Shown: positions 1 to 64,000 of the stretch, one piece after another | Layout: every line of letters starts with the position of its first letter | How positions within the stretch are numbered: position 1 is the stretch's first letter | Sequence record: NC_041878.1 | Length of the DNA: 64,000 bases | Strand: one strand, 5' to 3' | Translations under genes and position numbers: made by a program | The notes under the pieces: generated by a model | What the model saw: the letters and a program-made list of their open reading frames with translations, nothing else | Database searches by the model: none | What the model was told of the DNA's origin: nothing

Positions 1-293
1 TATCCGTTCCTGAAGTCGAATGCGAATAGCACAAAAAGTACAGCAACCTTTTTTCAAAAATGATAACATGAGGTTGGGAAAAATCTGGAGTGATCGTGAA
101 ATCAAATACGAATCAAGGAAATTTTGGAGTACCCTTCAGACTTTTTCTGAGATCTCGAAAGTACACCAAAGTAAAGACGCATCGTAGAAATTACGTTCAA
201 TACTATAATACAAATACAAAGTACTGAAAATTTATACAGTACTGTTATTATGCACAGTGCAATATAAATTTTAAAATCAGATGAAAAAAGTAC

Positions 294-322
294 TTGACGA
301 GGGATGATGGAATTGATACTAT
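294..322 (+). promoter_or_regulatory. sigma70-type promoter, no ORF downstream
   Basis: TTGACG(294-299)-17 bp-TACTAT(317-322), preceded by AAAAAGTAC. Confidence 0.75.
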
Positions 323-328
323 AGCTAC

Positions 329-440
329 AAGTTAAGGAGACAGGCAACGGTCAAGCCTCTCAGCCACGTAGCCTGGAACCTTAACAGTACTGCAATGATG
401 GTTGCCCCCTGATTTGCAGTCCTCTTACCAGAGGTGTTCT
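329..440 (+). ncRNA. candidate structured small RNA A
   Basis: Follows promoter. Stems GTTAAGG/CCTTAAC (331/379), CAGGC/GCCTG, ACTGCAA/TTGCAGT (389/414), CCTCT/AGAGG; no ORF. Confidence 0.5.
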
Positions 441-660
441 CTTCATTGCTTAGGAAACATTAAGTACTAAGCGTGTTAAAAATTTGAAGTACTTTATAGT
501 ACTATGCAGTGTACATTCTACTAAGTCATCCTGCCAATAACTTTTGAATGTATAGTGCTAGTACTATATCTTTTTAAGTGAGAATATTAGTACTGTATAA
601 GTACTGATGAATTACCAAAGTACAGATACAATGAGGGTATATGTTGTCTGAATTTTGGGT

Positions 661-810
661 GTACTATCCCTATCTGCTATCTTCAGATGGATAGACTTCT
701 GGCGGTGTAGATGGCTGGATGTTTAAACGTCTAGACTGCTATCCTTCTGGATGGCTAAAAGGCTAGATGGCTATCCGTATAGATGGATAGACGTTTAGAC
801 GGCTAAATGA
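661..810. repeat. degenerate GATGG(A/C)T / CTATC repeat array
   Basis: AGATGGATAGAC at 685 and 781; GATGGCT at 710, 750, 766; several CTATC copies. Confidence 0.6.
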
Positions 811-899
811 TTTTTTCTGTCAAAATTCCATTAGCTCCCCTTCCGCGACTGGATAGAACCAGGCAGAATCGAAAGTCGTCTTTTCGTGTTGACAGGGAT

Positions 900-927
900 A
901 TAATACCACACTGAAAAACAATTGCAA
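900..927 (-). promoter_or_regulatory. leftward sigma70-type promoter
   Basis: Minus strand TTGCAA-16 bp-TATTAT with TG extension. Confidence 0.5.
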
Positions 928-989
928 GGGATTTTTTGCAGAAAAATAAATTTGACAAGTGAACCAGGATTATAGTACTATATAAGCAA

Positions 990-1023
990 GCCAGAGAAAT
1001 GGCCTAGCCCACAGGGTGCGGAG
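990..1023 (+). ncRNA. two-hairpin element copy 1
   Basis: GCC-AGAGAAAT-GGC-CTA-GCCC-ACA-GGGT-GCGGAG after TTGACA(952)/TACTAT(976). Confidence 0.7.
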
Positions 1024-1060
1024 ATCCGTCTATTGCTTTTTATTTGAATTTTGGACACAA

Positions 1061-1094
1061 TTCCGCACCCTGTGGGTCAAGGAGTTTCGCCTCC
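1061..1094 (-). ncRNA. two-hairpin element copy 2 (convergent with copy 1)
   Basis: GGAG-GCGAAA-CTCC-TTG-ACCC-ACA-GGGT-GCGGAA after minus-strand TTGCAT-17-CATAAT (1132-1104). Confidence 0.7.
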
Positions 1095-1160
1095 ATGTAA
1101 AGTATTATGCCAGTACTGCGAACATAATGCAAGGACTTTTTACGATTTTCTTTAAAAAAG

Positions 1161-1302
1161 TTTCCCCTTCTATATACGTATAAAGGAAGCGTTTAGAGCG
1201 TGTCAGATCCTGGGGCTTACAGTTTTGTACTTTATACTTTATAAAGCCGTGTAAAGCGTCCTATGCGTTCCTTGTACGTGTATACGTATATAGAGAAGGA
1301 AA
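1161..1302. repeat. large imperfect palindrome
   Basis: Perfect 13 bp IR CTATATACGTATA (1170-1182)/TATACGTATATAG (1281-1293) with imperfect flanks. Confidence 0.65.
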
Positions 1303-1476
1303 AGCCTGTTAGAAAGAATCTTATAAAAACTTATATAAAGTACTTGCAAAGGTTTTTTGGTGTGATAGTATTAATCCCGTCGAACAGGACAACGCTCTTT
1401 AAAAACTTGCTGGTGAATACTTAAACATGCCTCCAGGTACTTTGAAAAAAGAATCTGAGAGAATGAAAAAGTACTT

Positions 1477-1505
1477 GACAGCAAGAATAGAAAGTGTAGA
1501 ATGTT
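1477..1505 (+). promoter_or_regulatory. sigma70-type promoter
   Basis: AAAAAGTAC-TTGACA-17 bp-TAGAAT. Confidence 0.75.
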
Positions 1506-1511
1506 CAATAT

Positions 1512-1648
1512 CGAAAGGCGGTAAGGTTCGCCGGATGGTAGGAAGCGGTAGCAGGGCGATAAAGTACTGCTACAGTGATAAGCCGGAAGTGCTATCACAG
1601 CGTTATAAAGGTTAACATAACTGTTAACGTCCTATCTACTGCCTTTTG
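1512..1648 (+). ncRNA. candidate multibranched small RNA B
   Basis: Closing stem AAAGGCGGTA/CTACTGCCTTT; hairpins GTAGCAG/CTGCTAC, GTGATA/TATCAC, GTTAAC/GTTAAC; follows promoter. Confidence 0.55.
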
Positions 1649-1799
1649 ATTCTTTCAGTACGGTAAAAGGTACGAAAGAATAAAGATTCAGAAAGTTATC
1701 AAAAAGTACTTGACGGACTGAATCGCACGATGTAAGATGTTAAGTAAGCCGAGTGGCTAACCCAAAATTCAAAATTTAACTTTTAAGAAGGTATATATC

Positions 1800-2477
1800 A
1801 TGACTACTACTAACAACGCTAAAGCTACCAAAGTTACCCTGAACTCTATCGTTTTCGCTCCGGCTCCGGTACTGCGTGAACTGAAAGAAGGTGAAAACTA
1901 CACCAAAACCGAACTGAAAGCCCACGAAAAAGAAATGGGCGAATATCTCCGCACCACGTCGCACGATTTGGCGATGTACCTGGTAAACAAAACCGACAAT
2001 ACTGATACCATTGTCAAACTGTTTGCCGCTACCGCCGAAGCGATCCCTACAGTACTGGCCGAAGTACTGAAACAGCGTGAAGAAGAAGAAGCCGCTAAAC
2101 AGGCTGAACGCGAAAAAGCGGAAGAAGAAAAACGTCGCCTCGCTGAACAGGAAGAAAAAGAACTGCAAGCGAAGAAAGATGAAATGCTTAAACACATGAC
2201 CGATGTTCTGGGGCTGGATCTGGATGTTGCGAAAGCTGCGGTTGAAACGGTGGCGAAAAAGCTGAACGTTGGCAACCATACTAAAAACTCTTATGAGCGT
2301 GTAACCTGCACCATTGAAGGCAATCAGTACGATGTTCCGGTGCGTGGTAATATGTCTCAGGCACTGAAAGATCTGGCGGCGAAATATGGTTTCGCTGATG
2401 ACCGCGATGGATTCATCGAAAAATTCCGCGATGAACCTGCAACTGCTGATGCTGACAAAGATACCGCCGAAGCGTAA
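1800..2477 (+). CDS. coiled-coil protein with H-NS-like C-terminal half (putative nucleoid-associated protein)
   Basis: Promoter TTGACG..TAAGAT, SD AAGAAGG, host-like highly expressed codons (CTG/GAA/AAA/CGT); by-eye similarity to H-NS. Confidence 0.55.
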   Translation: MTTTNNAKATKVTLNSIVFAPAPVLRELKEGENYTKTELKAHEKEMGEYLRTTSHDLAMYLVNKTDNTDTIVKLFAATAEAIPTVLAEVLKQREEEEAAKQAEREKAEEEKRRLAEQEEKELQAKKDEMLKHMTDVLGLDLDVAKAAVETVAKKLNVGNHTKNSYERVTCTIEGNQYDVPVRGNMSQALKDLAAKYGFADDRDGFIEKFRDEPATADADKDTAEA

Positions 2478-2497
2478 TATCAAAAGTAATGCGGCAA

Positions 2498-2515
2498 GGG
2501 GGCTAGAAAGCCCCC
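2498..2515 (+). terminator. GC hairpin after first gene
   Basis: GGGGGCT-AGAA-AGCCCCC; weak U-tract. Confidence 0.5.
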
Positions 2516-2626
2516 TGAGCCTTTCTAACAGTACTGTAATACCTTTCCTCAAAGTACTATTAGAAACGCTTAGAATCAATCCTACAGCGTTTTAAGATGT
2601 ATACTTATTAAGTGAGAATAAACGCT

Positions 2627-2896
2627 ATGGAACTAAAACCACTTTCTGAACTCCGCGATAAAAAAACCATTGTCGCCAGGACAATGATCCACACTTCCCC
2701 ACGTCAAAAGGTTTTATCTGGCTATCTGGTTTTTGTGCTGGATGGTAAACTAATACAACGTCGGATCTATGATATGGCCTATAATAGTACTTTTATGAGT
2801 GCTATGTATATAGTTTACAAAGGCGTTAACTATGCCGTAGATCTTGCATGTAAGACGATTAGCGGGGCTTTCAGCGTCGAAACGTTGAAAGTATAA
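2627..2896 (+). CDS. hypothetical protein
   Basis: ORF; ATG at 2627 after GTGAGA. Confidence 0.7.
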   Translation: MELKPLSELRDKKTIVARTMIHTSPRQKVLSGYLVFVLDGKLIQRRIYDMAYNSTFMSAMYIVYKGVNYAVDLACKTISGAFSVETLKV

Positions 2897-2907
2897 GCCT
2901 ACAATCA

Positions 2908-2937
2908 AAAGCCCTTAGAAACGTTTCTAGGGGCTTT
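2908..2937. terminator. intrinsic terminator
   Basis: AAAGCCCTTAGAAAC/GTTTCTAGGGGCTTT hairpin. Confidence 0.7.
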
Positions 2938-3031
2938 ATATTTGATTTTAAAAAGTACTAAGAAAGTACTTGCAATTTATTTTTGAATCTGTAGAATACT
3001 CGTTATTGAAACACGTAACGAGATTTAAGAA

Positions 3032-3316
3032 ATGCAAGTAACACTGAACGGATTTACTTTTACAAAGAATGTTGATGGTACTGATAACATTCAGTCAGTA
3101 CTTAAAAACAAAGATAATAAAGCATTAGGCGGGATTGTCAAAGATGCTAAGAAGATGGCAAACTTACAACGCCTGAAACGTTCGCCTGATGTTCTGGTAT
3201 TCCTGGCTAAAGTACAGGAAGAAACTGAAAAAGTTTACTTTGAACAAAAGAAACCAAAACCTTACAATAAGTACAAAAGGAAATTTAATCCTTGCATTCA
3301 TTCTATAAATGTGTAG
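3032..3316 (+). CDS. hypothetical basic protein
   Basis: ORF behind TTGCAA..TAGAAT promoter. Confidence 0.75.
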   Translation: MQVTLNGFTFTKNVDGTDNIQSVLKNKDNKALGGIVKDAKKMANLQRLKRSPDVLVFLAKVQEETEKVYFEQKKPKPYNKYKRKFNPCIHSINV

Positions 3317-3351
3317 AATGTCTTATATCGAAACGCGACGGAGTAAACAAG

Positions 3352-3741
3352 ATGGAAAGTAAAGCGAAGTTAGAACAATACAGATTAGTACTTGATGTAC
3401 TGATTCAAATGAAAGATTGTATTGACAAAGATGATACTTATACTACAGTACTGAATAAGTCATTCAATCTTTCTCGCTCCCTGGGTATCTGCTGGCATGT
3501 ATATGTTCACACTCCACCAGCGGAGATCACTGGTATCGGATCGGACTATCTTGAACCTGCATTCATTGCGTTAGGGCTTGATCGTGAATATCCGGTTGAA
3601 TGCCAGGTTGATACTGATTCGCCGCGAATCCTGCACTTTACACAACGTAACCTTTACGATCCTGATAACGAGTGCGGAAAGTTGCGGATCAAGTTGGTTA
3701 ATGATTTGATTCAGTACTTTGAACAAAAGTTATCGCAGTAA
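3352..3741 (+). CDS. hypothetical protein
   Basis: ORF; SD GGAG before ATG 3352. Confidence 0.8.
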   Translation: MESKAKLEQYRLVLDVLIQMKDCIDKDDTYTTVLNKSFNLSRSLGICWHVYVHTPPAEITGIGSDYLEPAFIALGLDREYPVECQVDTDSPRILHFTQRNLYDPDNECGKLRIKLVNDLIQYFEQKLSQ

Positions 3742-3799
3742 AAATCTTTACAAAAAAGAGGTTGACTTCGGTTGGCCTCTTATAGTACTATATTAATAA

Positions 3800-3833
3800 G
3801 CCAGAACAAAGGCGTGACCCACAGGGTGCGGAG
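3800..3833 (+). ncRNA. two-hairpin element copy 3
   Basis: GCC-AGAACAAA-GGC-GTG-ACCC-ACA-GGGT-GCGGAG after TTGACT promoter embedded in a terminator hairpin. Confidence 0.7.
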
Positions 3834-3870
3834 ATCCGTTCAGTGAAAAGATAATGAATTTTAGATATAA

Positions 3871-3904
3871 CTCCGCACCCTGTGGGTTAAGGAATTTCGC
3901 TTCC
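3871..3904 (-). ncRNA. two-hairpin element copy 4 (convergent with copy 3)
   Basis: GGAA-GCGAAA-TTCC-TTA-ACCC-ACA-GGGT-GCGGAG after minus TTGACA-17-TATATT. Confidence 0.7.
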
Positions 3905-4164
3905 ATGAATAATAATATACCACTGCTGGAAAGTACTGTCAAGGAAAAAAACAGGGGAACTTTCATGTTCCCCCTAAATGCGACAAAGGCATATATCGGA
4001 CTTTGTGCGAGCTTCGTTGATCGCATGAGTACTATATCACAACGGCCAGGCGAGTGCAACTATTTGATCTGTGATAAAAATATACTTTCAAACGTGAAAA
4101 GTACTTGCAAAGAATGATTAAAGGAGTATACTTAACTTATCGAAACGAACAAGAGGATTTAAAA

Positions 4165-4437
4165 ATGGCTAGTTACAGTGCGTCAATGATTGTTAAGGAT
4201 TTAGCAGGAAAGCCGTGTTTAGCTTGCGGTTCCTTTGGTAACATTGCGATAGATGGTAGATTATCTATTTCCAGGGCGATAGAGATAGCGGAGGAAAGTT
4301 TTAAGAAAGAATCCAAATTTCAAAACAGCGAATACTTGGGATTTGTAATTGAGAAAACTTCTCGATTCGTTGAATATCGTAATCCGAGTATTATCGGTAA
4401 TAAAGAAGTAAAAACTTTTAAAGAACTTGAACGATAA
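4165..4437 (+). CDS. hypothetical protein
   Basis: ORF; SD GAGGA; own promoter. Confidence 0.8.
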   Translation: MASYSASMIVKDLAGKPCLACGSFGNIAIDGRLSISRAIEIAEESFKKESKFQNSEYLGFVIEKTSRFVEYRNPSIIGNKEVKTFKELER

Positions 4438-4500
4438 TACTTGCAAAGTGGGTAATGGTTTAGTACTATTACCCTATCGAAACGAACTGAGGATTTAAAG

Positions 4501-4947
4501 ATGGGAACTCCAGCATGTATCGCAGTAATGAACGACAATAAAGAAGTTACTTGGACTTATGTTAACTATGACGGTTATTTAAACGGCGTAGGTAGAATGT
4601 TGATCGAGCATTACAACGATCTGTCAATAGCTAAAAAATTAATTTCAATGGGTGATATTTCAACATTGAAGCGAACGATGGATTGCCCCGTTGGTCACTC
4701 ATTCGCTACACCTGCACCAAATTGCACAGTATTCTATGAGCGGGATCGTGGTGAAGATAATGTAAAACCACGTCACGGCGATTATGCTATGTTCCTGCGT
4801 TGTAATAAAGGTACAATTAGTTATATCTACACGGATGGACAATGGCACATAGTACGGGAAACAAGTAAACGCGGTGCAATTTTAGACCGTCATAAATTGT
4901 TAGTACTTGGCGAAGTGTTATCCGGTTTATATGATTTTTCGCGTTAA
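4501..4947 (+). CDS. conserved phage hypothetical protein
   Basis: MGT...YVNYDGYLNGVGRMLIEHY resembles the widespread phage YxHWDGYPxxVG family; SD GAGGA. Confidence 0.8.
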   Translation: MGTPACIAVMNDNKEVTWTYVNYDGYLNGVGRMLIEHYNDLSIAKKLISMGDISTLKRTMDCPVGHSFATPAPNCTVFYERDRGEDNVKPRHGDYAMFLRCNKGTISYIYTDGQWHIVRETSKRGAILDRHKLLVLGEVLSGLYDFSR

Positions 4948-5023
4948 TTAAATTGTATATAGTACTTGCAAAATTCTGCGAGTACTATATAATTACTTAT
5001 ATCTTAAACGGGAGAACAAAGAA

Positions 5024-5479
5024 ATGAAAGCTATCGAATTTGAACAGAAAGTAAGAGAATCCTTTTTGAAGTACTTCCCGAACGGGCATATTCGTTTATC
5101 TAAACTTGCTTTAGGTGGCGGCTTACATATTGCTTGCGGCCTGATTGCAAACGTTAAAGAGATCACCGCAACGATCAGACAAAACGACCCGTTAAACGTT
5201 TCTATCTTTATTCATGATAACTATGTATTCAATGATTCAGAAACGGATCTTGATAATGTAGTACTTGAATTTGATAATTCTCATGTATCGGTTATTCCTG
5301 ATAATCCGCACATGTACAGCCAATCGCACAAGATCGCAGCACGTAAAATTAACGCTGCACCAGAAAAAGCACTGGTAAACCTGGATAAGTATTTTAAACG
5401 TGTTAAAGATGTTGTCACAGAGCAAGCGGCATTAAACCGGATTATCAAACAAGATACAATCGATCCTAAGTATCTGTAA
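5024..5479 (+). CDS. hypothetical protein
   Basis: ORF; SD GGGAG; own promoter. Confidence 0.8.
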   Translation: MKAIEFEQKVRESFLKYFPNGHIRLSKLALGGGLHIACGLIANVKEITATIRQNDPLNVSIFIHDNYVFNDSETDLDNVVLEFDNSHVSVIPDNPHMYSQSHKIAARKINAAPEKALVNLDKYFKRVKDVVTEQAALNRIIKQDTIDPKYL

Positions 5480-5559
5480 AATTATTATCAAAAGTACTTG
5501 CAAAATGAATGCGAGTACTTTATAATAAAGTTACATTATTAATCAAGAGGAAGTAACAA

Positions 5560-5685
5560 ATGGTCACTATCGAAAAAGTAAAAGAAATGCTGGAAGAACT
5601 CCGCGATCAGGGTTTTGTTGTTGCTGATACTGATGACGAATTAGAAGCAGCGGCAGAAATAGCATTGACCGTTTTAAATAGCTAA
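5560..5685 (+). CDS. small acidic protein (41 aa, not in ORF track)
   Basis: Promoter + SD GAGG + ATG; MVTIEKVKEMLEELRDQGF... Confidence 0.7.
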   Translation: MVTIEKVKEMLEELRDQGFVVADTDDELEAAAEIALTVLNS

Positions 5686-5757
5686 TTAAAAATAGTACTT
5701 GCATTAATTTGTGAGTACTATATAATTACTTATATCGAAACAGCGGAGTAACTTGCA

Positions 5758-5985
5758 ATGATTGAATTTCGCAGAACTATGGAAATGTCTATCACTATCA
5801 CTGACCCACGTTATACTGAGAAAGAGATCGCGGAAGGGTTATCTGACGGCTCAATGAATATGGGCGAAGAAGATGGCGAAGATGCAGGAAAGATTTTTAA
5901 TAGTGCATGGGATGAAATCGCTACTATTGATGATCTTCATGTATCGGATGTTATGACGCCGGATGTTCAATTTTCAGTGATTTAA
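5758..5985 (+). CDS. acidic hypothetical protein
   Basis: ORF; SD GGAG; own promoter. Confidence 0.75.
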   Translation: MIEFRRTMEMSITITDPRYTEKEIAEGLSDGSMNMGEEDGEDAGKIFNSAWDEIATIDDLHVSDVMTPDVQFSVI

Positions 5986-6058
5986 TTATCAAAAGTACTT
6001 TGACAATTTTGTTAGAGTACTTTATAATTAACTTACATTAAGCGAGAGGATTTTAAAA

Positions 6059-6481
6059 ATGTTACAAGTCAGAGGTTATGCGGAAGGTGGTTTCTGTTTC
6101 ATGTTGGATGATAAAGCGGTATCAGTACATGAAGCATTATTAGCGAATGGGGGTAAGTTTCATAAGAGAACCATTAACGCTCTTAATCGTAATAACCTGG
6201 CGAACGAACAAGATCTGGCAGAGTTTGAAAAGCTGGTAAAGGTTTTACATACTGGCTTAGATGCCTTTAATGCTCGTAAAGTACTGCGTGATCATTTCAA
6301 TATTGATGTATTGAAGATTGAGAACTATTATATTTTAACTAGTTCTGAAATTTATGATCTCATGAAAGTATATGAGATCTGTAAGTACAAAGTAAGTGTA
6401 AAAAGTCCTGCACACTCAACGATGTACTATTTCTTTGAGTACTTAAACCGGAAAGATGTTCGCCGCCTGGAAAGAACATAA
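6059..6481 (+). CDS. hypothetical protein
   Basis: ORF; SD GAGGA; own promoter. Confidence 0.8.
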   Translation: MLQVRGYAEGGFCFMLDDKAVSVHEALLANGGKFHKRTINALNRNNLANEQDLAEFEKLVKVLHTGLDAFNARKVLRDHFNIDVLKIENYYILTSSEIYDLMKVYEICKYKVSVKSPAHSTMYYFFEYLNRKDVRRLERT

Positions 6482-6532
6482 TTCAAGAAAGGGGTTGACT
6501 TCGGTTAGCCCCTTCTGTATACTGTATTCATT

Positions 6533-6566
6533 GGCAGATAAAGCCGCAAGCCCATAGGGTGCGGAG
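6533..6566 (+). ncRNA. two-hairpin element copy 5
   Basis: GGC-AGATAAA-GCC-GCAA-GCCC-ATA-GGGT-GCGGAG after TTGACT..TATACT. Confidence 0.7.
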
Positions 6567-6662
6567 GTATGTCTGTAAGAATATAAATTTGAATAAAGTA
6601 CTTGCAATCTATTTTAAAAGGCGTATACTTATCTATATCGAAACAACACAGAGGAAAACGAA

Positions 6663-6998
6663 ATGGAACAGACTACCCTGGTAAATGAAGATGCAATCAT
6701 TGATTGTCTCCTGAATGTAATCCTTAACGCTGGCTATTGTGTAAGCGTGAATGATGGGGAATGTACTGTTATTAATCGCAGTACTGACAAAGAAGAGATT
6801 ATGTCTGAGCTTCGCGGTACAGACAGCGATTGGATCAGAATTTATAAACCTGGTGAAGCCTACCATGTTGGATCTGTTGAACTGATTTACAACAATGGAT
6901 CGGACGGATTAGATCTTATCAGTAATACAGCGGCAAGTGATTTAGAAGCCCTGGATGAATTACTTATTCCAGTATATGAATTGATTGATACGCTGTAA
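6663..6998 (+). CDS. acidic hypothetical protein
   Basis: ORF; SD GAGGA; own promoter. Confidence 0.8.
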   Translation: MEQTTLVNEDAIIDCLLNVILNAGYCVSVNDGECTVINRSTDKEEIMSELRGTDSDWIRIYKPGEAYHVGSVELIYNNGSDGLDLISNTAASDLEALDELLIPVYELIDTL

Positions 6999-7067
6999 AC
7001 ATTATCAAAAGTACTTGCAATTAGAAAGCGAGTACTTTATAATGATTATATTAAATCAGGAGGATAT

Positions 7068-7235
7068 ATGGACGAACTTTTAAAACTCTGGCAACAATTC
7101 AGTACTGTATCAGTTAACGATGATGATGAAATTGAAGAATCATTTTTGCACTTTGAAAAGGGAACAGACAGATTAGAAGTGTGGAAATGGTTTGAGAATC
7201 AGAATCCTGATTTTAAAGTATCTGATTTAGTTTAA
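7068..7235 (+). CDS. small acidic phage protein (55 aa, not in track)
   Basis: SD AGGAGG; LW..F..V.V.DDDEIEE.FLHF..GT.R.EVW.WFE resembles a common phage family. Confidence 0.75.
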   Translation: MDELLKLWQQFSTVSVNDDDEIEESFLHFEKGTDRLEVWKWFENQNPDFKVSDLV

Positions 7236-7318
7236 TGTAAACATTATCAAAAGTACTTTACTTATTTTGTAGAGTACTTTATAATGATTATAGTTAATTA
7301 AGAGAGAGGGTTTAAGAA

Positions 7319-7498
7319 ATGAAATTATATGCTTATGCGTCTAATAGTGGTGAAGCTATTGCAGTTGGTAGATCTGAGCGTGGTGCTAAATCTACTGCTA
7401 CTAAAAACAAAAGTACTGAAATAGGTTATATCAGTACTATTAACAATATGTACATTCCTACTCATAAAAAAATTAATAATAAGTGGGTATCAATTTAA
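7319..7498 (+). CDS. small basic protein (59 aa, not in track)
   Basis: Promoter + SD GAGG + ATG. Confidence 0.7.
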   Translation: MKLYAYASNSGEAIAVGRSERGAKSTATKNKSTEIGYISTINNMYIPTHKKINNKWVSI

Positions 7499-7570
7499 TG
7501 TATATAAGTACTTGCAAGTTATTTGTGAGTACTATATAATGATTGTACTTTAAGTGAGAGGAAAGAAAAC

Positions 7571-7942
7571 ATGAATCCAGTATATGAAATCCAGGCAGAT
7601 ATTTTCAACACGTTCTCTGAGATCGTTACACGTGGTCATGATGAGGAATCATACAAAAGAGAACAGGCCAGAATCCAGAATGATATTAACCGCCTTAAAT
7701 TAGTGCGGGATCGTTATGCCTGTAATACTCTTATGACTAGCATGTTTTGCAATGTCATGTTGCGTAAAATGTGCCTGGCTTATCGTTATGAGGGTATTCT
7801 TTATTGTACGGCTAATAATGTCCCTGGCCGTCCAAATACTGACTACTTACATACATTAAACTTAACATCGGATCAATGGGATAGTTTAAAACAATTCCAT
7901 GTATGGATCAGTACTGGCGATGTATACGCTCCAGTGCCTTAA
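7571..7942 (+). CDS. hypothetical protein
   Basis: ORF; SD GAGG; terminator GGGGAAC/GTTCCCC-TTTT follows. Confidence 0.8.
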   Translation: MNPVYEIQADIFNTFSEIVTRGHDEESYKREQARIQNDINRLKLVRDRYACNTLMTSMFCNVMLRKMCLAYRYEGILYCTANNVPGRPNTDYLHTLNLTSDQWDSLKQFHVWISTGDVYAPVP

Positions 7943-7988
7943 TTAACTATAGGGGAACATTGTTCCCCTTTTTAAGTGAGATCCGCCT

Positions 7989-8243
7989 ATGAATATTTTT
8001 TATCAAACTAACAGGTTATGCGTTGCATTTGATTGTGATTCTGATAAAATACAATGCGTAATCTACCGGAAAGGAACGGCGGTATATGATAACTGGAAAG
8101 TACTACAATCATATACAATGCGGCGTAAAGGTTTTAAACGCCTGGATAATCGAACACAGAAAGCGGCCTTGCGACAAATGATCAAAGCAATGCGGAACCG
8201 TCAAACAATGGCTTTAAACATTGCACTTAACAGTAAGGAATGA
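7989..8243 (+). CDS. hypothetical basic protein
   Basis: ORF. Confidence 0.7.
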   Translation: MNIFYQTNRLCVAFDCDSDKIQCVIYRKGTAVYDNWKVLQSYTMRRKGFKRLDNRTQKAALRQMIKAMRNRQTMALNIALNSKE

Positions 8244-8247
8244 TACA

Positions 8248-8406
8248 ATGATTCATGATGTGGTTATTACTCTGACAGTACAATCTGATAATGAAGTACT
8301 GACTAACGACGAAATTATAAAGGCGATGGAAGAAAAACTATCCCTGATGAAAGCCGAACCGCAAATGGTTAAAGAGCTTGCGGAATCCGCAGAAGTGTTT
8401 GATTAA
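8248..8406 (+). CDS. small hypothetical protein
   Basis: ORF; SD AAGGA before ATG 8248. Confidence 0.65.
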   Translation: MIHDVVITLTVQSDNEVLTNDEIIKAMEEKLSLMKAEPQMVKELAESAEVFD

Positions 8407-8467
8407 TTAAAAAAGGGGTTGACATATGTTAGCCCCTTCTGTATACTGTATTCATTGAAATAAATTA

Positions 8468-8484
8468 GCCCACAGGGTGCGGAG
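8468..8484 (+). ncRNA. two-hairpin element copy 6 (first hairpin degenerate)
   Basis: GCCC-ACA-GGGT-GCGGAG after TTGACA..TATACT. Confidence 0.6.
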
Positions 8485-8695
8485 ATGTATCTATTAAAAA
8501 AGTACTGTATACTTAACCAGTACCTATCAAATATAAATTCAAACGAAAAAAGTACTTGCAATGGATGATAAAAGGAGTATAATTGTTTACATGGAAGGGC
8601 AAGAGGTGAAAGGTAATGAGTCGCAGTACTGAAATAGTTCTGTTTATCTTTGTACTAGTAGCACTATCTATTAATTTTAATTGAGAGGATTCAAA

Positions 8696-8929
8696 ATGTC
8701 TTTATATGATGTAACTGTAAACAGTACTGGTATTGGTCGTTCTGGTACTACTAAGATGCTGGCTGTTGCTTTCTTTCCTCATATGAATGAAGCAAGACAA
8801 GGTATCAATGAGTGGGTATCAGAGAACTTTGTTGCTCCGGTAACTGTGAGTGTTGAATTAAAATCTCACTCAAATATTATCTATCCATCAGAAGTCCAGG
8901 GATATGAGCGTATTGTAATTATTGAATAA
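8696..8929 (+). CDS. hypothetical protein
   Basis: ORF; SD GAGGA. Confidence 0.75.
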   Translation: MSLYDVTVNSTGIGRSGTTKMLAVAFFPHMNEARQGINEWVSENFVAPVTVSVELKSHSNIIYPSEVQGYERIVIIE

Positions 8930-9000
8930 TTCATTAAAAGTACTTTGACAAAATGGTTAGAGTACTTTATAATGTAGTTATTGAGTGGGGAGGAAACAAA

Positions 9001-9111
9001 ATGCAATTTGTTTTCGGTGCAATTAGTGGTGTACTGATTTATCTGAATTGGGATGTTATCAGTCCCTGGATTGAATCAGTACTGAAATTTACATTAACCT
9101 TTTTTAATTGA
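9001..9111 (+). CDS. small membrane peptide (36 aa, not in track)
   Basis: Promoter + SD GGGAGG; hydrophobic MQFVFGAISGVLIYLNW. Confidence 0.65.
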   Translation: MQFVFGAISGVLIYLNWDVISPWIESVLKFTLTFFN

Positions 9112-9122
9112 GAGAAACAAAA

Positions 9123-9326
9123 ATGGCACAGAAAGATCGTCGTTATGCTATCGCTGCTGAGTTCACTGGTCACGCTTCTGGTAAGAAACGTTTTGTACTG
9201 CGTTTTGAAGGTACTCGCGTATCCGATCATGGTTCCCGTTATGAAGCGGAACAGGAGATCGCGAAGTACAAGAAAGCGGGTACTATCCCTAACGTGAATG
9301 GTTCACGTTTGCTGGTGGAGGCGTAA
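9123..9326 (+). CDS. hypothetical protein
   Basis: ORF with host-like codons. Confidence 0.75.
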   Translation: MAQKDRRYAIAAEFTGHASGKKRFVLRFEGTRVSDHGSRYEAEQEIAKYKKAGTIPNVNGSRLLVEA

Positions 9327-9502
9327 TGCGGGAGTTTGCATTGTATGACAAGGTACACATGGAAAGGGAATATCCGTTAAGTACTAAGAAAGTACTTGAT
9401 ACTGTACCCGATATTTCTGATCATGAAGTTGAACGTATTATCAACATGAATGTATCAGAAAGTATTGAGATTGATAATACTATTATCATTCGTACACTGT
9501 AA
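9326..9502 (+). CDS. small hypothetical protein (58 aa, not in track)
   Basis: TAATG coupling with upstream gene; SD GGAGG. Confidence 0.7.
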   Translation: MREFALYDKVHMEREYPLSTKKVLDTVPDISDHEVERIINMNVSESIEIDNTIIIRTL

Positions 9503-9580
9503 AAAAACATTATCAAAAGTACTTGCTAATAGAATGCGAGTACTTTATAATGTACTTATATTAAGCGAGAGAATAAAGAA

Positions 9581-9784
9581 ATGAAAAGACTTCAAATTGA
9601 CGTATCGGAACAAGCATTCAATCAATTGAAAGAATTGAAGGGTAAATGTGAAAGTGCTAGTTACGCAGATGTTACCCAAAAAGCATATAAAGTACTCGAC
9701 TTCTTTATGAATGCAAAAGCTGATGGCAAATCTATAATTGTCGTAGATAAAGATGGTAAAGAAACGATAGTAGAAATGCTTTAA
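9581..9784 (+). CDS. ribbon-helix-helix (CopG-like) DNA-binding protein
   Basis: RLQIDVS strand, AFNQLKELK helix, SYADVTQKAY helix, then KSIIVVDKDG hairpin. Confidence 0.65.
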   Translation: MKRLQIDVSEQAFNQLKELKGKCESASYADVTQKAYKVLDFFMNAKADGKSIIVVDKDGKETIVEML

Positions 9785-9861
9785 CTATATTATCAAAAGT
9801 ACTTGCTAATAGAATGCGAGTACTTTATAATGTAGTTATTGAATCAAACAGAGATAAAGAA

Positions 9862-10164
9862 ATGAAAACTCCACATCATAAAGCGTATGAATATCATTAT
9901 TACTTTGTTGGTAAAGATGGTATTCCTTATGTAGCAAAAAACTATCTCGCTGTAGTTCCTGGCGTTAATGTTGAAATGCTGATTAAACGCTGGAACCTTG
10001 CTGCTGGTCATGGTCGGAAGTATGTTCTTAAAGGTGAGGTGGATCTTAAAACAGCTTTATATACTCGCGGCAGTACTGGAACTATGATTGCGAATGATTG
10101 GAAGTTACTCGATCATATGCAATTCCACGGTATTGAATTTGAAGTAAAACAAATCGCAGCATAA
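9862..10164 (+). CDS. hypothetical protein
   Basis: ORF; own promoter. Confidence 0.75.
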   Translation: MKTPHHKAYEYHYYFVGKDGIPYVAKNYLAVVPGVNVEMLIKRWNLAAGHGRKYVLKGEVDLKTALYTRGSTGTMIANDWKLLDHMQFHGIEFEVKQIAA

Positions 10165-10229
10165 TTACAAAGTACTGGTGAAATATCCAGTACTGTTTTT
10201 ATGTACAGTACTATATCCATTGAATACAT

Positions 10230-10265
10230 CTCCGCACCCTGTGGGCTGTAGCATTGTTCTTGCTA
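10230..10265 (-). ncRNA. two-hairpin element copy 7
   Basis: TAGCA-AGAACAA-TGCTA-CA-GCCC-ACA-GGGT-GCGGAG after minus TTGACA-17-TATTAT. Confidence 0.7.
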
Positions 10266-10390
10266 TGTGATAATAATATACTAGTACTTATATAATGTCA
10301 AGGAAATAATTATACTTTCAAACGTGAATTTGTCCTTGCATTTATTAATTAGTACTGTATAATACTTGTATTGAATCGGGAGAACGAACA

Positions 10391-10642
10391 ATGAACAAAG
10401 ATTTAGTACTGTATTCGATTGCAATGATACTGTCAAGCATAGTAGTATACGTTGGTATCGATGAAGCAAGATCCGGTATCTTCTGGCAAGCTACGGTCAT
10501 TGCAGAAAACATCAACGATACATGGTTTAACTTTATAACTCATGGTATCAATTCGTTGTTCTTTATGGTGGTATGGATCGGCGTTGGTTCAATGATTGCA
10601 TTTGTTTTTCATTTAGTGTTTGACAACGAGCAAGAGTCCTGA
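10391..10642 (+). CDS. membrane protein (2 TM)
   Basis: Two hydrophobic segments; SD GGGAG. Confidence 0.8.
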   Translation: MNKDLVLYSIAMILSSIVVYVGIDEARSGIFWQATVIAENINDTWFNFITHGINSLFFMVVWIGVGSMIAFVFHLVFDNEQES

Positions 10643-10673
10643 TATAGTACACGAATTGAAACGGAGAGATACT

Positions 10674-10832
10674 ATGAGAGTTCAACCGATTGCACCAATT
10701 TTTAAGTTAGCCAGCAGTACTGTTAAAGATGAATATCCGAAACATATTGTTGACAATCCTTGTAGTACTGTAGTATCTTTGGGTCAGAAAACTTTTGCAC
10801 AGTTATATGACAAACAATGTAAAATCAAATGA
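10674..10832 (+). CDS. small hypothetical protein
   Basis: SD GGAG before ATG 10674. Confidence 0.6.
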   Translation: MRVQPIAPIFKLASSTVKDEYPKHIVDNPCSTVVSLGQKTFAQLYDKQCKIK

Positions 10833-10840
10833 GGTTTTAA

Positions 10841-11716
10841 ATGGGTAAGTATATTTCGTGGGGTATCTTTGGGGTTATCGCCCTTGCAGTAATGGCAGCG
10901 GTATTTGGTGCATCATTCACAGTAAAAGAAACTGAGCGTACTGTACTGTTGCGTAATGGTAAGTTCGTGGAAGTAGCACAGCCGGGTTTTCACCTTAAAA
11001 TGCCTTTCATTACTGACACAAAAGCAATTCAGGTAACAGGCGAATCCCGCCGTTGGGAAAAGCTACAAGCATATTCACGCGATCAACAACCTGCGGATAT
11101 GGCTGTATCTGTATCTTTCAACGTACAGCCTGGACAAGTCGAACAGTTATATAAAAAGTATAACAGCATTGACGCGATGATTTCACGTGTAATTGATCGC
11201 CAGGTGCCGCAAGCACTGGAAAACGTTTTCGGCAAGTACACAGCAATTTCAGCAGTACAAGATCGTACTAAGCTGGTGGCTGATGTTAATAAAGCCGTTA
11301 AAGAAGCAATGGCTGATGAACCGGTAACAGTATCGAGCGTACAGATCGAAGGTCTATCCTTCTCTGATGCATACGATAAAGCAGTTGAAGATCGTATGAC
11401 TGCACAGGTTGCGGTTGAACAATCCCAGCAAGATCTGGAAAAAGCTAAGATCACTTCACAGATTGCACTGACTAACGCTAAAGCCGAAGCTGATGCAAAC
11501 TTTGCGAAGTTAGACGCCGAAGCGAAAGGTATCAAAGCAAAAGGTGACGCCGAAGCATCTGCGATTAAAGCGAAAGGTGAAGCCCTTAAACAAGCTGGTG
11601 ATACTTTAGTAGCATATATTTACGCTACTACGTGGAAAGGTAATTCACCTACTACCGTAGTGCCTAATACCTCCATCACTGGCTTGAGTCTGCCAGGGCA
11701 GCAAAAGCCGCAATAA
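10841..11716 (+). CDS. SPFH/band 7 (prohibitin-like) membrane protein
   Basis: N-terminal TM, ERTVLLRNGK, PGFHLKMPF, SRDQQ, C-terminal Ala/Lys coiled coil. Confidence 0.92.
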   Translation: MGKYISWGIFGVIALAVMAAVFGASFTVKETERTVLLRNGKFVEVAQPGFHLKMPFITDTKAIQVTGESRRWEKLQAYSRDQQPADMAVSVSFNVQPGQVEQLYKKYNSIDAMISRVIDRQVPQALENVFGKYTAISAVQDRTKLVADVNKAVKEAMADEPVTVSSVQIEGLSFSDAYDKAVEDRMTAQVAVEQSQQDLEKAKITSQIALTNAKAEADANFAKLDAEAKGIKAKGDAEASAIKAKGEALKQAGDTLVAYIYATTWKGNSPTTVVPNTSITGLSLPGQQKPQ

Positions 11717-11730
11717 GTACTGAATACTAC

Positions 11731-11758
11731 AAAAGCCTAGCAATGTCTAGGCTTTTTT
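11731..11758. terminator. intrinsic terminator
   Basis: AAAAGCCTAG-CAATGT-CTAGGCTTTTTT. Confidence 0.8.
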
Positions 11759-11855
11759 ATATTTCGAAAAATATACTTTCAAACGTGAAAAGTACTTGCA
11801 CAAAATGATCTGATGTAGTATTATCTTTATATCGACAACGAACAAGGAGAAACAA

Positions 11856-12053
11856 ATGGAACAACATTATGTACATATCCCTAGCCCTCTGTTGTTTTCG
11901 AGAGAAGCTAGATTGTCTCGCATTAAGTACTTGAGCAAGGCAAAGGCAAGTACTGAGAAAGAAGATCGTGAATGGAACTTGATTATGGCGAAGATGATGA
12001 AGCGTCATGAAAAGCAATGGATGGAAGTTTACAAAGAAGACTTTCTGAAGTAA
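11856..12053 (+). CDS. hypothetical protein
   Basis: ORF; SD AAGGAG. Confidence 0.75.
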   Translation: MEQHYVHIPSPLLFSREARLSRIKYLSKAKASTEKEDREWNLIMAKMMKRHEKQWMEVYKEDFLK

Positions 12054-12131
12054 ACATTATCAAAAGTACTTTGACAAAATGGTTAGAGTACTTTATAATG
12101 ATTACATCAACCACTAAGAAGGAATGTACAA

Positions 12132-12326
12132 ATGACTACTGAAGAATGGCGTAAACTTTCTCTGCAAACATCAATAACTGAGAAAGAAAAACAGCAGAAG
12201 ACTATGTTTAATAGACGTTTGAAGTATCCCCCAAGAAGTGAATTACGTCGCTTGTGCGTTCAATATTCATGGTGGTTTCGTCACGAATTAAATGATTTTC
12301 GTGTACGTTTGGCAAAAATTCAGTAA
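12132..12326 (+). CDS. hypothetical basic protein
   Basis: ORF; SD AAGGA; own promoter. Confidence 0.7.
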   Translation: MTTEEWRKLSLQTSITEKEKQQKTMFNRRLKYPPRSELRRLCVQYSWWFRHELNDFRVRLAKIQ

Positions 12327-12399
12327 ACATTATCAAAAGTACTTTACTTAATTGATAGAGTACTTTATAATGATTACATCAAATAATGAGGAAATTGAA

Positions 12400-12723
12400 A
12401 TGAGAAATTTATTATTAGTACTGGCGGCATTTGGTACAGGTTTAATGTGTGGGAAGTTTATCTACAAAGAGAATATCTCGTTTGACTTGTTTAGTGAAAC
12501 AAAGTATACTTGTTCATACAAAGCTTACAGTGAAGAATTACTTCCAATATCAGACAGTAATACTTATACTGAAAAAGAGTTGAAGAAGTATCAAGAAGGT
12601 GATAGTATTATGGGAATGAAGATTGTTAGATTGTTTCCATTCCCTGATGCGTACAGTATGTTTGTACAATCAAATACGAATCCTGAACACAGTATTTTAA
12701 TTAAGTGCGAGAAGAAAAAATGA
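12400..12723 (+). CDS. membrane-anchored or exported protein
   Basis: N-terminal hydrophobic stretch; SD GAGGA. Confidence 0.75.
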   Translation: MRNLLLVLAAFGTGLMCGKFIYKENISFDLFSETKYTCSYKAYSEELLPISDSNTYTEKELKKYQEGDSIMGMKIVRLFPFPDAYSMFVQSNTNPEHSILIKCEKKK

Positions 12724-13109
12724 AAACTTACGAACAACTGAAAGGTGTAGCTGGTAAGATTGTTGACAACATTCAAAAGAACAGAATCAATGAAGCAGTA
12801 TTCACTACTGTAACAGGCCGCAAAACTAAAGCTATAGAGTTGGGTACTTTGGTCGGTATGGTATCTGCGGCATGTTGTGAACGCAAGATTGATACTGCGA
12901 TCTTGGAATTGTACTTGCGTAATGTTCATGGGTTTGAATATCGCGGTGTCCGTAACATGAGCAATGCAATGTTGGACGCATACGCAATTAAAGTACTTTC
13001 ACATTGTGGTGATAAAGTTTTACGGTCTGGACACTTCAAAAAGATTGAAGAACTCGCCGCACAAAATACACCAGTAGATGAAGCAGCAAAAATCATCTTA
13101 GCAATGTAA
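12720..13109 (+). CDS. hypothetical protein
   Basis: ATGA overlap with upstream gene. Confidence 0.8.
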   Translation: MKTYEQLKGVAGKIVDNIQKNRINEAVFTTVTGRKTKAIELGTLVGMVSAACCERKIDTAILELYLRNVHGFEYRGVRNMSNAMLDAYAIKVLSHCGDKVLRSGHFKKIEELAAQNTPVDEAAKIILAM

Positions 13110-13180
13110 TTATTATCAAAAGTACTTTGACAAATAAGTTAGAGTACTTTATAATGATTATATTCAACGAGGGGAATATA

Positions 13181-13372
13181 ATGAGCAAACAATTTACTCA
13201 TGCACCAAAAGCTGGTGGTGGTTATGAAATCATGTTCGGTAATAATGTGATCGATAGTGCTGATACTTTAAAAGAAGCACGTAATAAAATTGCAAAGTTC
13301 AAACGTGAAATGAAATTTTCTAATCTGGTGAATAAGTACTTTAATTATTCAGACAACTTAAAGAAAAAATAG
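13181..13372 (+). CDS. hypothetical protein
   Basis: SD GAGGGG; own promoter. Confidence 0.75.
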   Translation: MSKQFTHAPKAGGGYEIMFGNNVIDSADTLKEARNKIAKFKREMKFSNLVNKYFNYSDNLKKK

Positions 13373-13434
13373 CTTGCATCACTCGTAATTATGAAGTATA
13401 ATCTTTACATCAACCACTAAGAAGGAACAACAAA

Positions 13435-13821
13435 ATGTTTACTACTCATTACTTTGAAACAAGAACCCTGGCTCGTAACAACGTTGCTGTACTGAACGGT
13501 AAATTCAAAGACTTCGGTACTGATGCACCGAAAGGCCAGCGTTGGGCTGTATTGGTTGAAGCACAAGAAGCACAACCAGTGCCGGAAGTCAAAGAAGAAA
13601 TTAAAATCGAACAAGCAACAACTGATAATTCTTCTGTCAGTACTTCCATCAAAGATCTGCATGTTGCCGCCATTGCAAATGCTATGCCAAACGTATCCTT
13701 TACGCCAGGTATGAAACGCCGCGACGATCTGAAAACGCCTAATGGTAAGCCTGTACGCCTCATGGTACGTCGTTCGATGGTGGCTGTACGGTTGGCTCAA
13801 CATATGGCTAACTACGCTTAA
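13435..13821 (+). CDS. hypothetical protein
   Basis: SD AAGGA; host-like codons; own promoter. Confidence 0.8.
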   Translation: MFTTHYFETRTLARNNVAVLNGKFKDFGTDAPKGQRWAVLVEAQEAQPVPEVKEEIKIEQATTDNSSVSTSIKDLHVAAIANAMPNVSFTPGMKRRDDLKTPNGKPVRLMVRRSMVAVRLAQHMANYA

Positions 13822-13872
13822 AATTCGATTGGGGGCTTATATGCCCCCATAATTAAGTAAGGATAATACCAT

Positions 13873-13944
13873 ATGCCAATTACTCCAGTTGTTTTGTTAA
13901 TTGTGGTGTGTATAATAATTTTTATATTGTTGAGGCCGCGATGA
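13873..13944 (+). CDS. 23-aa single-TM peptide (not in track)
   Basis: SD AAGGA; MPITPVVLLIVVCIIIFILLRPR; ATGA-coupled to next gene. Confidence 0.55.
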   Translation: MPITPVVLLIVVCIIIFILLRPR

Positions 13945-14183
13945 AAAAGATGGTAATTGATAATACACAATTACGCATACACTTTAAAGCAAGTACTAAA
14001 GTACTGGACAAAGCATTAAGGGTTGTGCGAGAATATACAAAAGGTGAAGTTAGACCGAGGCGATTAGGTTGTGGATTGTTTGAAGTACTGGACGTTTCGC
14101 ATAATGAGCGAATCGTAATTCAAAACAGTAAACTTAACTTAATGACTCATGAACAATATAATAAGTTCGTTGAACGCCGTTGA
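13941..14183 (+). CDS. ParE-like/RelE-fold toxin family protein
   Basis: KA.RV...Y..GEVRPRRL...L.V....RIV.....LMTHEQYNK resembles the enterobacterial ParE-like family (PRR...MSHERYN). Confidence 0.55.
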   Translation: MKKMVIDNTQLRIHFKASTKVLDKALRVVREYTKGEVRPRRLGCGLFEVLDVSHNERIVIQNSKLNLMTHEQYNKFVERR

Positions 14184-14239
14184 CATAATCCCCTAAATAT
14201 GATTATAATAAATTTATAGTCATTAGGGGATTTTTTATT

Positions 14240-14758
14240 ATGCCAGGAACATTCCGCAGTAAAAATAGTGCTACCCTAGCAGGTCACTCTGATAAATGGA
14301 GTAACTCTAATCGTAGTGCGTCAAGTCATGATGCTGGTCAAGGTAGTAGAGGAAGCCGAAACCAGGGAACAGGTATTCAAGGGAAACTAAACACTATGCC
14401 ATCACAAGGCGTAGACACTTCCAAAATGAAACCAGAAGAAAAGTTAAAGTACTTTAAATCGTTGGGGTTAATGCCTGGTGCAGAACCTACACCAGAACCA
14501 GAAGTACAACCTGAACCAAAACCAGAACGTAACAAAGTACAAGCATTAACGCAAGACCTACAGAAAGTATTTGCTAACACTCCAAACTATCTGCATAGTA
14601 TTGTACAGCAGCTTAAAGAAGTGCCACCAGCACAATTTAAAAAAGCTGTATTCGCGGCGTATCGTGCAATGCAAGAAGCTACAGCACAAGCAAACGTAGA
14701 TCCTAAAGCAGTACTTAAACATATAGAAGATGCAATTAACCAAAGTATCTACGATTAA
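14240..14758 (+). CDS. hypothetical protein, disordered N-terminus, PE repeats
   Basis: ORF; SD AGGGGA inside a long hairpin. Confidence 0.8.
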   Translation: MPGTFRSKNSATLAGHSDKWSNSNRSASSHDAGQGSRGSRNQGTGIQGKLNTMPSQGVDTSKMKPEEKLKYFKSLGLMPGAEPTPEPEVQPEPKPERNKVQALTQDLQKVFANTPNYLHSIVQQLKEVPPAQFKKAVFAAYRAMQEATAQANVDPKAVLKHIEDAINQSIYD

Positions 14759-14821
14759 TATTTGACAGTACTCAATTCATCTGATAGTATTAAGTTATTC
14801 CAAACAACAAGGTACTATCAA

Positions 14822-15160
14822 ATGAAAAGAATTTTATTAGTCGGACTTCTGTTTGCAAGTACTGTTAACGCTCAAATGTTAACTTGCTCTAACAGTACTC
14901 TTTCTTTTCGTAATAACGATGGAAGTTATAGCGAAAAGGTAGCAACAAAACTTTCAAACATCAACGTAGAAGTACTGGAACAAGCTATAACGTTCTATGC
15001 TGGTGGAATTGATAAACTGGAATTTTGGAAAGATTACAATGAGTATCGTAATGATACTGGTAAGGTAGTTCGCTCAGGTGATACTTTTTCATTGTATACC
15101 ACTATTCCAACTGATACAAATAAAATGCAGCCTGTTAAAGTTGATTATGTCTGCAAATAA
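14822..15160 (+). CDS. secreted protein
   Basis: Signal peptide MKRILLVGLLFASTVNA. Confidence 0.75.
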   Translation: MKRILLVGLLFASTVNAQMLTCSNSTLSFRNNDGSYSEKVATKLSNINVEVLEQAITFYAGGIDKLEFWKDYNEYRNDTGKVVRSGDTFSLYTTIPTDTNKMQPVKVDYVCK

Positions 15161-15213
15161 ATTCAAATAAAAGGTTGACTTCGGTCGGCCTTTTTTGTTA
15201 TACTTACTTTATT

Positions 15214-15246
15214 GGCAGATAAGCCGTTAGCCCATTGGGTGCGGAG
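15214..15246 (+). ncRNA. two-hairpin element copy 8
   Basis: GGC-AGATAA-GCC-GTTA-GCCC-ATT-GGGT-GCGGAG after TTGACT..TATACT. Confidence 0.7.
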
Positions 15247-15402
15247 TTATGTCATTTTTAAGTACTTTCTATTTTGAAAATATTATACAAAAACTTATAA
15301 AAAGTCCTTGCAGATAATTCTGATTCTGCTATTATAACCACATCAAGACGGGGCAACGTCTTAGAAAACAAAATTCAAATATTAAGTGAGAGGCAGTACA
15401 AA

Positions 15403-15750
15403 ATGACTAAATCAATCAAAGTTAAAGCTACTAAATCAGTTCAGGCAAACAACGTAGAAAACATTAAAAGACTGCCTATTGGTACTGTAGTAGTTCATAA
15501 CTATGGTGAGTTTACCCACGGTGTAATTGTAGGTCATGCAGAACATGCTTACCAGGTTTATTTTAGTGCTGATATGTCACCGATGCTTCCAAAGTATCAG
15601 GCTAATACCGATGAAGCAATTAAAGCACGTATGCGTACTATTACCCTGGGCAAAGGATTCTTTGTAAGTCGCTTCAAAACAATTGAAGCAGTTCGTGAAG
15701 CACAACGCAAATATAAAAATCGTGGTCTGGATCTCGAATCAGCAGCGTAA
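15403..15750 (+). CDS. hypothetical protein
   Basis: SD GAGG; own promoter. Confidence 0.8.
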   Translation: MTKSIKVKATKSVQANNVENIKRLPIGTVVVHNYGEFTHGVIVGHAEHAYQVYFSADMSPMLPKYQANTDEAIKARMRTITLGKGFFVSRFKTIEAVREAQRKYKNRGLDLESAA

Positions 15751-15840
15751 TTGAATTTAAAAAGGAGTTGACAACAGTTGGCTCCTTTGCTATACTACCC
15801 ATAAGAACTTAATTGAAGTACTTTTTAAAGGCATATCATC

Positions 15841-16059
15841 ATGAGAAACATTTTAGAAGAACTCCTTAAAGAACCAACCGAAGAAGAAATGCAAGCCAGT
15901 GCAGTACTGCGTGATCTCTGTATTCAAAATGAGCTTGAGTTTCCTGAACAATTGTTCATGTTGCAGTATTTTGCAGGTATTGAACCAGGTCTGATCGTTT
16001 CAAAGGTGAACGCATTAAACACGCCTTTGATTGAAAATGCAATACACGTAATGCACTAA
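15841..16059 (+). CDS. hypothetical protein
   Basis: ORF. Confidence 0.7.
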   Translation: MRNILEELLKEPTEEEMQASAVLRDLCIQNELEFPEQLFMLQYFAGIEPGLIVSKVNALNTPLIENAIHVMH

Positions 16060-16114
16060 TTAATTCTACAAAGTACTTGACTCCGGTTGAGTACTTTAGT
16101 ATTATATATTCATT

Positions 16115-16145
16115 GGCAGATAAGCCGTTACCTACAAGGTGCATA
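16115..16145 (+). ncRNA. two-hairpin element copy 9 (compensatory variant)
   Basis: GGC-AGATAA-GCC-GTT-ACCT-ACA-AGGT-GCATA; one C-G pair swapped to T-A. Confidence 0.65.
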
Positions 16146-16267
16146 ATTGTATCTGTATAAAAGAAAATATAAATTCAAATAAAAAACTTGCATTTATCCG
16201 TCAGTACTGTATAATGATTTACATGGATTAGGGAATGGCCTTAATCATTTTAAGTGAGAATACTATC

Positions 16268-16837
16268 ATGAAATTTGAAGAACTGAACGAGCAACAAAAA
16301 GCTAGAGCACTTGACAAACATCGTTATATTAACGTTGATTATGACGAATGGCATGATTTTGTCAAAGACGATCATCATTCGAAACTGGAAGCCGTTGGTT
16401 TTGAAGGCGTAGAGTCGCGTTACAGTGGTTTTTGTTCCCAGGGCGACGGGGCAAGTTTTCTTGCAAGTAACGTTGACATTGAGAAGTTTCTGCGTTCACA
16501 AAAACGTTGGACGCATTATCGTGCCTTGCATGAGTTTATTCGTATCAATGAGATCACGGCGAAAGTAGTTGCGTTACCTTCTCATTACGTACACTACAAT
16601 ACAACTCAAGCGGAGTTATCAGGCGATTGGTATATTGATTTTACTCCTAAGCAGGAAGCACTATATAAAGAACTCGAAGAAGAGATCGACGCATATATCA
16701 CACAAGCGGGTAAAGATTATTACGCTGATCTTGAAACTGCGTACTACGATCTTACCAGTGACGAACAAGTAGAACAAACAATCATCGCGAATGATTTAGA
16801 TTTTGAAGAAACAGATCATTCAGTAACTTATCTTTGA
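16268..16837 (+). CDS. ICE/plasmid-type protein often annotated 'antitoxin of toxin-antitoxin stability system'
   Basis: F.EL.E..K..A, SGFCSQGDGASF and YYDLTSDEQVEQTIIANDLDF motifs; function not established. Confidence 0.7.
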   Translation: MKFEELNEQQKARALDKHRYINVDYDEWHDFVKDDHHSKLEAVGFEGVESRYSGFCSQGDGASFLASNVDIEKFLRSQKRWTHYRALHEFIRINEITAKVVALPSHYVHYNTTQAELSGDWYIDFTPKQEALYKELEEEIDAYITQAGKDYYADLETAYYDLTSDEQVEQTIIANDLDFEETDHSVTYL

Positions 16838-16895
16838 CAAGTACTAAAACTTTATGATATAGTACTCGCATAGAAAAAAACACGAGCAAACAACT

Positions 16896-17045
16896 ATGCG
16901 AGTACTTAAATCACATAACGATATAATTTTCGCTACTTATGGCGATTGTTATATGGTTAAAAAAGGGAGGATGAAAATAGTTTGTAATAATCCCGTAATT
17001 GCTTTATACTATTACTGTAAACTTTTAAGTGAGAATATAAAATGA
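16896..17045 (+). CDS. small hypothetical protein (49 aa, not in track)
   Basis: Follows promoter; ATGA overlap with next gene. Confidence 0.5.
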   Translation: MRVLKSHNDIIFATYGDCYMVKKGRMKIVCNNPVIALYYYCKLLSENIK

Positions 17046-17374
17046 GAAAACCTAACGTAGAAATTCTTTGTGATTCGCATCATGGTGTACATATCCCGTC
17101 CATCATGATTCAACGTCTGGTAGATGCAGGTTGGCGAAACATTCCCGCCGATGCCGTAGAAGTACTTTCTTCCGTAGACAATGAAGGTTATTGGGATTGT
17201 TGGGAAGAAGTACTTAACAATGCAGAATGGCATGATGCAAGTACTGGTCAAGTATTCAAGTTGCACCAGGACGGCGATCTGTTTGCTTATTGCAAGGATA
17301 GTATGACTCCGCAAGAGTATCATCATATGTTTGGTGAATATCCAGACTGGTACAATCAGGAAGAAGAAGCATAA
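17042..17374 (+). CDS. acidic hypothetical protein
   Basis: ORF; YWDCWEEVLNNA...LHQDGDLFA. Confidence 0.8.
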   Translation: MRKPNVEILCDSHHGVHIPSIMIQRLVDAGWRNIPADAVEVLSSVDNEGYWDCWEEVLNNAEWHDASTGQVFKLHQDGDLFAYCKDSMTPQEYHHMFGEYPDWYNQEEEA

Positions 17375-17428
17375 TTAAATTTAAAAAGTACTTGACTCCG
17401 GTCAGGTACTTTGCTATTATGTATACAT

Positions 17429-17463
17429 AGCAAGAACAATGCTTTAGCCCATAGGGTGCAGGA
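17429..17463 (+). ncRNA. two-hairpin element copy 10
   Basis: AGCA-AGAACAA-TGCT-TTA-GCCC-ATA-GGGT-GCAGGA after TTGACT..TATTAT. Confidence 0.65.
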
Positions 17464-17583
17464 GTGTAGTTATAGTATAAGGATGTAGTACTGAAAGAAA
17501 TATAAAGTTAAATGAAAAATTCCCTTGCTTTCTTTCTTTCGTGTGGTATACTTTAGTTATTGAAACAGAGCGGAGTTTGAAAA

Positions 17584-17826
17584 ATGTCTAAATCAGGAAT
17601 CGAATTTAAAGTGCGGAAATGGTCTGAGCATGGTGCAAGACGCCCATTCGATGTAGTAGCACTGGATCACGACAACAACAAACAGCACTACCAGCCAGGC
17701 TGCACTTTCAGTACTGAGGATGGGGCAGAGCGTCACGCTCAAGTACTGGCACAGCGTATTAAAGACAATGCAAACACTATTAAGTTTATTCGTGATTGCT
17801 GGCCTGTAGACGGCGGGATCGAATAA
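17584..17826 (+). CDS. hypothetical protein
   Basis: SD GGAG; own promoter. Confidence 0.75.
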   Translation: MSKSGIEFKVRKWSEHGARRPFDVVALDHDNNKQHYQPGCTFSTEDGAERHAQVLAQRIKDNANTIKFIRDCWPVDGGIE

Positions 17827-17905
17827 AAATTCAAATGAAAAAGTACTGGACAATCTAAGTTTAGTACTTTATAATTTAAATACAAAACGAATTGAGGAAC
17901 TGATT

Positions 17906-18793
17906 ATGTTGAAAATGTATAAAGGTATCAATGGCTTGGCACTGAAAGCTAACCGTCCACTGAACAGAACTGAACTGTTAGAAGTTGTACCTTCAATTTT
18001 CGCTATCGAAGGGCATTCTTCACGTAGTTCACGTTTTGCACCAGTTGCTACTATCGACGTGGTAGACCGCCTGGCACAAGAAAACTACTTCCCGATGTAC
18101 GCGATTCAATCGCAGACTCGCGATGTATCTAAACGTGATTATACTAAACATATGATCCGTTTTCGTAAGCCTGGCGATCGTGAAGGTGAAGCAAATGAAA
18201 TCATCCTGGTTAACGCCAACGATGGTACAAGTGCGTATCAGTTAATGGCAGGTCAATTCCGTTTTGTTTGTTCGAACGGTTTAGTTATGGGTGAAATGTC
18301 TCATAACACTAAGATCTACCATAAAGGTACTGACATTATGGATGATGTTATTGAAGGCGTTTATACAGTAGTTAAAGACTTTGACGAAATCGAACGTTAT
18401 AAAAAGGAAATGAAACAGATCCAGTTAAGTACTGCACAACGTGATTCATTCGCAATGACGGCGTACATCATGAAAGAAGGTTTACCAGAAAACGGTGATT
18501 GGGCGAATGCTGTATATCAACCACGTTTGTTACTTTCTGGTAAAGATCTTAACACGGATGATCGTTATGATAACAGTCTGTATAGTACTTTTAACACTGT
18601 ACAGCAACACATGATGGCTGGTGGTCAGCGTGGATATAACCCGCAAACTGGTCGCCGTCGCTCAAGCCGTGAAGTAACTAACATCGATAAAAACATCGAA
18701 CTGAATAGTAACTTATGGAAAGCTGCAATGAACATGGTTGACCAGTACGATTTACTGAAAAACGCAGATCCAGAAGAGATTCTGCAATTTTAA
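17906..18793 (+). CDS. DUF932/DUF945 family protein
   Basis: SRSSRFAPVATIDVV, TKHMIRFR, EIILVNANDGTSAYQLMAGQFRFVCSNGLV. Confidence 0.9.
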   Translation: MLKMYKGINGLALKANRPLNRTELLEVVPSIFAIEGHSSRSSRFAPVATIDVVDRLAQENYFPMYAIQSQTRDVSKRDYTKHMIRFRKPGDREGEANEIILVNANDGTSAYQLMAGQFRFVCSNGLVMGEMSHNTKIYHKGTDIMDDVIEGVYTVVKDFDEIERYKKEMKQIQLSTAQRDSFAMTAYIMKEGLPENGDWANAVYQPRLLLSGKDLNTDDRYDNSLYSTFNTVQQHMMAGGQRGYNPQTGRRRSSREVTNIDKNIELNSNLWKAAMNMVDQYDLLKNADPEEILQF

Positions 18794-18868
18794 AAGCTAA
18801 AAGGGGTTGACAATTGGTTAGCCCCTAAGCTATACTCATATCTGACAAGTAAACGGAGTAACGGAACC

Positions 18869-19207
18869 ATGAGCATGAATTTTTTCATCATGACCAATAC
18901 AACGAAAGACGGTCACACAGAGTACGGCAATACTGAGTATGTAATTGTAGGGCAGGATCGTTTAGGTCGCCGTTACCGTCTGGATTCATCAGCATTGACG
19001 AACGCAGATAAAACTGATCGTGAATGCCGTGATATACAGAACCGTCGCATTATGCGTATGCTTCAAAGTATCGCGTATGGTCAGAAGGTCGATCTTAATA
19101 ACTGGACTGAGATCGAACCAGCATACGAATCTGAGGCTTTCTATAAGTTAGATACTAAGAAGCGTATCACGCTGGAACAAAAACACGTTGAGATGTACGG
19201 TGTTTAA
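18869..19207 (+). CDS. hypothetical protein
   Basis: SD GGAG/GGA; own promoter. Confidence 0.8.
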   Translation: MSMNFFIMTNTTKDGHTEYGNTEYVIVGQDRLGRRYRLDSSALTNADKTDRECRDIQNRRIMRMLQSIAYGQKVDLNNWTEIEPAYESEAFYKLDTKKRITLEQKHVEMYGV

Positions 19208-19410
19208 CTTATAGTACTGCAAGATCCATGCCAGGGCAACCAAATAACGGTTGCCCTTTTTTGTATTCAGCGTATAATAAATTTCGGTTAAATGTTGATT
19301 TATATCAAGTTTCTTATTGCAGGTTTTGTAAATCATGCTACGGTGCTATTGACAGATTAGGAGTAGTCTGAGATAATAGCCCTACGTTGAGCGAAGCGAG
19401 TAATAATAAT

Positions 19411-19641
19411 ATGATCAGTGTTGGCAGCAGTGAATTAGAAGCATTAAAGATCCGTTGGTATCAATTAGCCATTGACGGCAAGCCAGTTATCGGAGAAGAT
19501 AAGAAGTTGTTCGACTCTTTAAACTGTTACGTACAGGACGAATTAAAAAAGGCATATCTCTTAGGCGTTGGCGACGAACAAGAAACCTGGATGATACCAC
19601 AAAATCAATCCAGTACTAATAAAGTTAGTCAAAAACAATAA
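19411..19641 (+). CDS. hypothetical protein, paralog of 20533..20709
   Basis: Shared SEL...WY.L...G....G.D..LF.SL.....EL..AY..G. Confidence 0.7.
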   Translation: MISVGSSELEALKIRWYQLAIDGKPVIGEDKKLFDSLNCYVQDELKKAYLLGVGDEQETWMIPQNQSSTNKVSQKQ

Positions 19642-19718
19642 TCCAAATTCTTCTAAAAAGGGTTGACTTAGGTTAGCCCTTTTTGCTATACTCTTTTTAC
19701 ACCAACAAATAAGAGTAC

Positions 19719-20072
19719 TTGACAATGTTAGACATTTATATCAGAAGTGACTTAGTGCCAGATGGTTGTGATGAATGCGGTACTCCAAAAGAAAAAACAG
19801 AGTACTACATTATTGCTGAATCAGAAACCGGCCAGCGTCTTAGATTAGAAAGTGTTTCCATTGTGAACCGCGATTATACGGATGAACAATGTGAAGCGTA
19901 TCTTCAACCAACTGTAGATAAAATTAAAAATCATTTAGCTGGTGGCGGTAAACTTAATCCTGATTATTGGTGCGAGATCGATCCACGTTACGGATCTAAA
20001 CGTTACCAGGATTTAGATAGTACTGGCTTCTTCTATCAACGCGAGAAACGCGAAGATACTTATCGCGATTAA
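19719..20072 (+). CDS. hypothetical protein
   Basis: ORF; start TTG 19719 or ATG 19725. Confidence 0.75.
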   Translation: MTMLDIYIRSDLVPDGCDECGTPKEKTEYYIIAESETGQRLRLESVSIVNRDYTDEQCEAYLQPTVDKIKNHLAGGGKLNPDYWCEIDPRYGSKRYQDLDSTGFFYQREKREDTYRD

Positions 20073-20271
20073 GTAAACACCAATTCAAGATAATTTCGAG
20101 TACTTGACAAATCAAATACCAGTACTCGAAATTTTCATTTAGTGATCAGCAGTTGTCTAAATTTTCGTGAGTGCGTGAACGTGTATACGAATGCGTATGA
20201 TATGTGCGTTATATACTTGCATATGTATCTGTATACGTGTATACTATCTATAATGAATAAGGAGATACAAC

Positions 20272-20463
20272 ATGACCAAAGCACAGTTTGAAAGTAAAGT
20301 CGATGATGTTATCAACTTAGTAACTCATTCCAGTATCACAATACCAGCAGCAGTTGAAAAGGTATGCGGCGAACCCATCAATAAAGAGAATAGCGAACTG
20401 CAATTCTCATTACAAGATGCAGTTGAAAAAGAATTGCATCCTGAATGGTGGATTAAACAATAA
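20272..20463 (+). CDS. small hypothetical protein
   Basis: SD AAGGAG. Confidence 0.75.
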   Translation: MTKAQFESKVDDVINLVTHSSITIPAAVEKVCGEPINKENSELQFSLQDAVEKELHPEWWIKQ

Positions 20464-20532
20464 ACTTTGTACTTGACAACTATATATCAGTACTGATATA
20501 CTAACCACACATTAAGCGAGAAAGGAAACATC

Positions 20533-20709
20533 ATGGTACAGGTAGATTTGTCAGAACTCAGAACGAAATGGTACAACCTGGGGAAAGCGGGTACTGCAAT
20601 TGCTGGTACTGATGCAGAACTGTTTAACTCACTCGATCCGTGGCAAAAACGGGAACTCCGCAACGCCTACGTTGAAGGAACTACGGAAGCCCTTTCAACC
20701 GTAGCATAA
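20533..20709 (+). CDS. small protein (58 aa, not in track), paralog of 19411..19641
   Basis: SD AAGGA; MVQVDLSELRTKWYNLGKAG... Confidence 0.75.
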   Translation: MVQVDLSELRTKWYNLGKAGTAIAGTDAELFNSLDPWQKRELRNAYVEGTTEALSTVA

Positions 20710-20821
20710 CTCTAACAGGCTATCTTATCATAAAAGTGTTGGCAAAGTCCAGCACTTTTTTTCGTTTTGAAGCAAAAAAATTCCTTGACCTTCCCTGCGA
20801 TATTTGAGAGAATACCTACAA

Positions 20822-20854
20822 GCCAGAACAAAGGCGTAGCCCACCGGGTGCATA
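20822..20854 (+). ncRNA. two-hairpin element copy 11
   Basis: GCC-AGAACAAA-GGC-GTA-GCCC-ACC-GGGT-GCATA after TTGACC..AGAAT. Confidence 0.65.
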
Positions 20855-20892
20855 GGCACGTCCAAAATTCAGTACTCAAATTTTAGATAGAT

Positions 20893-20926
20893 CTCCGCAC
20901 CCTGTGGGTCAGACCGTTACACCGGT
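20893..20926 (-). ncRNA. two-hairpin element copy 12 (convergent with copy 11)
   Basis: ACCG-GTGTAA-CGGT-CTG-ACCC-ACA-GGGT-GCGGAG after minus TTGCAT..TATAAT. Confidence 0.7.
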
Positions 20927-21112
20927 TTATGTACTTATTATACATCAACCACGAATCAATGCAATACCCTAGAGAAAATAAAATTATAAATTCAAACGAA
21001 AAAATACTTGTATTTGTTTGCTGGTGGAGTTAATATCTATTCATCGAAACAAACAACGGCAAGACGAAACAGCCGATAACGTCAAGCCCAACTACGCCTA
21101 GAGGAATTCATC

Positions 21113-21382
21113 ATGAGAGTAACAACACTGATTAAAAAACTGTTTGGTGAAGATTCAATTGCTGATTACATGGAAACGCTTGATTCAGAGGACAAAGAAT
21201 CAGTACTGGAGTTTTATACTATCCAGCGTGAAGAAGATGCAAGTGAACCAGATTACTTTGTAAAACTTTTCACCGATGGTCTGTACCAGGTTAAAGATCT
21301 TAAAGGTAATACTATCGTTCACACTTATGATGTGAAAGAATTAAAAAAACAATTAAAAGTACTTGCACAATCTTCTAACTAA
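21113..21382 (+). CDS. acidic hypothetical protein
   Basis: SD GAGGA. Confidence 0.75.
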   Translation: MRVTTLIKKLFGEDSIADYMETLDSEDKESVLEFYTIQREEDASEPDYFVKLFTDGLYQVKDLKGNTIVHTYDVKELKKQLKVLAQSSN

Positions 21383-21451
21383 TAGTATCTTATCTGTGTC
21401 GGACGGGAACAGGGTTACATAGTGTAACCCGCTCGCTCCAGGAGATTCATC

Positions 21452-22009
21452 ATGACCATCATCGCCCTTCTTTCTTCTGTTGCTGCTGTTGCTAACCTAG
21501 CTGATGTTGATTCCGTTATTATCATGGACGGTGAAAACAACTACTATGATGATTCCGATTTTTACTATGTTGGTGTTAACATCAAAACAGGTGAATACTT
21601 CAAACACTATCATAGTACTACACGTGCTTACGGTTTCAGAGATCTCCCAAAAAGTGTTTGCATTAATGCCCTGGCTGACAATGTACAGGAAGACGTTAGA
21701 GCTATGTATAAACAGGCTTGCATCAATGAAGCACGTCGCCTGATGGATACTGATTACGATTATATTATCAGTACTGGTGATACTGTTAAAGTAACAAACA
21801 CTCGTGCCAGAAAGCACAAAGGAGAAACTTTTGTGGTTACTCATACCAGTACGTATGAAGATAACTATGGTCGTACACAGACTGTTTACCTTCACGGCGG
21901 TGATGATGTTAAGACTAGCCGCACTAACTGCACTCGTATTGCAGTAGGCGATGCAGTCATTAACAAAGTAGCAGAACGCTTAGCGGTAGGGCTGGCGATT
22001 AAATTCTAA
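21452..22009 (+). CDS. hypothetical protein
   Basis: SD AGGAG; leader hairpin GGGTTAC/GTAACCC. Confidence 0.8.
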   Translation: MTIIALLSSVAAVANLADVDSVIIMDGENNYYDDSDFYYVGVNIKTGEYFKHYHSTTRAYGFRDLPKSVCINALADNVQEDVRAMYKQACINEARRLMDTDYDYIISTGDTVKVTNTRARKHKGETFVVTHTSTYEDNYGRTQTVYLHGGDDVKTSRTNCTRIAVGDAVINKVAERLAVGLAIKF

Positions 22010-22090
22010 AAGTACTAAGTACAATAGTACTTGACAAATACGAAAGGCCGCTGTCATAATGACGGCGGCTTACTTTATGGGATTAACTTT

Positions 22091-22291
22091 ATGTTTAATG
22101 TGATTGGATGTTTAGGCGTCAGTGTTGGACAGGCTGACAGTATTGATATGGCTACGCTGTTAGTACTGCGACAGATAGCAATAGGAGCTAAGAAGGTACG
22201 CACCATGCGTAACGCTCTCTCACGCCTTACCACAGGGCAGGAATACCACGTGGAATACGGTGGCTCAGGCTGTACCATACGCCGCTTATAA
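22091..22291 (+). CDS. small hypothetical protein
   Basis: GC-richer ORF; start uncertain. Confidence 0.5.
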   Translation: MFNVIGCLGVSVGQADSIDMATLLVLRQIAIGAKKVRTMRNALSRLTTGQEYHVEYGGSGCTIRRL

Positions 22292-22519
22292 GTGCTTACA
22301 GAAAGGATTTAAGTACTTTTATCTAAGGTCAAAAAATATTTGATTCAAAATAAAAGTACTTGACTTTTAAAATGCATAGGTAATCCCTTCATATTTCTAT
22401 ATGTAACATTGTTGCACTATGAAATAAATTTTTGCTTACTAAAGGCCAGTAACGCTTAGCGAGGCATAATTCCGGTATTACCTTATACATATAGAACATT
22501 CGGGGAAATTTGGAGAACT

Positions 22520-23107
22520 ATGGATATACAAAAATACGAAGTACTGAAAAACATATACTTGAATACTTGGGAGCATATTGTTCCCATGATGCAATTCAGG
22601 GTATCTAAAGCTATGAAGAAACTCGATGAGCGGTACTCTGCGAGTTACGGTACTTGGCAAGAGGGAGAAGGATTCAATCACTTTTTCAGACTATTCGATG
22701 CCGAGCACAATGAATATATGGATGGTGGTTTAGTATTTGAGATGAGTTACAATACTAGTACTAAGTACTTCAGTACTTTCAGTACCGATAACAATAACAG
22801 TATTCGCATTGCTCACTGGAAACCTGATCATCCACGATTCTACGCACTGTACGATCCAGACAATGCTAAACAGGGTACAAGTCATACTTTCATTCAATTT
22901 CCTTGCGATACTGATTACTTCTTTCAGCGTATGCTTGTGCAGGAAACATTGGATTACGATGATTACGAACTGTGGGATACAGAGGTACAGGTAATGCGTG
23001 AAGTACTGAAAGATAGTCCTGCGGTAAGTGTTGGTATGATGTGTAAAGACCTTGAATTACATCCTGACGTAATAGTGTACTTCGCAAAAGAGTTTTTTAA
23101 GGAATAA
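22520..23107 (+). CDS. paralog-array protein 1
   Basis: SD GGAG; FPCDTDYFFQRM motif. Confidence 0.8.
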   Translation: MDIQKYEVLKNIYLNTWEHIVPMMQFRVSKAMKKLDERYSASYGTWQEGEGFNHFFRLFDAEHNEYMDGGLVFEMSYNTSTKYFSTFSTDNNNSIRIAHWKPDHPRFYALYDPDNAKQGTSHTFIQFPCDTDYFFQRMLVQETLDYDDYELWDTEVQVMREVLKDSPAVSVGMMCKDLELHPDVIVYFAKEFFKE

Positions 23108-23109
23108 GA

Positions 23110-23721
23110 ATGAAACTAATGTTATTTCTTAAACTGGTAGATAAGCTAGTACTGATAAGTAATGAATTACAGGATGCAAGAGATACTTCTTATGGTTCAT
23201 ACGTACCACAAGAGTTGAGTACAGGGTTGAAGTTCACTCTATCTAGTAATAGTACACGTACACAATTGGAAGTACTGGTAGATACAGGATACCATATGCT
23301 AGTGAATTTATATTACTGGCAGGAGATTCACAGTACTTTACGTAATGATGAGTATCTTAAAATTTGTACGTACTTACCAGCGTTCTACAATAATAATGTT
23401 CATCGTGAAATGGACAGAGTGTTGTTTAAGGCTCCTAATACTTTTCCTGTACTTCCTTACGATCAGTGCTTTGATGAAGATGTACTTGAGCCTTTAATGT
23501 TTCAGCTTCTTACAAAGTACACGGAGAATGAAGTACAGTCTATGGTAGCAGTTCGTTACTTATGTCCACTCTTAACAGATGTTGAACGATTTGCTATAGA
23601 GTACTTTCCGGTTATAGGCTTAGATTTTAGGGCTTTATCTTTCTTGAGTGAACAAGATATATTAGAACTGATTGATTACATTGATGAGATAAAAAATGTT
23701 ACAAGTACTACAAACATATGA
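23110..23721 (+). CDS. paralog-array protein 2
   Basis: LEPLMFQLLTKY motif. Confidence 0.8.
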   Translation: MKLMLFLKLVDKLVLISNELQDARDTSYGSYVPQELSTGLKFTLSSNSTRTQLEVLVDTGYHMLVNLYYWQEIHSTLRNDEYLKICTYLPAFYNNNVHREMDRVLFKAPNTFPVLPYDQCFDEDVLEPLMFQLLTKYTENEVQSMVAVRYLCPLLTDVERFAIEYFPVIGLDFRALSFLSEQDILELIDYIDEIKNVTSTTNI

Positions 23722-24328
23722 ATGGTTCAAGGAAGTACTGAAGCGTACAAATACTTTTGAGGATATTCTTTTACAGGAAATTCTTCTGTACGAGTATAAT
23801 GGTGTACGATTAGAATTAATACGATTAGAATTAAACCGTATGAGCAACGCAAGAACCATATTAACGGCAACTGCAATAGGTAACGATGTTGATTATGAAA
23901 TATTCAAGTACGTAATATATAAGGATATAAGTACTGTTCATCCTAACATTTATTGGTTTAATGAAAATGATTGTAATCTTTCTTATTCCGTATTACACAA
24001 TGATACTATTAGGTTTAAACAATATAAACGGGATGGTTCTGAAGATACTAGCAGTATTGCAGTACTGGACTATCCTTTACAGGAAGAACAAGTATTTCAG
24101 CAATTAACTCGTTTTGATATTCCAGAAGAAGAGTATATAAATCGTTTTGTACGGGCTTCAGAAGAAATCATGTCTGGATTACCTGAGTTGTGTAATATTA
24201 CTTTCAGGGCTGGATACATTTGTAATCAAATAAATGAAACGAATCATAAAATTATGGTACAATCAGTTATGGATTGCATGAGGCATCTGGAGCTTGAAGA
24301 ACAGATGCGGATTGAAAAAACGCGATAA
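23696..24328 (+). CDS. paralog-array protein 3
   Basis: YPLQEEQVFQQLTRFDIP motif. Confidence 0.8.
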   Translation: MLQVLQTYEWFKEVLKRTNTFEDILLQEILLYEYNGVRLELIRLELNRMSNARTILTATAIGNDVDYEIFKYVIYKDISTVHPNIYWFNENDCNLSYSVLHNDTIRFKQYKRDGSEDTSSIAVLDYPLQEEQVFQQLTRFDIPEEEYINRFVRASEEIMSGLPELCNITFRAGYICNQINETNHKIMVQSVMDCMRHLELEEQMRIEKTR

Positions 24329-24458
24329 TTATGAAGCATAAATAAGTGTTATCCAAAATTTATTTGTTCAAAAAATAGTCAAAAAAATTTCCGCTTCTCA
24401 TTATAGTATCAAGATAAAATGGCGGCGGCACGTGGCGACGGGGGAAGGTTCAGGCAGG

Positions 24459-25058
24459 ATGAAGAATTGTGAGTTATTAAAAGAGTTTCATGAAAAGTAC
24501 TACGATTTTATTTCTGTCGCAGAAACTTTTCGTACAGCATTAGTTAATCGTAAATCTGAATCACCACATAAGACTTGTGATATGGGTGGAACATGTGGAG
24601 ATTACAGTGCACGGTTTAAAGTATATGACGATTCAGTTGCCATTAAAATTAATGGAAATGATTTCAGTTTTACATACTATGCTATGTTTGATAGTTTGAC
24701 TGGAAAAAATGTCTTTTTTGGTATTGACAGTACTAGTGAAATTGAATTCGGTAAACCAGAAATAAACAATGCCTTTCATATCTGTGGTGAGAACATTGAT
24801 CGTGAAATGCAGTATCCTATTCAGGAAGATCAGTACTTTCAATTTTTAACTATTGCACCGTTGAGCAATGAAGAAGTGTATAAGTACTTCATGGATATTG
24901 ATATTGACCATACGTGTGATATTCAACTTATTACGCAAGATAATGGTGTACAAGATTTCCGAGATTTAATGCAGAATGGTTCAGTTATGAAAGAGCTAAA
25001 ACGGCATCTGGATTTAGTTAGTGCTGCATATAGAATGACAAATGGATTAGTATTATGA
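24459..25058 (+). CDS. paralog-array protein 4
   Basis: YPIQEDQYFQFLT motif. Confidence 0.8.
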   Translation: MKNCELLKEFHEKYYDFISVAETFRTALVNRKSESPHKTCDMGGTCGDYSARFKVYDDSVAIKINGNDFSFTYYAMFDSLTGKNVFFGIDSTSEIEFGKPEINNAFHICGENIDREMQYPIQEDQYFQFLTIAPLSNEEVYKYFMDIDIDHTCDIQLITQDNGVQDFRDLMQNGSVMKELKRHLDLVSAAYRMTNGLVL

Positions 25059-25576
25059 GTGAGAACATTTACAACAAAGCAAAGTTTTACGTTGACAAAG
25101 TACTTTACATATTTGCTGGTTTAGATAAGTGCAAGCAACAATTAGAACAACGTTCATGCCAATATTATGTGAAGTATAAATTTAATAAAAACAGCTTCTG
25201 TTACCGTTACGACAGATTTCAGAGTTTTAGAATACTGGCTCAAAGAAATGATAGTAGAGGGTTTTTTAAAAGTTCAAATAATTACTGGATAGATCATAGT
25301 GGTACAAACTCTATGCCTGGTTTTGATCGTGCCTTTATGGAGATCCATGAGTTCACTGAAGATGTGGATTTCATGTTAAGTACATTATTTGATGATAAAG
25401 ATTTGTATCATTATTATGTAGGTTCTCTATTATACACATCAGGTTTTCGTGGATTTGTACAAAAAGATATTAGTCATAATACTCTAAACGCATTAATAAG
25501 ACATGTTGATGATATGTATGTAAGTCGAGATAAATTATGGTACACACCAAAAACTTCCCCTACTTTCAACTTTTAG
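25055..25576 (+). CDS. probable paralog-array protein 5
   Basis: FTEDVDFMLSTLFD motif. Confidence 0.75.
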   Translation: MSENIYNKAKFYVDKVLYIFAGLDKCKQQLEQRSCQYYVKYKFNKNSFCYRYDRFQSFRILAQRNDSRGFFKSSNNYWIDHSGTNSMPGFDRAFMEIHEFTEDVDFMLSTLFDDKDLYHYYVGSLLYTSGFRGFVQKDISHNTLNALIRHVDDMYVSRDKLWYTPKTSPTFNF

Positions 25577-26139
25577 AAATAGTAAAAGTACTGGCGAGAA
25601 TTCGTGGAAAATCTGTTTCTCATCACTGGAACGATGGTGAAGCACGAAATTATTTTCATGGTGGATCAAATACGACATATCGTTCTCTAACTTTCAGTAT
25701 TAATGAGACAAGTACTTATACTGCTAAACATACTCGTTTTAAGTTATCGTGCTGTACTATACATGATACTGGTGTTGCCTTTAGTGAAAACTGTACTCTT
25801 GATGTATGCTTTGATGTTGCGTGGTTCATGAGTGGTATTAATCATCATAAAAATAAAATAGTACTGAACAACATAGAAAGTGATGTTATGCAGATTGGAA
25901 TAGATTGTGATGACAATTGCATCAATTTAAAGGATGAGAATTTTACTGAAGAATGGTTATTTCAGTTAATGACTCGTTATGACATTCCACATTATGAGGA
26001 TATGTTAGTACTTAAAGAGATGCGTCAACATATGATGCAGTACGATTATCCATTTAGTTTTTCTCTTACATATAACAATGAAGAAGATTTGGAATTGTTT
26101 TTAGACAAAACTTATAACTTTTTACTTGAACAGGAATAA
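25537..26139 (+). CDS. paralog-array protein 6
   Basis: FTEEWLFQLMTRYDIP motif. Confidence 0.8.
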   Translation: MVHTKNFPYFQLLEIVKVLARIRGKSVSHHWNDGEARNYFHGGSNTTYRSLTFSINETSTYTAKHTRFKLSCCTIHDTGVAFSENCTLDVCFDVAWFMSGINHHKNKIVLNNIESDVMQIGIDCDDNCINLKDENFTEEWLFQLMTRYDIPHYEDMLVLKEMRQHMMQYDYPFSFSLTYNNEEDLELFLDKTYNFLLEQE

Positions 26140-26145
26140 CTTCAG

Positions 26146-26559
26146 ATGATTGTTTTCCATGCTGGTACTGTAAAGATTGAGAAATTTTATATTCCTTATG
26201 GTGGAATACATAGTGCAATAGAATGTGCACTACGTCACATACATTATGGTCGTCTTAAAGGACATGATATAGATACTATTCACATTCATCGGTGCGAACT
26301 TCTCAGTACTTCATTCTATGAGAGTGAGGATATGGGCGGTGATAGTGCATGGAAGAAATTGAATGATGAACTATTTGACCTAGACGTTGATTTTGATTTC
26401 ATTAAATATATCAACAAACATGAACCTGATGTGGTTCCATCGTATTGTACTTTCAGGACTGGTTTAGTCAAAATTATCGATCACAGTACTATGCATATGG
26501 ATGTAGCTGAAGATATTTTAAATGGTACATACAGCGATGAGTACCGGTATTCTTATTGA
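26146..26559 (+). CDS. hypothetical protein
   Basis: ORF. Confidence 0.75.
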   Translation: MIVFHAGTVKIEKFYIPYGGIHSAIECALRHIHYGRLKGHDIDTIHIHRCELLSTSFYESEDMGGDSAWKKLNDELFDLDVDFDFIKYINKHEPDVVPSYCTFRTGLVKIIDHSTMHMDVAEDILNGTYSDEYRYSY

Positions 26560-26572
26560 AATGGATTTATAA

Positions 26573-27016
26573 ATGCTCAATATACTAGAAAATATCGACC
26601 CAATAAATTATATTATTCAGGATGTTCTAAGTAACATCAATGGTCTTGAACTAGCACCACGAAATAATTTTTACATCGGTGATGGTTATTCACTGGATGT
26701 ACAGGAAGTACGTAAGAACATGTACAAATTAAAAGTACGAACACAGAACTTGCAGGATCTTTGTAACATTGCAATTGACAAGAAGAATCTTATTATTCGT
26801 TACAGTCCTGAATTTTTCTTTATACAAAATGGTCCATTCTTGAACACTAACTTGTTCGATGAACGTTTTGCATTAGAAGAATTACCTGATGTGTTTGAAC
26901 AGAACAATACTATATTCGGATTACCCGTTCAGTTCGAGTACAGTACTATGCAAGAAACTATACAAATGTGCCGTAGAGTTCATGATGAATTCTTGCGGAA
27001 AATTGCTTCGTTGTAA
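26573..27016 (+). CDS. hypothetical protein
   Basis: ORF. Confidence 0.75.
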   Translation: MLNILENIDPINYIIQDVLSNINGLELAPRNNFYIGDGYSLDVQEVRKNMYKLKVRTQNLQDLCNIAIDKKNLIIRYSPEFFFIQNGPFLNTNLFDERFALEELPDVFEQNNTIFGLPVQFEYSTMQETIQMCRRVHDEFLRKIASL

Positions 27017-27095
27017 TAAAAATGATACTCAAGGATGAGTATAAATACTTTTAGAGCACTGATGAGTGCATAAAAGGGTTCAAGGGAGTGAACGC

Positions 27096-27572
27096 ATGAA
27101 TATTATTCAAAAAGAGAATGGGCCGATTGATGATGTGATCACTCAAGACGGTTTTGAGGTACATGGGCTAATGTTTTCCATGAAAGATATTGTACAATGT
27201 CTTTTTCTATGTAGCTCAACTATGTACGAATTTTTTAATAATCCGATGTGTAATTGTTTTGCAGTAACAATTAACAGTACTGATAAGTGGATTATGGCAA
27301 CACCGATGACAATGAATACAGAATTTAATGAATGTGTCATGCGGAACAATAAAGGAAAGACCCCACAATCTGAAGTGGAAAAGTTACGTAATACTTATAC
27401 TAAGCCTGATGAGAAACATGTTTTAATGTTCATCTCTAAGGGTTACGTAATGGATAATTTCACGGTACGTGAAAGTTATCACGATTTTCTCTTTACAGAG
27501 GGTGAGCCTCATGTTATGATAACTGCTGAAGACATTGAGAGCTTAACACAGAAGAACCCATACTTGGAGTAA
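27096..27572 (+). CDS. hypothetical protein
   Basis: SD AGGGAG before ATG 27096. Confidence 0.75.
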   Translation: MNIIQKENGPIDDVITQDGFEVHGLMFSMKDIVQCLFLCSSTMYEFFNNPMCNCFAVTINSTDKWIMATPMTMNTEFNECVMRNNKGKTPQSEVEKLRNTYTKPDEKHVLMFISKGYVMDNFTVRESYHDFLFTEGEPHVMITAEDIESLTQKNPYLE

Positions 27573-27575
27573 TAA

Positions 27576-27746
27576 ATGGCTAAGTCGAAGAAGACTGAAA
27601 AAGTTGTTGTAAACAATCCAGTTGCAAAACACATGGAAACGTTCAATAAACCAAAAACTTTTACGGATCGTAAGAAAGATAATAAAAACGGTAAGATTAA
27701 ACACAAAGGACGCTATGATGCGTCCTTTGACGTTTCAAAGGAATGA
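27576..27746 (+). CDS. small very basic peptide (56 aa, not in track)
   Basis: SD GGAG; NPVAKHMETFNKPKTFTDRKK...KHK, a motif recalled from many myoviruses. Confidence 0.75.
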   Translation: MAKSKKTEKVVVNNPVAKHMETFNKPKTFTDRKKDNKNGKIKHKGRYDASFDVSKE

Positions 27747-27750
27747 AATT

Positions 27751-28359
27751 ATGGTGTCTGGTGTTGGCATATATGATGGCCCGTCTGGTATCAACAGAAA
27801 TAAATTAATTTATAATATTTGGGCGGCGATGATCAAACGATGTTATTCTGAAGATTATCTATCAAGAAACCCTTCTTATATAGGAACAGAAGTATGTGAT
27901 GAATGGAAATATTATTCTAACTTTGAAGAATGGTTTAAACAAAATTATAATGATGGTTATCAATTAGACAAAGATATAATTGCGGGTGATATGAAATTAT
28001 ATTCACCTGCAACATGTGCGTTCGTACCATCTTTTATTAATACAGCAATTTTAACTAATAGAATATCATCAGAATATCCTTTAGGTGTTTCATACAAGAA
28101 ACATAAAAAATTTGTATTCGCAAAACCATATGTTTCACAAATTAAAAAATTTGGTAAAGTAAAAAGTTTAGGTATGTATTCTACACCTGAAGAAGCACAC
28201 AGAGCTTGGCAGTTAGAAAAAATAAAATATTTTCAAGAATTAATAGAACGCTTTTCATATCTTGATGATAAAATATTAAATGGAATTCAACGTAGAATTT
28301 TTCTGTTAGAAGATGATATTAAAAATAATAGAATAACTAAAATATTAAACAAGGTTTAA
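27751..28359 (+). CDS. free-standing HNH-type homing endonuclease
   Basis: YNIWAAMIKRCY..VCDEW..F..W...YQLDKDII..YSPATCAFVP..IN; C-terminal AP2-like LG.Y.TPEEAHRAW. Confidence 0.8.
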   Translation: MVSGVGIYDGPSGINRNKLIYNIWAAMIKRCYSEDYLSRNPSYIGTEVCDEWKYYSNFEEWFKQNYNDGYQLDKDIIAGDMKLYSPATCAFVPSFINTAILTNRISSEYPLGVSYKKHKKFVFAKPYVSQIKKFGKVKSLGMYSTPEEAHRAWQLEKIKYFQELIERFSYLDDKILNGIQRRIFLLEDDIKNNRITKILNKV

Positions 28360-29247
28360 ATGTTAGATTTCAAACAGTACTCAATAAAAGAATGCATAGA
28401 ACAAGCATGTTTTGGAAAGTGGCACTCTCCTTTAATAATTGGAACTACTGAAAACAAATTCGATTCATATATTGGTCAAACAAGTTTTACACAGTACTAT
28501 ACATATAATGATAAAAAATTTATGGCTTGGAGTACATGGTATGATGGCAGAGAATATGAACCGAATCAAGAATTTGAATTCTCTGTTAAAACACAAGAGC
28601 CAGATTTTCGTGAACGTTCTTATCATTTGCATTATATACTTAGAAGATTCGAAGAAATTTTAGAACTAAAGAATAGTGGTTTCTCATATAAAATTAAGAA
28701 AGATGGTACAAAGTACTTAACTAAGAAGCGTTATGAATTCAAAGATAGAACTCTTAGAATGGATTTATTACGCAATGAATATACTTGGTATTATAAATCT
28801 CATCGTCATATGACAAAAATAAACAAGAATAAAACGTCAGAGCATTTCATACACTTTAAAGAATTTGATGTTGATATTCGTGAGAATTATAATTCGAAGG
28901 GTATTTGTACTAGAAGTCTACTGCATGTTAGTGATGGGCGTTCTATACAAATGCATTTAAAGAAAGGTGTAGTTAGTGTTTACTGCCAATGTGAATTTGG
29001 GACTTTAAAGAACTTCACAATTAAATTACCAAATTTAAAAGATGCATCAGTACTTCATCTTTATGATGCTTCTAATTGTTTTATTCTAGATTTAATGTTA
29101 CCTGATAATGAGTTATTCGTTGCGTACACTAGTACACTTCGATTATTAAAACAATGTGTACAGAACTGTTTAATGAATGATACAATTATCAATCCAGTAC
29201 TAAGGACTATGTTGGAAAGTATAGAAGAATATGAAAAGAAAAATTAA
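28360..29247 (+). CDS. hypothetical protein
   Basis: ORF 295 aa. Confidence 0.8.
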   Translation: MLDFKQYSIKECIEQACFGKWHSPLIIGTTENKFDSYIGQTSFTQYYTYNDKKFMAWSTWYDGREYEPNQEFEFSVKTQEPDFRERSYHLHYILRRFEEILELKNSGFSYKIKKDGTKYLTKKRYEFKDRTLRMDLLRNEYTWYYKSHRHMTKINKNKTSEHFIHFKEFDVDIRENYNSKGICTRSLLHVSDGRSIQMHLKKGVVSVYCQCEFGTLKNFTIKLPNLKDASVLHLYDASNCFILDLMLPDNELFVAYTSTLRLLKQCVQNCLMNDTIINPVLRTMLESIEEYEKKN

Positions 29248-29551
29248 ATTCAGAGATGGTATTCCTAAATTTATCTGGCTTGGTGCACGTGGATTTCCGA
29301 GAGATAGTGATGTAGTTGAGTATCGTGATGATACATTAATTCGAGTTAGTACTGCACCAAATTATCGTGCAGCATTAGAACGAATTTACACTTCTTCGCA
29401 ACGCATGGAAGAACAAGATCGGGAGAAGTATTTGTTTGCATTGCTTCAGTACTTGGATGATGAAGACGAAGATACTTTCTATCTTATGCTTATGGATTTC
29501 AAAGACTGGCACAAAGTGATGGATATGGATCACAAAAGTGAAACAGAATAA
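29231..29551 (+). CDS. hypothetical protein
   Basis: ORF. Confidence 0.75.
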   Translation: MKRKIKFRDGIPKFIWLGARGFPRDSDVVEYRDDTLIRVSTAPNYRAALERIYTSSQRMEEQDREKYLFALLQYLDDEDEDTFYLMLMDFKDWHKVMDMDHKSETE

Positions 29552-29594
29552 TTTTTTATGGTATAATGTACGCACCTAACGAGAGGGTTATATA

Positions 29595-29993
29595 ATGAAC
29601 AAGACACATTCAGGATTTCTGAAAACCATTACTGGAGTAGTTCTGATCACCAAAGACGGTGAAGATATGCTTTGCTGTTTAGAAGATATGCAAAGTACTA
29701 AACATTTTACTATTGGACAAATTTTTACTGCGGTACGAGTACTGAATGGTAAAAGTGTTAATGACTATGGTAATCTCTGGCCTAAATTCCGTGTGAGTTC
29801 GAATGGTCCAATATCAAACGATTGGATTGCATTACAACAGATTCATTCGAATTGTGAATCAGACTATGAATTTTTAGTTGCGGTTTGCGAACAACTTAAA
29901 GAAGAAGTACCAGATGTTGTTCCTCGTGCTAAAGTTCAAGAACAATTAAATCTGTTCAAAGAAATCATGGCAGATTTAGCTGCTGCTAATTAA
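29595..29993 (+). CDS. hypothetical protein
   Basis: TGgTATAAT promoter; SD GAGGG. Confidence 0.8.
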   Translation: MNKTHSGFLKTITGVVLITKDGEDMLCCLEDMQSTKHFTIGQIFTAVRVLNGKSVNDYGNLWPKFRVSSNGPISNDWIALQQIHSNCESDYEFLVAVCEQLKEEVPDVVPRAKVQEQLNLFKEIMADLAAAN

Positions 29994-30017
29994 TAATATA
30001 ATATAAAGGATGATATT

Positions 30018-30368
30018 ATGTCAAACGGAACTGACAAATTCAACATGTTCGAAGGTTTTGAAGAACCAAAAGTACGCAAAGTACTTCATGATGATTCACA
30101 AGATGAAAACGATGTTGACAATGAATACAATGATGACGTTGAAATAGTTAGCGTCACAATGAAAACTGAAAGTCGTAAGAAATTTGCTGCATCAGTAGTG
30201 TCTCGTTCACAAGAAGAATATGAAACATTTATTGAATCAGTACATTACGAAACTCTAACTCATCCAGTTAGTGGTGTAGAATATCAGGTGAAAGTAACTG
30301 TACTAAAACCAGAAATTAACCCACAAGAGCTACTTCGTCCTGCTTACGCTTACAGTACTAACCATTAA
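30018..30368 (+). CDS. acidic hypothetical protein
   Basis: SD AAGGA; terminator GGGGC/GCCCC-TTTT follows. Confidence 0.8.
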   Translation: MSNGTDKFNMFEGFEEPKVRKVLHDDSQDENDVDNEYNDDVEIVSVTMKTESRKKFAASVVSRSQEEYETFIESVHYETLTHPVSGVEYQVKVTVLKPEINPQELLRPAYAYSTNH

Positions 30369-30408
30369 TATTAGGGGCTTAATTGCCCCTTTTCTATAGG
30401 ATTTAATA

Positions 30409-30729
30409 ATGAACTTAGCTGTGTTCTATGTAATAATTGGTTTCCTGGTTTTAGTTTATGTAGTACTTGCACATCTATACGCAACATGGAAATACATCAA
30501 GCAGCTTTATACTGCTAAGTATGTTGAACCAAAGAAAATCAAAACATACTTCGGTTTCAAATATTGGTCATGGTCAAACAATGATTCGTGGATTGAAATT
30601 GTTGGTTTAAGTACATTAGTAATGTTGCTATGGGCTTTAGTTAGCTTTATTGCATGGCCTCTCACTGTAATATTCTTCTTGAATAATAGTATTGAGAAAG
30701 CTCGTGAACGTATTGAAAATGGAGATTAA
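30409..30729 (+). CDS. membrane protein
   Basis: Two hydrophobic segments. Confidence 0.8.
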   Translation: MNLAVFYVIIGFLVLVYVVLAHLYATWKYIKQLYTAKYVEPKKIKTYFGFKYWSWSNNDSWIEIVGLSTLVMLLWALVSFIAWPLTVIFFLNNSIEKARERIENGD

Positions 30730-30732
30730 TTT

Positions 30733-31506
30733 TTGAACTTGCGAGAAATACAAGCATTGCAAAATCAACGTGACGACGAAATTCGTTACGTTGCTAATAG
30801 CATTGATCCTAAACTTATGGGTTACTTAAACTATCAGGATTTATTCGATGATAAGTACATGGATAATGCTCTTATGAGTGAATATACTGAAAAGTTATCT
30901 ACACTTGTACATCAGGCTAATGTTAAAATACAAGTAGAAACAGAGCAGTACTTAGTTAATTTCATTAACGATATGAGTACTGTCCTCGATAATACTGGTT
31001 ATCTTACAAGTACTGGAGAAGAAACTCATTCGTTTTTGAACTTTGATAGTATTCCTGAATCATATGTTCCTAGCGTAGAAATTGAATCTGTATGGACTGC
31101 TGTACATGAACTTCGCCACAAATATAAGTATTCACCATTCTGGAAAAAGCATGGATATACTTTATATGGAAATGGCGAAACGGTATGTGTAGTACCTGCC
31201 AGTACTCCGCAAGAATTCATACAATTAAATCGTGCTCAATTTACTAAGAGTTTTGGTGATACCAACTTAGGTAAAATGGAACGTGCAGCTAGGATAAAAG
31301 AAACTAAATTCGATTATCCAATTTATGTACCTGCCCTTTCTCCATATGAAGAACGGAATATTCCTAGTTCATACGAAGAAGCTATTCGTCGGCATCTTAT
31401 TTTGAAAGAAGCGATGGAAGGTACTTTATCAGATGAGTATATTGAATATCGTTCTATTATTGATGCTGAAGGTAATGTCACGCTTGAACCACTAGGATAT
31501 TTCTAA
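30733..31506 (+). CDS. hypothetical protein
   Basis: TTG start after GGAG. Confidence 0.75.
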   Translation: MNLREIQALQNQRDDEIRYVANSIDPKLMGYLNYQDLFDDKYMDNALMSEYTEKLSTLVHQANVKIQVETEQYLVNFINDMSTVLDNTGYLTSTGEETHSFLNFDSIPESYVPSVEIESVWTAVHELRHKYKYSPFWKKHGYTLYGNGETVCVVPASTPQEFIQLNRAQFTKSFGDTNLGKMERAARIKETKFDYPIYVPALSPYEERNIPSSYEEAIRRHLILKEAMEGTLSDEYIEYRSIIDAEGNVTLEPLGYF

Positions 31507-32300
31507 TGTTTTTAAGATTCTTTTTATCCTTTACTGATTCACAACGAAGTGGATTTTCTGTTGGGAGAAGTCGTGCTGCAAATCAGGCATCAGATGCACC
31601 TGATTTCAAAATCCCATTACGTCAAAGAACAACATTCGGTGCAGTACTTGCAACAATTGCTGCGAAGATGGACAGACGTACACAGTACTTAAACAACTAT
31701 TATCATTCCAGAGAAATATTGGTCAATCTTTCCGAGGAATCAATGTTTCAACTGGAGACATTATGTGTGTCTGAGTATTGTTATTGTACTTACAACTTAG
31801 AAACTAAGATGATTGGTTTTGGAAATACTATACGAGAAGCATATGATGCATCCACTGAAATAGGATTTCCTGGTGTGTCTATTGGTGGTGTATCCAATAG
31901 TACTAAGCCTAATTATATGATTAGGTTTTATAAAGAAAAACCAGAAAAAGAAAAGATGGAATTCACATGTCCAGATGGTTTTTATGAGCAAGTACTTAAT
32001 GAATTAAAACCATATATTGTATTCGAAAAGAACTTTTTCTTTAAGAATTGCACTGATATTCTTGAAAGAGAAGGACAATTCCTAGATGAAGTTATTGATA
32101 ACTATTATGATACGACGATTGCTAATCAAATAAGCTATCATGGTAGTACTTTACATAGTACTGAATTCAAGTACACTGTAAAAATGTTTATGGAAGATGA
32201 TCCTGATATTTTACAGAACAAAGATTATCACGAATCTGGTTTTCGTCTATTAGGTGCTATGTGTCTTAAAATCATGCTGATGACAGATGAAACATTTTAA
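31506..32300 (+). CDS. hypothetical protein
   Basis: TAATG coupling. Confidence 0.8.
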   Translation: MFLRFFLSFTDSQRSGFSVGRSRAANQASDAPDFKIPLRQRTTFGAVLATIAAKMDRRTQYLNNYYHSREILVNLSEESMFQLETLCVSEYCYCTYNLETKMIGFGNTIREAYDASTEIGFPGVSIGGVSNSTKPNYMIRFYKEKPEKEKMEFTCPDGFYEQVLNELKPYIVFEKNFFFKNCTDILEREGQFLDEVIDNYYDTTIANQISYHGSTLHSTEFKYTVKMFMEDDPDILQNKDYHESGFRLLGAMCLKIMLMTDETF

Positions 32301-32321
32301 TTTTTTATGCTATAATGTATA

Positions 32322-32975
32322 GGACGGTACAGTGTATCGTCCTTTTTTAATTGAGAAAAACTCTGAATGGCCTTGAAGAACAAGGATAGTTTTTACCTGA
32401 TTCCGATGACAATGTAATTGGACAGATGAGTAGTTCATTCAGTACGAACAGCAAAAGAAACCCGTTAGATGTTGGCATAGTTTGTACCACTCACGGCAAT
32501 GCGGCTGTATAAAGAAACATTACAATAGTGACATGTTTCCTAGATAGACATATAAGGATACTACCTTACCATACTCTATAAGGGAGTAGTATCAGATTTT
32601 GTACAATAAAGTTGCGTCCAAAATTTGAGATCTACAAGTACTATGTTTGATTGTATAGACATGTACTAAGCGAGCTAAGACCTCGACCGTTGTTAGAACT
32701 GAGATAAGAAGAAACCGAACAACCCGCTTCTGTACTGCAAAGTAATTCTCAATACAATATTGTTATGACTATCATCGTCAGATTTCATCTCCCCTGCGGG
32801 GGATGAAATTGTATCAACAAATCTCGTCAGTAATAGAAGTGTTGAACGTACAGTAATTATTAAGTAAGAGAGGTAAATCACTACAGAACTGAAACGTCAG
32901 TGGAAGTTCAAAAGTGATTTACTGGAACATCGTGAGATGTTCCTTGTATAATGAATCAGCTACGTACTGATTCCT
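32322..32975 (+). ncRNA. candidate large structured ncRNA (~650 nt)
   Basis: No credible ORF; TGcTATAAT upstream; 7-10 bp stems at 32557/32586, 32782/32802, 32873/32913, 32924/32936 (GUGA loop), 32953/32967; strand inferred. Confidence 0.55.
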
Positions 32976-32989
32976 AAAGTGAGATGTAA

Positions 32990-33514
32990 ATGAAGATCGT
33001 GTACAAATGTAAGCAAACAGGTGAAGTTAGAAGTACTGTAAATTTGAATGAATTTAGTGGTTATAAGATACAGATTGAGCATAATAAAATAAGCAAGATA
33101 ACGGAATTGTTAAACAACGAAGTACTTGCTTTAATTAATTATCGCCCGACTAAAACCACACTCATACATAAAATTGAATACAATGGACACGTAGAATACA
33201 GGTACAATAATAATAAAGTTGACTCAATGTACTTTGAATTTAATAACAAACGATACGGTGAATATAAGAAATTTAATCCATCTGGTGAACTAGTAGACAG
33301 GAAGTACTACTATGAGAATCGAGATATTACCGAAGAAGTTATGCGATTCATTGGGTACAAAGATGATCCGAATGATTTCAAATATTACACATTTCAGGAA
33401 GATGAAGTGTTTAATTTGATGATGAAATACGGATTATATTTTAGGTTTTGTTTTGAATCTGAAAGGGAAAGTTCAGAGTTTGACTTGATTACTGAGTACT
33501 GTCAAATTAACTAA
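32990..33514 (+). CDS. hypothetical protein with MORN-variant-like segment and array-like C-terminus
   Basis: YGEYKKFNPSGELVDRKYYYEN; FQEDEVFNLMMKY. Confidence 0.75.
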   Translation: MKIVYKCKQTGEVRSTVNLNEFSGYKIQIEHNKISKITELLNNEVLALINYRPTKTTLIHKIEYNGHVEYRYNNNKVDSMYFEFNNKRYGEYKKFNPSGELVDRKYYYENRDITEEVMRFIGYKDDPNDFKYYTFQEDEVFNLMMKYGLYFRFCFESERESSEFDLITEYCQIN

Positions 33515-33526
33515 AAAGGAATTATC

Positions 33527-34069
33527 ATGGAAGATAAAAACATGTCAGTGCATTACAGTTCAGCATCGAATACTTGGGATACTCCCGATGACTTCTATCA
33601 GAAACTACATGCAGCATGGAATTTCACATTAGATCCAGCAGCAATGGATGATACTGCTAAATGTGAAAAGTACTACACTCCTGAAACTGATGGCCTAGCA
33701 CATTCATGGGCTGGGGAAACTGTTTGGTGTAATCCACCGTATGGTCGTGAAATCAGTAAATGGTTTAAGAAATTCGATGAAGAATTTAAAGAGAATGGTA
33801 CTACTATCATTGCTCTACCACCAGCACGTACTGATACGCAGTACTTTCACAAGTACGTTCGTAATTCTGCTACTGCTATTTGTTTTGTTAAAGGACGTTT
33901 GAAATTTGATAACCGTAGTCTTCCATCATGGACAGAAGATGGTTCTCATAAGAAAACTGGTGCTCCATTCCCAAGCATGGTTGTTGTGTATGATAACAAC
34001 ATTACTGCTGAAAAGTATGAAGTACTGAATAGTCTTGGTTTCGTCGTTCAACCTTTTATACTTGGATAA
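33527..34069 (+). CDS. phage N6-adenine DNA methyltransferase (T1/HP1 Dam-like family)
   Basis: WDTP..F, FTLDPAA, DGLAHSW, WCNPPY, LPPARTDT, GRLKF, APFPS. Confidence 0.92.
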   Translation: MEDKNMSVHYSSASNTWDTPDDFYQKLHAAWNFTLDPAAMDDTAKCEKYYTPETDGLAHSWAGETVWCNPPYGREISKWFKKFDEEFKENGTTIIALPPARTDTQYFHKYVRNSATAICFVKGRLKFDNRSLPSWTEDGSHKKTGAPFPSMVVVYDNNITAEKYEVLNSLGFVVQPFILG

Positions 34070-34072
34070 AAA

Positions 34073-34630
34073 ATGAAAAAGACTTGTATCATGGTGTACG
34101 GACGTTTTAATCCAGTACATTTAGGCCATGCGGGAATCTTTGGTTATGGATTAACTATGAAGAATTCTATTCCGAATTCTGATTTGAAAATCTTTGTAAG
34201 TACTACAACTGATAAAGAAGATAACCCATTGCCTTACTCATTGAAGATAGAAATGATAAAAGATTATTTTCCAGCGTTTAGTGATTATATTCAAATTGAA
34301 CAGGGAAGTACTTTGTTCGGTACATTAGAAATGTTAGATCCCAAATATGATGATTTAATCTTACTTTGTGGATCAGACCGAGTTGTTCATTTCGATTCAG
34401 TACTGAAAAAATACAATGGTACACTTTATAATTTCGATAAAATTGAAGTTATGAATATGGGTTATCGTGCTACAAGTCCTTATAGTAGTACTGTTATGCG
34501 GGATGCAGTACGAGCAAATGATTTTGATACATTTTGCTCTTGTCTTCCCCCTGGGGAACATGATATGAATAAGAAATATTTCGATTATATTGCAGCATGT
34601 ATGGGAATTTATCATGATATTCAAAACTAA
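34073..34630 (+). CDS. cytidyltransferase-like (HxGH) nucleotidyltransferase
   Basis: YGRFNPVHLGH, DNPL, CGSDR, SSTVMR. Confidence 0.85.
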   Translation: MKKTCIMVYGRFNPVHLGHAGIFGYGLTMKNSIPNSDLKIFVSTTTDKEDNPLPYSLKIEMIKDYFPAFSDYIQIEQGSTLFGTLEMLDPKYDDLILLCGSDRVVHFDSVLKKYNGTLYNFDKIEVMNMGYRATSPYSSTVMRDAVRANDFDTFCSCLPPGEHDMNKKYFDYIAACMGIYHDIQN

Positions 34631-34895
34631 TCATATGTTTTGGGATGAGAATGAAAGTACTGGATACCGTCATGTTTCGGTTGAATATAATGACCGTGTT
34701 CTGATGGCTGTAACGTCCTACAAGGTGATGGGAGTATGGGGTGCACAGGTCATCCCTATGGGCTTTTCGTTCAAGCAGGATGAGGTACAGGCGTTCTCAG
34801 ACATGTTTTCAGTACTGCCTAAGCTTATGGAATTCATGTGTAGTGAGAGCTTAACTGTTGAAGAAATGCAAGAATTTCTCTTGACAATCCAGTAA
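34614..34895 (+). CDS. hypothetical protein
   Basis: ORF. Confidence 0.7.
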   Translation: MIFKTNHMFWDENESTGYRHVSVEYNDRVLMAVTSYKVMGVWGAQVIPMGFSFKQDEVQAFSDMFSVLPKLMEFMCSESLTVEEMQEFLLTIQ

Positions 34896-34941
34896 GCGAA
34901 GCGGTACTATGAGATTTTCAACTCTATAAGGGAAAATATTA

Positions 34942-35490
34942 ATGGCGAGTTATATGACAAAAACATTCGCAAAGTACTTGCGTTTAGGGATTACACCTCG
35001 TCCTGTCCGTGGTAATTGGAAGGATGGGGATTACATGTACAGCATTTATCATGATGATGTACAGTACACTATTGATGACATGGGTGATTATGAAATTGAT
35101 TCTGATGTTTCATACATTCTTGAATGTCTTCAGGCACGTGATCTAATTATCGAACGTAACCACGATGTAGTTCGTTGTGTTTATGAACATCTTGTCAAGT
35201 ACTTTGATACAGATATTTGGGTACGTGTAAACAGTGGTATTCAGTTAACCTGTTCATTTGGTGATCGTGATGGTGTGTTTGCACATCTTTCAATGGACTT
35301 TGTTAATGCGGCAGATTATGAAGCGGCTGTTAACAAGTTTAAGAAAATGATCAAAAATGTTCCTGGATTTGAAGATGCAGAAGTACCTGATGGTTTTGTC
35401 ATGATGGTCATTAGTCCTAATAAGTCACAAGCATTTGATGAGTTTGAGCATCCCAAAATCAAAGTACTAAACATTGGTGATAGCAAATAA
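34942..35490 (+). CDS. hypothetical protein
   Basis: Promoter TTGACA..TACTAT; SD AAGGG. Confidence 0.8.
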   Translation: MASYMTKTFAKYLRLGITPRPVRGNWKDGDYMYSIYHDDVQYTIDDMGDYEIDSDVSYILECLQARDLIIERNHDVVRCVYEHLVKYFDTDIWVRVNSGIQLTCSFGDRDGVFAHLSMDFVNAADYEAAVNKFKKMIKNVPGFEDAEVPDGFVMMVISPNKSQAFDEFEHPKIKVLNIGDSK

Positions 35491-35527
35491 AAATAAGCGG
35501 AATACCATTCCGCTTTAACGGATTTAT

Positions 35528-35686
35528 ATGAGAAAAGACAGAAAGAGTGAAGACCGAGATTACTTAAAACAATTTGAGAATAAGTCTGTAGAAGAACTTC
35601 TTGATATTTTAAGTAAAGAGGCAGAAGAATTAAAACAATTAATCAAGAGTATCTTGAATCGGGGTGATAAAAATGGAAAAGACTGA
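35528..35686 (+). CDS. small helical protein (52 aa, not in track)
   Basis: ATG after GGA; overlaps next start. Confidence 0.55.
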   Translation: MRKDRKSEDRDYLKQFENKSVEELLDILSKEAEELKQLIKSILNRGDKNGKD

Positions 35687-36374
35687 GTATACAAAATTAC
35701 GAACTAAAGTACTTGGTATTATTGAAGGTTTAACTTTATGTGAACCAAAGTACTTTGATGTTCGTCGTGCAATCATTTATGCAGAACAGATACATAGCAA
35801 TCAACGCCGTGATGGTAATCCAGAATTCTCCCATCAGCTTGAGATGCTTAGTCTTGCATTAAGTCTTCATAACTCGCTCCTTAATCCCTATGAAGTTTAT
35901 ATGGCAATCATTATTCATGATACCATTGAGGACTATCCAGAGTACCAACAAGAACTGTCTCGTATGTTCCCTGACACAGTTAAGTATGGTCGCACACTAT
36001 CTAAATTTGTTGATTCAGATTCGGATAATGGTAAGACTTATTATGAGTATTTTGCACAAATAGCTGAGTGTGCAGTTTGTTCAGTAGTTAAAATGATTGA
36101 CCGTATTCATAATCTCAGTACTGCTGTGGGTGTATTCAGCCTAGAAAAACTTGCTGAATATTGCGATGAAGTAGAGAAGTACTTTGTTGAAATGGTTCAC
36201 TCTGCTAAGAATAAATTTAATCAGCGTGAAGTGTACGAAGTACTGAAATTTATGCTTATGACTGCTGTACGCACGATTCGTTCATTTTTAACGATTATGC
36301 ATAATAATGAATTGGAAGCCAACAAACAAGTAGTGTATGATGAGTTGATGGAACGAATAAAAGGTAAACTATGA
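35673..36374 (+). CDS. RelA/SpoT-type HD hydrolase (SAH/Mesh1-like)
   Basis: HSNQRRDGNPEFSH, IHDTIED, VKMIDRIHNL. Confidence 0.8.
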   Translation: MEKTEYTKLRTKVLGIIEGLTLCEPKYFDVRRAIIYAEQIHSNQRRDGNPEFSHQLEMLSLALSLHNSLLNPYEVYMAIIIHDTIEDYPEYQQELSRMFPDTVKYGRTLSKFVDSDSDNGKTYYEYFAQIAECAVCSVVKMIDRIHNLSTAVGVFSLEKLAEYCDEVEKYFVEMVHSAKNKFNQREVYEVLKFMLMTAVRTIRSFLTIMHNNELEANKQVVYDELMERIKGKL

Positions 36375-36574
36375 CCAAAAAAATCATTGTATTCATTGAA
36401 GTACTAACACTCATATTATTATGGGTGTGTACTTTGTTCCTGAATGCAACAACTGGCCTTCTATGGGTCAACATTGTAAGTAGCCTTGCAATGAGTATTA
36501 GCTCGTTAGGAACGGGTTTTATATTATACGAAATATGGAAAGAGTGGAAAGAAATTGAATCTAACAAATCATAA
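36371..36574 (+). CDS. membrane protein
   Basis: Two hydrophobic segments. Confidence 0.7.
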   Translation: MTKKIIVFIEVLTLILLWVCTLFLNATTGLLWVNIVSSLAMSISSLGTGFILYEIWKEWKEIESNKS

Positions 36575-37667
36575 AAACATTCTCCTACGTGGTCTAGGTG
36601 AAGATGCAGTAAAACTTTTAAAAACTACTAATGCAATTATTGCTGGTGGTGCAATTACCTCTATCTTTAGCGGTACTGAAATTAATGATTACGACATTTA
36701 TTTCCGTTCGCATGAAGATATTATTACCTTTATTCGCAATACTTATAATGAAGAAGGTGATGCCGAAAAAGATGACGCATTTCCGTTGACTGAAGAAACA
36801 TTTCTAGATCTAGGTGGCTTTGAATTCATCTGTCACAATCATACTTCTCGTAGTATTTCATATACTCACAATGGATTAAACCTTCAACTAATTCATTTTG
36901 AATATTTTCAAACGGCACATGATGTATTCCAGAGTTATGATTTTCATATGAACATGGGTGCATTCGATTTTAAACTCGACCAATTTGTACTGCATGAGAA
37001 TTTCATCACTACTGTTGCTTCACGTAGACTTACTTTTAATGCTGGAACCCGTTATCCTATCATGAGTTCTTTGCGTGTATCAAAGTACTTAGAACGTGGT
37101 TATACCATTTCTCGAAAAGAAATGTTCAAAATTGGCTTAGCTATTGCGAATCTAAATATCGATTCATGGGATGCACTTGAAGATCAACTAAGCGGATTTT
37201 ATGGAATTGATGTAAGTGATATGTTTGACCGTACAGTACCATTTAGTATGGAAGTTGCGATGGATATGATTAACTGTGTCCAGGATCTTGCACAAACTCC
37301 ACATAATACGCAACCAACTATTCAACAACTATTCTTCACAGTACTTGGAAATCCACACCGTGAACAACGTGTATTCTTCAAACGACTAGTAGAAGATGCT
37401 GATGGAACATATTCTTATGTTTATGATCGTGATGAAAAGTATAAAATTGAAGAAACAGTAAAAATCAAGAAAGTGCGATTCGATACTGATTATGAAGAAT
37501 TGAAAAACAATTCACATTCATACTGGCATTTTGGTTCAAATAATCAAACACGCATTGGTGTATTTGTACTTGAAACTGATGGTCATAAAATGAATATGGG
37601 TCATTCTGGTTTAGAATTATCTGGCAACATTAAGTTGATTGCAGTGAAAGACCCAACACAAAATTAA
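36555..37667 (+). CDS. Pol-beta-superfamily nucleotidyltransferase (CCA/poly(A) polymerase head-like)
   Basis: IIAGGAITS..NDYDIYF, QLI..DVFQSYDF..GAFD, RVSKYLERGY. Confidence 0.7.
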   Translation: MNLTNHKNILLRGLGEDAVKLLKTTNAIIAGGAITSIFSGTEINDYDIYFRSHEDIITFIRNTYNEEGDAEKDDAFPLTEETFLDLGGFEFICHNHTSRSISYTHNGLNLQLIHFEYFQTAHDVFQSYDFHMNMGAFDFKLDQFVLHENFITTVASRRLTFNAGTRYPIMSSLRVSKYLERGYTISRKEMFKIGLAIANLNIDSWDALEDQLSGFYGIDVSDMFDRTVPFSMEVAMDMINCVQDLAQTPHNTQPTIQQLFFTVLGNPHREQRVFFKRLVEDADGTYSYVYDRDEKYKIEETVKIKKVRFDTDYEELKNNSHSYWHFGSNNQTRIGVFVLETDGHKMNMGHSGLELSGNIKLIAVKDPTQN

Positions 37668-37708
37668 GGGAGTAGTAAAGCAGATTTATTCACAAGGAGT
37701 GTGGAGCG

Positions 37709-38440
37709 ATGGTAGATCGTATTAAATTTGCAACTGAAATGGCTAACGAACTCAATATGTCAAACTTTCAAACATTAACATCCGTTATGGCAGAATACGC
37801 GACTGCTGGATCTGTTGATGGTGTACAGTGTGGACAAGCTAATATGTTGGCTGATGTTTACAGTACTTTAAACAGTACTCAATATTCAGTCAAAACATAT
37901 AAGGATGATTTCGTTGCTTTATATATGAACGGTGCTGTTCAGGAAGAAAGACGGTACACCGATCCTATTATTGAACGTAGGATTAGTGGTGTAACAGATC
38001 CAAATGGTGATCCTGTTGATGTATTGCGGGAAGTACTAGAGGATATAAAAGATAATGAAGCCAAAAGTCTAGAACACTATGGAGTTAGCAGTACTGAAAC
38101 TATCTTAGTGGGATATTCTGAGGATGAGACTCATTATTACTTCAGACTAACTGAAATGCCTTATGTTTATGAAGAACCTGTGATGGTAGAGGTGAAGTAC
38201 TTTACTGAACGCAGTAAGAACTTTAATAGACACGAAGGTAACCGTACATCAATTGTTGGGTACAATGCGGAGGGAATTCAGATTTATGAATGGGTTCATC
38301 CTAATAACTCAACTTACACGAGATGTTTGAAGAAGCGTTATTGTTTAGAGAATGCAGATTCATTCTATTTCAAAATTGAAAAACAATCATATTCACGTCC
38401 TGATGATTCAGTACTAATGGGTATGGTACAGTTGTACTAA
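37709..38440 (+). CDS. hypothetical protein
   Basis: SD GGAG; terminator follows. Confidence 0.8.
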   Translation: MVDRIKFATEMANELNMSNFQTLTSVMAEYATAGSVDGVQCGQANMLADVYSTLNSTQYSVKTYKDDFVALYMNGAVQEERRYTDPIIERRISGVTDPNGDPVDVLREVLEDIKDNEAKSLEHYGVSSTETILVGYSEDETHYYFRLTEMPYVYEEPVMVEVKYFTERSKNFNRHEGNRTSIVGYNAEGIQIYEWVHPNNSTYTRCLKKRYCLENADSFYFKIEKQSYSRPDDSVLMGMVQLY

Positions 38441-38484
38441 TTATTCGCCCCGAAATTCGGGGCTTTCTTTTTAAAGGAATATAC

Positions 38485-38784
38485 ATGGCTATAAATGCTC
38501 GTGGTATAAACGCAATGAAAGTAATTGTTCGTGCAGAATTTATTGAAGATGGAACTACTGTAACTAAGGTTAAAGGACAAAAAACTTATACTCTAAGAAG
38601 AAGTATTAAGATTTATGGTGAAAATCGCAGAGAAATTAAATGCGATCCTGGTTGTGTATTTCTAATGGACAATGACGGAAATATTGATATGGTTCCTGGA
38701 GATAGAGAACTTGTTGTTCATGTTCATCCAGAAGATCTAATGTACGATATTCAAGAAGCTATGGAAGAAGATGAAACAAAATGA
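38485..38784 (+). CDS. hypothetical protein
   Basis: SD AAGGA. Confidence 0.75.
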   Translation: MAINARGINAMKVIVRAEFIEDGTTVTKVKGQKTYTLRRSIKIYGENRREIKCDPGCVFLMDNDGNIDMVPGDRELVVHVHPEDLMYDIQEAMEEDETK

Positions 38785-39077
38785 TAGACTTGAATAATGA
38801 TTCGTACATAACAGTACTAATAGAGGCTGGAAAGATATTAGACGGTACTACAGTCTATAAACCATCTGGTGATGTGGATTATATTCTTTGTTCAGAAGAA
38901 CCCACTTTTAAATCTATCATTTACACTGATACCAGAAGATATGGTAAAGGTAAGGGAATGGTTTATTTAAAGCACAGTAATGACAAGTACTATGCTTATC
39001 CAAAGAATAAATTATTGCGTGTTCGTATTGATAAGTACGATTTACAAAGAATAATTGACGAAACAAGCGAATACTGA
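38781..39077 (+). CDS. hypothetical protein
   Basis: ATGA overlap. Confidence 0.7.
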   Translation: MIDLNNDSYITVLIEAGKILDGTTVYKPSGDVDYILCSEEPTFKSIIYTDTRRYGKGKGMVYLKHSNDKYYAYPKNKLLRVRIDKYDLQRIIDETSEY

Positions 39078-39141
39078 CTTGACACGAGGCAGCAAGAGTG
39101 TTACAATACTTGCCTTATTAACTTAAAGAGATAAAAATTAA

Positions 39142-40290
39142 ATGCGTACTAAACAAATTTTTGATGATTTAATGAATCTTACTGCAAAGAATGATGCATT
39201 TATGTGGAAAGATTTTGTTTCTCCTGCTGGTGGTTTATTCCGTATTTTTTCTTACCGCCTCGCAAGTTACTCTGACTTCTTGGAGCCTAATGCTTTAGAA
39301 TGTCGTGGTTCAATGTTTAAAGTTGATGATGAAGGTAATTTTGTTGGTATTGCTTCTCGTACCCCAATGAAGTTCTTCAACGCATATGAAAACCCATTCA
39401 CTATGTATGATAAAGATACTTTAAGTTCTGAAATTGCAGTTGTAATGGATAAACTTGATGGTTCTATTATCAGTACTTTTATGGATGTGGATTTTGTTGT
39501 ACGTACTAAATCTCATGCATCACTGCATTCTGACCATGCGTATAACAGTACTGCAATGTTGATTGCAGATAAAGAATTATACAATGAAGTTCATTACGCA
39601 GAATCAATGGGCTATACGGTGAATATGGAATATACTTCACCTGAGTATCGTATTGTACTTCCGTATCAGGAAGATAATTTAACGGTACTGAATCTGCGTC
39701 ATCGTGAAACAGGTGAACTTCTTATTGGAGAACGTCTTAAAGAGTTTTCTAAAATTCTGTATGAACGTTCTGTATTTGCTAAACATGGCGAAATCGATGC
39801 AACTTTCCCTATGAAGGAAACTTTAAAAGAAAGTATTGATGCGGTTCGTGGTATGGCTGATATTGAGGGTTATGTATTGATTCTCAAAGATGGTCGTATG
39901 TGTAAGATTAAGACTGACTGGTATTGTGCACTGCACTTTACTAAGGACAGCATTAATGTTGATTCACGTCTATATGATGCGATCATTACTGGTGCGTCTG
40001 ATGATCTGAAACAAATGTTTAGTACTGATCTGTACGCGATGAAAAAGATTGAAAAAATGGAACAGCTAATTTTTTCATGCTATAATAAGCTCGTACATGA
40101 CGTAGAAAGTTTCTACGAAGAAAACAAACATCTTGAGCGTAAAGAATATGCATTAAAAGTTCAATCAACATTACCGAATGAACTTGGTATGCCAGGTTTA
40201 GCGTTCTCCCTTTATGCATCGAAGCCCGTCGATTATAAAGGTCAGATGTTGAAATACATGAAGGATGTACTAGTTAATTTCGAAGTATAA
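39142..40290 (+). CDS. rnlA: RNA ligase 1 (T4 RnlA-like)
   Basis: FSYRLASY, ECRG, PMKFFN, KLDGSII, EYTSP..RIV, EGYV, KIKTDWY. Confidence 0.95.
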   Translation: MRTKQIFDDLMNLTAKNDAFMWKDFVSPAGGLFRIFSYRLASYSDFLEPNALECRGSMFKVDDEGNFVGIASRTPMKFFNAYENPFTMYDKDTLSSEIAVVMDKLDGSIISTFMDVDFVVRTKSHASLHSDHAYNSTAMLIADKELYNEVHYAESMGYTVNMEYTSPEYRIVLPYQEDNLTVLNLRHRETGELLIGERLKEFSKILYERSVFAKHGEIDATFPMKETLKESIDAVRGMADIEGYVLILKDGRMCKIKTDWYCALHFTKDSINVDSRLYDAIITGASDDLKQMFSTDLYAMKKIEKMEQLIFSCYNKLVHDVESFYEENKHLERKEYALKVQSTLPNELGMPGLAFSLYASKPVDYKGQMLKYMKDVLVNFEV

Positions 40291-40324
40291 TTAGTACTTA
40301 AATAGCTTAACACAAGGATACGTG

Positions 40325-40561
40325 ATGGCTAAACCGAAGTATAAAGTAAAGAAGGGCGAAGTACGAACTCCTGAAGAACATAGAAGAATACTACAAGAGA
40401 TTGACGCTAAGCAGTCTGAACGCTCAAGGAAAGGGGTTCAGAAATCCGCTAAGCGTCTTAAAAATACTTTTGGAGTTAGCAGTACTATGTACAAGAAGGA
40501 ACGTAAGCCCAAAAACAAAAAACCAAAAATTTATGATTTAGGACGATACGCACGTGAGTAA
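40325..40561 (+). CDS. basic hypothetical protein
   Basis: SD AAGGA. Confidence 0.7.
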   Translation: MAKPKYKVKKGEVRTPEEHRRILQEIDAKQSERSRKGVQKSAKRLKNTFGVSSTMYKKERKPKNKKPKIYDLGRYARE

Positions 40562-40778
40562 TCAACAAACTATTCACACAGTGAAAGTACTATATAAAGA
40601 TCATGAATTTTCAGTAATCCCTAAAAACGTATTAACTAACCGAGTTATGACTCAGATGGTTCAATACGTAACACAAATTGGTGACAAAGCTTTTATCGTG
40701 GACGGTGAGATGTACTTCGATGAAGGTGCATTCTTCAATCTAACGATGAAGTACTGTGACGAGTACCTAATTATCTAA
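40554..40778 (+). CDS. hypothetical protein
   Basis: GTG start overlapping upstream gene. Confidence 0.65.
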   Translation: MSNQQTIHTVKVLYKDHEFSVIPKNVLTNRVMTQMVQYVTQIGDKAFIVDGEMYFDEGAFFNLTMKYCDEYLII

Positions 40779-40790
40779 CTGGAGAAACCT

Positions 40791-41015
40791 ATGAAAGTAG
40801 AAATGCAACACAGCATTGTGCAAGATATGACCGTAATTAAATTTAATTCATTAAAAGATTACTTTCGAGCACTTGACTTTTTGGGTTCAACGGGGTTAGA
40901 ATGGACTCCACTAAAATATAGTTCAAAAAACGATACTGCGAGTATTCGAGTGAATGAACACGTTTTGAACATTTTTTCTAATAAATTTGGGATAGGAAAA
41001 TCATGCCAGTATTAA
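40791..41015 (+). CDS. hypothetical protein
   Basis: SD GGAG. Confidence 0.7.
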   Translation: MKVEMQHSIVQDMTVIKFNSLKDYFRALDFLGSTGLEWTPLKYSSKNDTASIRVNEHVLNIFSNKFGIGKSCQY

Positions 41016-41935
41016 CATTAACAGTAGGTTTACCAGGATGTGGAAAAACTACCTGGGCGAAAGAACAAGTAAAGAATGCACGGTCTAAGACTGTTATTGT
41101 TAACTTAGATGATATTCGCGAAACTATGGCAGGTTCACATAGCAATTATAAATTCCGTAAAGATAACGAACAGTACGTGCAAAACGCTCAGTACAGTGCA
41201 GCATCTCATCCGGCAGCGAATAACTGGAACATCATTGTTGGTGATACCAACTTGAATCCATCAGTTCGTAATAAGTGGAAAGAATTTGCCAAAGAACATG
41301 GTTATACTTACAAAGAACAAAACTTCTTTGAAGAATTCAAGAAAGGTAAAACTTTCGTACATGATTTCTTTGCAGTAAAAGAATACGTTAAACTTTGTAA
41401 AGAACGTAACCTTCTCCGTGAGAAGTCTGTGCCAGAAGAAGTTATTGATGGTATGGCTGAAAAGTACTTCTATGATAATCTTCATTTGAATGTACATGTC
41501 GATAACGTTGCTGCGTTGTCTGAAGCAATCATTGTTGACATTGATGGTACTTTGGCTCACATGAACGGTAAACGTGGACCGTATGAAGAAAATAAAGTTC
41601 TTGTAGATGATCCAGATCCTGAAGTTATTCTTTCTGTACTGGCTGAAAAGAACTATTTAAATCGTACTGTGATCATCATGAGTGGTCGTCACGAAACGTG
41701 CAAAGAAGATACAGAAGCATGGTTACAGAAGTACGGTGTACCATACGATCATATCTTCATGCGTAAACATGACGATAACCGTTCCGATGACATTGTAAAG
41801 TACGAACTTTATATGGATAACGTGTTTGGGAAATATAAAGTAGTTAAAGTATTCGACGACCGTCAGAAAGTTGTAGAAATGTGGCGTAAACTTTTAAAAC
41901 TTAAAGTTTATGCAGTTGCGGAAGGTAACTTCTAA
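41003..41935 (+). CDS. pseT: polynucleotide 5'-kinase/3'-phosphatase
   Basis: GLPGCGKTT P-loop; VDIDGTL phosphatase motif; FDDR. Confidence 0.95.
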   Translation: MPVLTLTVGLPGCGKTTWAKEQVKNARSKTVIVNLDDIRETMAGSHSNYKFRKDNEQYVQNAQYSAASHPAANNWNIIVGDTNLNPSVRNKWKEFAKEHGYTYKEQNFFEEFKKGKTFVHDFFAVKEYVKLCKERNLLREKSVPEEVIDGMAEKYFYDNLHLNVHVDNVAALSEAIIVDIDGTLAHMNGKRGPYEENKVLVDDPDPEVILSVLAEKNYLNRTVIIMSGRHETCKEDTEAWLQKYGVPYDHIFMRKHDDNRSDDIVKYELYMDNVFGKYKVVKVFDDRQKVVEMWRKLLKLKVYAVAEGNF

Positions 41936-41940
41936 ACAAT

Positions 41941-41970
41941 AAGGGATACTTCGGTATCCCTTCTTTTTTA
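41941..41970 (+). terminator. intrinsic terminator
   Basis: AAGGGATAC-TTCG-GTATCCCTT-CTTTTTT. Confidence 0.85.
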
Positions 41971-41990
41971 ATTAAGAAAAGGAGTCAATC

Positions 41991-42200
41991 ATGGCTATTA
42001 GTGTTGTTTATATCATTAAGAAAAAAGGTATGTCAGCAGTTCATGACATTATCACACATACTGATCAGTACTGGCTAAATTCTGGTTCATATTATGTAAC
42101 TGGTGGAGTTCGTGCAGAAGTTGAAAAAACATATCCTGGTTCAGAATATGATATTGAAGTAGAGTTTATTACTCATCCGGGAAATCAGTCTGATGCATAA
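41991..42200 (+). CDS. hypothetical protein
   Basis: SD AGGAG. Confidence 0.7.
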   Translation: MAISVVYIIKKKGMSAVHDIITHTDQYWLNSGSYYVTGGVRAEVEKTYPGSEYDIEVEFITHPGNQSDA

Positions 42201-42212
42201 TGAGGAATAATT

Positions 42213-42380
42213 ATGGAAATTATCTTTACTTTAATTTGGGTATTAATGTTTATTTGGACATTAACTACTGCACGGAATAACAACCGTTCAATGATTGTAT
42301 GGGGTGTAGTTGCACTAATCTTCTCTCCACTACTATCTCTAGTATGTCTTTGGATTTTGGGTAAGCATTATGACCTCTAA
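42213..42380 (+). CDS. small 2-TM membrane protein (55 aa, not in track)
   Basis: SD GAGGA; hydrophobic-RNNNRS-hydrophobic. Confidence 0.7.
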   Translation: MEIIFTLIWVLMFIWTLTTARNNNRSMIVWGVVALIFSPLLSLVCLWILGKHYDL

Positions 42381-42642
42381 AGAAGCATACGTATTTCCTG
42401 AAGGTTCAGAAGAAGTACAATTCGATTACGTTGCAAACATGATGGATGAAATCGAAGAAAGTACTATGAATGAACTAGTATTCAAAATCGACACTAACTA
42501 TAAGCAAGAGTGGATGGTAGAAATCTACGAACATGCTGAAGAAGATGACGAAGACTCTTTCGATAGTTTAGAAATGGTTGACTGGTATACAGGTAAAAAT
42601 TTAAAAGAAGTATTTGATTTTCTGATGGAGCGTTATGTATGA
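42370..42642 (+). CDS. acidic hypothetical protein
   Basis: ORF. Confidence 0.75.
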   Translation: MTSKEAYVFPEGSEEVQFDYVANMMDEIEESTMNELVFKIDTNYKQEWMVEIYEHAEEDDEDSFDSLEMVDWYTGKNLKEVFDFLMERYV

Positions 42643-42977
42643 GTGAACGTGAATTTGGTAAACATCAACGTGAACTAGAATTAACTGGTATCTGTACTGA
42701 TCCAGATTTTCTCTTTGAGCTTCGCACGATGTATAATTTAGCTGTAGAGTTTGACAGAGAGTACTGGAGCGATGATCCAGATGCAGATCCAGATGACCTA
42801 TTTGAAAACTTTACACCACTTACTCTTGAAGTACTACAAAATATTGAGAATGGTATTAAAGTTGATGGTGAAATGGTTTCAAGCGAAATTGATTTCATTA
42901 TTGATATTCTTGAAGGTGGTGATCAGAATGATGCATTCGGTTCTTCTGGCTGGCGTCACCAAGTAGGTTGGGATTAA
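42639..42977 (+). CDS. acidic hypothetical protein
   Basis: ATGA overlap. Confidence 0.75.
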   Translation: MSEREFGKHQRELELTGICTDPDFLFELRTMYNLAVEFDREYWSDDPDADPDDLFENFTPLTLEVLQNIENGIKVDGEMVSSEIDFIIDILEGGDQNDAFGSSGWRHQVGWD

Positions 42978-42978
42978 T

Positions 42979-43206
42979 ATGTTAGAAGTACTTGCATATA
43001 TTGCACTGATATATTGTATCGGTGCAATCATTACATTCGGTGTACTAACATTTGTACATGATGGTGTGTCCGATACTTTTGGTATAGGAATGATGATTAC
43101 TGCGGCAATGGCTTTTTTCTGGCCTTTCACTGTACCAGTAATGATACATGTAGAATGGGAAGAACGACAAAGTAAAAGGAAAAAAGATGGAAAGGGAAGG
43201 AATTGA
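42979..43206 (+). CDS. membrane protein
   Basis: Two TM; FFWP motif. Confidence 0.75.
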   Translation: MLEVLAYIALIYCIGAIITFGVLTFVHDGVSDTFGIGMMITAAMAFFWPFTVPVMIHVEWEERQSKRKKDGKGRN

Positions 43207-43435
43207 ATTTACTCTCCTAAATTCATGGGAAGGTTGGGATGAACATGGCGTAGCAGATTTGTATTTCTACGATGTTCAATTGAAGCCTGAAGTATTTGGT
43301 GAGGACTTTATTAAACAATACGAAGGTAAGAAAATGGATTTAGGTATGTACCTATCTATTTCTGTTATTGAAGTATATGTTGAAGGTGAAGAAGAACCAG
43401 TACTAATCAAAGACGTTAAATTGAGTTTAGTATGA
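43187..43435 (+). CDS. acidic hypothetical protein
   Basis: ORF. Confidence 0.75.
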   Translation: MEREGIEFTLLNSWEGWDEHGVADLYFYDVQLKPEVFGEDFIKQYEGKKMDLGMYLSISVIEVYVEGEEEPVLIKDVKLSLV

Positions 43436-43788
43436 CAAAGAAAATTTATGTAGCATTTGATGGTGCTGAATTTGGCACTAAAGAAGCGTTGATGGAATAT
43501 CATAACCTACTTAAAATTGGTGATGAAAAATTAGCCGAACAACGCAAACAGTACTTAGTACTGAAAGAAGCACAAGCAAAAGCATGTCTTGCTGTTTTTA
43601 ATTTCCGTGAAGAATGCCAGCACGAATATGTAAAAATTAAAGCATGTTCTGATACTGGTAATTATGACCGTTCACAAGACTCATACTGGTACGAGATTGA
43701 ATGCAAGTGCTGTGAAAAACGATGGAATGAAGATCAGAGTACGAGTAAGTACAAAACATCTGATCGTAACACAGAGTGGATTAGATAA
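43432..43788 (+). CDS. hypothetical protein, possible Zn ligands
   Basis: C.H...CKCC. Confidence 0.75.
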   Translation: MTKKIYVAFDGAEFGTKEALMEYHNLLKIGDEKLAEQRKQYLVLKEAQAKACLAVFNFREECQHEYVKIKACSDTGNYDRSQDSYWYEIECKCCEKRWNEDQSTSKYKTSDRNTEWIR

Positions 43789-44033
43789 TGATTGTAGCAA
43801 TTTATATTCAAAGTGAATCATGTGACAAATACCTTGAGCTTTTTGTCAATGAAACAGTACACGAAATCAAAGAAAAATTATATGACAACATGGAAATGTA
43901 TAAACCGGTTTGTGAATATGATGTAGTATTTGATGCGAGCACCACTGAAAAAGAAAAACTTGATGTTGGTGAAATGTTATCAGAGTGGTATGACGATTCT
44001 TGGAATCGTGATGATGATGAAGAAGATTACTAA
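43788..44033 (+). CDS. acidic hypothetical protein
   Basis: TAATG coupling. Confidence 0.75.
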   Translation: MIVAIYIQSESCDKYLELFVNETVHEIKEKLYDNMEMYKPVCEYDVVFDASTTEKEKLDVGEMLSEWYDDSWNRDDDEEDY

Positions 44034-44076
44034 TATCGTGGGGAACTAAGTTCCCTATTTTAATTGAGGGAAACAC

Positions 44077-44715
44077 ATGACGACTATTGAAGCAATCGAA
44101 GCACGTATTGAAGAATTATCTAACAAGCGTGAAGCGAACAAAACAAAAATGCAACCCATGTTCAAAGAAAACAGTGCACTTACTGACGAAATTCAAGAAC
44201 TGCAAGCACAAGTACTAAAACTAAAAAGTGAAGCTATTGAAACCGAAGAAGATATGATTAAGTTCTATATCGTGAATGATGGTCATTCTGAAGGGATGGA
44301 TCATTATCATGCACGGAACCGTTTCTTTGAATCTCTTGGCATTCGAACTTATGGTTATTATCCAGCAACTAACCAATCTGGTTTCCAGATTATGTTGTAT
44401 AAAGATGGCTCAAATCTTGAAGAAACTTTAAGTGGTATTCAGAAAGTACTGCCATATATTATTCCTATTGATGGAAAAGAATATGACCGTACTAATGTAA
44501 TTACAATGTCAATTTTTGAACGTACATGTTCTGAATACGGTTCATACTCTTTAGTATATGACGTTGACAGTACTGAATGGGCTTTATCTATTATTTCATG
44601 GCATCGTCGCCGTGAACTTAAAGTATTCAAAACATTACGTGAAGCACTTGAGTACATTAGTGTTGAGCACTATTACGGTTATGATGACGAAGAAGAAAGC
44701 GAAGAAGATTATTAA
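44077..44715 (+). CDS. hypothetical protein with N-terminal coiled coil
   Basis: SD GAGGG. Confidence 0.8.
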   Translation: MTTIEAIEARIEELSNKREANKTKMQPMFKENSALTDEIQELQAQVLKLKSEAIETEEDMIKFYIVNDGHSEGMDHYHARNRFFESLGIRTYGYYPATNQSGFQIMLYKDGSNLEETLSGIQKVLPYIIPIDGKEYDRTNVITMSIFERTCSEYGSYSLVYDVDSTEWALSIISWHRRRELKVFKTLREALEYISVEHYYGYDDEEESEEDY

Positions 44716-45494
44716 TGGCACATGTAAAAATAATTGATGTACCTGATGATAAAGATTTATATATCATCGGGGATGTTCATGGAAATTATGATTTCTATGA
44801 AGCAACTCTACGTGAACTAGGAATTACTGATGATGATGTTATTATTAGTGTTGGTGATTTAGTTGACCGTGGAAAAGATAATGCGAAGATGTTGTACGAG
44901 TTCTTAACTAAAGAAAATCGTCATATGGTTCTAGGTAATCATGAAGATATGATGATTCGTGCACAAACAAGTCGTGAATGGAATTTAAACTGGTTACACA
45001 ATGGCGGTACTACTACACTTGAAGAAATTGGTCAAGCTGGTATTACACATTTTTGTGAAATGCTTTCGGATATTCCACATCTTATAGAAGTGAATCATCG
45101 TGGATATAAACTAGGTATTGCTCATGCAGGAATACCACATTATCCAAGTGTAAGTGATTGGGATACTATCAAAGAATGGGCTGAAACAAATGCAGAATAT
45201 CGTCACCAATTAATTTGGGATCGTGATGCTATTCAGTACGCTCGTTTTGATTATGATGTTCCAGAAGCAGAAAAACTAGAACGTATTATTAGCGGTGTTG
45301 ATTATGTCATTCATGGTCATACTGGTGTTCCTAATAAGTTCCAGTTCGGGAACCGAGTTTGGATTGATACTCAATTCCGTGCGAACAAGTTTACTTTAGC
45401 ATACATGGACACTGAAACACATTTCATGAAATTTAAATCAGTACTGCCAGATCCGTGGGGTGCAGATCAGGGATATACAATAGAGGAACAATAA
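44715..45494 (+). CDS. Ser/Thr protein phosphatase (lambda NinI/PrpA-like)
   Basis: GDVHG, GDLVDRG, GNHE, HAG, GHT. Confidence 0.92.
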   Translation: MAHVKIIDVPDDKDLYIIGDVHGNYDFYEATLRELGITDDDVIISVGDLVDRGKDNAKMLYEFLTKENRHMVLGNHEDMMIRAQTSREWNLNWLHNGGTTTLEEIGQAGITHFCEMLSDIPHLIEVNHRGYKLGIAHAGIPHYPSVSDWDTIKEWAETNAEYRHQLIWDRDAIQYARFDYDVPEAEKLERIISGVDYVIHGHTGVPNKFQFGNRVWIDTQFRANKFTLAYMDTETHFMKFKSVLPDPWGADQGYTIEEQ

Positions 45495-45952
45495 TGCGTT
45501 TATATGGTATTACTAATATGTACATGGCTGGCGTACACGCTGGCATTCAAACACAACACAGTACTGGTGAGATGTTTCTAAAATATCCACACACTACACC
45601 ACAACATAGTACTATTATGACATATCTTCAGTTTCATAAAACTACGATTGTTGTAAATGGTGGAATGCATGATAATCTTGTGAATATTTTAGAATTGATG
45701 GAGAAATGGGAAGCTGAAGAAGAATATGAAGTACTTCCATTTGCTCCATTTTATGAACCTGGTGTAAATAACGCACTAACCAGTATTAGTATTATTATGC
45801 CACAAGATGCTGTTGACTATATGGATGCAATTCGTAAAACTGCTTCAGATTCCGAGGAATATAGTAACTTGAAACTTGCTATGTATAACTCATATGGTCG
45901 TTATGGAATTCCAGTTTTAGAAGCAATCGCATTTTTACCACTAGCAAAATAA
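45494..45952 (+). CDS. peptidyl-tRNA hydrolase 2-like protein
   Basis: GIQTQHS...HKTTIVVNGG...FYEPGVNNALTSI pattern. Confidence 0.5.
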   Translation: MRLYGITNMYMAGVHAGIQTQHSTGEMFLKYPHTTPQHSTIMTYLQFHKTTIVVNGGMHDNLVNILELMEKWEAEEEYEVLPFAPFYEPGVNNALTSISIIMPQDAVDYMDAIRKTASDSEEYSNLKLAMYNSYGRYGIPVLEAIAFLPLAK

Positions 45953-45962
45953 GAGAAAAACA

Positions 45963-47201
45963 ATGGTAGCTATTCCAGAGAAATTTTATGTAACACGTGT
46001 ATATCGTTCAGCAGAAGAAGTACTTGGTTGGATGGTAGTAGCTGATAAAGAACATACTAAAGCATTCCAGGAAGCAAAAAGGAAAGCTGATGCATGGGCT
46101 ACACCATATCACCGCCACGGACAAACTAATCCTGATCCTGGTATGGAAGCAATTTACGTAGACAACACTCCACGTAAAGGTTTTCGGATGGTTACCAATG
46201 TTAGTCGTTACAGTACTTCTAATGTGGTTTGGCGTATTATGCATCCAGAAGGTTTTGAATTTGAAATTACTTCTGATAATTTGTGCGACCTGCTTGAAAC
46301 AAACACTATTATTGAAGGTGAGTTTCAGGATGAAATGTTCTTTACTCACAACAAAAAATTGGTAAATGAGAAAACTAAACTCTTTGCTGATTTAATTGAA
46401 CGTGAAGAAAAGAAAAAAGAATTAAAAGAAAAAGCAAAAGATATGCCTCTTGGTACACGTTTAATTTATAAACACTATAAAGGTAATCGTACATTTATGT
46501 ACTGTGGTAAAGCACATGCAATTACTGTTAACGCTAATAAACCATTCCAGTTGAGTGCGAAAAGTTCGTTGCGTATTGTAGTGAAAGAAATCAGTACTGG
46601 TCAATATCATATGCTTAGTTCAGTTTCGAGTGATTATGAAATCATTGAACAATTCGGTGACGATGCTATAGATATTAATGAAGTAGTTCAGCAAATGAAT
46701 GAACAAATTAAAAATTCGACTAAGCAACACATGAAGTACTACCACAATGGGTACGTTCCAAATGAAGTGATACCAATTACAACTTCTGTGAAGCCATTTA
46801 AGCGTGAACAGCTTAAACTTGAATATACACCAGTAGACCCTAAAACCATTCAATACATTAACGGTGATAAAGTCTTCCTATATGATAATGCAATGATTTT
46901 TGGTTTTGCATGGTGTAATACGCAACATTATGGTCGTTCATGGCAAGAAACTGCTGATGCATCATATTATAGCTCTCATCACACAATGACACACTTACGT
47001 ACTTATCCAATTGCGGGTGTTAATGAAAATGGCTATCCAGTACTAGATATTGATATTTCTGGTCATAAGACTATTGGTTATGGTCGTGGTGATAGTGTAT
47101 TCCGATCAATTAATGGTGGTAGCTATGATCGTGGTATTGAATTGAAAACTGTTCCAATGCCTAATGAAGTACTAATGGGTCAATATGTAATCGGGGAATA
47201 A
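45963..47201 (+). CDS. hypothetical protein (412 aa)
   Basis: Long ORF. Confidence 0.85.
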   Translation: MVAIPEKFYVTRVYRSAEEVLGWMVVADKEHTKAFQEAKRKADAWATPYHRHGQTNPDPGMEAIYVDNTPRKGFRMVTNVSRYSTSNVVWRIMHPEGFEFEITSDNLCDLLETNTIIEGEFQDEMFFTHNKKLVNEKTKLFADLIEREEKKKELKEKAKDMPLGTRLIYKHYKGNRTFMYCGKAHAITVNANKPFQLSAKSSLRIVVKEISTGQYHMLSSVSSDYEIIEQFGDDAIDINEVVQQMNEQIKNSTKQHMKYYHNGYVPNEVIPITTSVKPFKREQLKLEYTPVDPKTIQYINGDKVFLYDNAMIFGFAWCNTQHYGRSWQETADASYYSSHHTMTHLRTYPIAGVNENGYPVLDIDISGHKTIGYGRGDSVFRSINGGSYDRGIELKTVPMPNEVLMGQYVIGE

Positions 47202-47227
47202 TATTCCCCTTGTTATAAGGATATAAC

Positions 47228-48643
47228 ATGTCTATTTTAGATATTATTTTAAAAATTAAAGAAACAGCTAGTACTAATGCTAAGAAAGATATTCTTAAAG
47301 AGAATAGCGATAACGTAGATTTGCAGCGTGTAGTTAAACTAGCACTTGAACCCTCTATTGTTAGTGGGATTAAAAAGATTCCTGAACCAATCAGTACTGA
47401 TAAAAGCCTAAGCCTATCTGAAGCTTTAGATTCTCTTGATGTTCTTTATAAGCGACAACTTACAGGTAATGCTGCACGTCAATATCTAGGTGAACTTCTA
47501 GGTTCTGTAACCGAAGCCGATGCTGATATTGTTCGTCGTGTAGTACTGAAGAACCTTGATTGTGGTATTCAAGAGAAAAACGCGAATGATGTATTTGGTA
47601 AGAACTTCATTAAAGATGAACCTTACATGCGTTGCTCATTAGTAACTGAAAAGACTATTCCAAATATTACATCATTCAAAACTCATGGTTATGCTGTTGC
47701 AGAAATCAAGATGGATGGACAGTACTTGAATAGTGCTGTTGTTAATAATAGTCTTCTTTGTACTTCACGTAATGGTAAAATTTATGACTTCTTAGGTCAC
47801 AAAGATGATGACATGATTCGCCTTGCTACGAATGTTCAGAACTTGGATAAACGTTTTGAAAGTGGCGTAGTATTCAACGGGGAGTGTTTAGTACTTGATA
47901 CTAATGGCAATATCCTTCCTCGTGAAACAGGTAATGGCATTGTTCAGAAAGCTGGTAAAGACACTATTACTAATTCTGAAGCAATGCGTGTAGTATTTGT
48001 TCTTTGGGATGTTCTACCATATGATGCATATATGGATGGTATTTGGGAAGTTGAACGTAAAGAACGTCGCGAACTTCTTGAAGAAGCCATCAGTACTTTA
48101 GATTCTGAATTTGTTCGTCTAGTTGAGTACCGTAAAGTTAAAGATATTGGTGAAGCATTTGATTATAATACTGAAGCTATTGAACGTGGTGAAGAAGGTG
48201 TTATTCTTAAATGTGAAAGTGGTATTTGGAAATCTCATACATCTCCAAAACAACTCAAACTAAAACTTAAAATGCAATTCGACTTGCGTGTAGTTGGTTA
48301 TCGTGAAGGTGAAGGTAAACGTGCAGGTATGGTCGGTGCATTAGAACTACAATCAGAAGATGGAATTATTGAAGTAGGTTGTGGTACTGGTATCAAAGAA
48401 AAAGACCATGAGTGGACATTTAAAACCATGATGGAACGTTGGGATGAAATTAGCAATGCAATCGTAACGGTCGAAAGTACTTCATTAACTCGCGATAAAC
48501 GTACTGGAAAAATGAGTATCTTCTTACCAGTATTTGTTGAATTCCGTTTTGATAAAGACAGTGCTGATACATATGAGCGTATTCTAGAAATTAAAGAATC
48601 TGCTGTTCGTGTACTTCGTGAGAAATTGGCTCGTTTAGAATGA
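47228..48643 (+). CDS. lig: ATP-dependent DNA ligase (T4 gp30-like)
   Basis: EIKMDG, SRNGK, FNGE, EGVILK, FLPVFVEFRFDK. Confidence 0.95.
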   Translation: MSILDIILKIKETASTNAKKDILKENSDNVDLQRVVKLALEPSIVSGIKKIPEPISTDKSLSLSEALDSLDVLYKRQLTGNAARQYLGELLGSVTEADADIVRRVVLKNLDCGIQEKNANDVFGKNFIKDEPYMRCSLVTEKTIPNITSFKTHGYAVAEIKMDGQYLNSAVVNNSLLCTSRNGKIYDFLGHKDDDMIRLATNVQNLDKRFESGVVFNGECLVLDTNGNILPRETGNGIVQKAGKDTITNSEAMRVVFVLWDVLPYDAYMDGIWEVERKERRELLEEAISTLDSEFVRLVEYRKVKDIGEAFDYNTEAIERGEEGVILKCESGIWKSHTSPKQLKLKLKMQFDLRVVGYREGEGKRAGMVGALELQSEDGIIEVGCGTGIKEKDHEWTFKTMMERWDEISNAIVTVESTSLTRDKRTGKMSIFLPVFVEFRFDKDSADTYERILEIKESAVRVLREKLARLE

Positions 48644-49065
48644 TTATCTATACTAACTTCGGAAATGGTCAAGAAGTAGTGTTCATTGTTCCTCCTATTT
48701 CGGAGGAACACAATGATAGTACTTCTTTGATGCAACGTTTTAATGAGCGTATGACAACTGGAATGTATCGATATTTTTCACGTTCATTCGTATTACACTG
48801 TGACGAAATAACTGTGTACAATCCTTGTACAGAACAGTACATGGGATTGAAAAACCGCAGATTTCCGGTTGACAAAACGTGGAAATCTGGTACAATAGCT
48901 GCACGTTTGAAAAAGAACTTTGAACTTGGAACTTTCCATAATGGAAAAGAATTCTCACCATTTGGTGACAGAACAGATTTTCGTACAATAACAGTCAGTC
49001 CAGAAAGTACAGAAAATCTGGAAGAATATTTGAGGACTTTAGATGAAATTTATCACTTTTTCTGA
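48640..49065 (+). CDS. hypothetical protein
   Basis: ATGA overlap. Confidence 0.75.
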   Translation: MIIYTNFGNGQEVVFIVPPISEEHNDSTSLMQRFNERMTTGMYRYFSRSFVLHCDEITVYNPCTEQYMGLKNRRFPVDKTWKSGTIAARLKKNFELGTFHNGKEFSPFGDRTDFRTITVSPESTENLEEYLRTLDEIYHFF

Positions 49066-49834
49066 TACACACGATTCGGTTGATTTCGTAAACAATGTTG
49101 CTGGGGATAAAGAAACTATTCTTTTACTTCCTGGTGATATTGGTGAAGTTCGCCGTTTTAATAAGTACAGGAATATGGTTGAAGTACTTTCATCTAAATT
49201 TAAAGAAGTACTTCTGGTTCCTGGTAATCATGAGTACTATCGCTCTAACATTACAAAAGTTCATCGTGTTCTGAAAGAACTTGATGATTCAATTTCTAAT
49301 TTTCACTTTCTGCAAAACGATTTCAGGATATTTGATGATGTTCTGATTTTGGGTGGCACGTTGTGGACGGATTATGATAACGGCAATCCTGTAACTAAGC
49401 TTCAGGCACAGTTAGGAATGAATGATTACCGTTGTATTCGGCATGGAACACCTACCGAGTACTGGAAACGTCCATTCACACCGGACGATGCAGAATTTTT
49501 TCATCACGAAACTAAAAGTTTTTTGAAAGAAACCCTTGACAAACAACGTGAAGTATGTCATAATTTAAAGACGGTGGTGATGACGCACCACGCACCTAGC
49601 TTTGCTAGTGTTGACCCAATTTACGTAGGTGATCATTTGAACGGTTGTTATTGTTCAAACATGGATTACTTCGTTGACAGTTTAAATGTTGACGTATGGA
49701 TTCATGGTCACATACATTCATCTCATGATTACATGCTAGGTGATACTCGTGTGATTTGTAACCCTCGTGGTTATGAGTTTGGAACACAACACGAGAATGG
49801 TCAGTTTGACAGTACTTTCACTTTTGAGGTGTAA
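49043..49834 (+). CDS. calcineurin-like metallophosphoesterase
   Basis: SDTH, PGDI, GNHEYY, GTLWTD, THHAP, HGHIH, NPRGY. Confidence 0.92.
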   Translation: MKFITFSDTHDSVDFVNNVAGDKETILLLPGDIGEVRRFNKYRNMVEVLSSKFKEVLLVPGNHEYYRSNITKVHRVLKELDDSISNFHFLQNDFRIFDDVLILGGTLWTDYDNGNPVTKLQAQLGMNDYRCIRHGTPTEYWKRPFTPDDAEFFHHETKSFLKETLDKQREVCHNLKTVVMTHHAPSFASVDPIYVGDHLNGCYCSNMDYFVDSLNVDVWIHGHIHSSHDYMLGDTRVICNPRGYEFGTQHENGQFDSTFTFEV

Positions 49835-49835
49835 T

Positions 49836-50264
49836 ATGCCTGGTAATGATGCATTATCAAAATTAATGTCGATGGTTGCGAAGAATACTAGCGTGACCAT
49901 TAACAATCAAACCATGTCATTTAGTGAGATGGTAATAAAGAAAACATCTGATGGTGGTACTGTTGTCATGATTGACGGTGTACCAGCAATAGGTGACGAC
50001 ACTGAAATCAATATTGAAGTGAACGGTGATGTTGAATCTATTACATTAGGTTCAGGCAACATTCGTTGTATGAATGTGACCAACGGTGTAAAAACCGTAT
50101 CAGGTGACGTATATACAGAAAATGTTTATGGTAATATTACAACCACATCTGGTGATGTAAAATGTAATGATGTTGCTGGGAATATTTCTACTGTTTCGGG
50201 CGATGTACAATTAAAAAATGTTGGTGGCAACGTAAGCACCATTTCTGGCGATATTTCAAAATAA
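49836..50264 (+). CDS. beta-strand repeat protein (DUF4097-like)
   Basis: Repeated T(V/T/I)SGDV. Confidence 0.65.
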   Translation: MPGNDALSKLMSMVAKNTSVTINNQTMSFSEMVIKKTSDGGTVVMIDGVPAIGDDTEINIEVNGDVESITLGSGNIRCMNVTNGVKTVSGDVYTENVYGNITTTSGDVKCNDVAGNISTVSGDVQLKNVGGNVSTISGDISK

Positions 50265-50277
50265 AGGAAAAGTTTTT

Positions 50278-50970
50278 ATGTTCATGAACACAATTCAAGA
50301 TACTACTGATATGACCCCAAGCAACTACAGTATTCCTTTTGTACTGGAAAAAACTGCTGATGGTGAACGTTCGTTCGATCTAGCATCACGTATGATGCAA
50401 GAACGTATCATTATGATAGATTCTGATTTCAATTCACAAATGGCTCATATTATTAAAATGCAGCTTATGTATCTTGATTCACGTAGTTCTGCACCAATTA
50501 CTCTTTTTGTGAGTTCTCCTGGTGGTTCAGTACACGATGGTTTAGGTATTAAAGATGTAGCTAAAAACTGCCGTTCCCCAATTAAAACTATTGTAATGGG
50601 ATATGCAGCAAGTATGGGTTGCTACACACAATCAGTAATGGGTACTCCAGGTTTCCGTTTGATGGGTGCTGATTCTTTCATCATGGCACACCAGGTATCT
50701 TCCGGTACTAAGGGTCTGATTACTGATCAGAAAATTGCACTACATCATTCTGAGCGTTTGAATGAACTTTTAACTTCTCAAATTGCAGCAGCATGTGGTG
50801 TTTCTCACGAACAGTTCTTAAAAGATGTTGATCGTGATCTGTGGCTAAATGCTGAAGAAGCACTTGCATATGGCACTAAAGGTTTCGTAGATGGTATTCT
50901 CGTAGGCGAACGTAACGAGAAAGGTCAGTACAAAGTAAAACGTCGCGATGGTTCTTTTGATTGGGTTTAA
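50278..50970 (+). CDS. clpP: ClpP-family protease
   Basis: ERII, SSPGGSV, GYAASMG (Ser), HQ (His), DRDLW (Asp). Confidence 0.92.
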   Translation: MFMNTIQDTTDMTPSNYSIPFVLEKTADGERSFDLASRMMQERIIMIDSDFNSQMAHIIKMQLMYLDSRSSAPITLFVSSPGGSVHDGLGIKDVAKNCRSPIKTIVMGYAASMGCYTQSVMGTPGFRLMGADSFIMAHQVSSGTKGLITDQKIALHHSERLNELLTSQIAAACGVSHEQFLKDVDRDLWLNAEEALAYGTKGFVDGILVGERNEKGQYKVKRRDGSFDWV

Positions 50971-50986
50971 TTTAAAAATATAACTT

Positions 50987-51274
50987 ATGAATAAGATTCT
51001 AATTCGGGGGAACGATGTTCCCCAAAACTCTGAAGAAATTAGTACTTCAGAATTTATGAATGTAGCTCTGGAGCAAATCTCTAGTACTGCATTGTCTGTA
51101 CAAGGTTCAGATGAAGCTGAACCAGTACTAACAGCAATGTCCGATATTTTGGAATTAATGTGCGAGTATTTGAAAGCTAAAAACATCGCACCTGATTCAT
51201 TATTTGAACATGCAGAAGAATTACGAAATACACAAGGAGCTTTCAATAAGAAAGTTGCAGTACCAAAGGACTGA
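50987..51274 (+). CDS. degenerate MazG/PRA-PH-like protein
   Basis: NKILIR...SDILELM....A......R...GAF.K echoes the PRA-PH family; acidic metal ligands largely absent. Confidence 0.45.
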   Translation: MNKILIRGNDVPQNSEEISTSEFMNVALEQISSTALSVQGSDEAEPVLTAMSDILELMCEYLKAKNIAPDSLFEHAEELRNTQGAFNKKVAVPKD

Positions 51275-51279
51275 TTTAA

Positions 51280-51735
51280 ATGGCTGATAACAACAATCAA
51301 TACAATCTAGGATATTCTTTTTTCCAGGATAAAAACAACGAACTTCTTTCTCAAGAACAATTGAAGCATATGCATCCACTATTTCGTCGTGGATACCGTA
51401 CTGCTCAAGATGATTACATGAAAAAGACCAGTCGTAATTTCCCAACAGTACTTTCGGACATTCCAAAACGTCCAGAAGTATTTGTACCGGATTGGAATGA
51501 TATTCTGGCTGCGACTCGTCGCCCACGTTTTGCTAAACTTCATAACACCCCAGCACTGGCTCCAGTACTGAATGAAATGATCAAAGCGGTTGAGAACAAG
51601 AAACATCTAATTAAACGTTACTCTGATGTAGTACGTTTAGTGAATGAAGCGTTTGATATTGTTCTACAATACGGGTACGATAGTGGTATTCTGGATGAAC
51701 ATGATCTCAGCAAATACAACTACGCACCAAAGTAA
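51280..51735 (+). CDS. hypothetical protein
   Basis: ORF; terminator follows. Confidence 0.8.
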   Translation: MADNNNQYNLGYSFFQDKNNELLSQEQLKHMHPLFRRGYRTAQDDYMKKTSRNFPTVLSDIPKRPEVFVPDWNDILAATRRPRFAKLHNTPALAPVLNEMIKAVENKKHLIKRYSDVVRLVNEAFDIVLQYGYDSGILDEHDLSKYNYAPK

Positions 51736-51780
51736 TAAAAAAGGCCACTTAGTTGTGGCCTTTTTCTTTTAAGGATTAAC

Positions 51781-52335
51781 ATGAAATTAAGAGCATTTAC
51801 GCCAGAAGAAACTGATGATTTGATCAACCGTTTTACGGTTATTGCAGAATATGCGTATTCAATCAATGAAGCTGCTTACGATATTCTAGTACAAAAACAT
51901 CTTAACTATCTGAAAGATTTTAAACCATCATTGTTTCACTGGAAAGCACGTGATTTTAAGTACTTCGTGAGTAAATTAAATCGTGATGATAGTGCGAGAT
52001 TTGTAGAATGGGAACTTAAAGAATACGAAGACTTTTTCCGTAAAAATTTATTCAAGAAAAAAGGAGTATTTCTTCGTGGCGTTCATTTTTATGATTGCTA
52101 TACTCATTATATGAATAAGTTTAGTAACCAAGTACTATCCGATGAAGAAAAAAACATTTTGTGGGATGCTGTATCTGTTTCTGAATTTTCTGTATTCGGA
52201 TATAAAATTCATGAAAAATATCGTGCTCTTATGAAATATGCACATAAACCATTTGAATTTGATGAAAGTGATATTGGATGGTTAGAAAATGTTGAATATT
52301 ACTACAAAAAGGCGGTTGAATGGAATTCAAACTAA
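51781..52335 (+). CDS. paralog trio member 1
   Basis: INEAAYDIL...KPFEFDESDI. Confidence 0.8.
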   Translation: MKLRAFTPEETDDLINRFTVIAEYAYSINEAAYDILVQKHLNYLKDFKPSLFHWKARDFKYFVSKLNRDDSARFVEWELKEYEDFFRKNLFKKKGVFLRGVHFYDCYTHYMNKFSNQVLSDEEKNILWDAVSVSEFSVFGYKIHEKYRALMKYAHKPFEFDESDIGWLENVEYYYKKAVEWNSN

Positions 52336-52847
52336 CAGAACGTCAGTCATATGAAATTCTGAAACATTTGGGAAATCATCGAGCTATAATTGAGAAAGTT
52401 AATGCTGAAGCATATGACATTCTAGAACGCTATTATGAACGTTATTCATCAGTACCGAAGAATTATTGGTTTAAACCAATGAGTAAATCAAAATTCTTGG
52501 AAAAAATGTGTAAAGGTTCTGGTAGTATTCATACAAGAAATGAATTTGGATGGAGAAAAGAAATTTATACATTCAATGACGCCGAAATAAACATTGAATA
52601 TTTGCGTAAGTTTGGGATTCCCGTAGAACCAGTTGCACATATCATTATTGATGCGGCGTTAGATGCACCATATCTAGGTTCAAGTGAAGTAACAACAGTA
52701 GATAACATGTATAATTTACTAATGACATATAATACTCCACCATTTGTTGCAGATGTTGAACTTTTAAATATGTTCCATAAAGTAAAAGAATCAAATGAAA
52801 AACGAATTGAAGTACTTAATAACATTGGAATAAAATATGAACTATGA
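52320..52847 (+). CDS. paralog trio member 2
   Basis: VNAEAYDIL...PPFVADVEL. Confidence 0.8.
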   Translation: MEFKLTERQSYEILKHLGNHRAIIEKVNAEAYDILERYYERYSSVPKNYWFKPMSKSKFLEKMCKGSGSIHTRNEFGWRKEIYTFNDAEINIEYLRKFGIPVEPVAHIIIDAALDAPYLGSSEVTTVDNMYNLLMTYNTPPFVADVELLNMFHKVKESNEKRIEVLNNIGIKYEL

Positions 52848-53319
52848 AACATTGACAGTTGAACAAACTGGTATCTGGATTGGTAATATTGAAAAGACTA
52901 TTTCATTGCTTGAATCTTTGACAAAAATTTTTGTTGATCGTTCTAAATTGATGGATGAGCAATATACTGCACGATACCGGACAGGATGGCGTAAATTCTT
53001 TTACGAAGCTGACTATTGGATTAGTGCAGGTGGTAATGCATATCCATTGGGTTCATTATGCAAAGCAAGTAAAGTAGAACCATTCAGTGAAGAAGAAAAT
53101 ACCCTTCGTTATTTTGTAAATGATTATACATATAATCACCGTACTGAGTATAAAGATGTGTCTGAGCGTTGGGCTAAATATGCTAAACGCCCGTTTGAAG
53201 TACATGAAAGTGATATAATCTTTTATCAAAAAATGAAACGCTATCATGCTAAAGCGGTCAAAATGGCAAAACTTATAGGAATGGAATATGAAGCATTCAA
53301 CTTGGATGAAGATAGCTAA
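52837..53319 (+). CDS. paralog trio member 3
   Basis: RPFEVHESDI. Confidence 0.8.
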   Translation: MNYETLTVEQTGIWIGNIEKTISLLESLTKIFVDRSKLMDEQYTARYRTGWRKFFYEADYWISAGGNAYPLGSLCKASKVEPFSEEENTLRYFVNDYTYNHRTEYKDVSERWAKYAKRPFEVHESDIIFYQKMKRYHAKAVKMAKLIGMEYEAFNLDEDS

Positions 53320-53761
53320 AATTGTAGCTGATGAAAGTAAATGTGTATCACAGCATGTAGGTGCGGTCATTGTAAAGAATGATCGCATTGTTAGTACTGG
53401 ATACAATGGTACACCATCTAAACAAGAAAACTGTTGTGATGCAAATTCACATTTAGTACATAATGGTGAATTTCAAAATTGGGTTTCTGATGAAGCCAAA
53501 CATGAGCATCACACATGGAGCCAGTTGCATGAATTACATGCAGAGCATAATGCACTTTTATTTGCAAATCCCCTTGACAGGGAAGGAGCAACGTTGTATT
53601 GTACTCTACAGCCGTGCTTCGTTTGCTCGTTGCTTATTGCTGGGTCGGGAATAAAACGTGTAATTTATGAAACCGAATATCATCGAACACCAACAGAAGC
53701 ACTTGACGTTCTCAAAAATGCTGGTATAATTGTAGAAAGATTATCGGACGTAGAGGAATAA
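53288..53761 (+). CDS. cd: dCMP deaminase
   Basis: SKC..VGAVIV..GYNG..HAEHNA..PCFVC. Confidence 0.93.
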   Translation: MKHSTWMKIAKIVADESKCVSQHVGAVIVKNDRIVSTGYNGTPSKQENCCDANSHLVHNGEFQNWVSDEAKHEHHTWSQLHELHAEHNALLFANPLDREGATLYCTLQPCFVCSLLIAGSGIKRVIYETEYHRTPTEALDVLKNAGIIVERLSDVEE

Positions 53762-53762
53762 A

Positions 53763-54032
53763 ATGAAAATTTTAGTTTTAATTATCTTTTTGGCGTTTGC
53801 AGTAACTATACTTGCACTGATTCTTGCACATGTGTTCAATGATAGTAAGCCAGTTTCCCGCCGCAAGAATGTACGTAATTTTAAAGTACGTTTCGATGCT
53901 GCAAAAGAAAAGTACTATATTGTAAACCAGCTTGAAACTCATGATGAACCTGTAACTAATAGTTTTGGTTTTCGTGTAATGTATAAAGACAAGCCAAAAG
54001 CTGAGTTTGTTGCAGAAAAATATAACTCATAA
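53763..54032 (+). CDS. membrane-anchored hypothetical protein
   Basis: N-terminal TM. Confidence 0.75.
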   Translation: MKILVLIIFLAFAVTILALILAHVFNDSKPVSRRKNVRNFKVRFDAAKEKYYIVNQLETHDEPVTNSFGFRVMYKDKPKAEFVAEKYNS

Positions 54033-54034
54033 AA

Positions 54035-54066
54035 GAAAAGGAGCCATATGGCTCCTTTTTTATTTT
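54035..54066. terminator. bidirectional terminator
   Basis: AAAAGGAGCC-ATAT-GGCTCCTTTT between convergent genes. Confidence 0.8.
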
Positions 54067-54083
54067 ATACTTTTTAATTAAGA

Positions 54084-54740
54084 TTATGGTGCTGGTGAAA
54101 CAGTAACTGCACAAGTAGCTGTGAAAGAACCATCAGCAGTGGTAACTGTGATAGTTGCAGAACCAGCAGCAACAGCAGTGATTAGGCCAGTACTAGAAAC
54201 TGTAGCGATACCAGTTGCAGAAGAACTATAAGATACAGCTTTATTAGTTGCATCAGCAGGTGCAACGGTTGGTGTTAGTTGTTGAGTACCACCAATATCT
54301 AAAGTTGCAGTAGTTGGAGCAACGGTAACACCAGTTACATCAACAATAATATCACCTTGACCTGAGTAATCTTTTAAGAATACAACAGAACCATCTTGTA
54401 GAACAACTTTGTTTAGAAGTAGACGTACCGCGAAACCAGCAACATCACCATCTGCATCTACAATACTAATGCAGAAAGTACCGTTTGGTAGTGCATCTGC
54501 AAGAGCAGCAGCATCATCAGCAGGATCAAGATTAACACCAGCTTTATCTACACCAGTAATTTTAACGAAAGGATAAAGAGTTGCACCATCAGCACTGATC
54601 AAATCAAATACATTGATTGAACGTTGCTTACTGATACGAACGTTAGTTAGTTTAGTACCATCAGATAGTACAGCCGCATCAACATTGATGCCATCAACAC
54701 CAAATGGTGACTTATTACGACCAGCAATAGGTTTTCCCAT
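54084..54740 (-). CDS. Ig-like (Big_2) domain virion protein
   Basis: VTGVTVAP....G.T.QL..TVAP.DATNK.VSYSSS..IATV...G.ITAV..G.ATITVTT.DG; SD AGGAG. Confidence 0.88.
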   Translation of the reverse strand: MGKPIAGRNKSPFGVDGINVDAAVLSDGTKLTNVRISKQRSINVFDLISADGATLYPFVKITGVDKAGVNLDPADDAAALADALPNGTFCISIVDADGDVAGFAVRLLLNKVVLQDGSVVFLKDYSGQGDIIVDVTGVTVAPTTATLDIGGTQQLTPTVAPADATNKAVSYSSSATGIATVSSTGLITAVAAGSATITVTTADGSFTATCAVTVSPAP

Positions 54741-54933
54741 AATTATAATCTCCTAGAGAATCATTTATATATTAATATTTATCCAGTACTTGCACGATTT
54801 AGTATTAATATCCCTTGACAGGAGATAGAATCTTTGCTACACTTAAAAAAGATGAGTGCTTTTTAAGTACTTCGAAAATATTTAGCTGAAAAATCTTGAA
54901 ACGTAAGGAATTTTTCTGCTATAATGTACACAA

Positions 54934-54981
54934 CAAGGTGAAGTAGCCTTGAAATCAAAATGACTAAGGGAGTCTTAGATT
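54934..54981 (+). promoter_or_regulatory. structured 5' leader of natV
   Basis: CAAGG-TGAAGTAG-CCTTG, A-rich linker, ACTAAGGGAGTCTTAGAT; promoter TTGAAA..TGcTATAAT upstream. Confidence 0.6.
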
Positions 54982-56079
54982 ATGAAAAATGAAAAAGTTT
55001 ATGTATATATCGGTCGTTTCCAGATGGCACATTCTGGTCACGAAGCGACAATCAAACATGCACTTGAAAATGCAGACCGTTTGGTAATTCTTGTTGGTAG
55101 TTCTGAATTAGCACGTGATCCTAAAAATCCGTTCACCTTCGCAGAACGTCATCAAGTACTGGATGCTATGAGTACTCGTTTAGCACAGGAAGAATGGGCT
55201 AAAGGGCGTTCGGTTAAGATTAATATCTTACCAATCCACGATTACGTTTATAACAACAGCAAATGGTTGAAAGAAGTACACGAACAAGTTAAATCTGTAA
55301 CAAGCAGTTCTAATATCTTTATTACTGGTTGTCAGAAAGAAGCAGATGACAGTACTTTCTATCTGAACTTCTTCCCACAATGGCAGCAGGATTTTATTTC
55401 TGAACAAAAAGTAACATCATTAGATACTCGCGGAGTTCCTAATACAGCGAGTACTATTAACAGTACAGAAATGCGTAATCAATTCTTCAGTACTAAACAA
55501 ATTCCTGAAGAACTGCCAGAAGAAACTAAAGAGTTTCTTGAGAAGTTTATGCACACTAAACCAATTGTGTTCGATAATTTGATCGGTGAATTCAATTTTG
55601 TTCAACGCTATCGTGCACAGATGAAAGAACAACTGCCATATGACAACATTCCATTCTTAACGGGTGATTCAATGGTTGTTTGTGCAGGACATGTTCTTCT
55701 GGTTAAACGCCGCACTTTCCCAGGTAAAGGTTTGTATGCACTTCCTGGTGGGTTCTTTGATGCGTGGCAGGATAAAGATCAAATTCAAACTGCATTACGC
55801 GAACTGAAAGAAGAAACGAAAATTGATGTTCCATTGAAAGTACTTGAAGGTTCAATCCGTGAAAGTATGGAATTCGGTGACTTCAATCGTTCATTACGCT
55901 GGCGTATTATCACCAAATGTGCGTACATCCAACTTCAGGACAGCACTTTGCCTAAAGTAAAAGGTGCTGACGATGCTGAGAAAGCATTCTGGATGCCACT
56001 TGGTGAAGTTGTACAGAACCGTGACAAGTTCTTTGAAGACCATTTAAGTATTATCGATACTTTCTTAGGTATTCTTTAA
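54982..56079 (+). CDS. natV: bifunctional NMN adenylyltransferase/Nudix hydrolase (NadM-Nudix, KVP40 NatV-like)
   Basis: GRFQMAHSGH, KNPFTFAER, INSTEMR; PGKGLYALPGGF..RELKEET; KGADDAEKAFW. Confidence 0.93.
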   Translation: MKNEKVYVYIGRFQMAHSGHEATIKHALENADRLVILVGSSELARDPKNPFTFAERHQVLDAMSTRLAQEEWAKGRSVKINILPIHDYVYNNSKWLKEVHEQVKSVTSSSNIFITGCQKEADDSTFYLNFFPQWQQDFISEQKVTSLDTRGVPNTASTINSTEMRNQFFSTKQIPEELPEETKEFLEKFMHTKPIVFDNLIGEFNFVQRYRAQMKEQLPYDNIPFLTGDSMVVCAGHVLLVKRRTFPGKGLYALPGGFFDAWQDKDQIQTALRELKEETKIDVPLKVLEGSIRESMEFGDFNRSLRWRIITKCAYIQLQDSTLPKVKGADDAEKAFWMPLGEVVQNRDKFFEDHLSIIDTFLGIL

Positions 56080-56122
56080 TGTTTAGGAGTACTTCGGTAC
56101 TCCATTTTAAGTAAGAGGAAAT

Positions 56123-56641
56123 ATGTTGTATTGTCAACCAAATGATTTTTATTCTGATATGCGTTATGTGTCAGATAATAATAGTACTTTTATAAAGAAG
56201 TTAGATGTATCTGAATACAAAGTACCAGATGATATTGACAACATAGACCCAATACCGTATTTGATAAAGATGGTTTTTAATGAACCACGAACTTCAGAAA
56301 CGAATCGAATTTTTGCATTAAGAACATTCGGTACATATAACTCTCTTAAAGTCAAAGAGACTGACCGAATAATGCAAGTATACTTTGCCACTGTAAGTAA
56401 TGGTTGTTTGCATATATCCAATCCAAGTGTTTCGAATATAATATTTGAAGATGGGGTGATGTATTATACAACCACTGATGAATATGCAGATGAGTACTGG
56501 TTTACTTTAAAAGATATTGCGGAAGATGCATATAAAAATCCATATTCTATGTATGCTTACGTAACATTGAATGAGAATATATTTAAACCAGATAATTTAA
56601 TGGCAAAGATACCTTTTAATTTATTACAGCATTTGGTATAA
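56123..56641 (+). CDS. hypothetical protein
   Basis: SD GAGGA. Confidence 0.75.
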   Translation: MLYCQPNDFYSDMRYVSDNNSTFIKKLDVSEYKVPDDIDNIDPIPYLIKMVFNEPRTSETNRIFALRTFGTYNSLKVKETDRIMQVYFATVSNGCLHISNPSVSNIIFEDGVMYYTTTDEYADEYWFTLKDIAEDAYKNPYSMYAYVTLNENIFKPDNLMAKIPFNLLQHLV

Positions 56642-56653
56642 ACCAAAATAACC

Positions 56654-56701
56654 GAAAGCGTTGTAGCTTTCATAAAACTTAATACTAAGGGAGTCTTAGA
56701 T
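56654..56701 (+). promoter_or_regulatory. structured 5' leader of nadV
   Basis: GAAAG-CGTTGTAG-CTTTC, A-rich linker, same 18-mer ACTAAGGGAGTCTTAGAT. Confidence 0.6.
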
Positions 56702-58189
56702 ATGAACACTAAATTTAATGATAATGTAAACTTTATTCTCAACGTTGATTCGTACAAAACTGGTCACGGCTTTATGATGAAAGAGGGTGTTGTAGCTCTT
56801 GAATCGAATATCATTGCCCGTAAACCTTCCAAGTACGCAACTCATGTCGTAATGGCTGGTCTTCAGTACTACATTCAGAAGTACTTGGATATTGTCATTA
56901 CCGTTGATGATATTGATGAAGCAGAACTTGAAACAGAACAACGTGGCGATGATTTTGATCGCGGCTTTTGGGAACACATTGTTGAAGTACATGGCGGTAA
57001 AATTCCAGTACATATTCGTGCAGTTCCAGAAGGTACAGTAGTTCCTGTTGGTTGTCCACTAGTACGTTCTTTCAGTACTGATCCTCGTGTTTGCGTAATT
57101 GCAAGTTATATCGAGACTCAGCTACAACGTGCAGTATGGTTCCCAACAACTGTTGCAAGTAATGCTCGTAGCATTAAAGAATTTTTAGCAGATACAATGG
57201 AACGTCATGCAGGACACCGTTTCGTTGATTATCAGCTTCATAACTTCGGGGATCGTGGTGCGTCAAGTTTCGAATCAGCAATTCTGGCTGGTATGTCTCA
57301 CGCAATGGTCTTTAGCGGTTCTGACTGTTTATCTGCGAACCGTTACATTAAACAGTACTTCCACACTACTAAAGCATATTTGAGCAGTGTGACAGCAAGT
57401 GAACATAGTGCAACTTGTTCTAATTCTGATGCGGATCGCCGTGATGATTTCAACATGGCAGTTAAAATGGTTCGTTTGTGGGAGAAGAAAGTTGATAAGT
57501 TCATTGCAAACGGATCAAAAGGTGTTCCACCAATTGTTTCTGTTGTAATTGATACTTATGATGCGTATCGTTTCGTTCGTGAATTTATCGGTACTCGTCT
57601 TAAAGCAACAATTGAAGAAATCGGTAAACGTTGTCCTGGTGCTAAATTAGTTATGCGTCCTGACAGTGGTGATCCAACTACTATGCCAATTGAAATCATT
57701 GAGATTTTAATGGAAAAATTTGGTCACACAGTTAACGAACACGGATATAAAGTACTTCCATCTTATATCGGTGTTATTCAGGGTGATGGTATTAACGAAG
57801 ATAGCATTCGTCAAATCGTAGCTAATCTTGATACTAAAAAGTTCTCTATTGAAAACTTAGCATTTGGTATGGGTGGTAAGCTTGTACATCCAGAGAAAGG
57901 TCGCGATACTTATAGCTTCGCTATGAAAGGTTCTGCACAACAACTGGAAGACGGTACTTGGGAAGATCTGTTCAAAGATCCAATTACTGATGTGGGTAAA
58001 CGTTCTCTCCGTGGACGTGTAACTACTTATGAGTGCACTAATACTCATAAAATTATTGCAGAACGTATTGAACTACAAGAAGTCAATCCATTCTTACGTG
58101 ATATGATGGTTGACGTGTACGTGAATGGTGAGATTATGAATCTCAGCAACTTCGATGAAGTACGTGAACGTGCAAACAAAGGTTTATAA
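56702..58189 (+). CDS. nadV: nicotinamide phosphoribosyltransferase
   Basis: DSYK, HNFGDRG, SEHS, DTYD, RPDSGDP, QGDGI, FGMGG, FAMK. Confidence 0.95.
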   Translation: MNTKFNDNVNFILNVDSYKTGHGFMMKEGVVALESNIIARKPSKYATHVVMAGLQYYIQKYLDIVITVDDIDEAELETEQRGDDFDRGFWEHIVEVHGGKIPVHIRAVPEGTVVPVGCPLVRSFSTDPRVCVIASYIETQLQRAVWFPTTVASNARSIKEFLADTMERHAGHRFVDYQLHNFGDRGASSFESAILAGMSHAMVFSGSDCLSANRYIKQYFHTTKAYLSSVTASEHSATCSNSDADRRDDFNMAVKMVRLWEKKVDKFIANGSKGVPPIVSVVIDTYDAYRFVREFIGTRLKATIEEIGKRCPGAKLVMRPDSGDPTTMPIEIIEILMEKFGHTVNEHGYKVLPSYIGVIQGDGINEDSIRQIVANLDTKKFSIENLAFGMGGKLVHPEKGRDTYSFAMKGSAQQLEDGTWEDLFKDPITDVGKRSLRGRVTTYECTNTHKIIAERIELQEVNPFLRDMMVDVYVNGEIMNLSNFDEVRERANKGL

Positions 58190-58231
58190 TTTTTAGGGGG
58201 CTACATGCCCCCTTCTTTTTAAGGTAGCGAA

Positions 58232-58453
58232 ATGTTAGAAGTAATGAAAGATGTTGCATTGAGCATTGCTGTAATAGGCTTTGGATTAGCAGTACTCTTA
58301 CCTGGTGTAATTAATGTATTTCAAATAGCTGGAGTTAATTCATATTATGAACGAAACATCTTCATTAATATTGGTTGGCTATTAATCGTTTCTATAACAA
58401 CAATTTTATATGCATTTTATTATGTAATTTCATTTTATTTTATTTGGTGGTAA
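58232..58453 (+). CDS. membrane protein
   Basis: Two TM. Confidence 0.7.
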   Translation: MLEVMKDVALSIAVIGFGLAVLLPGVINVFQIAGVNSYYERNIFINIGWLLIVSITTILYAFYYVISFYFIWW

Positions 58454-58454
58454 T

Positions 58455-59402
58455 ATGGGTTCATTTAACACATCTTGTGCAATTTCGCAACTTCCTATTG
58501 GAATGGGTGATGAAGTAAAACTATTCTTTATTGTTGCACATCCAGCAGTAGATCGAAATCATTTATTTCCAAATCATTATTACGACATGGTAGGTCTACC
58601 GTTGGATGTTGTTTATGATGATTATGGAAAATACGAATTAGTTGATAATGAGCGTAATAAATCAATTTGGGAAACTCATTCACGTTATTTCAAAGAAGCA
58701 CTGGTTTCTGTTCCAGCAGGAAAACGAAGCCGTGAAGAAGAAGTTGACCCAAATAATATCACATTTGAATCTATTCAGGAACATATTTGGGAAGGTCGTG
58801 CACGTGTAAAATATAAGTTCTTTGATATGCCTGAACAAGAACTTGCACTAGCAGTTTATCCAATTCATGCAGAATTGTATAATGAGTTCAGTAAAAGTTA
58901 CAAGTACTGGAATGGTGAAATCAATCTGGAAGAAAAACTTCAAGCATTAGAAAGCCACCCACATTATCCTTATTATGTTGACCATGTTAATTTCATGGCA
59001 AATTACGATGAAGATAAATTGGAAACTGTTGGTGAAGGTGAAGAAGAAGACTTGTCTGAAGAAGCAAAAATTCATTTGTGGGTTCATTCTGATATTACTC
59101 TTTACAATGCATTAACAGAATTTCGTCAAATTCCGATCATTTATCAAGATATTGGACTTCATTTTAATGCAAATAGTGTTATGAAAACTGTTAATTACGA
59201 ACTTGATGAGTATATGACATTTGCTCGTGAGTTTATCAGTTCTCATATCTTTAACTGCTATTTGCACAAATTGAATATTCAGATCACCCCTAGTCTTACT
59301 AGTGGACAAAGTTATTTTTATCGTGACCACATTGCATTTCATGAGAAAATTGCATCAATTGCAAAAAATAAGCTCACCGAATGCGAATACCGAGATGATT
59401 AA
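58455..59402 (+). CDS. hypothetical protein
   Basis: MGSFNTSCAISQLPI..GDEV N-terminus typical of jumbo-phage ORFans. Confidence 0.8.
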   Translation: MGSFNTSCAISQLPIGMGDEVKLFFIVAHPAVDRNHLFPNHYYDMVGLPLDVVYDDYGKYELVDNERNKSIWETHSRYFKEALVSVPAGKRSREEEVDPNNITFESIQEHIWEGRARVKYKFFDMPEQELALAVYPIHAELYNEFSKSYKYWNGEINLEEKLQALESHPHYPYYVDHVNFMANYDEDKLETVGEGEEEDLSEEAKIHLWVHSDITLYNALTEFRQIPIIYQDIGLHFNANSVMKTVNYELDEYMTFAREFISSHIFNCYLHKLNIQITPSLTSGQSYFYRDHIAFHEKIASIAKNKLTECEYRDD

Positions 59403-59404
59403 AT

Positions 59405-59605
59405 ATGATGAAACTAATACTGGTTCTAACCATCATTGCGTATATTGTTATAGGATTTCTTACCTTCTGTGAATACAAAAAGAAGTTCATGCTTGAAAAG
59501 AAATTCTCTACTAAGAAAACTATCTATATAGTTGTTCACGGTTTTTTGTATATAGTAATTGGGTTATTCATTACAGTACTAGGATACTTAATTTTAACCA
59601 TGTGA
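59405..59605 (+). CDS. membrane protein
   Basis: Two TM. Confidence 0.7.
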   Translation: MMKLILVLTIIAYIVIGFLTFCEYKKKFMLEKKFSTKKTIYIVVHGFLYIVIGLFITVLGYLILTM

Positions 59606-59614
59606 GGATAACAA

Positions 59615-60061
59615 ATGGCTGGCAAAGGATTCGTCGGCCTTTCTCTGGATAAGGATCAGGGAAAGGAAATACAAAAGATTTTTAAATTAGCGGGTATAGA
59701 CTGCTTGACACCATCGAAATTTCATGTTACAGTTATGTACGATGAAAGTGAGCCTGAAATAGAACTACTTTCTAATGATAAGACGTATAAAGCGAAAATC
59801 ACTGGAGTAGAGCGTTTAGGTAAACCAGGTGGAGAGTGGGAAGCAATTGCTCTATTACTTGATTCACCAGAAATTGAAAAACGACATAAAGAATTACAAA
59901 ACGCAGGATTCAAACATAAGCATCCTAGTTTTAAATGTCATATGAGCATCGTGTATAAACCTAAAGATACAGATGAAGATTTGATTAACTTAATTTACAA
60001 TTTGGGAGTTCTACCCGAAGAATTAATCTTCGGTGATGAACATTTGGGAAAAACAGTTTAA
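59615..60061 (+). CDS. acb1: anti-CBASS 2H phosphoesterase (T4 gp57B/Acb1-like)
   Basis: Two HxT/S motifs, KFHVTVMY and HMSIVY; LLLDSPEIEKRH..L..AG..H. Confidence 0.85.
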   Translation: MAGKGFVGLSLDKDQGKEIQKIFKLAGIDCLTPSKFHVTVMYDESEPEIELLSNDKTYKAKITGVERLGKPGGEWEAIALLLDSPEIEKRHKELQNAGFKHKHPSFKCHMSIVYKPKDTDEDLINLIYNLGVLPEELIFGDEHLGKTV

Positions 60062-60072
60062 AGAGTAATATC

Positions 60073-60315
60073 ATGAAACGTGATGATGAAACTGAAGAAG
60101 AATATGAAGAACGCAAACGATTAGCAAGGGAACACGCACGTAAACTTAAAACTGGTGAATGGATAGATGAACATCCAGCATCAGATAAAATAGTACTGTG
60201 TGTTCGCTGTTTATCAACATATCATATTCGTAAAGCTCCACGAGTAATGAACGATAAAGTTGATATTAAAGAACCTGTATGTCCTAATTGTAAATGTAAA
60301 ATATACTATTCTTAA
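60073..60315 (+). CDS. small Zn-finger protein
   Basis: CVRC..CPNC. Confidence 0.7.
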   Translation: MKRDDETEEEYEERKRLAREHARKLKTGEWIDEHPASDKIVLCVRCLSTYHIRKAPRVMNDKVDIKEPVCPNCKCKIYYS

Positions 60316-60327
60316 CGGGAAATTTGA

Positions 60328-61119
60328 ATGAACCTCAATGGATTTTTAGCTAATAATGGAGTACCACGTCTAATTTTTTGTACTGGTGCTGGACTATCAA
60401 AAGAATCAGGTATTCAGACTTTCCGCGATGCCGAAGGTGAAGGGTTATGGGATAACGTAAGTGTTGATGAAGTTTGTAATATTGCAACCTTCCATATCAA
60501 TTACGATAAAGTACATAACTTCTATAACGCAATGCGTAAAGGTTTACTGAATTATCAACCGAACGCTGCACATCATTTTATTGCAGAAATGCAACGAAAG
60601 TTTGGTCATGACCGTGTTATGCATATTACTGCTAACGTTGATGATCTAAGTGAACGTGCTGGCGGTACTGCGATGCATGTACACGGTTTCCTGAAAGAAG
60701 TAGTTGAACCGTACAGTACTAACACCAATGACTATAATGTTCTTGATGTTGGGTATACAGAATTTGTTCCAACACCAGGGATAATTTCTAAACCAAATAT
60801 TGTTATGTTTGGTGAAGGTTTCTGGTTCACAAATGGTGTACGTAAAAACATTTACGATGACCTTTATAAAGTACTAGATAATGTGAATTCACGAGATACG
60901 ATTATTGTAATCGGTTCTTCTGATACTGTTATTCCGTGGTCTATCTATGCTGGGGTTGCTACTCCTGCTGAAGTACTTAATGTGAATCCAGAAGCACATA
61001 AAAATGATGATTTCTTCACGTATAATTTATACGAACCAATTACTGAAGCTTTAGATGTTATCGAAGAATATGTAACTAAACGTATGGATTATGAAGATTT
61101 CACTGGTCAAGAATATTAA
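60328..61119 (+). CDS. Sir2/CobB-family sirtuin
   Basis: TGAGLSKESGIQTFRD, PNAAH, TANVDDL.ERAG, HVHG, KPNIVMFGE, IGSS. Confidence 0.9.
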   Translation: MNLNGFLANNGVPRLIFCTGAGLSKESGIQTFRDAEGEGLWDNVSVDEVCNIATFHINYDKVHNFYNAMRKGLLNYQPNAAHHFIAEMQRKFGHDRVMHITANVDDLSERAGGTAMHVHGFLKEVVEPYSTNTNDYNVLDVGYTEFVPTPGIISKPNIVMFGEGFWFTNGVRKNIYDDLYKVLDNVNSRDTIIVIGSSDTVIPWSIYAGVATPAEVLNVNPEAHKNDDFFTYNLYEPITEALDVIEEYVTKRMDYEDFTGQEY

Positions 61120-61128
61120 GGATTTGTT

Positions 61129-62034
61129 GTGAATATGTATCAAGAAATTCCATTCGGTACACGGTCTGAACGTTATGATTGTGTATTCGTATGGATTTAT
61201 GCAAAGAACTGTACTCCGTACTCAAATTATCCGTACAATGATATTCCTAATGTAAGTTTAGTACTGTCAGAATTACGTTTTGATGGGTTACTAGGTGCAG
61301 TAGGTGGGATGGTAGAACATGATGATCCAAATCTTGAAGTTGCTGTTTACCGTGAAGCCAAAGAAGAAATCGATTATGATTTACCAATCGACCGTCTGGA
61401 ACCACTGGTAAGTTATAAGAATACAGTTGTTGGTTCACACAACCATGCATTTTCACTTGAAGTATCTTACGAAGAACTGTTAGAGATTCGTAATAACGCA
61501 CATAATGGTGCACATTTCAGTGCTGAGAATGCTGGTGTTAACCTTTTACATACTTGTCGTTATTTGAAAGGTAACAAAGTAGAGTGTGGATGGAACACAC
61601 TATTAGAACAACGCTTTGTCGGCACTGCAAAAATGGAACTGATGAAACTTGTTCATGCTAAAAATCTGTTGATTGATTATGTTGACGATGGAAAAACTGA
61701 AGCATCATACAAAATGTTCTTAGATGATTTGCGTGATGTTAATCAGTACTATCCAAATGAAGAATTCATTGTTTGCCGTACTTATCAAGAAGCAGTTGAT
61801 TATGTCAAAGAACATGGGATTCCTTCATTCGTATCATTCGACCACGATTTAGGCGATACTGAAAACGAAAATGAAGAAACTGGATATACATTTGCTAAGT
61901 TCTTAGTGGACTATATGATGGATAATCAAATTGCTAAGCCATTTGAATATCACGTTCATAGTGCAAATCCGGTGGGTGCAATGAACATCATTGCTTATTT
62001 GGACAACGCATTTAAATTTATTCGGAGTTTGTAA
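61129..62034 (+). CDS. NUDT16-like Nudix hydrolase fused to cyclic-phosphate-processing receiver domain
   Basis: RFDGLLGAVGG..REAKEE; C-terminal FLDDLR..SFDHDLG..TGY..HSANPVG. Confidence 0.75.
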   Translation: MNMYQEIPFGTRSERYDCVFVWIYAKNCTPYSNYPYNDIPNVSLVLSELRFDGLLGAVGGMVEHDDPNLEVAVYREAKEEIDYDLPIDRLEPLVSYKNTVVGSHNHAFSLEVSYEELLEIRNNAHNGAHFSAENAGVNLLHTCRYLKGNKVECGWNTLLEQRFVGTAKMELMKLVHAKNLLIDYVDDGKTEASYKMFLDDLRDVNQYYPNEEFIVCRTYQEAVDYVKEHGIPSFVSFDHDLGDTENENEETGYTFAKFLVDYMMDNQIAKPFEYHVHSANPVGAMNIIAYLDNAFKFIRSL

Positions 62035-62336
62035 TGAAAGGTTTTGTTGTTTCGGTTATTCTTGCTGCTGCTTTTACTTGGGGAATTACTGCAATTATTG
62101 GTTCAGTAAAGAGTACTGAGCATCAGAACGTTTATTATAATGTCGGACGAGTTGTATCGTTAGGTCAATGCAAAGATGGTACTTGTTCATATGGATATAC
62201 AGATATGAACAATGAATTAAAATATGCAACTCTTAGTAGGCCAGTTAGCTTAGGCCAATTGGTCTATCAAGAGTGCTGGTACGAAGAAGCACAAGGGAAC
62301 CAGTGCTACGTAGATTATACTCCCAGCAAAAACTAG
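62034..62336 (+). CDS. exported or membrane-anchored protein
   Basis: N-terminal hydrophobic helix; Cys pairs. Confidence 0.7.
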   Translation: MKGFVVSVILAAAFTWGITAIIGSVKSTEHQNVYYNVGRVVSLGQCKDGTCSYGYTDMNNELKYATLSRPVSLGQLVYQECWYEEAQGNQCYVDYTPSKN

Positions 62337-62400
62337 CAGTATTGCGGAGCATTAAATACTGTTAGGAAAACAAACGTGTTATACACACAAACAAAAAAGG

Positions 62401-63846
62401 ATGTTTATGAAAAAATATGTTCTTGACACAAACGTGATTCTTGGTGATCCTAATGCAGTCCTAGCATTTGAAGGAGCACATGTAATTCTTCCGTTTAAAG
62501 TACTTGAAGAATTAGATTCCATAAAGAGTCGCAAAGTTGACATTAGTAGAGATGCACGTGTTGCTATTCGCAATATTAGTACAATTCTAGAGAATGCAAC
62601 TCACGAAGAAATTTCTACTACTGGTGTTGAAATTTCAAAAACCCATCCACACATCAAAGGTGATACTCGTCTTTTTGTTCTAACTATTGAAGAACTAACA
62701 GCAATTCATCATTTGGCAAATCCAGATCTTGGTGCACCAATTGTTGATGCTAAACTAGAAACTTTAATGAAAAGTACTGTACCGGATGATGAAATCATTC
62801 TAGTTGCAAAACTATCTCAGTCAGTACTCGTAACTCGTGATATTAATATGCGTATTAAAGCACTAGCATATGGTGTTGAAGTACAAGATTACCGTCATGA
62901 TATTACTATTGAAGATTCAGATTTGATTCATACTGGTCATCATCCAATTGAGGGTGATTTTTGGGAACACGCTGGAGACACTGTATATTCCAACCAGGAA
63001 GGTCAAAAACTAATTCAAATGATTCCTGAAGAAGTAATTAAACCATTCTTACCAGAAAATCTATGCATCGGTGATTATATCTATGATGAAGCAGATGGTC
63101 TGTTTGTGTTTGAAGGTTATATTTCACTTCTTGATGCTGATGATGACCGTGATTATTTGGGCTTCAGTGACGTAGGTCAGTCTAAAGCACTATCACGTAA
63201 AGTATGGGATATTAAAGCCAAGAACATTCAACAAGCGATGGCAATTAATAGTATCATGGACAAAGACGTACACATTACAGTACTTCTAGGTTCAGCAGGT
63301 ACAGGTAAAACTCTAATTACCGTTGCTACAGCACTTGAGCTAGTACTAGAGAAAAGAAAATATGATCGTATTATCTTCTCTAAAACTCAAGACTCACAAT
63401 TCGAAGAAATTGGTTTCTTACCAGGTTCTGAAATGGAAAAAGTAATGCCATTCTGTGGTGCTGCAATTGATGCCCTAGAATATCTACACAAAGATGATGC
63501 TAACCCACAAGGTTCAATTGAAGAAATTATGAAACGTAACATCTTCCAATTTAAAGCATTGAACTTTGTTCGTGGTCGTAGTTTCATTAACACAATTCTA
63601 ATTGTTGATGAATTCCAAAACATTACTCCTGCACAGGCGAAGACAATTCTAACTCGTGCTGGTGAGAACTGTAAAGTTATTATTATGGGTAACTTATCTC
63701 AGATCGATAACAAGTTCATCAGTCCAACCAACTCAGGTTTGACTTATGTTACTGAGAAGTTTAAAGATTGGGAAGGTTGCCGCATTATTGAACTAGAAGG
63801 TGTTGTTCGTTCACCACTAGCTGCATTCGCAGAAGAAAATCTATAA
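62401..63846 (+). CDS. phoH: PIN-PhoH family protein
   Basis: PIN: VLDTNV, DDEII, TRDINMRIKA; PhoH: GSAGTGKT, RGRS, DEFQN, GNLSQID, VRSPLA. Confidence 0.93.
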   Translation: MFMKKYVLDTNVILGDPNAVLAFEGAHVILPFKVLEELDSIKSRKVDISRDARVAIRNISTILENATHEEISTTGVEISKTHPHIKGDTRLFVLTIEELTAIHHLANPDLGAPIVDAKLETLMKSTVPDDEIILVAKLSQSVLVTRDINMRIKALAYGVEVQDYRHDITIEDSDLIHTGHHPIEGDFWEHAGDTVYSNQEGQKLIQMIPEEVIKPFLPENLCIGDYIYDEADGLFVFEGYISLLDADDDRDYLGFSDVGQSKALSRKVWDIKAKNIQQAMAINSIMDKDVHITVLLGSAGTGKTLITVATALELVLEKRKYDRIIFSKTQDSQFEEIGFLPGSEMEKVMPFCGAAIDALEYLHKDDANPQGSIEEIMKRNIFQFKALNFVRGRSFINTILIVDEFQNITPAQAKTILTRAGENCKVIIMGNLSQIDNKFISPTNSGLTYVTEKFKDWEGCRIIELEGVVRSPLAAFAEENL

Positions 63847-63854
63847 CAAACTTT

Positions 63855-63881
63855 TGGGGATACTTAGGTATCCCCTTTTTA
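63855..63881 (+). terminator. intrinsic terminator
   Basis: GGGGATAC-TTAG-GTATCCCC-TTTTT. Confidence 0.85.
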
Positions 63882-63893
63882 ATTGGATAATGT

Positions 63894-64000
63894 ATGAAAA
63901 TTTCATTCCATATTGAAGCTGACCCACAAGTAGGTGATGGTGAAGCAATCTTTTATAAACTGATTAAAGTACGCCAGTACTGGATTTTTAAATTCAAGAC
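63894..64000 (+). CDS. partial CDS running off window
   Basis: ATG after GGA; open to window end. Confidence 0.6.
   Translation, partial: MKISFHIEADPQVGDGEAIFYKLIKVRQYWIFKFK

Follow-up and report, generated by a model that had tools for sequence, protein, structure and literature searches.

Phages and plasmids generally face a barrier in the H-NS-type silencing of AT-rich foreign DNA. To our knowledge, the phage answers to this barrier are either small unrelated inhibitors (T7 gp5.5, T4 Arn and LUZ24 Mip), which are binders or mimics and not homologs of H-NS, or easily recognized copies of H-NS or Lsr2. Early phage functions directed against xenogeneic silencing comprise T7 gp5.5, T4 Arn and MotB, LUZ24 Mip, the H-NS of phage EPV1 and CgpS (PMC7074111), and recognizable H-NS genes are carried by EPV1 and some other phages (PMC7074111; PMC8501957). 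Ler, the LEE-encoded regulator, is a horizontally carried H-NS relative that retains the coiled coil and, with changes in the loop, the H-NS-type C-terminal domain, and lifts H-NS silencing by itself binding AT-rich DNA (PMC7074111). In the MvaT/MvaU/Pmr proteins of Pseudomonas (PF22055; PDB 2MXE, 2MXF), MvaT N100 occupies the position of H-NS R114, on which it superposes, and is required for silencing, which is lost in both the N100A and the K105A mutant; domains of this type favor flexible TpA steps (PMC4466236).

The window analyzed here, a stretch of 64,000 nucleotides from record NC_041878.1, is the left end of the Pectobacterium jumbo phage vB_PcaM_CBB. An ORF of 225 codons with an ATG start matches the CDS CBB_3 at 100%; this gene is annotated as hypothetical and belongs to the terminal repeat of CBB, for which 22,456 bp are annotated (Table 1). 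The initial annotation called it the first gene, which holds in the sense of the first conserved gene, as two small unconserved ORFs (CBB_1 and CBB_2) are annotated before it; a CBB_3 homolog is likewise the first conserved gene at the genome end, with predicted maximal expression, in six close relatives examined. In the table of the CBB paper, no Pfam, HHpred or InterPro match is given for CBB_3, and the protein is missing from the virion mass-spectrometry table, i.e., it is not a detected virion protein. The neighbors CBB_2, 5, 6, 9, 10 and 11 have no Pfam matches, and an Rfam search of positions 1–3200 returned only sub-threshold chance miRNA matches. CBB_4 was considered as an Hha-like partner and rejected, as it has no Pfam match and its sequence appears β-rich by eye.

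Table 1. Features of the CBB_3 locus (positions in the 64,000-nucleotide window).
Feature	Position	Strand	Description
Distal early-type promoter	288..322	+	AAGTACTTGAC; TTGACG-17-TACTAT; directed towards CBB_3
Second upstream promoter	1469..1502	+	AAGTACTTGACA-16-TAGAAT; 11/12 consensus positions
A-rich UP-element-like stretch	1678..1709	+	3′ end AAAAAGTAC; kept in six phages
Proximal sigma-70-type promoter	1710..1738	+	-35 TTGACG, 17-nt spacer, -10 TAAGAT
Translation-initiation region	1779..1799	+	CTTTTAAGAAGG...ATG; conserved across phages
CBB_3 coding sequence	1800..2477	+	225 aa, 25.2 kDa, pI 5.0; stop codon included
Residues 1–114	1800..2141	+	Conserved motif K-V-T-L-N-S, helices, then E/K/A-rich coiled coil
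Residues 115–158	2142..2273	+	Long-helix end, turn and next helix; homologous to H-NS site 2 and linker
Residues 160–212	2277..2435	+	H-NS/MvaT-like C-terminal domain: β-hairpin, loop, two helices
Loop codons R182-G183-N184	2343..2351	+	In register with H-NS Q112-G113-R114
GC-rich hairpin	2497..2514	+	7-bp stem, 4-nt loop; 20 nt past the CBB_3 stop; read from sequence
CBB_4	2627..2896	+	89 aa, function not known; next after CBB_3 in all six phages examined
Intrinsic terminator	2908..2937	+	Ends the CBB_3–CBB_4 unit; terminator scan

The expression signals and composition of the gene agree with what had been noted at first sight. The strong promoter corresponds to the proximal sigma-70-type element, which is conserved, together with a strong AAGAAGG ribosome-binding region, in six phages at protein identities of only 38–70%. 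Two further copies of AAGTACTTGAC lie upstream of CBB_3 in the same orientation (288 and 1469), and the translation-initiation region presumably resembles the T7 gene 10 leader. RpoD-like promoters with a preceding UP-like element have been described (PMC5259590). The hairpin behind the gene, which is without a clear T-run and was not called by the terminator scan, is possibly a weak terminator or an mRNA stabilizer. The markedly higher GC content was also found, at 0.47–0.48 in the gene vs. 0.35–0.40 on both flanks, as was the use of codons typical of highly expressed E. coli genes. With 30 E. coli genes for ribosomal proteins, EF and rpoA as the reference, the codon adaptation index (CAI) of CBB_3 is 0.69, which is the top value among 114 plus-strand ORFs (mean 0.385, sd 0.093, z 3.3) and exceeds that of E. 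coli hns (0.66); CTG accounts for 15 of its 19 Leu codons, and five homologs share the property (CAI 0.50–0.70 vs. 0.27–0.48 in their neighbor genes). The expression signals and codon usage would together imply a very high copy number.

The CBB_3 family occurs in more than 55 records of Rak2-like jumbo phages, isolated on Escherichia, Salmonella, Klebsiella, Erwinia, Pectobacterium, Yersinia, Serratia, Cronobacter and Xanthomonas. In records with annotated repeats, the gene falls within the direct terminal repeat, a location with which those listed records that hold two copies agree. Literature searches yielded no description of an H-NS-like protein from Rak2-like phages, and a tblastn search with E. 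coli H-NS retrieved no true phage record among 50,697. In a metagenomic relative, P0158, a DNA-methyltransferase-like N-terminus (phrog_799, 1e-13) is fused to a CBB_3-type C-terminal module, an indirect hint of a link to DNA.

Direct searches do not place CBB_3 in the H-NS family. BLASTP against E. coli H-NS gave no match; neither PF00816 nor PF22470 appeared among the best 25 Pfam families listed for CBB_3 and 20 close relatives (E ≤ 10) or for 35 wider members (E ≤ 1); the only PHROGs match is phrog_20181, a family of unknown function; and searches of the PDB by single sequence and by profile returned no H-NS-family match. Proteins such as RNF8, MAT1 and CCDC47, which emerged from direct sequence searches, were rejected as chance coiled-coil matches. 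An exhaustive search of 1.84 billion proteins with the family HMM did not reach canonical H-NS. It did return Flg_new (PF09479) repeat proteins with E-values down to 1e-14, but as each of these matches consists of 3–11 weak stretches reflecting an additive β-hairpin pattern (Y-x-V-x-x-x-x-G), they were judged not to be homologous.

Profile–profile comparison with hhalign gave a different picture. A narrow CBB_3 family aligned with the H-NS family alignment with a probability of 80.5% (E 1.3e-5), and a profile of 34 family sequences with a probability of 93.2% (E 2.9e-7, score 48.7, 85 columns), whereas 120 column-shuffled controls scored 11.4±2.0 (maximum 16.9), approximately 18 sd below. The score rose from 35.8 to 48.7 as family diversity was added, remaining 10–18 sd over shuffled controls. 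The alignment joins CBB_3 residues 115–206 to H-NS residues 46–133, i.e., the central dimerization site, the linker and the DNA-binding domain, and shows these segments to be homologous. Both modules contribute: the site-2 part alone scored 29.7 vs. 7.0±1.7 for shuffled controls (probability 92.8%), and the C-terminal domain alone 21.8 vs. 8.8±1.9. M129, L130, G138, D140, L141 and A144 are conserved in the site-2/linker region, and of the seven C-terminal positions that are nearly invariant, five fall on H-NS-invariant ones (G174/G104, G183/G113, G197/G127, F205/F133 and I206/L134). A language-model search found H-NS or MvaT Pfam domains in 86 of the 100 nearest clusters, with scores of 0.54–0.72 that the tool grades as leads only.

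The alignment made by eye in the initial annotation fared unevenly. Its second block (EMLKHMTDVLGLDLD / EMLIADGIDPN) and its third, the C-terminal domain, were recovered by hhalign in the same register and far over shuffled controls, but the first (VLAEVLKQREEEE... / LEVVVNERREEE...) has a probability of 0.6% and lies in a compositionally biased stretch, in accordance with the annotation's own caution that E/K/A bias could explain part of the similarity. The core of the proposal, an H-NS-like protein in which the DNA-binding loop is altered and the N-terminus extended, is upheld by the hhalign match (93%, E 3e-7), the predicted H-NS topology and the language-model neighbors, while the roles suggested with it (filament-poisoning anti-silencer, phage nucleoid protein or AGTACT reader) are conjectural.

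AF2 modeled the C-terminal domain with a pLDDT of 80 as a β-hairpin (strands 167–172 and 175–180), a loop (181–186) and two helices (187–195 and 202–209), which is the topology of H-NS: an antiparallel hairpin, a DNA-contact loop, an α-helix and a short C-terminal helix. The domain was modeled by itself because the full-length model (pLDDT 69) is dominated by a long helix, and Foldseek with the latter gave only noise. The initial annotation had made its reading depend on a structural match to the H-NS/MvaT fold; this check did not refute it, as the best structural matches of the domain model are the C-terminal domain of MvaT and an H-NS-like protein, although each structural score is weak alone. 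Foldseek found no significant hit for the domain in the PDB, and among the best 50 PDB matches listed there is one sole full-domain match with TM > 0.5; among AlphaFold DB clusters, the top match (TM 0.59) is an H-NS-like protein. ZapA and designed proteins, which gave the best Foldseek E-values, were rejected as poor superpositions (rmsd 7–10 Å, TM ~0.3).

These weak matches bear on the reading that CBB_3 is functionally unrelated to H-NS, having a common small fold of a β-hairpin plus helices on a coiled coil and serving as an abundant early protein that protects DNA ends, binds RNA polymerase or acts as a scaffold. The lack of significant matches in sequence-to-profile and Foldseek searches is in its favor, as are the acidic C-terminal domain, the absence of the key arginine and the ease with which a β-hairpin pattern is matched, as the unrelated Flg_new proteins illustrate. 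It is nevertheless improbable: the match is co-linear over 85 columns and two distinct modules at 10–18 sd over shuffled controls, the same superfamily emerges independently from three structure libraries and from the language-model search, and P0158 is a natural fusion with a DNA methyltransferase-like domain. It is largely supported, by sensitive methods only, that CBB_3 is an unannotated distant relative of H-NS.

CBB_3 shares with the H-NS and StpA proteins of Enterobacterales (PF00816 + PF22470) a long helix that runs into a helix-turn-helix bearing the G-[IL]-D signature of site 2, followed by a linker and a predicted C-terminal β-hairpin, loop and two helices, with the Gly, Gly, Gly and Phe-Leu/Ile core positions in register; it is also an acidic protein for which the expression signals imply a very high copy number. 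Unlike H-NS and StpA, it is encoded by lytic jumbo phages and escapes both Pfam models; its linker is less basic and predicted to be helical; its loop reads P-V-R-G-N-M-S in place of T-G-Q-G-R-T-P, with a nearly invariant Asn for Arg114 and no Trp109; and its first 114 residues show no detectable sequence relationship and form a segment ~70 residues longer. This last feature corrects the extra N-terminal domain of ~80 residues proposed initially: the extra part exists, but amounts to ~70 residues (114 vs. 45 in H-NS). No similarity of residues 1–100 to H-NS site 1 was detected by hhalign (probability 0.6%), and the segment has no Pfam match; by language model, residues 1–90 are nearest a Histone_HNS_N cluster, with a score of just 0.49, a lead only. 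Because CBB_3 fails PF00816 and is without the Q/RGR arginine and the Trp, it is placed on a separate branch and not within the H-NS family. We read it as a new branch of the H-NS superfamily, a putative phage nucleoid protein or anti-silencer, and its divergence far exceeds that of the known phage H-NS homologs.

The first option of the initial annotation was a poison of host filaments, in which CBB_3 would mainly bind host H-NS/StpA through its site-2-like helix-turn-helix as a dominant-negative protein–protein antagonist, and filaments would be capped or disordered because its N-terminus could not make the H-NS head-to-head contact. Site 2 is indeed the region of strongest homology, the first 100 residues lack site-1 similarity, high expression would suit a stoichiometric antagonist, and truncated H-NS with the oligomerization domain is a known dominant negative (PMC7074111). 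However, site-2 identity to H-NS is only ~19%, the hosts are as unlike as Enterobacterales and Xanthomonas, and the conserved C-terminal domain with its nearly invariant Gly-Asn, Lys, Gly and Phe-Ile would be superfluous for a pure protein-binding poison. Truncated antagonists of the H-NST type consist of an oligomerization domain without a DNA-binding domain, whereas the C-terminal domain is kept in CBB_3 and all of its relatives. We consider such a poison unlikely.

The initial observation that QGR reads RGN in the DNA-contact loop was confirmed, as hhalign sets R182-G183-N184 in register with Q112-G113-R114; the aligned loop is V-P-V-R-G-N-M-S vs. the H-NS core T-W-T-G-Q/R-G-R-x-P, in which the Gly is kept, Arg114 is replaced by Asn and the Trp is absent. 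Across the wide family, G183 is invariant, N184 and K190 are nearly invariant, and R182 is variable. MvaT likewise has Gly-Asn in its loop (K-G-G-N-H) and a conserved Lys in the following helix (L-K-E, K105, vs. L-K-D in CBB_3), and by transitivity through H-NS R114 and K120, G183-N184 and K190 would be the counterparts of MvaT N100 and K105. In direct comparison with 45 MvaT-family sequences, hhalign gave 18.5 vs. 11.9±2.7 for shuffled controls (probability 1.4%, not significant), setting N184 one residue off N100 and R167 near the position of MvaT R80, the arginine ahead of strand 1 in the "AT-pincer", a proximity seen only in this non-significant alignment. A control comparison of H-NS with MvaT also fails. 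As hhalign cannot link even these two families, we infer from the published superposition that the Gly-Asn of CBB_3 corresponds to that of the MvaT loop. PF22055 (MvaT_DBD) was not among the best 25 Pfam families listed for family members, CBB_3 has no equivalent of K108 in the lysine network of the MvaT "AT-pincer", its loop has the length of that of H-NS whereas the MvaT loop is shorter, and the N-terminal architectures differ. The net charge of the C-terminal domain is -2 and the linker is far less basic than in H-NS; given also the pI of 5.0, DNA binding could be weak or lost.

Taken together, these observations suggest, with a probability of roughly one half, that CBB_3 is a phage-specific branch of the H-NS/MvaT superfamily that coats phage DNA and keeps host H-NS/StpA from silencing it. 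Host RNA polymerase would transcribe the gene immediately upon entry of a genome end into the cell, and the product would build up to the very high copy number that is usual for architectural DNA-binding proteins. Self-association may proceed via the long coiled coil and the site-2-like helix-turn-helix, while the loop would contact the minor groove of AT-rich DNA, its Gly-Asn acting in the manner of the MvaT "AT-pincer" rather than the Q/RGR hook of H-NS, with the conserved K190 standing in for MvaT K105. The resulting filaments would coat the 36%-GC phage genome and spare early transcription from silencing by H-NS/StpA, and may also shield the phage DNA. Anti-silencing of the Ler type is the favored functional model. 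Unlike CBB_3, Ler keeps the loop arginine, is recognized as an H-NS family member and is a low-abundance regulator of specific operons, whereas CBB_3 is the first phage gene with predicted massive expression.

CBB_3 could instead act as a true xenogeneic silencer owned by the phage, repressing AT-rich host loci such as defense islands or CRISPR-Cas, or holding middle and late phage genes or superinfecting DNA silent up to a later switch. The retention of both the oligomerization module and the DNA-binding-type domain would fit this role, and in an Atlas cluster carrying PF00816, viruses account for approximately half of the members that have a taxon record. Such roles have been proposed for phage homologs of H-NS and Lsr2, among them the H-NS of EPV1, for which repression of AT-rich host loci of this kind has been proposed (PMC7074111). 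Yet with a GC content of 36%, a lytic jumbo phage would itself be the prime target of such a silencer, and nothing ties CBB_3 to specific host loci; we regard this role as decidedly unlikely.

The initial annotation also suggested that CBB_3 might read AGTACT, which occurs 309 times in the window vs. 18.5 expected (~17-fold). Many copies belong to promoter elements, either within AAGTACTTGAC at the -35 or as pairs 21 bp apart flanking the -35 and -10, and this embedding accounts for part of the excess. The central TpA step of the motif would suit an MvaT-type domain, but domains of the H-NS/MvaT type read minor-groove shape and not 6-bp palindromes (PMC4466236), and nothing links CBB_3 to the motif; a sequence-specific reader is extremely improbable. 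We likewise give little credence to a phage chromatin in which CBB_3, as the earliest protein expressed from either terminal repeat, would read AGTACT through its Gly-Asn loop and polymerize outward from these sites into a coat that excludes H-NS and hides the DNA from nucleases.

Under the favored anti-silencing model, CBB_3 is probably used to control who coats the AT-rich DNA of the phage. An entire lineage of lytic phages of very large size carries an unrecognized, strongly diverged H-NS relative, and a family of hypothetical proteins (phrog_20181) gains a name and a testable function. The change from Q/RGR to x-G-N would represent a natural experiment on the DNA-contact loop of H-NS, converging on MvaT. 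We know of no chimallin nucleus in Rak2-like jumbo phages, and the finding suggests a way in which jumbo phages that lack a protein nucleus could shield and activate their AT-rich DNA during the first minutes of infection. It could further be relevant to applications of these phages against pathogens of plants and food, as the H-NS status of the host might influence host range.

The gene studied here, CBB_3 (225 aa), belongs to Pectobacterium phage vB_PcaM_CBB (KU574722), a Rak2-like jumbo myovirus (genus Mimasvirus) with a genome of 378 kb, whose first 64 kb make up the window. It lies within the annotated terminal repeat of 22,456 bp and is therefore present in two copies per packaged genome (PMC5259590). 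No Pfam, HHpred or InterPro match was given for its product in the original CBB genome paper, and the protein is missing from the CBB virion mass-spectrometry table. The strong promoter, raised GC content and highly expressed E. coli-type codons noticed in the initial annotation were all borne out. The predicted promoter is directly preceded by an A-rich stretch with the 3' end AAAAAGTAC. This A-tract, both promoter elements (-35 and -10) and the ribosome-binding region CTTTTAAGAAGG show conservation among CBB, GAP32, Serratia phage BF, Yersinia phage fHe-Yen9-03, Xanthomonas phage XbC2 and Erwinia phage Kaldavass, whose CBB_3 proteins share merely 38-70% identity. In the 1.8-kb leader, AAGTACTTGAC occurs again at 288 and 1469, each time with a -10 element and in the direction of the CBB_3 promoter. 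The GC content of CBB_3 is 0.47-0.48 versus 0.35-0.40 in its surroundings, and its CAI is 0.69 when codon weights are taken from 30 E. coli genes of high expression (annotated MG1655 record). This value is the highest among the 114 plus-strand ORFs of the window (mean 0.385, sd 0.093), and it also exceeds that of E. coli hns (0.66); CBB_3 homologues reach 0.50-0.70 versus 0.27-0.48 for their neighbour genes. These observations indicate that CBB_3 is designed for immediate, very high expression by unmodified host machinery. The stem of a small hairpin following the promoter is retained, with a variable loop, in CBB, GAP32, Serratia phage BF and Yersinia phage Yen9-03, and may be a 5'-terminal structure stabilising the mRNA. 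CBB_23 may likewise encode an early protein made at very high levels.

Features of the CBB_3 locus, the window and metagenomic relatives
Feature	Coordinates	Strand	Description
CBB_3 CDS	1800-2477	+	annotated 'hypothetical protein'
CBB_3 promoter, sigma-70 type	1710-1738	+	TTGACG-17 nt-TAAGAT; promoter scan
Stem-loop	1746-1760		AGCC / 4-nt loop / GGCT; a few nt past predicted CBB_3 transcription start
CBB_4	2627-2896		89 aa
CBB_23	9123-9326		67 aa; second-highest CAI of the window (0.66); GC 0.485
Direct-repeat cluster	660-810		short repeats (A)GATGG(A/C)TA(G/T)AC; non-coding leader near genome end
Inverted repeat	1002-1085		long, near-perfect; CCCACAGGGTGCGGA ... TCCGCACCCTGTGGG; leader
Similar inverted-repeat element	near 3790-3830		CCCACAGGGTG; downstream of CBB_6
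Promoter-like AGTACT-pair element	4961-5000, 5493-5535, 5694-5735 and other intergenic sites		AGTACT pairs 21-22 bp apart
P0158 fusion protein	L017:588-1748		386 aa; contig SRR26961863_1175929; metagenomic
Two 197-aa genes	L018:698-1291, L018:2047-2640		about 750 bp apart

A tblastn search with CBB_3 found matches in Mimasvirus and Eneladusvirus phages, and a diverged member used as query matched 55 phage records, including Salmonella phages Munch, 7t3, SE_PL and PHA46, Klebsiella phage fENko-Kae01, E. coli phage EJP2 and 121Q/PBECO4-like coliphages. The family gene starts 1.1-1.8 kb from the end in records that begin at the genome end, and where repeats are annotated, the direct terminal repeat usually includes it; metagenomic contigs carrying the family show small same-strand gene arrays, typical of phage early regions. 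A tblastn search with E. coli H-NS returned no genuine phage record, indicating that the CBB_3 family is much more diverged than known phage H-NS genes, and a literature search found no description of the family. In the metagenomic relative P0158, a DNA-methyltransferase-like N-terminus (phrog_799, E 1e-13; phrog_5172; NPPF motif) is followed by a coiled coil and a CBB_3-type C-terminal module (phrog_20181, E 3e-15), a fusion that ties this module to DNA. The two 197-aa genes on another contig, which carries a diverged family member, may be tandem paralogues. CBB_4, which has no Pfam match and low codon adaptation (about 0.3 in homologues), is conserved downstream of the CBB_3-family gene in six of six loci, with a terminator common to both, and could be a functional partner.

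CBB_3 and its close relatives matched no Pfam family at E-values up to 10, a PDB sequence search with CBB_3 gave no match, BLASTP against E. coli H-NS gave no alignment, and a PHROGs search returned phrog_20181 only, a family of unknown function. Alignments of the narrow family (21 close relatives) and of a wide phage family (35 sequences, gathered after 1.84 billion proteins had been searched exhaustively with an HMM of residues 120-214) were compared with an H-NS alignment that combined E. coli hns with its enterobacterial orthologues and eight diverged paralogues from plasmids. For the narrow family, profile-profile comparison gave a probability of 80.5% (E 1.3e-5, without a shuffle control) and, in a local rerun, 66.6% with a score of 35.8 against 12.8±2.3 (maximum 21.8) in 300 column shuffles; the wide family reached 93.2% (E 2.9e-7, score 48.7) against 11.4±2.0 (maximum 16.9) in 120 shuffles. 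Such a rise in score with added diversity is expected of true homology. The wide-family alignment places H-NS residues 46-133 opposite CBB_3 residues 115-206, and nearly invariant phage residues fall on H-NS-invariant positions (G174/G104, G183/G113, G197/G127, F205/F133, I206/L134 and K190/K120). Both halves exceed the control separately: the site-2 (central dimerisation) region (112-158 versus H-NS 40-88) scored 29.7 against 7.0±1.7, and the C-terminal domain (160-212 versus 88-136) scored 21.8 against 8.8±1.9. Of three blocks aligned by eye in the initial annotation, the second and third recur in identical register; the first, an E/K/A-rich helix, is unsupported, with a probability of 0.6%. 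A language-model feature search with full CBB_3 found Histone_HNS, Histone_HNS_N or MvaT_DBD in 86 of the 100 nearest clusters, at scores (0.54-0.72) that the tool treats as leads only (<0.9), as it does the first match of residues 1-90 alone, a Histone_HNS_N cluster (0.49). We consider CBB_3 probably homologous to H-NS; a protein functionally unrelated to H-NS appears improbable.

The full-length AF2 model (pLDDT 69) comprises a very long helix (68-135), a helix (141-159), a beta-hairpin, a loop and two helices, and modelling residues 158-213 alone on an alignment of 43 sequences (pLDDT 80) gave the same C-terminal elements; this predicted arrangement is the H-NS C-terminal topology. Every Foldseek E-value for the C-terminal model was non-significant. 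Of the top 50 PDB matches listed, the MvaT C-terminal domain (2MXE; TM 0.53, rmsd 3.5 Å) was alone in covering the full domain at TM >0.5, and among AlphaFold DB clusters the match of best geometry, with a TM of 0.59 and a probability of 0.82, bears the annotation H-NS-like protein. All scores are weak, as is to be expected of a domain of 50 residues, and the matches converge on one superfamily; the outcome named in the initial annotation as refuting, no structural match to the H-NS/MvaT fold, did not arise.

The loop P180-V-R-G-N-M-S186 aligns in register with H-NS T110-G-Q-G-R-T-P116, so that the QGR motif indeed reads RGN. In the wide family, G183 never varies and N184 hardly does; R182 is variable (R, K, S, T, E, H and others). 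In the MvaT-DNA structure, N100 of the loop K-G-G-N-H occupies the place of H-NS R114, the N100A and K105A mutants lose silencing, and R80, before strand 1, forms the second arm of an 'AT-pincer' (PMC4466236). By transitivity, we infer that the phage Gly-Asn and K190 may be equivalent to MvaT G99-N100 and K105, and no more than infer, because direct hhalign against 45 MvaT-family sequences was non-significant (18.5 versus 11.9±2.7) with the Asn one residue off, and the H-NS-MvaT control recovered no link either. The changes in the loop therefore speak more for an alternative way of reading DNA than for a loss of function; the net charge of the C-terminal domain (-2) and a linker far less basic than the one in H-NS count against a working DNA reader.

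The palindrome AGTACT occurs 309 times in the window (1-64000; e.g., at 220, 238 and 289), about 17 times as often as the 18.5±4.4 copies expected when dinucleotides are preserved in shuffling. Its density is higher in the first 24 kb: each 4 kb of the terminal-repeat part has 21-29 copies, later stretches 11-21. Because phages usually avoid palindromes, this excess suggests a signal for modification, recognition or packaging, and promoters account for only part of it, since ORFs hold 73% of the copies. In the promoter-like element that recurs between genes, the two AGTACT copies lie in the arrangement AGTACTTGCAA (-35-like), about 9 nt and GAGTACTATATAAT (-10-like), and the pair-spacing histogram peaks at 21 bp (10 pairs); a second promoter-like class, AAGTACTTGAC, has 28 matches at ≤1 mismatch versus 1.8 expected. 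That CBB_3 itself reads AGTACT, as the initial annotation had considered, is highly improbable. The clustered repeats of the leader look like an iteron array and could bind a terminase, replication protein or end-protection protein; for the leader inverted repeat, Rfam gave nothing beyond a sub-threshold chance miRNA match.

CBB_3 lies below the Pfam threshold for the H-NS family and lacks the Q/RGR arginine with Trp, and is therefore not classed as a member; we place it in a new branch of the H-NS/MvaT superfamily that is specific to phages. A dominant-negative poison acting via site 2, the region with the higher separate score, is unlikely, and a phage-owned silencer of host genes or later phage genes is somewhat less likely still. 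In the favoured mechanism, the gene, being in the terminal repeat, would be present on whichever genome end enters first, where up to three tandem promoters would be fired by host sigma-70 polymerase, and strong translation signals and optimal codons would make CBB_3 very abundant. With its predicted long coiled coil, H-NS site-2-like helix-turn-helix and H-NS/MvaT-type domain, the protein would most plausibly oligomerise on AT-rich DNA, and host H-NS/StpA would be the obvious antagonist of an entering genome of 36% GC in a cell of about 51% GC. On these grounds, the preferred role of CBB_3 is anti-silencing in the manner of Ler, or 'own chromatin', and to this, as a whole chain, we assign a probability of about 0.5.

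Follow-up and report, generated by a model that had tools for sequence, protein, structure and literature searches.

The window analyzed here, a 64-kb stretch, comprises bases 1 to 64000 of Pectobacterium phage vB_PcaM_CBB (CBB). It contains an unannotated gap of 689 nt at 32301-32989, between the stop of CBB_70 at 32300 and the start of CBB_71 at 32990. The first-pass annotation had described 32322-32975 as free of open reading frames (ORFs) and as the largest gap between 22 and 64 kb. Its coordinates and content were right, and within the annotated 22- to 45-kb stretch the gap is the largest by far. A mechanical ORF scan of the gap gave only short, nonconserved ORFs, the longest in CBB being 62 aa on the minus strand. 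CBB_70 and CBB_71 are both complete in all relatives, CBB_71 with its own start and ribosome-binding site. A folding-energy comparison with dinucleotide-shuffled controls had been proposed as a check, and the plus strand folded far better than the shuffles (minimum free energy, -177.5 versus -148.3 ± 4.6 kcal/mol; z = -6.3); the minus strand gave z = -3.9. No tRNA or tmRNA was found in the 64-kb window with ARAGORN, nor at the six paralog-carrying loci. A 21-nt match at 9098-9118 of the window was dismissed as a chance resemblance within a ribosome-binding region.

The interval is copy A of a multicopy RNA family, with copies in CBB at 32, 174, 258, and 336 kb. The conserved unit is a core of approximately 450 nt flanked by 5' and 3' domains, and the copies are four diverged paralogs per genome, which could not have been seen from the stretch that the first-pass annotation had before it. 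Relatives in Mimasvirus, Eneladusvirus, and Asteriusvirus likewise carry about four copies per genome, and four syntenic paralog groups with 55 to 85% identity extend across these three genera and the Munch-like jumbo phages. The family occurs in phages of E. coli, Salmonella, Klebsiella, Cronobacter, Serratia, Yersinia, Erwinia, and Pectobacterium, as well as in an E. coli genomic island. The copy A core was matched by nhmmer with an orthologue profile (E = 8e-116, profile positions 4-465), and 66 distinct full-length homologues with a mean identity of 68.5% were collected, bearing out the conservation that a homolog collection from related jumbo phages had been proposed to check. The nucleotide identity of the copy A core to its relatives (0.72 to 0.76) is equal to or above that of the flanking genes (0.60 to 0.79), and approximately 130 of the roughly 450 core positions are invariant among 45 sequences, many of them in junctions.

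Single copies are found in small integrative islands of Enterobacterales (Serratia, Buttiauxella, and E. coli). Copies from Serratia, Buttiauxella, and Enterobacteriaceae adjoin integrases or serine recombinases and cI/cro-like repressors, and the island copies precede divergently oriented repressor genes. The E. coli copy lies inside an island of approximately 11 kb beside ffs, which also carries the candidate defense system PDC-M45. The island protein family phrog_20749 had no tblastn match in phages, and no conserved protein partner was found among the neighbors of copies A, B, and C. A bacterial chromosomal origin was rejected, as 114 of 120 pattern matches in genome contigs were due to chance and the 6 real ones lay in mobile elements or short contigs. 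In more than 60 public jumbo-phage genomes these loci are blank or filled with spurious small ORFs. The small ORFs called at the interval in Kaldavass, fHe-Yen9-04, and Hallingskeid do not agree with one another in strand, position, or length.

The structure was evaluated with 65 curated base pairs across the 66 distinct sequences. Canonical pairing was found in 98.9% of cells, and compensatory double changes were present in 40 pairs and 645 cells. Sliding the pairs reduced these values to 37 to 46% canonical and 21 to 82 cells, and shuffling within columns reduced them to 83.8% and 170 cells. RNAalifold predicted 59 pairs, 30 of which had compensatory changes, and 12 covarying stacks were observed versus 1.25 (maximum, 6) in 100 column-order shuffles. 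The covariation counts are inflated by the relatedness of the sequences, since there are few independent lineages; the base pairs are maintained by compensatory changes to an extent that exceeds the phylogenetic and positional controls, as the criterion for a structured RNA demands. Substitutions preserve base pairs, and insertions and deletions take the form of whole hairpin modules. Read on the plus strand, 2,590 of the 2,609 base-pair cells are canonical, compared with 2,407 of 2,609 on the minus strand, the difference being 183 G-U cells that the opposite strand would turn into C-A mismatches. The pairing is thus strand specific and places the RNA on the plus strand, from which the first-pass annotation had read it.

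The helices of the family number 15 or more, and three or four of them are pseudoknot or tertiary pairings (Table 1). Three of the predicted pseudoknot or tertiary helices (PK1 to PK3) are supported in the pair table, and a fourth (PK4) was judged by inspection only. The presence of pseudoknots and the occurrence of the RNA in bacterial integrative islands had both gone unseen in the first pass.

Table 1. Features of copy A and its immediate surroundings in the window
Feature	Position	Strand	Basis or remark
Sigma-70-type promoter candidate: -35-like ATGAAA (32287-92), 18-nt spacer, extended -10 TGCTATAAT (32308-16)	32287..32316	+	
10-bp hairpin AGGACGGUAC-AGU-GUAUCGUCCU followed by U6	32321..32349	+	Terminator scan
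5' leader domain	32361..32392	+	CUCUGAAUG, hairpin CCUUG-AAGAA-CAAGG (32371-85), then AUAGUUUUU
Conserved core, copy A	32393..32843	+	Profile match, 66 homologues
P0 hairpin CUG-UCC-GAU ... AUU-GGA-CAG with conserved loop GAAAAYGUA	32397..32425	+	64 sequences folded separately
Junction UGA (32427-29) and hairpin h1 (32430-32 / 32443-45)	32427..32445	+	T-loop-like loop UUCAUUC
h2 (32448-52 / 32504-08) enclosing h3 (32462-65 / 32493-96) and a variable hairpin with loop CAUAGUUUGUA	32448..32508	+	
PK3, predicted tertiary helix, AUG (32499-501) with CAU (32549-51)	32499..32551	+	Canonical in 66/66
Hairpin h4, GAAACA / UGUUUC	32514..32539	+	At most 4 to 5 pair types per position, 56-66/66 canonical
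Predicted H-type pseudoknot, h5 UAAG/CUUA (32553-56 / 32565-68) and PK4	32553..32593	+	h5 covaries (AU/GC/GU)
PK4, h5 loop GAUACUAC (32557-64) with GUAGUAUC (32586-93)		+	Judged by eye only
Peripheral module M, AUUUUG - UACAAUAAAGUUGCGUC - CAAAAU	32596..32624	+	
Hairpin h6	32638..32666	+	Loop 32651-56 UUGUAU forms PK2
PK2, predicted 6- to 7-bp loop-to-strand helix, UUGUAU (32651-56) with AUACAA (32752-57)	32651..32757	+	
Pseudoknotted 3' core, PK1 GUUGU (32689-93) with ACAAC (32719-23) and h7 to h10	32671..32751	+	
h7 32671-74 / 82-85; h8 32700-04 / 32747-51; h9 32707-11 / 32727-31; h10 32734-36 / 32741-43		+	
Direct repeat AUCAUCGUCAG (32771-81) and AUCUCGUCAG (32821-30) flanking h11 (32783-94 / 32798-808)	32771..32830	+	Invariant blocks
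3' domain: outer stem GUAAAUCACU/AGUGAUUUAC, inner hairpin GAAC-...GUCAGUG...-GUUC, GNRA hairpin GGAACAUC-GUGA-GAUGUUCC	32873..32943	+	
TATAAT hexamer (32947-52) and hairpin GAAUCAG-CUACGUA-CUGAUUC (32953-73)	32947..32973	+	Ahead of the CBB_71 ribosome-binding site

The leader arrangement (YCUGMUUGR, a hairpin, an A/U-rich tail, and then the core) was also recognized, by eye only, in copies B, C, and D and in the island copies. Across 64 sequences, P0 has more than 10 different stem sequences but one common loop. The junction UGA pairs with an invariant UCA at 32827-29 (66/66, 66/66, and 65/66 paired). Hairpin h1 is canonical in 66/66 with its middle pair distributed as UA39/AU18/CG9, all five pairs of h2 are canonical in 66/66 (e.g., GC45/CG18/UA3 and UA34/AU32), and the hairpin inside h3 takes two unrelated forms among the copies. 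PK3 is GC52/AU14 by pair type, with ACA/UGU in one sequence. An invariant UAAGGGAG (32579-86) lies between the PK4 strands. Module M occupies the position given in A- and C-type copies and lies inside h10 in the B-type copies seen; the island copies of Serratia and E. coli have it in both places. The h6 pairs 32646-49 / 32656-59 are canonical in 62-66/66 (UA33/GC18/AU12/CG3). The six PK2 pairs are each canonical in 66/66 with two or three pair types (CG34/UA32, GC41/AU25, UA51/AU13/CG2, and AU47/GC19), and the helix exists in three full sequence versions (AUUGUAU, UUCAUGU, and GUCGAAU). PK1 is canonical in 65-66/66 (CG41/UA23 and GC60/AU5), h8 shows UA30/CG23/AU8 and CG27/UA24/AU15, and h9 shows GC36/AU27. 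An alternative stack between columns 419-421 and 574-576 was set aside because it competes with the better-supported h9. The equivalent of the 3' domain, a loop motif GAACGNAGUGA followed by a hairpin, was seen by eye after most copies.

Most of the stems listed in the first-pass annotation are real. Its pairing of GATACTAC (32557-64) with GTAGTATC (32586-93) corresponds to PK4; complementarity is kept with other sequences in other copies (AUCGC/GCGAU, GUGCA/UGCAC, and GGCCAA/UUGGC) and is absent from the B-type copies in which the region is deleted, although this covariation was judged by eye only. The stem ATTTCATCTCCCC/GGGGGATGAAAT (32783-32808), our h11, is kept in all copies and changes only from G-C to G-U: its G strand is invariant and its pyrimidine strand varies between C and U, giving G-U pairs on the plus strand only. 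The ACATGT pair is part of the strongly covarying stem GAAACAU/AUGUUUC (32514-39). Two proposed 3' stems, GTAAATCACT/AGTGATTTAC (32873-82 / 32913-22) enclosing GAAC/GTTC and the GNRA hairpin GGAACATC-GTGA-GATGTTCC (32924-43), covary among orthologues (CAC/GUG, CUC/GAG, and UUCA/UGAA; ACAUC/GAUGU versus GCUACC/GGUAGU) and match the family-wide 3' domain. The proposed hairpin GAATCAG/CTGATTC (32953-73), together with the TATAAT hexamer before it, is conserved in Mimasvirus and Eneladusvirus orthologues, but without covariation, and this element is absent from paralogs B, C, and D. Because the hairpin sits after the hexamer, it could instead be part of the CBB_71 mRNA. The long-range TGTAAT/ATTACA pairing is at chance level (4.39 bp versus 4.79 bp in shuffles; 51 distinct sequences), and neither it nor the last hairpin of the interval is probably part of the RNA.

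The TGcTATAAT element reported ahead of the interval was located as TGCTATAAT at 32308-32316. The promoter candidate containing it has 10 of 12 consensus matches plus the TG, with an exact TGNTATAAT. This motif is not enriched in the AT-rich window (6 matches versus 6.7 expected), and its support comes from conservation across copies: of 50 distinct copies, 47 have a TGnTATAAT-type element no more than 80 nt ahead of the core, as do 13 of 13 orthologues. The hairpin at 32321-32349 is both the intrinsic terminator of CBB_70 and the 5'-most structure of the RNA that starts from the promoter immediately before it. Its stem differs in sequence among orthologues while the pairing is kept, and the equivalent hairpin in GAP32 is annotated as a rho-independent terminator. 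The copy A promoter is directly followed by this hairpin and U6, which could terminate its own transcripts, and in B/D-type copies a hairpin resembling a terminator occurs within the RNA itself.

Copies A, B, and C are co-oriented with protein genes and lie directly upstream of them, copy B running straight into the CBB_350 ribosome-binding site, so some copies may also serve as leaders; the downstream genes are unrelated from copy to copy. Copy D (record positions 174,462-174,971, plus strand) is flanked by a minus-strand gene on each side, with a promoter of its own and a bidirectional terminator. Its antisense orientation to both neighbors speaks for an independent gene rather than an mRNA leader. 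Only copy D yielded a clear terminator, and in the absence of transcript data for any of these phages, the ends of the copies and the abundance of the RNA are inferred.

The family is previously undescribed, as Rfam 15 was unmatched and no report was found in the literature searched. The Rfam 15 scans, which the first-pass annotation had suggested, covered the whole window at gathering thresholds and copy A, copy D, and the E. coli island copy at E ≤ 10; they matched no family and returned only terminator-like noise. Full-text searching, which included the CBB genome paper, yielded no description of these loci. The earlier impression that the interval is not a tmRNA, RNase P, or group I or II intron agrees with the lack of any Rfam match at E ≤ 10 and with the ARAGORN result. 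The closest counterparts by analogy are the phage-borne ornate RNAs ROOL (RF03087) and GOLLD (RF01998). ROOL is likewise an ornate RNA of roughly 600 nt with several pseudoknots, phage or prophage-like carriage, no known partner protein, and an unknown function. However, its covariance model was unmatched at the gathering score in the window and at E ≤ 10 on the three copies; ROOL comes from Firmicutes or rumen sources, whereas the CBB family comes from Enterobacterales and has four diverged paralogs per genome. GOLLD is also a large structured phage or prophage RNA with a conserved core and variable modules, but its model was unmatched, it exceeds 800 nt compared with approximately 600 nt here, and its host range differs. 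Both ROOL and GOLLD are frequently located next to tRNA gene clusters, in contrast to the lack of tRNAs in the 64-kb window and at the six paralog loci.

The group I introns of T4-like phages resemble the family in occurring as several copies per genome, in their size of 250 to 500 nt, and in having a pseudoknotted core with swappable peripheral modules. The CBB RNA, in contrast, splits no gene: the genes on either side are complete, a stop codon and terminator precede it, and it has a promoter of its own. A group I intron was ruled out by a helix order unlike P3-P7-P8, the wrong context, and no RF00028 match at E ≤ 10. Bacterial RNase P RNA is similar in size and has long-range pseudoknots, and the block ACAACCCGCUU is loosely like the 3' strand of P4 in the E. 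coli M1 sequence. This reading was rejected because the block, although it looks like CR-V, the conserved region that forms P4 with CR-I in RNase P, is engaged elsewhere (CAAC in PK1 and CUUCU in h9); there is also no GGAAAGUCC-type partner, and no RNase P model was matched, bacterial types A and B included. RNA sequencing of PA5oct, a distantly related jumbo phage, defined transcripts of 451 and 619 nt (ncRNA002 and ncRNA004) in ORF-free gaps, with ncRNA002 making up approximately 5% of phage reads, indicating that such RNAs can be abundant (PMC7318152). Homology to these two RNAs was not supported at the sequence level: nhmmer gave no match, and no shared motifs were seen by eye.

Several other explanations of the interval have to be weighed. 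The RNA could be an RNA-only cage or ring multimer like ROOL and GOLLD, with PK2 or other loop pairings as intermolecular bridges, and we regard this specific version of the best explanation as rather unlikely. It is in keeping with the size class, the phage and prophage-like carriage, the many conserved unpaired nucleotides, the lack of a partner protein gene, and the covarying versions of PK2, and there is a precedent in ROOL, in which a pairing first called tertiary from covariation is an intermolecular kissing loop (bioRxiv 10.1101/2024.12.08.627333). However, neither in sequence nor by model is the RNA similar to ROOL or GOLLD, the RNA copies are not near tRNA genes, and the loops have no evident self-complementarity, although no systematic check was made; whether PK2 is an intramolecular or an intermolecular helix cannot be distinguished from sequence alone. 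A large ribozyme, in which the invariant junction nucleotides would form an active site (e.g., for cleavage, ligation, or processing of phage transcripts or tRNA), is improbable. The invariant positions would suit such a role, as would a pseudoknotted core comparable in complexity to RNase P or group I introns, and the junction GAUGA-stem-GA-stem is loosely like a hammerhead core. That junction, (C/U)AG(A/U)UGA-stem-GA-stem, fails on required positions (CUGAUGA ... GAAA), with A or U at the A6 equivalent and one A lacking ahead of the third stem; stem I and a cleavage site are both absent, no Rfam ribozyme model was matched, and other ornate RNAs once suspected of catalysis proved otherwise.

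A cis-acting 5' leader of the downstream operon (a riboswitch, an attenuator, or a processive antiterminator like HK022 put) would account for the co-oriented position of copies A, B, and C and for the terminator-like hairpins that copy A has at its 5' end and B/D-type copies have internally, and the direct repeat CGUCAG could in principle pair alternatively. We consider it very unlikely all the same, as copy D and its orthologues are opposite in strand to both neighbors and end at a terminator, the genes downstream of different copies are unrelated, the repressor genes after the island copies are divergently oriented, and 450 to 650 nt far exceeds the known leaders of these types; known riboswitch and other cis-regulatory leader classes were rejected on the same orientation and downstream genes. 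There is little to recommend an element acting as DNA rather than as RNA (e.g., a replication origin, recombination hotspot, or packaging signal). Multiple AT-rich, gene-free copies would fit one, and islands with copies could exploit cis signals of a helper phage, but the 183 G-U cells make the pairing strand specific, compensatory changes have maintained the long-range and pseudoknot pairings, the promoter element is conserved, and neither iterons nor A+T-rich unwinding blocks were seen by eye, without a repeat scan. Missed protein-coding genes or a decayed gene are hardly tenable: the small ORFs annotated in Kaldavass, fHe-Yen9-04, and Hallingskeid are inconsistent among genomes, the longest CBB ORF is the 62-aa one on the minus strand, and it is base pairs that are preserved, with indels of whole hairpin modules.

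The interval is thus very probably the gene for a structured noncoding RNA of approximately 600 to 650 nt. The proposal of a large ornate phage RNA in the size class of ROOL and GOLLD is supported by very strong structure conservation, and its function is still unknown. Host sigma-70 RNA polymerase would transcribe the RNA from about 32322, the 5' hairpin first, to an inferred 3' end near 32945, and the product would fold as a compact globular particle acting in trans. Resting only on context and analogy, our tentative guess, itself short of probable, is that mobile elements may use the RNA as a scaffold or decoy against the host or rival elements. Such an RNA would bind a conserved host or phage partner or self-assemble as ROOL and GOLLD do, and the swappable peripheral modules, in which the four paralogs differ despite their common core, may tune partner specificity. 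A more speculative reading, which we think doubtful, is that coliphage-type jumbo phages harbor in this family a new class of large functional RNA, acting either as a ribozyme or as an assembly made of RNA alone, possibly hetero-oligomeric, and built from the four paralogs. In that case mobile elements would wield it as a weapon or a shield when phage, host, and island are in conflict, and lytic jumbo phages and integrative defense-type islands would have exchanged it.

Large ornate RNAs (OLE, GOLLD, ROOL, and raiA) are a rarity in bacteria and phages; for the most part their functions are unknown and their hosts hard to manipulate. The CBB-family RNA is of comparable complexity, and its identification corrects the annotation of loci in more than 60 public jumbo-phage genomes. 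Because the family occurs in jumbo phages of E. coli, Salmonella, and relatives and in bacterial islands, its function is testable in easy laboratory hosts, with deletion, complementation, pulldowns, probing, and cryo-EM feasible in standard strains. The four conserved paralogs, the position-shifting peripheral modules, and the horizontal exchange with integrative islands offer handles on specificity.

The interval between CBB_70 and CBB_71 of Pectobacterium phage vB_PcaM_CBB (KU574722.1, 378 kb, Mimasvirus), whose first 64 kb form the window, with window and record coordinates identical, carries one copy (copy A) of a conserved family of RNA genes, strand-specific and pseudoknotted, found on mobile elements. 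It is the only gap of such size within the annotated 22-45 kb stretch. By blastn the gap was matched in 62 jumbo-phage records at 68 to 77% identity, among Mimasvirus, Eneladusvirus, Asteriusvirus, and Munch-like phages of Escherichia, Salmonella, Klebsiella, Cronobacter, Serratia, Yersinia, Erwinia, and "Xanthomonas," and the surrounding gene context was the same in all 12 records inspected. A profile of the orthologues placed the conserved core at 32393-32843 (~450 nt). Its nucleotide identity of 0.72 to 0.76, versus 0.60 to 0.79 for the flanking genes, means that the two are equally well conserved; in the most distant genera, the core was the more conserved.

When two invariant blocks were searched against IMG/VR, individual genomes gave several matches each. 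These matches, the profile, and a second search pattern, which detected the fourth copy, together revealed four paralogs in CBB (copies A to D), each occupying an ORF-free gap of 670 to 790 nt. Relatives have about four syntenic copies each, and paralogs are ~55 to 70% identical, with orthologues more alike. The metagenome collection contributed only 11 loci, so the family is narrow in distribution. In Escherichia phage UE-S1, the copy A orthologue (L012 1970-2508, counted within the retrieved locus) has a ~55-nt tandem duplication within the RNA (CAGAAGAAACCCGTCAG...CACGGCAATGCGGCT repeated), visible as two overlapping nhmmer matches.

The secondary structure is supported by covariation. RNAalifold of 45 distinct cores gave 59 pairs, and compensatory double changes were present at 30 of these; a covariation scan permitting crossing pairs added three pseudoknot or tertiary helices (PK1 to PK3). 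Across 66 distinct sequences, 65 curated pairs were 98.9% canonical, with double changes at 40 pairs (645 cells). When the 3' partner was slid by 1 to 3 columns, only 37 to 46% were canonical, with 21 to 82 double-change cells; within-column shuffles gave 83.8% and 170 cells. Twelve covarying stacks were observed versus 1.25 (maximum, 6) with column order shuffled. These counts, in which related sequences are included, should not be read as probabilities; the margin over the controls is nevertheless very large. The loop GAAAAYGUA of the 5' hairpin P0 is constant on more than 10 different stems. Among the pairings suggested in the first-pass annotation, GATACTAC/GTAGTATC corresponds to a fourth such helix (PK4), its sequence altering in step across the other copies by alignment inspection, whereas TGTAAT/ATTACA is at chance level. 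The stems GTAAATCACT/AGTGATTTAC and GGAACATC-GTGA-GATGTTCC form exactly the 3' domain of copy A, and both covary among orthologues.

Coordinates of the gene copies, tertiary helices, and signals (L189 positions count within that retrieved locus)
Feature	Position	Strand	Remarks
Unannotated gap	32301-32989		Between CBB_70 and CBB_71; Dam methylase and cytidylyltransferase genes downstream
Copy A	32301-32989 (gap)
Copy B	Inside gap 258,047-258,784
Copy C	Inside gap 336,275-336,948
Copy D	174,462-174,971	+
PK1	32689-93 / 32719-23		GUUGY with RCAAC
PK2	32651-56 / 32752-57		h6 loop with strand 100 nt downstream; three complete covarying versions
PK3	32499-501 / 32549-51		AUG with CAU
PK4			GATACTAC/GTAGTATC; h5 loop with downstream strand; alignment inspection only
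Extended -10 TGCTATAAT	32308-32316		Perfect TATAAT hexamer
10-bp hairpin and U6	32321-32349		Directly after TGCTATAAT; terminator per scan and per GAP32 annotators
Second perfect TATAAT hexamer	32947-52		Lacks the extended TG; stable hairpin directly after, layout as at 32308-32349
E. coli LR-29-1 island	L189 15959-26303		Between ffs and ybaA; ~11 kb
RNA gene in LR-29-1 island	L189 ~20005-20545

The core is extended by a 5' leader of ~35 to 70 nt (YCUGMUUGR and a hairpin) and a 3' domain of ~70 to 110 nt (outer stem, inner hairpin whose loop is GAACGNAGUGA, followed by one more hairpin), both recognized by eye in most copies; the complete copy A RNA is therefore placed at roughly 32322-32945. 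The final hairpin (32953-73), preceded by a TATAAT hexamer, may be part of the CBB_71 mRNA. Peripheral elements are modular: the hairpin module AUUUUG-UACAAUAUAGNUNCGUC-CAAAAU follows PK4 in some paralogs, lies within h10 in others, and occupies both sites in island copies, and the hairpin within h3 has two unrelated forms, independent of paralog type. Of 50 distinct copies, 47 have a TGnTATAAT-type element at most 80 nt ahead of the core; among the island copies, some have their closest match inside the leader hairpin, with the true promoter probably ~80 nt upstream. Several features are without explanation: the order in copy A of promoter first and terminator directly next, an invariant direct repeat (AUCAUCGUCAG / AUCUCGUCAG), and, in B/D-type copies, an A-tract, short hairpin, and U7 mid-RNA resembling a bidirectional intrinsic terminator (L065 ~3090-3125; L236 ~4033-4060). 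A perfect TATAAT followed at most 5 nt on by a stable hairpin, as at 32308-32349, is possibly a recurrent promoter and 5'-stem-loop design in CBB.

The gap could instead encode small proteins, and small ORFs are annotated there in some relatives; their strand and position are inconsistent from genome to genome, and a coding role is unlikely. The first-pass annotation had called the interval ORF-free, and an ORF scan agreed in finding only short ORFs (maximum, 62 aa, minus strand). The terminal-repeat part of the window has other stretches without ORFs of at least 60 aa (348-1370, 6999-7570, and 20464-21112; 1,023, 572, and 649 nt), none of them similar to this family. Conservation as a DNA element is also unlikely. 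The gap folds as RNA at -177.5 kcal/mol versus -148.3 ± 4.6 in dinucleotide shuffles (plus strand, z = -6.3; minus strand, z = -3.9), as expected of the structured RNA first proposed. The plus-strand assignment made at that time also holds, since 183 G-U cells would become C-A mismatches on the minus strand.

Whether the RNA is instead a leader of the gene that follows it is decided by copy D, which lies on the plus strand between two minus-strand genes (endonuclease VII and CBB_249), with its own predicted promoter (TTGGAA-N18-TGGTATAAT) and a predicted bidirectional terminator at its end, a layout also present in a divergent jumbo-phage contig. Moreover, the four copies are followed by mutually unrelated genes, and a leader is thus unlikely. 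In copy C and its orthologues, a conserved hairpin downstream is followed by a good TTGACT-N17-TACACT promoter for CBB_524 (L064 3340-3400).

Outside jumbo phages, 6 of 120 pattern matches in bacterial genomes were real. The RNA adjoins a large serine recombinase in Serratia fonticola and Serratia sp., the former locus additionally having two ParB-like genes near tilS. In S. fonticola GTA-SR07 (L175 3440-4774), the RNA lies in a 1.3-kb ORF-free stretch, seemingly AT-rich, beside the recombinase and the two ParB/RepB-like genes, and two 87-aa ORFs after it are 98% identical. In Enterobacteriaceae RIT714 and Buttiauxella, the RNA immediately follows a tyrosine integrase. A cI-like repressor comes after the RNA in Buttiauxella and in another Enterobacteriaceae MAG, with a cro-like gene next to the repressor, on its far side from the RNA, in Buttiauxella. 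Only 2 of 5,426 complete E. coli genomes contain it. At the one E. coli locus inspected (LR-29-1), it is within an island adjoining ffs that also holds integrase fragments split by IS3, DUF4326, DUF488, and DuOB genes, and a resolvase; the DUF488 and DuOB genes match the PADLOC candidate defense system PDC-M45. Copies from the islands group with the D-type copy from a divergent jumbo phage, which points to horizontal exchange between islands and jumbo phages.

No Rfam 15 family matched, either at gathering thresholds or at E ≤ 10, and ARAGORN detected neither tRNA nor tmRNA, consistent with the initial judgment that this is not tmRNA. The family is not mentioned in the full-text literature searched or in the CBB genome paper, and it is a new family of a known kind, the large ornate phage-borne RNAs. 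The RNA-seq-annotated lncRNAs of the distantly related jumbo phage PA5oct (451 and 619 nt; L066 1452-1902, L067 617-1235) are GC-richer, and sequence comparison found no similarity or homology to it. Self-assembly like that of ROOL and GOLLD, the closest analogues, is conceivable but rather doubtful, and a ribozyme is more doubtful still. We infer that host RNA polymerase would transcribe the RNA early and that it would act in trans. Its function is not established; the reading that we tentatively favor is that the RNA may serve as a scaffold or decoy in conflicts between mobile elements and their hosts.

Follow-up and report, generated by a model that had tools for sequence, protein, structure and literature searches.

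A conserved two-hairpin leader that probably controls translation of NAD+ synthesis genes in Pectobacterium phage CBB and in other phages and bacteria

The natV and nadV genes of the jumbo phage Pectobacterium phage CBB are each preceded by a leader of two hairpins which, judged from its sequence, probably controls the translation of NAD+ synthesis genes. We analyzed bases 1-64000 of record NC_041878.1, a stretch of 64,000 nucleotides referred to here as the window. With moderate confidence, we read the two CBB leaders as diverged copies of a widespread leader that would exert feedback control on the translation of NAD+ synthesis genes through an effector. The leader motif is absent from Rfam 15 and from the literature searched, and it is much wider than the original prediction for this locus saw; searches of the literature on nadV, nadM, or Nampt genes found no account of an RNA element.

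As reported, natV and nadV together constitute NARP2, with which phages restore NAD+ and get past NAD+-depleting defenses such as Thoeris, DSR, and SIR2-HerA (10.1101/2024.02.11.579819). NARP2 overproduces NAD+, drains PRPP, and can be toxic, and the NARP2 operon of KVP40 is toxic in E. coli (10.1101/2024.02.11.579819).

The two leaders of phage CBB

Based on the window sequence, one 18-mer, ACTAAGGGAGTCTTAGAT, lies over the ribosome-binding sites of both genes in exact copies at 54963-54980 (natV) and 56684-56701 (nadV), as the original prediction stated. No third site was found in the window at up to three mismatches, where 0.04 would be expected by chance, and the same 18-mer was recovered as repeat family D6 in the repeat analysis of the window. 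The features of the locus are listed below.

54815..54843, plus strand: promoter-like site TTGACA-17-TACACT farther upstream of natV; 10/12, a consensus match only
54896..54925, plus strand: natV promoter-like site TTGAAA-18-TATAAT with TG; 11/12 matches
54934..54951, plus strand: natV P1 (hairpin 1), CAAGG/CCUUG, with arms 54934-54938 and 54947-54951
54939-54946, plus strand: natV P1 loop, UGAAGUAG
54952..54963, plus strand: natV linker, 12 nt, A-rich; sequence and length differ in relatives
54964..54978, plus strand: natV SD hairpin (hairpin 2), CUAAG 54964-54968, GGAGU 54969-54973, CUUAG 54974-54978
54982..56079, plus strand: natV (CBB_113), NMN adenylyltransferase and Nudix
56086..56103, plus strand: terminator-like hairpin after natV, 7 pairs with a weak T tail
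56123..56641, plus strand: CBB_114, a protein of no assigned role (phrog_25832) between natV and nadV
56634..56642, plus strand: extended -10-like element TGgTATAAA upstream of the nadV leader; it overlaps the stop codon of CBB_114
56654..56671, plus strand: nadV P1 (hairpin 1), GAAAG/CUUUC, with arms 56654-56658 and 56667-56671
56659-56666, plus strand: nadV P1 loop, CGUUGUAG
56672..56684, plus strand: nadV linker, 13 nt
56685..56699, plus strand: nadV SD hairpin (hairpin 2), CUAAG-GGAGU-CUUAG
56702..58189, plus strand: nadV (CBB_115), nicotinamide phosphoribosyltransferase

The protein domains confirm the proposed gene identities, with CTP_transf_like and NUDIX in NatV and NAMPT_N and NAPRTase in NadV. 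Both hairpins are present in the predicted minimum-energy fold of both leaders, including the proposed fold of the 18-mer with the Shine-Dalgarno (SD) sequence in the loop, and the 5-bp upstream hairpin can be read at both genes as anticipated, with stems that differ and loops that both end in GUAG. P1 folds with -6.4 kcal/mol (z -3.65) for natV and -6.6 kcal/mol (z -3.95) for nadV. The SD hairpin folded alone is weak, at only -3.3 kcal/mol; being weak and holding the SD sequence in its loop, it could present that sequence instead of masking it. This hairpin ends 3 nt 5' of the AUG of natV (54982) and 2 nt 5' of that of nadV (56702). The linker, put at 11-12 nt, has this length at natV, but that of nadV is longer.

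A promoter of its own had been proposed for each gene, and this holds for natV, whereas the evidence at nadV is weak. The 11/12 site of natV is kept in relatives and lies directly 5' of hairpin 1, and P1 begins 8 nt downstream of the -10 box of this predicted promoter; hairpin 1 would therefore stand at the 5' end of the transcript. For nadV, the promoter scan called only a 9/12 site at 56567-56596. The TGgTATAAA element is kept in relatives, but it falls within a coding region, and the scan did not pick it up. Regarding neighboring features, GAP32 keeps a site similar to the promoter-like site at 54815..54843, and a weak Rfam TarB match falls on the terminator-like hairpin after natV.

Three other signals of the window were weighed and dropped. 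An SD-in-loop hairpin is not a general habit of CBB, as it occurs at 19 of 114 genes against 18.1 expected by shuffling. The loop heptamer GWWGTAG is not enriched as a genome-wide signal (35 vs 29), and hairpins form only at the leaders themselves, at a single AT-only 4-bp case, and at one position within nadV. A third P1-like hairpin inside nadV (56783-56803; 16.3 bits with model R1) is explained by the codons, and relatives do not retain it.

Conservation of the leader among phages

The original prediction named a lack of conservation in homologous phage genes as grounds for its rejection; the element is conserved there, and its stems covary. Among 21 Rak2-like leaders, P1 shows compensatory changes at 5/5 pairs with 99% of cells paired, and the stem varies (CAAGG, CAAAG, GAAAG, GAAAAG, AGAGAG, AGAGAA, GCCGC, GGUAG, and GUAG) while the loop is kept. 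The linker of these leaders measures 9-16 nt, and in RaK2 natV the arms of hairpin 2 are swapped. Hairpin 2 occurs at 34 of 38 natV and nadV starts, compared with 19 of 145 other genes of the same loci; similarly, across viral loci it was found at 73/80 nadV and 41/46 natV genes. The exact 15-mer of hairpin 2 is present in at most two copies per genome in IMG/VR, and BLASTN with the leader hits at most two places per GenBank phage record, which gives no sign of extra leader copies in Rak2-like genomes. These comparisons support the reading of the natV and nadV leaders as one conserved, gene-specific RNA element.

The two hairpins can also occur apart. Hairpin 1 without hairpin 2 was found before nadV in four viral loci (L041 and L164-L166), and the P1 loop of XaC1 natV differs. 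The full motif is absent from T4-like RB43, Aeromonas phage 25, the KVP40-like Vibrio phage 6E35.1a, CcrColossus, and Barba31A.

The leader belongs to a wider two-hairpin family

The 45 leaders behind covariance model R2 came from bacteria and viruses, and none was Rak2-like. On the 64-kb window, this model ranked the nadV leader first (56655-56707, 25.0 bits, E 0.0016) and the natV leader second (54934-54987, 23.3 bits, E 0.0039), while the third-best match reached just 13.9 bits; the scan covered bases 1-64000 of the 378379 bases of CBB. Model R1 likewise finds the two leaders as the only leader sites of the window, and CBB_114 carries no leader, with neither an R1 nor an R2 match before it.

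Over about 1.13 Mb of loci, R2 gave 67 + 92 + 122 = 281 matches in 235 distinct leader sequences, all on the coding strand. Directly downstream lies natV or nadV for 152 of the first 159 matches and 101 of the last 122, and the remaining matches precede nadA (Pfam E 1e-83), a Band_7 gene, or small phage ORF families. The genes preceded by the family are natV/nadM-Nudix, nadV, once a phage nadA, and a few small neighboring ORFs, and the leader occurs in Alpha-, Beta-, and Gammaproteobacteria, Campylobacterota, and many phages. The shared layout consists of hairpin 1 with an R-N-A-G-W loop, a G-poor linker (1 to 27 nt, 8% G), and hairpin 2, whose stem of 4-7 bp closes a 5-nt loop starting with GGA and ends 0-4 nt 5' of the start codon. 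Hairpin 2 of CBB conforms to this pattern in its stem, its loop, and its distance from both AUG codons.

In the family alignment, 96% of cells are paired versus 51% in shuffles, with compensatory changes at all 12-13 pairs, and these pair counts favor structure because the A3 seeds were picked by hairpin parse and A4, A5, and A7 were fitted to the model. RNAalifold returned the same two hairpins and additionally paired positions 1 and 5 of the SD loop. Among 90 P1 loops, position 3 is A in 78 and position 4 is G in 87, and positions 1 and 5 are A..A in 69 and G..U in 15. The SD loop reads G-G-A-K-Y, with GGA in 108/111. The conserved nucleotides are few, about 3-4 per loop. Collectively, these data establish that the motif exists, that it covaries, which strand and position it takes, and that it goes with these genes.

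P1 of CBB lacks the family pentaloop R-N-A-G-W closed by G-C or C-G. Its loop has 8 nt, Y-G-W-W-G-U-A-G; in the predicted fold, a Y-G pair reduces it to 6 nt, and R2 scores it as an insertion. In one viral locus (L020), the family pentaloop occurs together with the exact CBB hairpin 2. This combination links the family form to the CBB form, indicating that CBB carries a variant.

The family also bears on whether the conserved sequence could be a DNA site, with a dimeric transcription factor (an NrtR-like protein, for example) binding the CTAAG-N5-CTTAG palindrome. The 15-mer is indeed a perfect inverted repeat just 3' of a promoter. However, its arms vary yet stay complementary while its center, the SD sequence, is conserved, the reverse of a protein-DNA palindrome; moreover, 281/281 matches share the strand of the gene and keep a fixed distance to its start codon, and copies were also found inside operons, between genes. 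An operator is thus barely conceivable.

A constitutive module, in which there would be neither an effector nor regulation, deserves more weight, although we regard it as unlikely. Hairpin 2 would present or tune the SD sequence, and hairpin 1 would serve as a 5' stabilizer or insulator. In this reading, translation of a mobile natV-nadV cassette would stay fixed and modest whatever its genomic surroundings. The SD sequence lies in a loop and not in a stem, P1 begins 7-10 nt after the -10 box in natV and many phage nadV leaders, and hairpin 2 persists without hairpin 1 in Mendera and RB43, all of which suit such a module; likewise, the pair that RNAalifold places across the SD loop (positions 1 and 5) would bury part of the SD sequence and lower initiation, in keeping with the toxicity of NARP2. 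What a constitutive module leaves unexplained is the conservation of the P1 loop (G4 in 87/90, A3 in 78/90, and positions 1 and 5 covarying) on stems that are free, the confinement of the leader to NAD+ synthesis genes and their neighbors, and the invariance of the hairpin 2 15-mer, which is unchanged across phages whose NatV and NadV proteins are just 36-60% identical.

Global regulators were considered as well, in the form of a CsrA/RsmA-type site, with one site over the SD sequence and one upstream, or a RegA- or RegB-type target. A two-site layout with variable spacing is typical of CsrA-type dimers, and RsmA is used by the host genus. The leader resembles such targets in its two hairpins at variable spacing and in an invariant trinucleotide in the short hairpin loop over the SD sequence (108/111), the defining one of CsrA/RsmA sites. 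In contrast, this trinucleotide is missing from the loop of hairpin 1 in CBB and in most phage copies. The leader also occurs in Alpha- and Betaproteobacteria, where, to our knowledge, CsrA is mostly absent, and a global regulator accounts for neither the restriction to NAD+ genes nor such a gene-specific, taxon-wide distribution. RegA and RegB are T4-type proteins and cannot account for the bacterial copies. Together, these points make a target of either type very unlikely.

The leader differs from known riboswitches

To place the leader among known RNA families, Rfam 15 was searched with the 2.3-kb region and with each CBB leader alone (71-76 nt, E<=10), and no family matched; the same result was obtained with 12 bacterial and viral loci and with one phage and one bacterial leader alone. 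The search yielded chance-level partial matches (SAM-III at 14.7 bits, TarB, and CrcZ) and a tRNA. The check with NAD+-II and preQ1 models advised by the original prediction thus gave no match, even at E<=10 on the leaders.

The original prediction had compared the leaders to preQ1-I and NAD+-II riboswitches and proposed that the loop UAG pairs with CUA in an H-type pseudoknot that competes with the SD hairpin. There is a superficial likeness in dimensions, with a 5-bp P1, an A-rich linker, and CUA before the SD sequence, and in L020, 4-5 nt of the P1 loop could pair with the beginning of hairpin 2. However, the UAG:CUA pairing comprises just 3 bp and is invariant, the complementarity of each loop to its own downstream sequence across the family equals that of permuted loops (4.708 vs 4.711), and the linker ranges from 1 to 27 nt. 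Moreover, none of the preQ1-I/II/III, nadA, pnuC, and mini-ykkC families matched in Rfam (E<=10, short queries), and the gene context differs from that of queuosine or pnuC genes. A pseudoknot riboswitch of this kind is therefore highly improbable. Pairing or kissing of loop 1 with any downstream part of the leader (linker, hairpin 2, start region) was likewise not in excess in the permutation test, and across the family, the class of loop 1 shows no association with the closing pair of hairpin 2 or with its loop. Tertiary pairing that would join the two hairpins was not detected. One marginal signal between loop 1 and the start region (7/300) is not trusted.

The preQ1-I aptamer is small, opens with a 5-bp stem, and has A-rich sequence ahead of the SD. 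The CBB leaders are alike in all three respects, but their linker varies in length and the downstream genes encode NMNAT-Nudix and Nampt proteins; with neither a preQ1 model match at E<=10, a supported pseudoknot, nor queuosine genes, the resemblance proposed at first does not carry over to identity.

Like both NAD+ riboswitches, the leader is a cis-acting leader of NAD+ pathway genes. NAD+-I consists of two similar tandem stem-loops before nadA (PMC6859854, PMC7297122), which are bulged and carry an ACANCCCC bulge (PMC7297122), and is found in Acidobacteria. One copy of the two-hairpin leader likewise precedes nadA. However, the CBB leaders have neither the ACANCCCC bulge nor a run of C, and the model does not match. 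NAD+-II combines P1, P1a, and an internal bulge with a pseudoknot in which the ribosome-binding site takes part, and it precedes only Streptococcus pnuC (PMC7749635). In contrast, P1 of the leader is a plain hairpin, its ribosome-binding site lies in a hairpin loop, the P1/P1a arrangement and the pseudoknot with the ribosome-binding site are absent, and the genes are natV, nadV, and nadA of proteobacteria and their phages; together with the lack of a model match, this sets aside the NAD+-II likeness.

The closest architecture is that of guanidine-II (mini-ykkC), in which two small hairpins with conserved loops, covarying stems, and a variable linker lie at the ribosome-binding site, in one copy per gene. 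The leader is alike in its two hairpins, variable linker, and position, and guanidine-II thus indicates that so simple a design can sense a metabolite. However, the four-nucleotide loops of guanidine-II are replaced by R-N-A-G-W and G-G-A-K-Y, which are not alike or complementary enough to kiss; the SD sequence lies inside loop 2 and not next to the hairpin; and the leader has no Rfam match and serves NAD+ synthesis genes, not guanidine exporters.

Discussion

That the leader regulates, in which direction, and through which effector is what we infer from its form and its genes. The leader would act in cis, on RNA, and at translation initiation. Hairpin 2, ending 0-4 nt from the start codon, holds the SD sequence GGA(G) in its 5-nt loop. 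Hairpin 1, with its free stem and conserved purine-rich loop (R-N-A-G-W; 6-8 nt ending UAG in CBB), would stand upstream of the short, variable, G-poor linker and at the very 5' end of the natV transcript. Most likely, one effector would recognize both similar loops and cover or lock hairpin 2, which would lower the translation of all leader-bearing genes together. The outcome would be feedback control of a costly pathway, a rationale that rests on the overproduction of NAD+ and consumption of PRPP by NARP2 and on the toxicity of the KVP40 operon.

That the effector is NatV or NadV, proteins carried along with the cassette, is a real possibility, short of being probable. Enzymes bind RNA operators in several systems, such as the T4 gene 43 operator, the binding loops of PyrR, and aconitase/IRP with iron-responsive elements, and TRAP and HutP are RNA-binding proteins that read triplets. 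The leader resembles the enzyme-bound operators in being a short hairpin with a conserved loop by or over the SD sequence, a free stem, and variable spacing and copy number. Each cistron is controlled separately in these systems, and the regulator is encoded in the same operon, which makes them portable. Moreover, the T4 gene 43 operator has a 5-bp stem and an 8-nt loop, the dimensions of CBB P1. In contrast, the PyrR family of Rfam does not match the leader, and we know of no RNA binding by NadM-Nudix or NadV enzymes.

Alternatively, and only tentatively, the effector might be a metabolite of the NAD pathway bound directly by the leader RNA. Because the element is conserved, covaries, holds the SD sequence in a loop, and is tied to NAD+ synthesis genes, its description as riboswitch-like, given by the original prediction, stays a live reading. 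Aptamer and expression platform would then both lie in the leader, which would define a third class of NAD+-pathway riboswitch; we consider this possible but doubtful. That the phage senses NAD+ depletion, as the original prediction supposed, would be a further hypothesis. In such a class, two N-A-G-capped hairpins would be bridged by NAD+, NMN, nicotinamide, ADP-ribose, or PRPP, the loop of the second hairpin would be the SD sequence itself, and the class would be common to proteobacteria and to phages carrying the NARP2 counter-defense pathway.

Either way, the motif is a practical marker, as it flags phrog_12218, phrog_33851, phrog_37251, and phrog_1843, small phage ORF families of no assigned function, as members of an NAD+ regulon. 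If regulatory, the shared leader would be the first candidate control element of NARP2. If it binds NatV or NadV, it would be a new example of a metabolic enzyme that represses translation; if its RNA binds a metabolite, it would represent a new riboswitch class for a central cofactor. As a third riboswitch class of the NAD+ pathway, it could let a lytic phage set NAD+ reconstitution to the level of NAD+ or precursor left by host defenses.

Results

Over the 2.3-kb leader region, the sequence matches Pectobacterium phage vB_PcaM_CBB (KU574722.1), a 378-kb jumbo phage assigned to Mimasvirus, with 100% identity and without any shift in coordinates. Based on their domains, CBB_113 and CBB_115 are natV and nadV, which constitute phage NAD+ reconstitution pathway 2, NARP2 (10.1101/2024.02.11.579819).

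Genes of the leader region
54982-56079, plus strand: natV (CBB_113), cytidylyltransferase-like NMNAT domain and NUDIX domain
Between natV and nadV: CBB_114, protein of unknown function (phrog_25832)
56702-58189, plus strand: nadV (CBB_115), NAMPT_N and NAPRTase domains

As originally predicted, natV and nadV share an identical 18-mer over the Shine-Dalgarno (SD) sequence, exact at 54963 and 56684; a third copy is absent from the window at up to three mismatches (0.04 expected). Reading the sequence also confirmed a 5-bp hairpin 5' of each 18-mer (hairpin 1), with stems that differ between the genes and 8-nt loops ending in GUAG. The linker, expected to be 11-12 nt, is indeed 12 nt in natV but 13 nt in nadV. 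It leads to hairpin 2, CUAAG-GGAGU-CUUAG, which ends 3 nt (natV) or 2 nt (nadV) before the AUG. The minimum-energy folds of both leaders include both hairpins. For so short a stem-loop, hairpin 1 is stable (-6.4 kcal/mol for natV and -6.6 kcal/mol for nadV; z about -3.7 and -4.0), and hairpin 2 on its own is marginal (-3.3 kcal/mol). Placing the SD in a hairpin is not a general habit of CBB ribosome-binding sites: when every SD hairpin with a stem of 4 bp or more is counted, 19 of the 114 predicted genes in the window carry one versus 18.1 in shuffled upstream regions. The natV and nadV leaders stand out because they are mutually identical and conserved.

A near-consensus promoter ends 8 nt 5' of natV hairpin 1, and nadV has only weak promoter-like sites; the proposal of a separate promoter for each gene thus holds for natV and is weak for nadV. 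Tandem promoter-like sites (54815-54843 and 54896-54925), both kept in GAP32, lie in the 241-bp gap (54741-54981) between natV and the divergent CBB_112 on the minus strand. Directly 3' of the natV stop is a terminator-like hairpin (56086-56103; 7 pairs, UUCG-type loop, weak T tail), and natV may form a separate transcript; the same hairpin is the source of a chance-level TarB match in Rfam.

BLASTN of the leader against GenBank phages returned Mimasvirus and Alcyoneusvirus records only, at no more than two places per record. In IMG/VR, the exact 15-mer of hairpin 2 occurs only before natV and nadV of Rak2-like jumbo phages, with no genome carrying more than two copies, and before natV of one unrelated contig, L020 (173 kb; NatV 36% identical). 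Aligned over related phages, as had been proposed, the leader proved conserved: across 21 distinct Rak2-like leaders the hairpin 1 loop Y-G-(N)-N-G-U-A-G is kept, and the stem covaries among nine sequences, with compensatory changes in 5/5 pairs and 99% of cells paired. The arms of hairpin 2 are swapped in RaK2 natV with pairing retained. A covariance model of these leaders, R1, finds in the window only the two leader sites, beside a hairpin inside nadV (56783-56803; 16.3 bits) with a loop like that of hairpin 1; the latter is attributed to chance because conserved-peptide codons explain it and relatives lose the pairing. Partial leaders also occur. In a lineage of ~360-kb contigs (L041:2945-3000, L164, L165, L166) with NadV 65-80% identical, nadV retains hairpin 1 and its loop, and hairpin 2 is replaced by a plain purine-rich SD; Xanthomonas phage XaC1 natV (L076:801-853) retains hairpin 2, with a U-rich hairpin 1 loop.

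Loci of NadV and NatV homologues (29-50% identity), retrieved by protein similarity alone, show the same layout in other sequences, with hairpin 2 at 34 of 38 natV/nadV starts versus 19 of 145 other genes. A protein profile then retrieved nadV loci from bacteria and from viruses, 80 of each; in the viral set, hairpin 2 is found at 73/80 nadV and 41/46 natV, and is mostly present in bacterial natV-nadV pairs too. The top of the upstream hairpin in these viral and paired bacterial genes is G-AUAGA-C, or the variants G-GGAGU-C, C-AGAGA-G and C-AGUGA-G. The bacteria include Gammaproteobacteria (Marinobacter, Hahella, Thalassolituus, Microbulbifer, Thiothrix and others), Alphaproteobacteria (Sphingopyxis, Methylocystis, Hellea, Roseibium and others), Variovorax and Sulfurovum/Sulfuricurvum. 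In an alignment of 45 easily aligned bacterial and viral leaders (A3), 96% of cells in the two-hairpin structure are paired versus 51% when shuffled, and compensatory changes occur in 13/13 pairs; the two hairpins also emerge independently from RNAalifold. A3 served to build model R2, which was scored on the whole 64-kb window with filters off. The nadV leader ranks first (25.0 bits, E 0.0016) and the natV leader second (23.3 bits, E 0.0039), these E-values being rough, and the third-ranked match reaches 13.9 bits. Because R2 contains no Rak2-like sequence and places both leaders at the top, the CBB leaders belong to the family. They are a variant form, as their loop 1 exceeds the five nucleotides usual in the family; contig L020 bridges both forms, combining the family loop 1 with the exact CBB hairpin 2.

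R2 yields 67 matches in bacterial loci, 92 in nadV-ascertained viral loci and a further 122 in 79 viral loci that were collected by way of NatV. All 281 lie on the gene strand and none on the opposite strand; distinct motif sequences number 235. That the motif serves as a DNA operator is extremely improbable. Of the first 159 matches (bacterial and nadV-ascertained viral), 152 end at a natV or nadV start codon; among the 122 NatV-ascertained matches, natV has 53 and nadV 48. Because a hairpin parse picked the A3 seeds and later alignments follow the model, bias is absent only from the frequencies in protein-ascertained loci and from the strand asymmetry.

At nadV of the bacterial loci (L077-L156), the leader is present in 35/39 loci with an adjacent natV versus 1/40 with a solitary nadV, a difference that may reflect another regulator in solitary genes or a separate cassette origin. 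The solitary genes, mostly without a leader, come from Rhizobiales, Vibrio, Psittacicella and others. In phages, a leader-bearing nadV need not adjoin natV, which can be more than 1.8 kb away; in one contig natV lies ~2.4 kb upstream. A phage contig (L287:640-2950, IMGVR_UViG_3300020045_011377) carries the operon nadA-natV-nadV with a leader copy for each gene, its nadA encoding quinolinate synthase of de novo NAD+ synthesis (Pfam E 1e-83). The Band_7/SPFH gene directly 3' of nadV in Dasania phycosphaerae (L094:3314-4407) also scores with R2 at its start (22.2 bits, rough E 0.04). Small phage ORFs adjoining natV or nadV bear the leader as well and may be members of an NAD+ regulon. They fall into four PHROG families of unknown function (phrog_12218, phrog_37251, phrog_33851, phrog_1843), plus one 81-aa ORF.

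Leader-bearing small phage ORFs
L263:1473-1796
L256:1448-1801
L272:872-1243
L249:1059-1697
L218:832-1726

In L218, three consecutive genes have the leader. CBB_120 (60328-61119), annotated as a Sir2-like protein and thus of an NAD+-using family, lies 2 kb downstream of nadV; neither R1 nor R2 detects a leader there. Stenotrophomonas phage Mendera natV and nadV (L241:375-414, 1450-1494) and RB43 nadV (L237:1460-1494) retain hairpin 2, with its GGAGU loop, without hairpin 1. Of the two halves of the leader, hairpin 2 is thus found more widely.

Among 113 parsed copies, 90 have a pentaloop as loop 1. Its first position is A (70) or G (17), the second is free, the third A (78), the fourth G (87) and the fifth A (70) or U (15); positions 1 and 5 are coupled (A..A 69, G..U 15, other combinations 6). 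Loop 2 starts with G (111), G (111) and A (108), followed by G 87/U 20/A 4 and U 75/C 28/A 6/G 2. The family linker spans 1-27 nt (median 10) with 8% G. Since the first and last nucleotides of loop 2 are paired by RNAalifold (GU 29, GC 11), an N-A-G triloop may cap both hairpins in this model. Loop 1 class is independent of the hairpin 2 closing pair and loop. No inter-hairpin pairing was found: against the linker, hairpin 2 or all downstream sequence of a leader, its own loop 1 and loops from other leaders are equally complementary, which leaves the proposed preQ1-like pseudoknot without support.

The nearest riboswitch by architecture is guanidine-II, which sets two small hairpins, joined by a linker of varying length and capped by conserved loops, at the ribosome-binding site; its loops and genes differ. 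The design is equally like operators bound by proteins of the same operon. No Rfam 15 family, preQ1 and NAD-II included, matches the CBB, phage or bacterial leaders at E<=10 with short queries, or at E<=0.5 over 59 kb of loci. NAD+-II, known solely before Streptococcus pnuC, is defined by stems P1 and P1a together with a pseudoknot that involves the ribosome-binding site (PMC7749635), and NAD+-I has bulged stem-loops with a ACANCCCC bulge (PMC7297122). Neither definition fits, and the riboswitch classes named in the original prediction are very unlikely. In a full-text literature search, no RNA element was found described for nadV, nadM or Nampt genes, and the paper on NARP2 is silent on riboswitches and UTRs (10.1101/2024.02.11.579819).

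Discussion

The data show a conserved coding-strand RNA structure whose position is tied to the start codons of NAD+ synthesis genes; its stems vary freely and its loops are constrained. We infer that it is a translational operator, and it is probably regulated by some effector; a constitutive module that presents the SD and stabilises the RNA is unlikely. The effector could, tentatively, be a cassette-encoded protein, NatV or NadV, as suggested by the very few conserved nucleotides, the variable spacing and occasional extra hairpin, the separate copy for each cistron and the tight coupling of the bacterial leader to natV. A metabolite is a possible and only slightly less likely effector, consistent with a regulon of three different NAD+ enzymes, a wide taxonomic range and an element that needs no host component; a global host regulator is highly improbable. 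Under effector control, the two similar loops would be read and hairpin 2 covered or locked, which would lower initiation at every leader-bearing gene. The outcome would be coordinated feedback over NARP2, whose activity carries a cost and can prove toxic (10.1101/2024.02.11.579819).
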